A stretch of DNA of 14,071 nt from a virus. Taxonomy: Duplodnaviria; Heunggongvirae; Uroviricota; Caudoviricetes. Position 1 is the first letter of the stretch; every line of letters starts with the position of its first letter. Positions 1 to 14,071 of this stretch are shown in pieces. The notes under the pieces are model-generated. The model saw only the letters and a list, made by a program, of their open reading frames with translations. It had not been told where the DNA came from and searched no databases. The DNA is taken from IMG/VR virus record IMGVR_UViG_2711768037_000016, positions 1-14,071 of that record; one strand, written 5' to 3'. The position numbers were made by a program, and so were the translations under genes.

Positions 1-381
1 TTACTTTTTTAGCAGCCAGTCGTCCATCTCCAGTCTTACCCCCAGCACAGACAAACATCCGTCAATAAACCCTTCGGCTATCTGCATCTCAATTCGTATT
101 GCTTTTTCGCTTTTCTTTCTCGTCCTGGCTATCTGTCTTTTTGATATTCGCAACAAATAATGAGCAATGAGAAGCGAATACTCCTCAGGTTTTTTCTGCT
201 TCAGACGAGCAAGACAGTTTTCAATGATAAGTCCGTCATCATCGCAGCAGGCCGGACGTGGTTTAGTGGCAGATGGTAAAAGTCCTTTGAATCCGGCAGC
301 GATCGGAGAATAGTCCACCCCGGTGTTACTACTTGCCGCCCATGCCCCCCAGCGTTCAAGAACCATCTGAATATCACGCAT
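1..381 (-). CDS. Antitermination protein Q-like (late-gene antiterminator)
   Basis: From the first in-frame ATG the protein begins MRDIQMVLERWGAWAA..., which I recall as the N-terminus of lambdoid Q antiterminators of the QuuD/phage-82 type. It has a Cys-rich central region (PACCDDD...ENCLARL). SD GGAGA lies 6 nt upstream of the ATG at 381; the track start at 396 is TTG. Stop is at 1-3. Confidence 0.8.
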   Translation of the reverse strand: MRDIQMVLERWGAWAASSNTGVDYSPIAAGFKGLLPSATKPRPACCDDDGLIIENCLARLKQKKPEEYSLLIAHYLLRISKRQIARTRKKSEKAIRIEMQIAEGFIDGCLSVLGVRLEMDDWLLKK

Positions 382-398
382 CAACTTTCTCCACAAAA

Positions 399-1394
399 TC
401 AGGACAGCACACCAATCGCCAGCGCGCGATCGATAAAACGAAATATCAGCTCCAGTTGGGAACCATACTTCTCTTCAAATGCCACGGTATCCGCATGCAG
501 TTCGTCATGGTGTTTTCTGCACAAAGGCAACACAAAAAGGTCATGCGCTTTTGTACCCATTCCACCCTGACCATGGCCAATCAGGTGATGCGGATCGTCG
601 GCTGGCTTACCACAACATGCACACGGCTGCGTCTTAACCCAGCGCGTGTACTTTTCATTAACCCAGCGACGACGTTTGGGGCGTAACATAAAAGACTCCG
701 GCGACTCCGGATCCACTTTCAGCGCCAGCACCTTTTTCGCTTTATCCCGGATGATGCTGGTGGCGAGAACCGAAGGCACAAGGTCACTTTCCCGGGTAAC
801 AGACGGCACAACAGTCTTCGGTAATCTCAGTGCCTTACGGGCTGCACTTTCCGGTAAGGCATCCGCCAGGTCATTACGAACCAGCCACCAGCACAGTTCC
901 GGCATTGTCACAACGTGACTGTCATCAAAACCGAGATCACGACGGACTACGGACAACACCCAGCGGGCACAGTTATCCGTTGCCATTGATTCCAGACGTT
1001 CCGTGAACTGATCGCGAAGCAGGTTATCGCAGTGCCAGCACAGACGGATTGCGCCTGGCGCGTGTCGCATTGTGGTCATGTTCTCGCTGTGCCATCCGGA
1101 ATGAGGCCACTGGCAGCCTTTTTCACGAAGTAACCAGCTCTCAAGGCATTCCACGCCACCAGCACGACGGATCACCGCCTCATGGCGGAACACGGCCCGA
1201 ACGGCAGGATCATCCGCCAGCGGTTGTGATGCTGCCGGAACGGCACCACTGGCAAAAGAGGAATAACGTTCCGGCTCAGGCTCCAGCAGGACACGCCCCT
1301 GCATAAACAGGGGCATCAGCTCTGAACCGGGTCTGAACAAGACGATCCCCATACGCGGGGCAATTTCAGGGGTCAGCAGTGCTCTCACGGTCAC
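399..1394 (-). CDS. DUF968-like nin-region protein with C-terminal Cys/His (HNH-like) motif
   Basis: 331-aa ORF. The C-terminal segment CACCGKPADDPHHLIGHGQGGMGTKAHDLFVLPLCRKHHDELH resembles the conserved motif of lambdoid DUF968/YdfU-type proteins (recollection, not a search). Start is uncertain: GTG at 1394, or GTG at 1388 with SD GAGG. Confidence 0.6.
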   Translation of the reverse strand: MTVRALLTPEIAPRMGIVLFRPGSELMPLFMQGRVLLEPEPERYSSFASGAVPAASQPLADDPAVRAVFRHEAVIRRAGGVECLESWLLREKGCQWPHSGWHSENMTTMRHAPGAIRLCWHCDNLLRDQFTERLESMATDNCARWVLSVVRRDLGFDDSHVVTMPELCWWLVRNDLADALPESAARKALRLPKTVVPSVTRESDLVPSVLATSIIRDKAKKVLALKVDPESPESFMLRPKRRRWVNEKYTRWVKTQPCACCGKPADDPHHLIGHGQGGMGTKAHDLFVLPLCRKHHDELHADTVAFEEKYGSQLELIFRFIDRALAIGVLS

Positions 1395-1440
1395 CTCAGC
1401 GAACGGTATTGCATGAACGCAGGAGAAAAAAATTCAGCCA

Positions 1441-1698
1441 TCACGCAGTAAACTCCTTCACCAGCGTTTCAAACAGGCTTACCTGGCCTTCCAGTTCCGC
1501 CACGCAATCCACCAGCTCATCCACCGCCTTTTGTGTGCGGTGTTTTGCCTGCAGCAGATCACGAAGCGCCGGAGTAAGCTGCTTGCGGAGCGTATCTTTT
1601 GCCACGCTCGTTTTTTCCATCTGTTCAGCACAACGAAGCATCTCCTGCGCCTGCCGACGAAGTTGTTCCGGTGAAACAGTGGTTGTTCTGTTGTTCAA
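1441..1698 (-). CDS. Small hypothetical protein, predicted coiled-coil
   Basis: 85-aa ORF with a TTG start overlapping the helicase stop (TTGA); GGAG lies 8 nt upstream. Heptad-like charged sequence. Real but with uncertain start, or possibly shorter from an internal ATG. Confidence 0.4.
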   Translation of the reverse strand: MNNRTTTVSPEQLRRQAQEMLRCAEQMEKTSVAKDTLRKQLTPALRDLLQAKHRTQKAVDELVDCVAELEGQVSLFETLVKEFTA

Positions 1699-3095
1699 AA
1701 TAAACGCTCCGTTTTACTACCCGACATGCGGTTATTGCTGTATCTGCGCGGATTGCCCGGCGTCATGGGAGTGGAAAGAATCCGGGCACTCTCCTGGTCC
1801 ACAGGCAGAAAATGCCCGTTATGAAAACGCCGGTAAATGGTACCCAGCGTGCCATTACGCTGTTTCGTGATGTTGATTTCTGCTATGCCTCTCGCCTGTG
1901 TCTCCGGGTTGTACACCTCATCCCTGTAAAGCATCAGAATGATGTCTGCATCCGCCTCTATTTCCCCTGAGTTTTTCAGGTCCGAGTTCATGGGGCGTTT
2001 ATTGGGTCTGGATTCCACGCCACGGGAGAGCTGGCTCAGAGCAATCAGCGGAAAACCGCCGGATTTTGCCAGGCTTTTAAGTCCCTTTGAGATTTCCCCC
2101 ACAGCAAGGTCGTGACGCCCCGTGCTGCGGGTTTTAATCAGGCCGAGGTAATCGACCACCACCAGCGCCGTTTCCGGGTGTTTCATCCGGTGGTGCCTCG
2201 TGGTTGCACATATCTCATCAATGGTCAGGTTTGCCTGGTCCACCATCCAGATATTACGCCCCGTCATTCGTCCCACGCCCTGTGAGAAACGCGCCCAGTC
2301 TTCATCTTCAAAACGGGCAACAGACTTAAGACGGGATACCGGCATTCCCCCGGCAGCAGACACCATACGTTCACCAATCTGAATGTTCGCCATCTCCATG
2401 GTGAACAGAAGCACGCCATGCCCCTGCTCAGTCACCTTGTCGATGATATCCAGCGCAAGTTCGGTTTTCCCCATCGAAGGACGGGCCGCAATGAATACCA
2501 GGTCGCCTGGCTCCATACCGCCCGTTTTTGCGTCCAGTTCATCAATACCGGTCATCAGCGCCCTGGATTTCTCCAGTCCCTGATTGCGGCATTCAACACG
2601 GTCGACCACTTCCGGAAGGACATCATCAATGTGAACCGGCTGAATGACGCCCTTTCCGGTCGACAGTGAGGCCATCATGTTCTGCGCATCCTTCAGGGCA
2701 TCCTCGGCTGCTTCACAGGTATACGCATCACGTAAATTCTGTAATGCTTCAGTCAGTGTTTTTTCTGCATCGCGCAGTGCGGCATTGCGCCGCAACGCTG
2801 CGACATAGTGCTCCAGTGAAGACTTCACCCAGGTTTTGCGTCCGGTGTCGGTAATCACCGGGGCAAGTTCCGGCATCTCATTGCACAGTAGCACGGGATC
2901 AATGACGCCGGATACGCGGGCCTGTCTGCAAATTCCCGCGTAAATATCCCGGTACTGTCGTGCAGAAAAAACGTCCGCCGACAATGTGGCCAGAATATCC
3001 ATCACTTCCGGATCAGCCCCACGCAGAAAAAACGCGCCAATGACAGCGCCTTCCAGGTCATCGTTACGCCATGCCGGGGTGTTCTGGCTGGTCAT
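1695..3095 (-). CDS. Replicative DNA helicase, DnaB family (phage P-region helicase)
   Basis: 466 aa. Walker A-like AARPSMGKTELAL, a DnaB-type C-terminal RecA-like domain (LVVVDYLGLI, SQLSRGVESR) and a DnaB-like N-terminal domain. ATG at 3095 has a strong SD GGAGGTG 7 nt upstream and overlaps the upstream stop (ATGA). Confidence 0.9.
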   Translation of the reverse strand: MTSQNTPAWRNDDLEGAVIGAFFLRGADPEVMDILATLSADVFSARQYRDIYAGICRQARVSGVIDPVLLCNEMPELAPVITDTGRKTWVKSSLEHYVAALRRNAALRDAEKTLTEALQNLRDAYTCEAAEDALKDAQNMMASLSTGKGVIQPVHIDDVLPEVVDRVECRNQGLEKSRALMTGIDELDAKTGGMEPGDLVFIAARPSMGKTELALDIIDKVTEQGHGVLLFTMEMANIQIGERMVSAAGGMPVSRLKSVARFEDEDWARFSQGVGRMTGRNIWMVDQANLTIDEICATTRHHRMKHPETALVVVDYLGLIKTRSTGRHDLAVGEISKGLKSLAKSGGFPLIALSQLSRGVESRPNKRPMNSDLKNSGEIEADADIILMLYRDEVYNPETQARGIAEINITKQRNGTLGTIYRRFHNGHFLPVDQESARILSTPMTPGNPRRYSNNRMSGSKTERLF

Positions 3096-3970
3096 GCTGC
3101 AACACCTCCGATACGAGAACGGTAGCTGGGCCAGTTAAACGACAACCAGTTGCGCCCGCCATTGGTGATCCTGTCGGCAATCCGGGGACTGATGAACGCC
3201 CACAATTCTTCCGGTGAAAGGTTGCTGATCAAGATAGTTGGCAAAATACCCTCATACCGGGCATTGATAATTTCCTGCAAAATGGCCATTTCAGCCGCAC
3301 TGCCAAACTGAACGCCGACTTCGTCGATGATCAGCAAATCCAGTGACGCATAATGCTCAATGACGTCATCCGCTGTTTTTTCACTGTCATTCCGCCAGCA
3401 GTTTTTTACAGCACGGGTAAGGCGCATCACGTCGGTGATCTCCACACTGGCCAGATAGTTACGGATGATGTGTTTTGCCATTGATACCGCCAGATGATTT
3501 TTCCCGGTACCGCAACTGCCGGTCATAACAAGACTGGTACCGTTCTCCAGCATATCTGGCCAGTTCTCCGCATAGCGGCGACAGGCCGCAAGATTTCTGG
3601 CTGCGTCAGGATTAACCTCCAGATAATTATCAAACTCGCAGTCCCGAAAACGCAGAGCAATTCCGGCGTTATCAGTCAGTTCTTCCGCCTTGAGGGACGA
3701 CAGCTCCATGGTCAAATCGTTGGCCTCAGCTATCAAGCAGTCAGGGCAGCATGAAATTTTTTCTCTGTCCTCGCCATTACGATCGCTCCACACCAGAATA
3801 TGTGTGTGGTACTCGCCATGTTTTTCGCAACACCCACGCCCTTCACGCATCCAGCAGGAACGATAAGGCCATGGTTTTTCGCCCTTCTGAGCAAATGCAA
3901 TCTCTGCCCGTAACTCATCCATCCGCGCCTGTAGTCTTGTTTGTTGTTCACGCAGGTTAAACGTCATCAT
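3092..3970 (-). CDS. DnaC/IstB-like AAA+ helicase loader with N-terminal Cys/His-rich segment
   Basis: Walker A GSCGTGKNHLA and Walker B LLIIDEVG. N-terminal C...CC..H..H.H...CCPDC cluster. The first ATG, at 3970, has SD GAGGTG 6 nt upstream; the track start at 3979 is GTG. Confidence 0.85.
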   Translation of the reverse strand: MMTFNLREQQTRLQARMDELRAEIAFAQKGEKPWPYRSCWMREGRGCCEKHGEYHTHILVWSDRNGEDREKISCCPDCLIAEANDLTMELSSLKAEELTDNAGIALRFRDCEFDNYLEVNPDAARNLAACRRYAENWPDMLENGTSLVMTGSCGTGKNHLAVSMAKHIIRNYLASVEITDVMRLTRAVKNCWRNDSEKTADDVIEHYASLDLLIIDEVGVQFGSAAEMAILQEIINARYEGILPTILISNLSPEELWAFISPRIADRITNGGRNWLSFNWPSYRSRIGGVAA

Positions 3971-3980
3971 CGCTGTCACC

Positions 3981-4907
3981 TCAGAATGTCAATTTGTCAC
4001 TGGATTTACCGAATTTGTCAGACATGGCTCCCAGGCCAGCCAGGACATCGACCTGTCGCTGTCGCCCACCTCCGGGAGCTGCTGGCTGTTGCCAGAAATC
4101 TTCGAAGTGACGATCGGGTCCAAAGAACGTCGACGCCTGCTTCACGAACTGGGTGCCGGTATTTCCTGAGACACGCACCCAGGCAGCATAGCGTTTCACA
4201 CCGTTGAGCATGGTTTCTGGTGTCACACCTTCCCTGATTCGGGCTTTCCAGGCTTTGAAGGCTGCTGACTTGGAATTACCACCAGCACGTTTGGGATATT
4301 CCTGCCAGGCCTGTTCAAATTCCGGTGAATATTCCTGTCTGGCAGAACGCGCTGGTGCAGACGCGTCAGCGGATGCGCCAATATCTTGCGGTTCATGTTT
4401 TGAATTTACTGGTGGTTCATGTTTTAAACCTTGTGGATCTGGGGTCAGATTCTGAAGGGTCAAACGCGTATTTTTGCCAGAATCTGAAGGGTCAAACACA
4501 CCTGAACATACAGATTCTGACGGTTCAGATTTTGAAGGTTCAGAATCTGAAGGGTCACGTAATCCTGAAAGTCTGCGCTGCTGTTTCAGTTCTGCAACCT
4601 TATCCCGCTCTGTTCTGGCAAGCAGCTCAAGCCGATCAGCATTCAGATGATAAAGATTGGACGTATTACGGTTACCTTTGCGGCGTGACTGACGCGTCAG
4701 CCAGCCATCAGCCTCCAGTTCGGAGATTGCCGTTCTGACTGTACTTTCTCCCAACCCAAGCTGTCGGCATATGGTTTCAACACCTGGGTAGCACACCCCG
4801 TCATCATTCGAATAATCCGCCAGGCGCGCCATAATCATCAGTTTTGCACCTTTGATGCCATATGCTGCACATGCATCCCAGACATTACCTAGGATTTTGC
4901 TACTCAT
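3981..4907 (-). CDS. Phage replication initiator (lambda O-like role): N-terminal winged-HTH, repetitive linker, C-terminal domain
   Basis: 308 aa. The N-terminus looks HTH-like (GESTVRTAISELEADGWLTR). A low-complexity Ser/Pro/Asp/Glu linker is encoded by the iteron array. Strong SD GGGAGG lies 6 nt upstream of the ATG at 4907. It sits immediately upstream of the loader and helicase. Confidence 0.7.
   Translation of the reverse strand: MSSKILGNVWDACAAYGIKGAKLMIMARLADYSNDDGVCYPGVETICRQLGLGESTVRTAISELEADGWLTRQSRRKGNRNTSNLYHLNADRLELLARTERDKVAELKQQRRLSGLRDPSDSEPSKSEPSESVCSGVFDPSDSGKNTRLTLQNLTPDPQGLKHEPPVNSKHEPQDIGASADASAPARSARQEYSPEFEQAWQEYPKRAGGNSKSAAFKAWKARIREGVTPETMLNGVKRYAAWVRVSGNTGTQFVKQASTFFGPDRHFEDFWQQPAAPGGGRQRQVDVLAGLGAMSDKFGKSSDKLTF
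4390..4558. repeat. Iteron array inside the initiator gene (candidate phage replication origin)
   Basis: Direct repeats read off the sequence: GGTTCATGTTTT(G/A)AA at 4390-4404 and 4414-4428; CAGATTCTGAAGGGTCAAAC at 4446-4465; CAGAATCTGAAGGGTCAAAC at 4478-4497; and three overlapping ~15-bp-period copies at 4511-4528, 4526-4543 and 4541-4558. Confidence 0.6.
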
Positions 4908-5128
4908 ACGGCACCTCCCAGACGCTTAAACATTTTTCCGGACTGAAACGCCACCAGCGGATAACTCAGGGTATGAGTACGTCCCTGAACCTGGCAGACA
5001 ACCTTCTGGCTTTCTGTATTGACCAGGCAAACCCGCAGAACGTGTCCGTTGCTGGTGGTGAACCACTGCCCCACACGGGGGCAGTGGTCGTATCGGTGAT
5101 ACAGGGGATTAACGACACGGCGAATCAT
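4904..5128 (-). CDS. Hypothetical 74-aa protein (between Rha genes and initiator)
   Basis: ATG at 5128 with strong SD GGAGG 7 nt upstream. ATGA overlaps at both ends (with Rha-3 stop and initiator start). No recognisable domain. Confidence 0.55.
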   Translation of the reverse strand: MIRRVVNPLYHRYDHCPRVGQWFTTSNGHVLRVCLVNTESQKVVCQVQGRTHTLSYPLVAFQSGKMFKRLGGAV

Positions 5129-5784
5129 GGGTTTACCTCCCGTTGATTACGACGGGACACGGAGTGACCCTGGACGGTTTCAACCTCATGGAGTGCGTCA
5201 ATACAGCTCTCGTAGTACCGCATGGTGCGCAGACTTAACCCAAGCTGTAGCATCATCAGACCATCACGGGTGATGTAATAACCACGCACTGAATCGCCAT
5301 AGGCGCGATAAGTGCCGGGAATAAAGTTGCGGGTGAGAAATTCGCGTGAACAGTTGAGATATTCGATTCGATCGACGATGTTCTTATGCATGCGCTTAAA
5401 GTGACAGGCGACATACAGGGAGAAAATAACGGCCTTGCCGTTGACGACTTCGATTTTCAGGTATGGGGAAGTTGGGTCTGTAGCCATGATGGCAGCCTCC
5501 GTATGCAATGGATAACTTCCACCACCGGAAACGCCAATTTCGCTGGTGGTGAACTGAGCAGGGTTGGCGTAACCGGCGCATACGGAAACCGGCGCACCTT
5601 TCGGTGCCCCCACCCAGCCCACCATAATTTGGGTATAGCTGAGTTGTAGCAACAAAAAAGACGCTAACGCGCCAATTGTCGCCGTATGCAATTCTAGGAC
5701 GCCAATCCCGGCACCCGTTTTATAAGGTGCCTGAACAGTGTAACGTCCCGGAATGGCAGAATCAATATTCAGGTAGCGGATCAT
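5125..5784 (-). CDS. Rha-domain phage regulatory protein with ~100-aa N-terminal domain of unknown function (Rha-3)
   Basis: 219 aa. The Rha-like segment GKAVIFSLYVACHFKRMHKNIVDRIEYL...YYITRDGLMMLQLG lies in the C-terminal half. ATG at 5784 has strong SD AAGGAGG 7 nt upstream. The N-terminal domain is paralogous to that of the adjacent gene. Confidence 0.7.
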   Translation of the reverse strand: MIRYLNIDSAIPGRYTVQAPYKTGAGIGVLELHTATIGALASFLLLQLSYTQIMVGWVGAPKGAPVSVCAGYANPAQFTTSEIGVSGGGSYPLHTEAAIMATDPTSPYLKIEVVNGKAVIFSLYVACHFKRMHKNIVDRIEYLNCSREFLTRNFIPGTYRAYGDSVRGYYITRDGLMMLQLGLSLRTMRYYESCIDALHEVETVQGHSVSRRNQREVNP

Positions 5785-6806
5785 GGACGCACCTCCTTGT
5801 CAGAACCATTCAGCCTGGAATCAACAAGTGCAGCACCAAAAACAGCATCACCAACACGGTCGTACAGTTTGCTGGCCAGCGGAGATTCAACAGCCTTAAG
5901 CATTGGATAAAGCTGGCTTGTCCAGATTTGATGGATTTCACGCAAATGCAGGTATACGCCTCTGGCGTTTCGTGCGACAGCTGACATATCAGACGCATCG
6001 GCACCTGATAAACTCTTCTCCATCAGGTTAAAGGCGTTGATGTATGCCTCTTTGAACCTGGCTGCACGTTTACCAGTGAAGCCCATAGCAAGAAACGCAA
6101 AGCCGTCGCGGGTTATTTGATAGCAAGGAAGTTTGCGGCCTGTGCAATCGGTGTAATCACTCACCGAAAAATTGCGGGCACAAAACTCTGGAGAACAATC
6201 CAAAATGCGGATCTTTTTCAGAACATCGTCATGACGTTTAGAGAAGAAGTCAGCAACAGCCAAAGAAGATGTAACAGCCTGACCATCAACGATGGCAATT
6301 TCAGGTTGAGAGAGGGTTGGGAGAGTAGTCATAGTGACAGCCCCGGTAGTCAGTTTTTTAGAAAACTCACCACATGGGACGCCAATCACAGAGGTGGTGA
6401 GACGTACAGGGTTGGCGTTACCGGAGACTACCGAACCCGGCCCGACCGAAGTCGGCCCTGTACGCCCCACCATAATTTGGGCGTAGTAATGCTCATGACA
6501 CGAAAAAACCGCATGAGCGCGGTTATGCTCAGTAATCAATTTCAGGACGCCAATCCCGGCACCCGCTTTATAAGGTGCCAGAACAGTGTAACGTCCCGGA
6601 ATTGCAGAATCAATATGCTGGTGGCGCTTCACACTCAACAAAATCACGACGAAACAACCACAGCGGGCTGAAGCATTCATGCGGATAACCATCACGCAGG
6701 TAAATAACCCGCTGTGTTTCAGGCTCCCAGCGTATAACGTGGACGCGACGCCCCCTTCCATCACGGAACCAGCGATTGAGTACTTGCATGTGTTACCTGT
6801 GAGCAT
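5781..6806 (-). CDS. Rha-domain phage regulatory protein, longer paralogue with N- and C-terminal extensions (Rha-2)
   Basis: 341-aa ORF. Rha-like core GQAVTSSLAVADFFSKRHDDVLKKIRIL...YQITRDGFAFLAMGFTGKRAARFKEAYINAF. It shares the motifs IDSAIPGRYTV..APYK.GAGIGVL and QIMVG with Rha-3. ATG at 6806 has a weak SD (AGGGG); the true start is uncertain. Confidence 0.6.
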   Translation of the reverse strand: MLTGNTCKYSIAGSVMEGGVASTLYAGSLKHSGLFTCVMVIRMNASARCGCFVVILLSVKRHQHIDSAIPGRYTVLAPYKAGAGIGVLKLITEHNRAHAVFSCHEHYYAQIMVGRTGPTSVGPGSVVSGNANPVRLTTSVIGVPCGEFSKKLTTGAVTMTTLPTLSQPEIAIVDGQAVTSSLAVADFFSKRHDDVLKKIRILDCSPEFCARNFSVSDYTDCTGRKLPCYQITRDGFAFLAMGFTGKRAARFKEAYINAFNLMEKSLSGADASDMSAVARNARGVYLHLREIHQIWTSQLYPMLKAVESPLASKLYDRVGDAVFGAALVDSRLNGSDKEVRP

Positions 6807-6808
6807 AA

Positions 6809-7516
6809 TTACCCCTGCCAGCCCAGCGCCTGGAACAACCCCATTTTCGGGTGATACCAGCGTGCACCTCGTGGCTCTGCTTCACTCATCATGCGATGAA
6901 AAGCAGCCATGAAAGGTTCTACTGCAACAATCGCGCGACGCGACAACAATCCATCCGGCGTCATGAACTCATGGGTGTCGGTAGGGATCTGATATGCGTT
7001 CACCAGATTGCGGCATTTCGCATCTGACATACCCGTTTTCGCCACCAGCTGACGGTAACCTGCATAACCATAGCGTATGGTGCCTCTTTTGATTTTCTCG
7101 ACGGTTTCAGTAACGTAGGTGACTTTCTCTTCCACCTGCTCAAGACGTCTTTGTTGGCGAACAGCTTCAAGCGCCATTGCAGCAACCATTTCAATCTGGC
7201 TCATTGGTTTGCGGATTTGTTCTTCCAGTTCGCGCCAGCGGTCTACCAGGCGGGCGGTGAATTCAGGGCAAAGCTGTGCGACAACAATGATGCTGTCGCG
7301 CTTGCCTCGTTCACCTTCGAAAAGATAATGCTTACTTTTTTGAGTTAAACCTAACCCATTGATATTTTCAGAAATCCCCATTGGGGGAAGCTGAATAATC
7401 CCTCGTTGAGCAAGGCGCTCAATGGATTGTTTCACTTTGTCATGGCGGCTGCCCACCAGCTCTGCGATCTCAACGCTGGTCATGGATGCTTTATCGGTAA
7501 AAATTGCGGTATTCAT
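6809..7516 (-). CDS. Phage regulatory protein Rha (canonical N-terminal Rha domain) (Rha-1)
   Basis: From the ATG at 7516 (SD AAGGAG 7 nt upstream) the protein starts MNTAIFTDKASMTSVEIAELVGSRHDKVKQSIERL, a typical Rha N-terminus. The track start at 7552 is probably too far upstream. Confidence 0.8.
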   Translation of the reverse strand: MNTAIFTDKASMTSVEIAELVGSRHDKVKQSIERLAQRGIIQLPPMGISENINGLGLTQKSKHYLFEGERGKRDSIIVVAQLCPEFTARLVDRWRELEEQIRKPMSQIEMVAAMALEAVRQQRRLEQVEEKVTYVTETVEKIKRGTIRYGYAGYRQLVAKTGMSDAKCRNLVNAYQIPTDTHEFMTPDGLLSRRAIVAVEPFMAAFHRMMSEAEPRGARWYHPKMGLFQALGWQG

Positions 7517-7545
7517 CTGATTGCTCCTTGAGGATGACATTTCAG

Positions 7546-7576
7546 AACTCACGCCAAAACGTATGCATCGTGAGTT
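7546..7576 (-). other. Imperfect stem-loop in the leader between the cro-like gene and Rha-1
   Basis: AACTCACG (7546-7553) pairs with CGTGAGTT (7569-7576), an 8-bp stem around a 15-nt loop containing the palindrome ATGCAT. No U-tract follows on the transcribed strand. Confidence 0.3.
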
Positions 7577-7597
7577 ACTGCTCGTGACAGTCAGTCT

Positions 7598-12769: not shown

Positions 12770-14071
12770 ATGAGTAACGCATCATACCCGACAGGCGTTG
12801 AAAACCATGGAGGATCACTCCGTATATGGTTTCACTATAATGGCAAACGTGTCAGAGAAAACCTCGGTGTTCCTGACACCGCCAAAAACCGGAAGATCGC
12901 TGGTGAGCTTCGCACTTCTGTTTGTTTTGCAATCAGAATGGGGAGTTTCGACTACGCCGCGCAGTTCCCTAATTCCCCTAACCTGAAACACTTTGGTCTG
13001 GGAAAAAGAGAGATAACCGTTAAGGCACTTTCGGAAAAATGGTTGGACCTTAAGAAAATTGAGATTTGTGCGAATGCACTTAACCGTTACCAGTCAGTAA
13101 TTAAAAACATGTTACCAATGTTAGGTGAAAAAAAATTGGTTTCATCCATAACAAAAGAGGATTTACTTTTCGTAAGGAGAGATTTGTTGACCGGTTACCA
13201 AAAGCTTTCTAATGGAAAGACTTCTTCCATAAAAGGGCGCTCAGTGGTCACGGTAAACTACTATATGACAACCATAGCTGGAATGTTTCAATTTGCAACA
13301 GATAATGGTTATACCTCAGGAAACCCATTTAACGGTCTGGCTCCCTTAAAAAAGTCCAAGGTAAAACCAGATCCTCTCACCCGTGACGAATTTATTCGTT
13401 TTATTGAGGCCTGCCGTCATCAACAAACAAAAAACCTGTGGATTCTCGCTGTATACACGGGTATTCGTCACGGGGAGTTGGTATCGCTGGCATGGGAAGA
13501 TATAGACCTTAAAGCAAGGACTATAACCATCCGTAGAAATTATACAAAACTTGGCGAATTCACTCCACCAAAAACCGATGCTGGCACCGGAAGGACAATT
13601 CATCTGGTTCAACCAGCTATTGATGCTCTTAAAAGCCAGGCGGAAATGACCATGCTTGGAAAGCAACATTCTGTAGAGGTAAAGCAGAGGGAATATGGGA
13701 GAACAGCTGTGCATAAATGTACTTTTGTTTTTAGCCCTCAGGTAATAAAACAGCAGCAGTTGTCTGGACCTCACTACAAAGTTGACTCCATCAGGGAGTC
13801 ATGGACAAGTATCTTAAAACGCGCAGGTCTGAGACACAGAAAATCGTACCAATCCAGGCATACTTATGCATGCTGGTCACTTGCCGCTGGAGCTAATCCT
13901 AGTTTTATCGCAAGCCAGATGGGCCACACAAACGCACAAATGGTATTCAATGTTTACGGAGCATGGATGAAAGACAACAATCACGAACAGATAGAACTCC
14001 TTAACAAAAGACTATCTGAAAGTGTCCCATGTATGCCCCATAAGAAAGTGGGGGAAAATAAAAACTTGTAA
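12770..14071 (+). CDS. int: Tyrosine recombinase (phage integrase) with N-terminal arm-binding domain, Rac/IntR-like
   Basis: 433 aa. N-terminus GVENHGGSLRIWFHYNGKRVRENLG (DUF3596-type arm-binding domain). Catalytic motifs RHGELVSLAWEDIDL, SRHTYACWSLAAGANPSFIASQMGH and VYGAWM (Tyr). SD GGAGG. Stop TAA at 14069-14071 is the window end. Confidence 0.9.
   Translation: MSNASYPTGVENHGGSLRIWFHYNGKRVRENLGVPDTAKNRKIAGELRTSVCFAIRMGSFDYAAQFPNSPNLKHFGLGKREITVKALSEKWLDLKKIEICANALNRYQSVIKNMLPMLGEKKLVSSITKEDLLFVRRDLLTGYQKLSNGKTSSIKGRSVVTVNYYMTTIAGMFQFATDNGYTSGNPFNGLAPLKKSKVKPDPLTRDEFIRFIEACRHQQTKNLWILAVYTGIRHGELVSLAWEDIDLKARTITIRRNYTKLGEFTPPKTDAGTGRTIHLVQPAIDALKSQAEMTMLGKQHSVEVKQREYGRTAVHKCTFVFSPQVIKQQQLSGPHYKVDSIRESWTSILKRAGLRHRKSYQSRHTYACWSLAAGANPSFIASQMGHTNAQMVFNVYGAWMKDNNHEQIELLNKRLSESVPCMPHKKVGENKNL

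Follow-up and report, generated by a model that had tools for sequence, protein, structure and literature searches.

In bacteriophage lambda, the replication origin lies inside gene O, where, read along the direction of transcription, the iterons (approximately codons 116–147) come before a less stable segment. Iteron plasmids carry their iterons outside of the rep gene; these are ~17–22 bp long and are bound by monomers. Initiator-binding repeats may serve autoregulation or copy control, instead of or besides initiation. As the comparison group for the locus described here we used the lambda origin in gene O, the origins of phi80, 82, 21 and P22 (gene 18), and those of the Stx phages 933W and ‘P27’. 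The number of iterons is four in lambda and six in these Stx phages (PMC7466680). Non-lambda replication modules of Stx phages have been classified by protein identity in the Eru scheme, in which Eru5, 6, 8, 11 and 13 have HTH_36 proteins (Llarena et al. 2021, PMC8044961; PMC8951638).

Here, we analyzed a stretch of 14,071 nucleotides (in the following called the window) from an E. coli prophage of the phiP27 type. Its replication module is 100% identical in E. coli MFDS1006657 and was found in 57 of 5,426 complete E. coli genomes. The segment 4384–4557, located in the linker-coding part of the initiator gene, is probably the replication origin of this phiP27-type prophage. By analogy, this would be an origin embedded in a non-lambda initiator gene and laid out according to the lambda-style plan of iterons plus a less stable flank.

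The literature searched gave no description of this origin, with a mention in the original phiP27 and SfV genome papers being possible. Neither iterons nor origins occur in the two Eru papers (0 occurrences; PMC8044961; PMC8951638), the SfIV genome paper says nothing about one, and literature searches with the motif strings returned only unrelated primers. The RefSeq record of phiP27 annotates att and cos sites, no origin, and the gene L17 as ‘unknown’.

Replication module and initiator protein

The gene encoding the replication initiator (3981–4907, minus strand, 308 amino acids), which contains the candidate origin, was assigned from its open reading frame, an HTH_36 domain and a match to PHROG 270, and shares 92% nucleotide identity with phiP27 L17. 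Directly downstream on the same strand follow the genes for a DnaC/IstB-like AAA+ helicase loader (3092–3979; Pfam IstB_IS21, 3.3e-14; NCBIfam DnaC, 9.4e-37, which is under the curated cut-off) and for a DnaB-type replicative helicase (1695–3095; Pfam DnaB_C, 3.2e-74, plus the DnaB N-domain). Upstream of the initiator gene lie three Rha or Ash/Rha genes (5125–7552, minus strand), a cro-like gene (7598–7855) and a divergent cI-like repressor gene (7988–8677). The resulting order cI, cro-like, Rha/Ash, initiator, DnaC-like loader, DnaB helicase is identical in phiP27. Because the replication genes and the cro-like and cI genes follow each other in this way, we consider the region the early-right replication operon of a lambdoid-style prophage.

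The initiator matches PHROG 270 ‘replication initiation protein’ over residues 2–307 (E = 2.5e-80). Its N-terminal winged-helix domain (approximately residues 1–96, encoded at 4620–4907 on the minus strand; Pfam HTH_36, GntR and PaaX wHTH) is the presumed iteron-binding part, and the HTH_36 match (PF13730, residues 17–70, E = 2.8e-12) passes the cut-off. The C-terminal domain (approximately residues 176–308, encoded at 3981–4383 on the minus strand) presumably contacts the loader and helicase; these last 133 residues match PHROG 1701 ‘DnaD-like helicase loader’ and PHROG 26426 ‘replication protein’. An AF2 model, of low overall confidence (mean pLDDT 55), predicts helices and a beta-hairpin wing in residues 3–88 (pLDDT about 70–84), a long helix in residues 90–115 and a small helical C-domain in residues 195–253. 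Residues 118–189, corresponding to window positions 4341–4556 and thus covering both the repeat array and its flank, are predicted to be disordered (pLDDT <50). Compared with the PDB by Foldseek, the model gave generic dimeric MarR-like wHTH folds only, none of them at E ≤ 0.001. A specific relationship to RepA, DnaD or further initiator folds can therefore not be asserted, and sequence searches for relatives with a solved structure found none.

A dyad-symmetric repeat array and its inheritance

Matches to CAGAWTCTGAAGG with at most one mismatch lie on the plus strand at 4446, 4478, 4511, 4526 and 4541, giving five copies within 4446–4553, the last three of which (4511, 4526, 4541) are in exact 15-bp register. 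Tandem Repeats Finder likewise delineates a 15-bp array of 3.1 copies at 4511–4557. The five-copy unit at 4446–4558 with its final 15-bp register, which had been reported in the first-pass annotation, was thus confirmed by motif scan, shuffles and Tandem Repeats Finder. At its core, the unit has the 11-bp palindrome TCAGAWTCTGA (dyad TCAGA-W-TCTGA), which extends to 13 bp as TTCAGAWTCTGAA in the tandem copies. Read in the direction of transcription, three tandem units come first (4550 to 4510, within a 15-bp tandem block at 4510–4557), with the cores of iteron 1 (TCAGAATCTGA, 4540–4550), iteron 2 (TCAGATTTTGA, one mismatch, 4525–4535) and iteron 3 (ACAGATTCTGA, one mismatch, 4510–4520). The dispersed units follow 33 and 32 bp further. 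These are iteron 4 (CCAGAATCTGA, one mismatch, 4477–4487), a copy invariant in eight close relatives, and iteron 5 (TCAGATTCTGA, 4445–4455; family consensus TTTTGACCCGTCAGAATCTGGCGGGGATCC), which, unlike the other four copies, is read in a different reading frame (LQNL) and sits within the most conserved DNA block of the family.

Next to iteron 5 lies a less stable, A+T-richer segment (4384–4440, 35% GC), a candidate unwinding region with a GATC at 4436–4439 and two exact copies of GGTTCATGTTTTRAA at 4390–4404 and 4414–4428, spaced by 24 bp. The first reading of this DNA had already placed two copies of this type ahead of the array, and both were recovered. A third relative of GGTTCATGTTTTRAA, with two mismatches, at 4522–4536, is one of the 15-bp units. 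The segment is kept as DNA across the family in the form GATCCGTCAGTAAATTCAAAAC, and in phiP27 it constitutes a 24-bp tandem array. Within the three replication genes, stability is lowest for a 40-mer in the interval 4380–4439 (35% GC, 65% A+T); this 40-mer ranks at the 4.5th percentile of the window’s least stable 40-mers and is not their extreme, since both the immunity region and an accessory region of low GC content are far less stable.

Chance does not account for these repeats. The five matches to CAGAWTCTGAAGG compare with an expectation of 0.04, and 0 of 200 shuffles reached five; for the GGTTCATGTTTTRAA family, 0.16 copies were expected and 0 of 200 shuffles reached three. No further CAGAWTCTGAAGG match with at most one mismatch was found elsewhere in the window on either strand, and no other multi-copy family of local direct repeats besides the CAGAWTCTGAAGG- and GGTTCATGTTTTRAA-types. 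In the complete 42.6-kb genome of phiP27, all five core matches (0.75 expected) fall within 106 bp inside L17, and of the three tandem arrays found there, the two with the top scores are in L17. We detected neither promoter-like or terminator-like sites nor Rfam families in the region 4300–4700, and no DnaA-box-like sites near the array, the window’s only perfect TTATCCACA box being located at 8164, inside the cI-like gene. GC skew was left out as evidence because the window is too short and skew there tracks transcription.

The array is part of the open reading frame 3981–4907 (minus strand) and encodes RDPSDSEPSKSEPSESV...FDPSDSG...LTLQNLTPDPQGLKHEPPVNSKHEPQ, a low-complexity peptide rich in Ser, Pro and acidic residues. 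The key question is therefore whether it is conserved as DNA or as peptide. For this comparison we used 80 loci with relatives of the N-terminal domain (55–84% identity) from approximately 40 genera of Enterobacterales, among them 73 full-length genes. With at most one mismatch, the core is present in 2–6 copies in most of the relatives’ genes, always at gene nucleotides ~300–430, and is almost absent from their 5-kb flanks. Using the relaxed core TCA[AG]A[AT]TCTGA, we identified 341 units in the 73 genes (median 5 per gene), at gene nucleotides 270–480 and 555-fold denser than in the 5-kb flanks. At least three units were present at this place in 71 of the 73 genes, which come from ~40 genera; the absence of the repeats from otherwise homologous initiator genes, which the first-pass annotation had named as an argument against an origin, was not observed.

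To separate the two levels we picked units by the peptide pattern S[KDENQ]S[DE] alone (n = 199). Their first serine is encoded by TCA in 95% and their second by TCT in 91% of the units, and AGY (AGC/AGT) is never used, whereas serines in the N-terminal domain of the same genes use TCA in 11%, TCT in 9% and AGY in 51% of cases. The bias persists in 28 representatives with <80% nucleotide identity, with a Fisher P of ~1e-39 that overstates independence because the compared loci are phylogenetically related. Codon identity at conserved degenerate residues of the N-terminal domain is only 0.40 in the same 28 representatives. Third-position conservation amounts to 0.69–0.91 in the array versus 0.43–0.61 in the N-terminal domain, and at 4457–4428 third positions (0.91) are conserved equally to first and second positions (0.91 each). 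Iteron 5 is translated as LTLQNLTPDP here and as F[HD]P[SP]ESGGDPS (SES) in most other clades, and its DNA is kept despite this change of frame. Recent recombination was considered as a cause of the low divergence of the array and rejected: core positions are 94–100% conserved and the positions between the cores vary freely, which indicates that the region is not simply young. As judged from these alignments, the repeats are under selection as DNA. This result, together with the predicted disorder of residues 118–189 over the array, supports the earlier suggestion that the iterons impose the low-complexity linker, and the DNA constraint would thus shape the disordered part of the protein.

The number of units varies. 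Close relatives from E. coli carry 2, 3, 4 or 6 units in the tandem block, and their two dispersed iterons are invariant. In the wider collection, protein lengths range from 298 to 328 residues in 5-residue steps; one relative of 298 residues has a single tandem unit and one of 328 residues has eight. This variation of the tandem block suggests that some units are dispensable or tunable.

Comparison of complete modules indicates that the array passes on together with the N-terminal DNA-binding domain, independently of the C-terminal one. A module junction lies at 4383/4384. The left part, 3981–4383, encoding the C-terminal domain, is common to Stx phages with another N-terminal domain: 22 phage records match only this part or a portion of it (eleven at 99.5–99.8%, the rest at 77–96%) and diverge fully from 4384 onward. 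In one of these records, Stx2_EH2201, the unrelated N-terminal half has repeats of its own at the same place beside the junction: tandem repeats of 12 bp and of 23 bp, three of each, together with additional GGTTTCCC-type units. The same N-terminal domain and iterons are also found joined to other C-terminal domains, namely Phg_2220_C (Kosakonia) and another one in SfIV and Providencia. Remote HTH_36 initiators (30–41% identity) have ~three different dyad repeats each, directly behind the winged helix: Stx2a_F403 has GGGGTGGGGCAGGAGCTGCCC, Vibrio phage D62 has CCTAGTGACAAAATGTCACCA and ZF40 has CCTGTGCC.... Lambdoid phages are known to show this same pattern in their ori specificities. The position matrix of the unit correlates with its own reverse complement at 0.87, and this dyad symmetry fits the predicted binding by a dimeric winged helix.

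Proposed origin function and alternative explanations

These observations are consistent with the following scheme. Dimers of the N-terminal winged helix would bind the five dyad-symmetric iterons (core TCAGA-W-TCTGA), three of which are in a 15-bp tandem register and two spaced by 32–33 bp. The resulting initiator–iteron nucleoprotein complex would destabilize the adjoining segment 4384–4440, and the C-terminal domain of the initiator would then bring in the phage’s own DnaC-like loader and DnaB-type helicase, encoded immediately downstream, so that the origin could fire. The first-pass annotation had taken the array for the prophage origin, and this assignment gains support from the initiator–loader–helicase context, the conservation at the DNA level, the co-inheritance with the N-terminal domain and the lambda-like order of elements, all of them features of the sequence. 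We also searched for autonomous replicons driven by the module; apart from small fragments and from prophages located in large replicons, this yielded a single circular phage genome of 44 kb, which was deposited as a plasmid and is suggestive at most as replicon evidence.

The main rival to an origin is an initiator-binding regulatory site that is not the start site. The repeats would then bind the N-terminal domain mainly for regulation, through autorepression of the operon, by titration or handcuffing-like control of the copy number, or as a transcription roadblock, and replication would start elsewhere, outside of the window or at a site lacking repeats. Co-inheritance and DNA-level selection indeed argue for binding and not for initiation specifically, the flank with 65% A+T is only moderately A+T-rich, and a polymorphic copy number is what one expects of a tunable regulatory array. 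We nevertheless judge this explanation unlikely, because neither the window nor the complete phiP27 genome contains a second repeat cluster, and because the most conserved block of the family comprises the last iteron and the adjacent GATC/A+T segment, as fits an origin core. Moreover, a site within the gene, downstream of the promoter region and with no promoter-like site nearby, is poorly placed for an operator, and the corresponding array of lambda, which comes closest in layout, is the origin (for Stx phages, PMC7466680).

Two further explanations dispense with the initiator as the binding partner, and both appear highly improbable. The repeats could be a by-product of replication slippage in the code for a flexible linker, selected only as peptide and functionless as DNA. 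The low-complexity, predicted disordered Ser/Pro/acidic linker encoded here would agree with this, as would the expansion and contraction of the 15-bp units by multiples of five codons in close relatives, which is typical of slippage. Against it, the serine codons are fixed as TCA/TCT (95%/91%) and never AGY, though other synonymous sites are near saturation (0.40), third positions are conserved as well as first and second ones, and one copy is kept as DNA in a different frame. Furthermore, a palindromic unit is meaningless for a peptide, and unrelated N-terminal domains bring along repeats that code for quite different peptides, so that by these comparisons the peptide-only explanation is effectively excluded. 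It is about equally improbable that the repeats are targets of a host protein or of another phage protein such as Rha/Ash, unrelated to the initiator. Several DNA-binding proteins are encoded nearby, yet across the 73 loci the array stays with the N-terminal domain while upstream genes and the C-terminal domain differ. SfIV and a Klebsiella element, whose initiators have a 61% identical N-terminal domain and the same dyad, lack the Rha/Ash and phage helicase genes and still have the same iterons, and where the N-terminal domain is replaced, the repeats are replaced too.

With the array read as an origin, a broader possibility arises, which we put forward tentatively and regard as rather doubtful: all prophages with the nearly invariant dyad TCARAWTCTGA may share one origin specificity. 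This idea builds on the dyad and core block being kept in at least 40 genera of Enterobacterales, with an N-terminal domain at 55–65% identity and several swaps of the C-terminal domain. If it were true, phages residing in the same cell, superinfecting phages and satellites could fire, titrate or hijack one another’s origins. The polymorphic number of 15-bp units in the tandem block (1 to 8) would then serve as a rapidly evolving dial that sets how strongly a phage replicates after induction, and in Stx phages that dial would also act on toxin gene dosage.

Independently of this, the locus provides a concrete candidate origin for the Stx2e phage phiP27 and for a group of prophages widespread in Enterobacterales, in whose reference records the initiator is ‘unknown’ or a ‘helix-turn-helix protein’ and the origin is unannotated. 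Replication after induction sets the Shiga-toxin gene dosage; a defined origin and a variable number of iterons are therefore handles for work on the Eru modules. The array is also a clear case of a DNA segment put to two uses, with codon fixing that can be measured and with indifference to the reading frame.

Comparison with known replication modules

Outside of the lambdoid phages, the initiator may be compared with Bacillus phage SPP1 G38P with its oriL and with DnaD-like replisome organizers, whose origin repeats lie in the initiator gene, as the candidate ones do here. The division into an N-terminal winged helix and a C-terminal part contacting the helicase loader (here presumed) is also common to both. 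The sequence similarity to these initiators of Gram-positive phages is, however, marginal, and repeat sequence and host range differ; DnaD_N gave weak matches in relatives of the N-terminal domain only (1e-5, 26.1 bits versus a cut-off of 27). With iteron plasmids (pPS10 RepA, F RepE, R6K pi), the locus shares a winged-helix initiator and a cluster of direct repeats beside an unwinding element (here a candidate one), and in these plasmids the iterons may also give copy control. Unlike there, the repeats lie inside the open reading frame and are dyad-symmetric, and no Rep_3 or RepA-type Pfam match was found in the initiator. Among the Eru modules, the C-terminal domain of the initiator gene is common to the Eru7 representative Stx2_14040. 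The ‘P27’ studied biochemically in the Wegrzyn laboratory, with lambda-type iterons and a lambda-like O protein, represents a different module from L17, so that experiments on it do not apply to phiP27 L17.

The closest parallels are with lambda. As there, the candidate origin lies within the initiator reading frame (iterons at codons 117–154, flank to codon 175), several direct repeats with an internal dyad are followed downstream by a less stable segment, and the number of iterons differs between relatives, as also in the Stx phages. The N-terminal domain would be specific for its own iterons, as in lambda, and the exchangeable C-terminal domain would match the partner that loads the helicase. 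In contrast to lambda, the iterons are 11–13-bp dyads with a 15-bp period versus ~19 bp, their sequence is unrelated to ATCCCTCAAAACGAGGGA, and a DnaC-like AAA+ loader acts with a phage DnaB in place of lambda P with the host DnaB, as predicted from the gene content. The lambda flank is also more A+T-rich than the 65% A+T found here. Pfam Phage_rep_O did not match the initiator, which has HTH_36 instead; for this reason and because of the different iterons, the locus falls outside the lambda O/ori family itself; its functional kind fits. The general view of how phage origins work is unchanged by this finding, and lambda’s way of placing the origin in the linker that connects a DNA-binding with a partner-binding domain appears to recur here with an unrelated initiator.

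Variation within the iteron block and replacement of the N-terminal module

The 15-bp tandem block in the initiator gene (4510–4557 in the window) differs in its number of units between E. coli prophages, as seen in an alignment of the window with four other loci (L004, L005, L006 and L001). There are two units in ETEC1732, three in the window, four each in KH16-043 and EC12, and six in L3_E36. The lengths of the initiator proteins range from 298 to 328 residues in steps of five residues.

In the Stx2a-converting phage Stx2_EH2201 (LC567829.1; L003, 3411–3585), the C-domain of the window initiator recurs fused to an alternative N-terminal module. This module is without a Pfam match and matches PHROG 9773, annotated as ‘replication initiation O-like’. 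It contains three 12-bp units, TAYTCTCTGNAG, adjoining the junction between module and C-domain, three 23-bp units beginning with TTTCCCNNNTCCGCGG, and additionally GTTTCCC/GGGAAAC inverted units. We consider these repeats a candidate origin belonging to the alternative module itself.

The initiator N-domain in other gene and replicon settings

Homologs of the N-domain were also found in a different gene context. An ORF of 455 aa in E. coli ECDA1023 and ECGI0523 (L080 and L087, 2501–3868 in both) matches the initiator N-domain over its initial ~90 residues with 57% identity, resembles a terminase large subunit beyond this point, and lacks the iterons. A database relative, P0014, likewise carries the name ‘Phage terminase, large subunit’. 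The ORF may represent a deletion-fusion in a decayed prophage.

A lambdoid phage genome makes up the 44-kb circular K. quasipneumoniae record pKqq_SB1124_5 (NZ_CP084811.1; L094), which was submitted as a non-mobilizable plasmid. In the stretch examined, an HTH_36 initiator of the same family as the window initiator, with a Phg_2220_C domain, is the only evident replication gene, and no phage helicase or loader was found there.

Genes and RNAs around the initiator gene

Directly upstream of the initiator gene lies an ORF of 74 aa (4904–5128, minus strand; PHROG 1153, unknown function, E = 3.7e-42), which shares a 4-base overlap with the initiator gene start. Its position is occupied by a small DUF4222 gene in other members of the initiator family. 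Two tandem copies of the C4 antisense RNA (RF01695; 81–82 bits), with an isrK RNA (RF01394) ahead of each copy, were detected on the minus strand (5542–5629, 5654–5730, 6390–6477 and 6502–6578), within the 5′ parts of two Ash/Rha antirepressor-like genes (5125–5784 and 5781–6806). This stretch between cro and the replication genes looks like a duplicated immunity cassette of the P1/P7 C4/ant type.

Within the window, DNA stability is lowest and A+T content highest outside the replication genes, at 7860–11070. This stretch includes the cI/cro intergenic region (7866–7967) and, downstream of cI, a low-GC region (8659–8810 and 10685–11074) that probably consists of foreign accessory genes.

Comparison with the Stx phage ‘P27’

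The likeness of the names ‘P27’ and phiP27 carries the risk that experimental results are transferred wrongly. In the Stx phage ‘P27’ of the replication papers from the Wegrzyn laboratory, the O protein is lambda-like and the iterons are of the lambda type (PMC7466680); the replication module of this phage therefore differs from that of phiP27 (NC_003356).

Follow-up and report, generated by a model that had tools for sequence, protein, structure and literature searches.

Two predicted RNA immunity cassettes, annotated as a protein domain, precede Rha-family genes in a lambdoid early operon

Introduction

Phage control elements of the kind described here are already known from P4, P1, and Gifsy-1. 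First, PMC10111431 gives the order of the P4 immunity region as PLE, seqA, cI (CI RNA), seqC, and nested kil/eta. The same paper describes premature (Rho-dependent) termination that depends on immunity and is relieved by translation of the long ORF. IsrK corresponds to seqA and C4 corresponds to CI, and both are present in lambdoid prophages (PMC3632133). Second, the immI operon of P1 and P7 consists of c4, icd, and ant (Citron and Schuster 1990, as cited in PMC7313666), in which the loop sequences set the specificity (heteroimmunity). Third, the isrK-orf45-anrP locus of Gifsy-1 (Hershko-Shalev et al. 2016, PMC4825925) encodes a C4-like RNA, STnc1160, which is processed to about 80 nt and overlaps a small ORF that starts in the 5' end of C4. 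The direction of control differs among these models: P4 and P1 are described as repression by C4, whereas the Gifsy-1 experiments stress activation by IsrK (PMC4825925). Finally, a recent survey of the regulatory regions of Stx phages, Eru7-type phages among them (PMC8951638), treats Ash as part of a protein, lists the function of this domain as unknown, and reports a single Ash gene.

We analyzed a 14,071-nt stretch of phage DNA (IMG/VR record IMGVR_UViG_2711768037_000016, positions 1 to 14,071), which we call the window and to which all coordinates refer. We estimate a probability of roughly 85% that positions 5125-6613 of the minus strand comprise two tandem RNA immunity cassettes of the P4/P1/Gifsy-1 type, each before a Rha-family antirepressor-like gene. 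This type of cassette is known; the tandem form with two specificities is uncommon. Our observations are matches to RNA families, covariation, the positions of the target sites, an open frame, and conservation across the population.

Three Rha-family genes and a shared leader

The cassettes lie in an early operon whose first gene is Cro/YdaS-like (7598-7855, minus strand; Pfam YdaS_toxin, E = 2.6e-9; P22_Cro, E = 0.0069). A CI-like repressor gene with an S24 peptidase domain is divergent from this operon (7988-8677, plus strand; Peptidase_S24, E = 4.6e-17, and HTH_3). A first-pass annotation had proposed three tandem Rha-family ORFs, and there are indeed three, head to tail on the minus strand, all with matches to Pfam PF09669 (Phage_pRha; gathering cut-off of 29.9 bits). 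Rha-1 (6809-7516, minus strand) is directly downstream of the Cro-like gene, has no RNA leader, and resembles Rha/Ant proteins (Phage_pRha, 31.6 bits; PHROG 63, "anti-repressor Ant," E = 2e-43). The short form of Rha-2 (183 amino acids; 5781-6332, minus strand) is a much clearer member of the family (Phage_pRha, E = 8.2e-29, about 99-100.5 bits; TIGR02681, 100.5 bits). The short form of Rha-3 (120 amino acids; 5125-5487, minus strand) contains only the Rha domain: it scores 30.5 bits, versus 28.5 bits, which is below the cut-off, if the long ORF is used. It also matches phrog_995 (E = 1.7e-49). Thus, the family scores of Rha-1 and of the short form of Rha-3 are marginal but above the cut-off.

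Before the Rha domain, the Rha-2 and Rha-3 ORFs share a stretch of about 290 nt. The two copies are directly repeated 848 nt apart, and from just before the -35 hexamer of a putative promoter to the end of a C4-like RNA (both described below), they align without indels and are 82% identical overall. Within the repeat, the near-identical core that was reported earlier is real (3 mismatches in 71 nt, far beyond chance), but one of its intervals was off by 1 nt: 5696-5766 pairs with 6544-6614, not 6545-6615. The remaining Rha parts of the two genes are 37% identical as proteins, which is slightly lower than the 40-45% that had been given. The motifs that were thought to mark a shared N-terminal region (IDSAIPGRYTV, APYK.GAGIGVL, and QIMVG) are found in the conceptual translations.

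Two copies of a regulatory RNA cassette

Judging from its sequence, the shared stretch is a known phage regulatory RNA cassette that has been mis-annotated as a protein domain, and the window contains two copies. RefSeq has no ncRNA annotation at the cassette locus. The predicted order in each cassette is a putative constitutive promoter, an IsrK/seqA-like RNA with an intrinsic terminator, a C4/CI-like RNA, and a target (b2) on the SD sequence of the Rha gene. Sites a1 and b1 within IsrK would be decoys for C4. The single-stranded a' and the hairpin loop b' of C4 are predicted to pair with a1 and b1 upstream and with a2 and b2 downstream.

In cassette 1, we read the putative promoter (6585-6613, minus strand) from the sequence as TTGATT (6613-6608), 17 nt, and TACACT (6590-6585). 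The IsrK/seqA-like RNA (6502-6578, minus strand) begins 7 nt downstream and scores 59.3 bits against Rfam RF01394 (isrK; gathering score of 50 bits). It contains a1 (ATTGGCGT, 6554-6547), b1 (GATTACTGAGC, 6537-6527), and a terminator hairpin with a U-run (6524-6503). The C4/CI-like antisense RNA (6390-6477, minus strand) scores 82.3 bits against RF01695 (C4; gathering score of 45 bits). It has an in-frame AUG (ATTATGG) at its 5' end, followed by the b' loop (GTTCGGTAGTCT, 6436-6425) and a' (ACGCCAAC, 6418-6411). The downstream targets (6341-6386, minus strand) are a2 (ATTGGCGT, 6386-6379) and b2 (GACTACCGGGG, 6351-6341). The ribosome-binding region of ATG 6332, which is purine-rich with a weak GGGG in place of GGAGG, overlaps with b2. 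The predicted pairing of the loop with b1 has 11 bp, including three G-U wobbles (-15.7 kcal/mol), and the pairing with b2 has 8 Watson-Crick bp, or 10 bp with G-U (-15.3 kcal/mol).

Cassette 2 has the same elements: a putative promoter (5737-5765, minus strand) with TTGATT (5765-5760), 17 nt, and TACACT (5742-5737); an IsrK/seqA-like RNA (5654-5730, minus strand; RF01394, 54.9 bits) with a1 (ATTGGCGT, 5706-5699), b1 (GCATACGG, 5689-5682), and a terminator (5673-5654); a C4/CI-like antisense RNA (5542-5629, minus strand; RF01695, 80.7 bits) with the b' loop (TTTCCGTATGCG, 5588-5577) and a' (ACGCCAAC, 5570-5563); and downstream targets (5496-5538, minus strand), namely a2 (ATTGGCGT, 5538-5531) and b2 (GCATACGGAGG, 5506-5496). 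Here, b2 includes the SD sequence GGAGG of ATG 5487. The predicted pairing energies are -13.7 kcal/mol for b1 and -16.7 kcal/mol for b2 (9 Watson-Crick bp).

Several observations support these assignments. Both C4 matches are full length (model positions 1-87 of 87), and hairpins with U-runs, which resemble terminators, were detected at both IsrK 3' ends. Within the window, all four occurrences of ATTGGCGT are a1 or a2 sites, and ACGCCAAC is confined to the two copies of C4. The leaders fold more stably than shuffled sequences (z = -6.3 and -4.3). The putative promoter matches just 8 of 12 consensus positions and is under the threshold of the promoter scan; its sequence hardly varies among 48 unique related cassettes, and it is placed like the promoter internal to P4 eta.

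We also examined covariation across 119 related cassettes, which have 26 distinct b' loop types. Cognate b' and b1, which lies in the linker of IsrK, have a median of 8 Watson-Crick nt, versus 4 for non-cognate pairs (-14.5 versus -6.8 kcal/mol); for b' and b2, the medians are 9 and 4 nt (-15.9 versus -9.4 kcal/mol). The cognate site was the best-ranked one for 22 of the 26 loop types (b1) or 17 of 26 (b2). An SD sequence and then an ATG come after b2 in most of the loop types, and the start of Rha-2 follows b2 and its SD sequence, in the same order as in all related cassettes. Because b' co-varies with b2 on the SD sequence of the internal ATG, we infer that the regulated starts are ATG 6332 (Rha-2) and ATG 5487 (Rha-3). 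The fold of C4 is conserved as well: in an RNAalifold consensus of 24 sequences (23 loop types and P4), a long outer stem surrounds two hairpins, compensatory double changes are seen at 13 of the 26 pairs, and almost no pair is broken.

Comparison to P4, Gifsy-1, P1/P7, and Eru7-type phages

The closest parallels are to P4. Its eta ORF also contains Rfam matches to isrK and C4, in the same order and with the same spacing; the CI/C4 loop is complementary to an upstream seqA/IsrK site and to a site on the SD sequence of the short gene; and a long ORF, coupled to the preceding gene by ATGA, runs from upstream of the internal promoter through both RNAs. P4 kil and the short gene of cassette 2 have the same start region (GGAGGCTGCCATCATGGCTAC). 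On the other hand, the cargo of P4 is the 65-amino-acid Kil, whereas here it is a Rha-domain protein of 183 or 120 amino acids, and the "a" specificity of P4 is of the TTCTCAC type, not ACGCCAAC. Also, P4 is a satellite, while the window has two cassettes in tandem, and the early operon that contains them is lambdoid (Eru7-type) and controlled by a CI/Cro switch.

The Gifsy-1 locus is likewise in a lambdoid prophage. Its leader is similar to this one at the DNA level, with read-through of the IsrK terminator, a C4-like RNA with an AUG in its 5' end, and a downstream antirepressor-like gene. However, orf45 stops at the antirepressor start (AUGA), whereas the frame of the C4 AUG runs into Rha here, as it does in 48 of 48 lambdoid modules. 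Furthermore, the Gifsy-1 locus adjoins antQ rather than being in the early operon next to cro, and the window has two copies.

In P1/P7 (PMC7313666), C4 is an antisense RNA from its target's own transcript, with a' and b' matching upstream and downstream sites, and it controls an antirepressor; this arrangement is shared. There, icd is a coupling ORF. In our cassettes, we did not find a separate icd-like ORF between C4 and the Rha start, and b2 is directly on the Rha SD sequence.

Finally, the type phage of Eru7, Stx2_14040, shares 95-99% identity with the window across the cassette region, and its 278-amino-acid "putative phage regulatory protein" is the leader plus Rha-3. Compared to the single Ash gene in PMC8951638, the window has two cassettes, and we resolve the Ash stretch into elements of RNA.

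The long open frames and the Ash annotation

As in the nested layout of P4, two long ORFs start upstream of the internal promoters and are in frame with the short genes. Long ORF 1 (341 amino acids; 5781-6806, minus strand) is a candidate read-through form like Eta. Its ATG is 2 nt past the Rha-1 stop (RefSeq places the start at 6680), and its first 63 or so codons are upstream of the shared region. These codons overlap, in another frame, a DUF4222 gene (59 amino acids; 6610-6789, minus strand) that is real (Pfam DUF4222, E = 1.9e-15; phrog_1343, E = 4.7e-34; annotated in RefSeq). Eta-like translation from ATG 6806 is therefore doubtful. The TGA stop of the DUF4222 gene falls within the -35 hexamer of cassette 1, and the arrangement of DUF4222 followed by a cassette recurs in another locus (L003) and in many others. 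Long ORF 2 (219 amino acids; 5125-5784, minus strand), which RefSeq names "ash family protein," is also a candidate for an Eta-like product. The Rha-2 stop and the ATG of this ORF (5784) overlap as ATGA (5784/5781), and an SD sequence (AAGGAGGT) lies 7 nt before the ATG.

The first-pass annotation considered the N-terminal region to be an uncharacterised protein domain. In fact, it matches a known family of Rha N-terminal extensions, Pfam PF10554 (Phage_ASH), with scores of 59.8 and 39.8 bits (gathering cut-off of 26 bits). On long ORF 2, the match spans amino acids 15-106, or nt 5742-5467, which is IsrK, C4, and b2. In P4, Phage_ASH matches the old "cI" ORF over the CI RNA, not epsilon. Because the matched stretch consists of these elements, and because the ORF over the CI RNA is matched too, membership in Phage_ASH says little about protein function.

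Could Ash nevertheless be a genuine protein domain fused to the N terminus of Rha and shared by a local gene duplication, in which gene conversion held some 70 bp nearly identical? Besides Phage_ASH, the PHROG 821/995 profiles cover the leader, RefSeq annotates a protein, and the 219-amino-acid ORF has a strong SD sequence and ATGA coupling; the homologous long ORF, P4 Eta, is reported as translated in PMC10111431. In particular, frame 0 runs through the cassette without stops in 48 of 48 related modules, and among 28 distinct variants of the segment from b1 through the terminator and spacer, there are no stops in frame 0 (0/28) versus stops in 23/28 in each other frame, although these counts overstate independence because the 48 modules are related by descent. 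The frame is kept open, as in P4 eta, and the first-pass annotation may be right that the region is translated. The leader, however, does not vary in the way of a coding region. Diversity by codon phase is flat in the leader (0.213/0.217/0.213) and lacks the third-position excess of the downstream Rha coding region (0.423/0.346/0.509). The substitutions in the stems are compensatory, and the three co-varying sites would be distant from each other in the protein. In 12 of 24 loop types, from other promoter classes, stops interrupt the upstream frame; many phage records have no annotated gene at the leader; and the 341-amino-acid ORF partly overlaps DUF4222 out of frame. We consider a genuine Ash domain to be very unlikely. 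The RNA cassette explanation affects thousands of "ash family protein" or "Rha/Ash" annotations in E. coli prophages and Stx phages; in the stretch that these names describe, the features that are conserved are RNA elements.

A model for control by the cassettes

By homology to the described systems, we infer that the promoters are active, that the RNAs are processed, that C4 represses, and that the long forms are translated. In a lysogen, the internal promoter would steadily produce IsrK, and C4 would arise by read-through of the terminator and processing. C4 binding to a2 and b2 would block ribosome binding at ATG 6332 and ATG 5487 and would probably also trigger premature termination, so that neither the Rha genes nor the replication genes further downstream would be expressed. 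Because IsrK bears the same target sequences, it could titrate C4 or refold the leader and thereby switch the gene on; this part of the model is taken from Gifsy-1, where it was demonstrated. If CI were inactivated, then the early operon would be transcribed from upstream, and the stop-free long ORFs, which are coupled to the preceding genes, might be translated through the cassettes. As with P4 Eta, this translation would render the transcript insensitive to C4. Recognizing the cassettes gives a concrete, testable handle on how Eru7-type prophages gate their antirepressor-like and replication genes.

A positive switch of the Gifsy-1 type might instead be the main mode: the read-through mRNA would be intrinsically inactive, translation would start at the AUG in the 5' end of C4 and continue in frame into Rha, and C4 would be a minor repressor. 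Both copies of C4 have the ATTATGG AUG, which shares the frame of the Rha start in all 48 of 48 lambdoid modules, and in the fold predicted for the leader of cassette 2, b2 and the SD sequence are sequestered in cis. In Gifsy-1, both translation of orf45 and IsrK-dependent activation were observed (PMC4825925). But orf45 of Gifsy-1 ends at the anrP start, whereas its equivalent here is fused in frame to Rha, and in other classes of cassettes, the AUG in C4 either lies in a different frame or opens an ORF that closes about 84 nt short of the start. Also, the feature that is conserved and co-varies is b2, with an SD sequence and ATG downstream, consistent with a repressor that acts at the short start, and the genetics of P4 and P1 identify CI/C4 as the immunity factor. 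We view the positive switch as possible but unlikely to be the main mode.

Under the model of repression by C4, each C4 would mainly control its own gene, because the cassettes differ in b specificity. The two specificities are not cleanly orthogonal, as the C4 of cassette 1 could pair with the shared SD region of cassette 2 (8 bp possible, two of them G-U; -12.3 kcal/mol). The b loop specificity classes offer a way to test whether immunity is partitioned among co-resident prophages. More speculatively, the cassettes could form a double RNA lock with two specificities on the early operon of an Eru7-type prophage that resembles Stx phages. The C4 RNAs would then provide immunity in trans, independently of the repressor, against two classes of superinfecting phages or satellites with matching b2 sites, and the long ORFs would be Eta-like anti-termination devices, translated only from the upstream early promoter. 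Although we think that this is rather unlikely, it would make the region dual-coding, for RNA and protein, with a role in tuning prophage induction and hence possibly the stability of Shiga-toxin phages.

Conservation of the core and origin of the tandem arrangement

The 71-nt core corresponds to the putative promoter and the first 35 nt of the IsrK-like RNA, including the a1 target. Two explanations had been offered for its near identity: strong constraint on an embedded site, or a local duplication with a gene-conversion tract. Constraint holds up well, as the core is almost invariant in 48 unique cassettes that vary elsewhere. Of 5,426 E. coli genomes, about 1,230 contain the core at 95% identity or above; because it is equally conserved in these genomes, local conversion is not needed. 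Sequence conservation thus points to a family-wide constraint instead of local gene conversion. The cargo genes are only 37% identical and the C4 loops differ, so two different cassettes were brought together; the conservation of the core and the low identity of the cargo also count against a fused protein domain shared by local duplication.

The downstream cassette and the short Rha-3 might be a decaying remnant of recombination between prophages, with no function now. Rha-3 is just 120 amino acids with a marginal score of 30.5 bits, and two cassettes together are rare: 6 of the 5,426 E. coli genomes carry 80% or more of the region in a single place. However, every element of cassette 2 is intact and the elements are mutually complementary. 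Furthermore, the same cassette and 120-amino-acid cargo make up the only cassette of phage Stx2_14040, the 120-amino-acid cargo is found in other loci too, and there are further tandem cassette loci. It is very unlikely that cassette 2 is a remnant. Relative to the single-cassette phage Stx2_14040, the recombination joint falls within the core.

RNA elements within the repeat shared by two Rha genes

The first-pass annotation described three tandem Rha genes here, and all three of the minus-strand ORFs do match Phage_pRha from Pfam. These are Rha-1 (ORF 6809-7552, with its ATG at 7516), a middle ORF of 341 amino acids (Rha-2, 5781-6806), and a last ORF of 219 amino acids (Rha-3, 5125-5784), which RefSeq annotates as an 'ash family protein'. 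In E. coli MFDS1006657, which matches the window at 100%, this sequence is a prophage. The two downstream ORFs have a direct repeat in common, with a spacing of 848 nt: in the alignment, the two copies are 82% identical and free of indels over a stretch that begins 4 nt ahead of a TTGATT hexamer and extends about 290 nt downstream. The near-identical core that had been noticed does have 3 mismatches in 71 nt, but the second interval, given as 6545-6615, was off by one base and should be 6544-6614. Similarly, the Rha parts of the two genes have diverged as claimed, but their protein identity is 37% rather than 40-45%.

The N-terminal regions ahead of the Rha parts had been taken for an uncharacterized protein domain. 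Instead, they match Phage_ASH from Pfam, and the same stretch matches two RNA families, isrK and C4. Specifically, a scan with Rfam at gathering thresholds gave four matches, every one of them within the supposed N-terminal domains and on the minus strand: isrK (RF01394) at 6578-6502 in cassette 1 and at 5730-5654 in cassette 2, and C4 antisense RNA (RF01695) at 6477-6390 (82.3 bits) in cassette 1 and at 5629-5542 (80.7 bits) in cassette 2. The RefSeq annotation of this locus does not contain an RNA gene.

Both IsrK copies end with a terminator-like hairpin and a U-run, and 7 nt upstream of each IsrK 5' end is the motif TTGATT-17 nt-TACACT. Our promoter scan did not report this motif, as it matches 8 of the 12 sigma-70 consensus positions and the threshold was 9. 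We kept the motif as a putative promoter purely for its position and its invariance. The 71-nt core corresponds exactly to this putative promoter together with the initial 35 nt of IsrK.

The C4 fold is supported by covariation, with compensatory double changes in 13 of 26 pairs and almost no broken pairs. For the leaders (the shared stretches ahead of the Rha parts), strong folding is predicted (z = -6.3 and -4.3). We also noticed a locus (L067, 8768-9024, plus strand) with two IsrK cores 238 nt apart, neither of which is followed by a C4-like hairpin; the cassette there seems to be incomplete or rearranged.

Predicted antisense targets and regulated starts

C4 has a single-stranded segment, a' (ACGCCAAC), whose complement (ATTGGCGT) occurs four times in the 14-kb window: in the two loops of IsrK hairpin 2 (a1) and once shortly downstream of each C4 copy (a2). 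The copies differ in b', the loop of C4 hairpin 2 (GTTCGGTAGTCT versus TTTCCGTATGCG). Each b' loop has one complement in the linker of its own IsrK (b1) and a second complement (b2) on the ribosome-binding region that serves an internal ATG. On the minus strand, b2 is GACTACCGGGG before ATG 6332 in cassette 1 and GCATACGGAGG before ATG 5487 in cassette 2. In the predicted fold of cassette 2, b2 and the Shine-Dalgarno (SD) sequence are paired in cis.

We collected 119 related cassettes from viral contigs by using a 19-nt IsrK pattern; 80 of these were unique, with 26 distinct b' loops. For b1, the median number of Watson-Crick nucleotides was 8 with the cognate loop versus 4 with non-cognate loops, the duplex energies were -14.5 versus -6.8 kcal/mol, and the cognate site ranked best for 22 of the 26 loop types. 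For b2, the corresponding values were 9 versus 4 nucleotides and -15.9 versus -9.4 kcal/mol, and the cognate site ranked best for 17 of 26. An SD sequence and an ATG come after b2 in most of these loop types. This three-way covariation identifies, at the level of sequence, ATG 6332 (a 183-aa Rha-2) and ATG 5487 (a 120-aa Rha-3) as the regulated starts.

Within the window, cognate duplexes have predicted energies of -13.7 to -16.7 kcal/mol and cross duplexes about -5 kcal/mol, so each cassette is predicted to be largely specific for its own targets. The exception is the C4 of cassette 1 against the shared SD region of cassette 2 (-12.3 kcal/mol, using loop bases only), and weak one-way cross-talk from this C4 to cassette 2 is possible. 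A value of -22 kcal/mol for the same loop against cassette 2 was set aside as spurious looking: that calculation also counted two bases of stem flanking the loop on either side.

Protein domain or RNA

The Phage_ASH match covers residues 15-106 of the 219-aa ORF, or nt 5742-5467, which is IsrK, C4, and a2/b2. Is this stretch also evolving as protein? Diversity in the leader is flat across codon phases (0.213/0.217/0.213), and the downstream Rha coding region has the usual excess at third positions (0.423/0.346/0.509). In 12 of 24 loop types, all from other promoter classes, the upstream frame is closed 15-81 nt before the start. Also, the 341-aa ORF overlaps, over its first 63 or so codons, a genuine DUF4222 gene that is read in another frame. 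Together, these three observations argue against ordinary protein evolution of the leader.

On the other hand, in the lambdoid class, the frame runs into Rha without a stop codon in all 48 unique cassettes. Among 28 distinct variants of the segment from b1 through the terminator and spacer, none has a stop in the Rha frame and 23 have one in each of the other frames; when this segment was shuffled, 29% of the shuffles were stop-free. The start of the 219-aa ORF reads AAGGAGGT-7 nt-ATG and overlaps the stop of Rha-2. Because of the stop-free frame and these start signals, ribosomes may pass through the leader.

The 341-aa ORF contains the whole DUF4222 gene (59 amino acids; 6610-6789, minus strand) in its 5' part, and the TGA stop of this gene is inside the -35 hexamer of cassette 1 (6608-6613). 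Among four diverged contexts of DUF4222, three also keep the other frame open as far back as the preceding gene's stop. The overlap could be due to chance or could be a true overlapping pair. A second, partial DUF4222 pseudogene (RefSeq; 12322-12426, plus strand; 12723-12827 in locus L001) is beside the excisionase gene.

Phage P4 provides a direct precedent for combining these RNA elements with an open frame that runs through them. According to the account of Forti et al. 1999 within PMC10111431, P4 eta is a long ORF that begins upstream of the internal constitutive promoter and continues through seqA and CI. As described there, eta is coupled to the alpA-like gene before it, and its end is the nested short gene kil; only an upstream promoter gives rise to Eta translation, which keeps immunity-dependent termination from taking place (PMC10111431). 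The P4 sequence (L123) confirms this layout: a 214-aa ORF (8168-8812) starts at ATGATGATG over the stop of ORF88, and both Rfam matches are inside it. Phage_ASH (PF10554) matches the historical 'cI gene product' ORF of P4 (8168-8584, minus strand), which contains the Rfam C4 match (CI RNA) and adjoins the isrK match (seqA). P4 kil and cassette 2 have the identical start region (GGAGGCTGCCATCATGGCTAC). PF10554 has been used as a marker for epsilon to detect P4-like satellites (PMC8628076). We considered whether Phage_ASH is the P4 epsilon antirepressor and ruled this out: the family that epsilon matches is PF25738, and the P4 ORF matched by Phage_ASH is 'cI'.

Proposed mechanism

By homology with P4, P1/P7, and Gifsy-1, the most likely mechanism is as follows. 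IsrK would be made from the internal promoters, and C4 would arise by read-through and processing. Pairing of C4 with a2/b2 would block the Rha start, and C4 would probably also cause premature termination. IsrK, which has the same a and b sequences, could sequester C4 or refold the leader. On transcripts from the early promoter upstream, translation would proceed through the cassettes, and these transcripts would thereby escape this control. The proposed role of IsrK fits with Gifsy-1, where activation by IsrK was shown experimentally (PMC4825925).

Some of this was already known. IsrK/seqA and C4/CI had been equated, and their occurrence in lambdoid prophages was noted (PMC3632133). In satellites, both RNAs were reported inside 'Bro-network' genes that carry Phage_ASH (PMC10111431). 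The Stx-phage literature still gives Ash as a domain of unknown function in the Rha/Ash proteins of Eru7 phages (PMC8951638), and the closest single-cassette relative of the window is the type phage of that group. Our additions are modest: a tandem with two specificities, clean three-way covariation, and a stop-free, dual-use frame. The main practical value is the corrected annotation, and the RNA switch is a pointer for work on Stx phages.

Conservation and distribution

The 48 unique cassettes with the TTGATT/TACACT class of promoter hardly differ in the 70-nt core. They do vary in b1, in the stem of the terminator, in the spacer, in the stems of C4, and in b' and b2. Of 5,426 complete E. 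coli genomes, about 1,230 have the 71-nt core at 95% identity or above. The leader is found in 281 phage records; many of these are Stx phages, and Gifsy-1 is among them. The first-pass annotation had offered strong constraint or local gene conversion to account for the similarity of the two cores. The near-invariance in cassettes and genomes supports strong constraint. Since near-identity is the norm for this family, with the core equally conserved across the population, local conversion is not needed to explain it, and we rejected it as unnecessary.

The two-cassette form is uncommon: six E. coli genomes have 80% or more of the region at a single place. The viral sample has three other tandem loci, in contigs L050, L089, and L107; in each, two cassettes with unlike b' loops (GGTCATGTGCGA or TTTCCGTATGCG plus TCTCCGTTGACG) are spaced by 866 nt. 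Compared to the window, the single-cassette phage Stx2_14040 is 98.9% identical upstream of the core and 89.9% identical downstream, and the two alignments overlap in the 75-nt core. Because the alignments meet there, the core looks like a recombination joint at which the 848-nt unit was gained or lost.

The region 1-5125 (minus strand) and locus L002 match the Eru7 replication-region type of Stx phages; downstream of the cassettes are an HTH_36 'O-like' protein, an ATP-binding protein, and a DnaB-type helicase. A chain of overlapping stops and starts runs through 4904-5784 (minus strand), with ATGA at 5784/5781 and 5128/5125 and then ATG 4907 over the stop of a 74-aa ORF. Rha-2 and Rha-3 end alike (...GGAGGTnnnnnCCATGA), and both the 219-aa ORF and the 74-aa ORF (phrog_1153) start with MIR. 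These common ends and starts, along with the chain, suggest that the right-hand boundary of the cassette is just inside the start of the downstream gene. The cargoes behind related cassettes are varied: 62-65 amino acids (the size of Kil), 77, 120, 181-187 (Rha), or 223-242. Their first codons (MAT/MTT..P) and the preceding GGCTGCCAxCATG are nevertheless shared, including with P4 kil (L123, 8365-8385), so the cassette seems to reach a few codons into the cargo gene.
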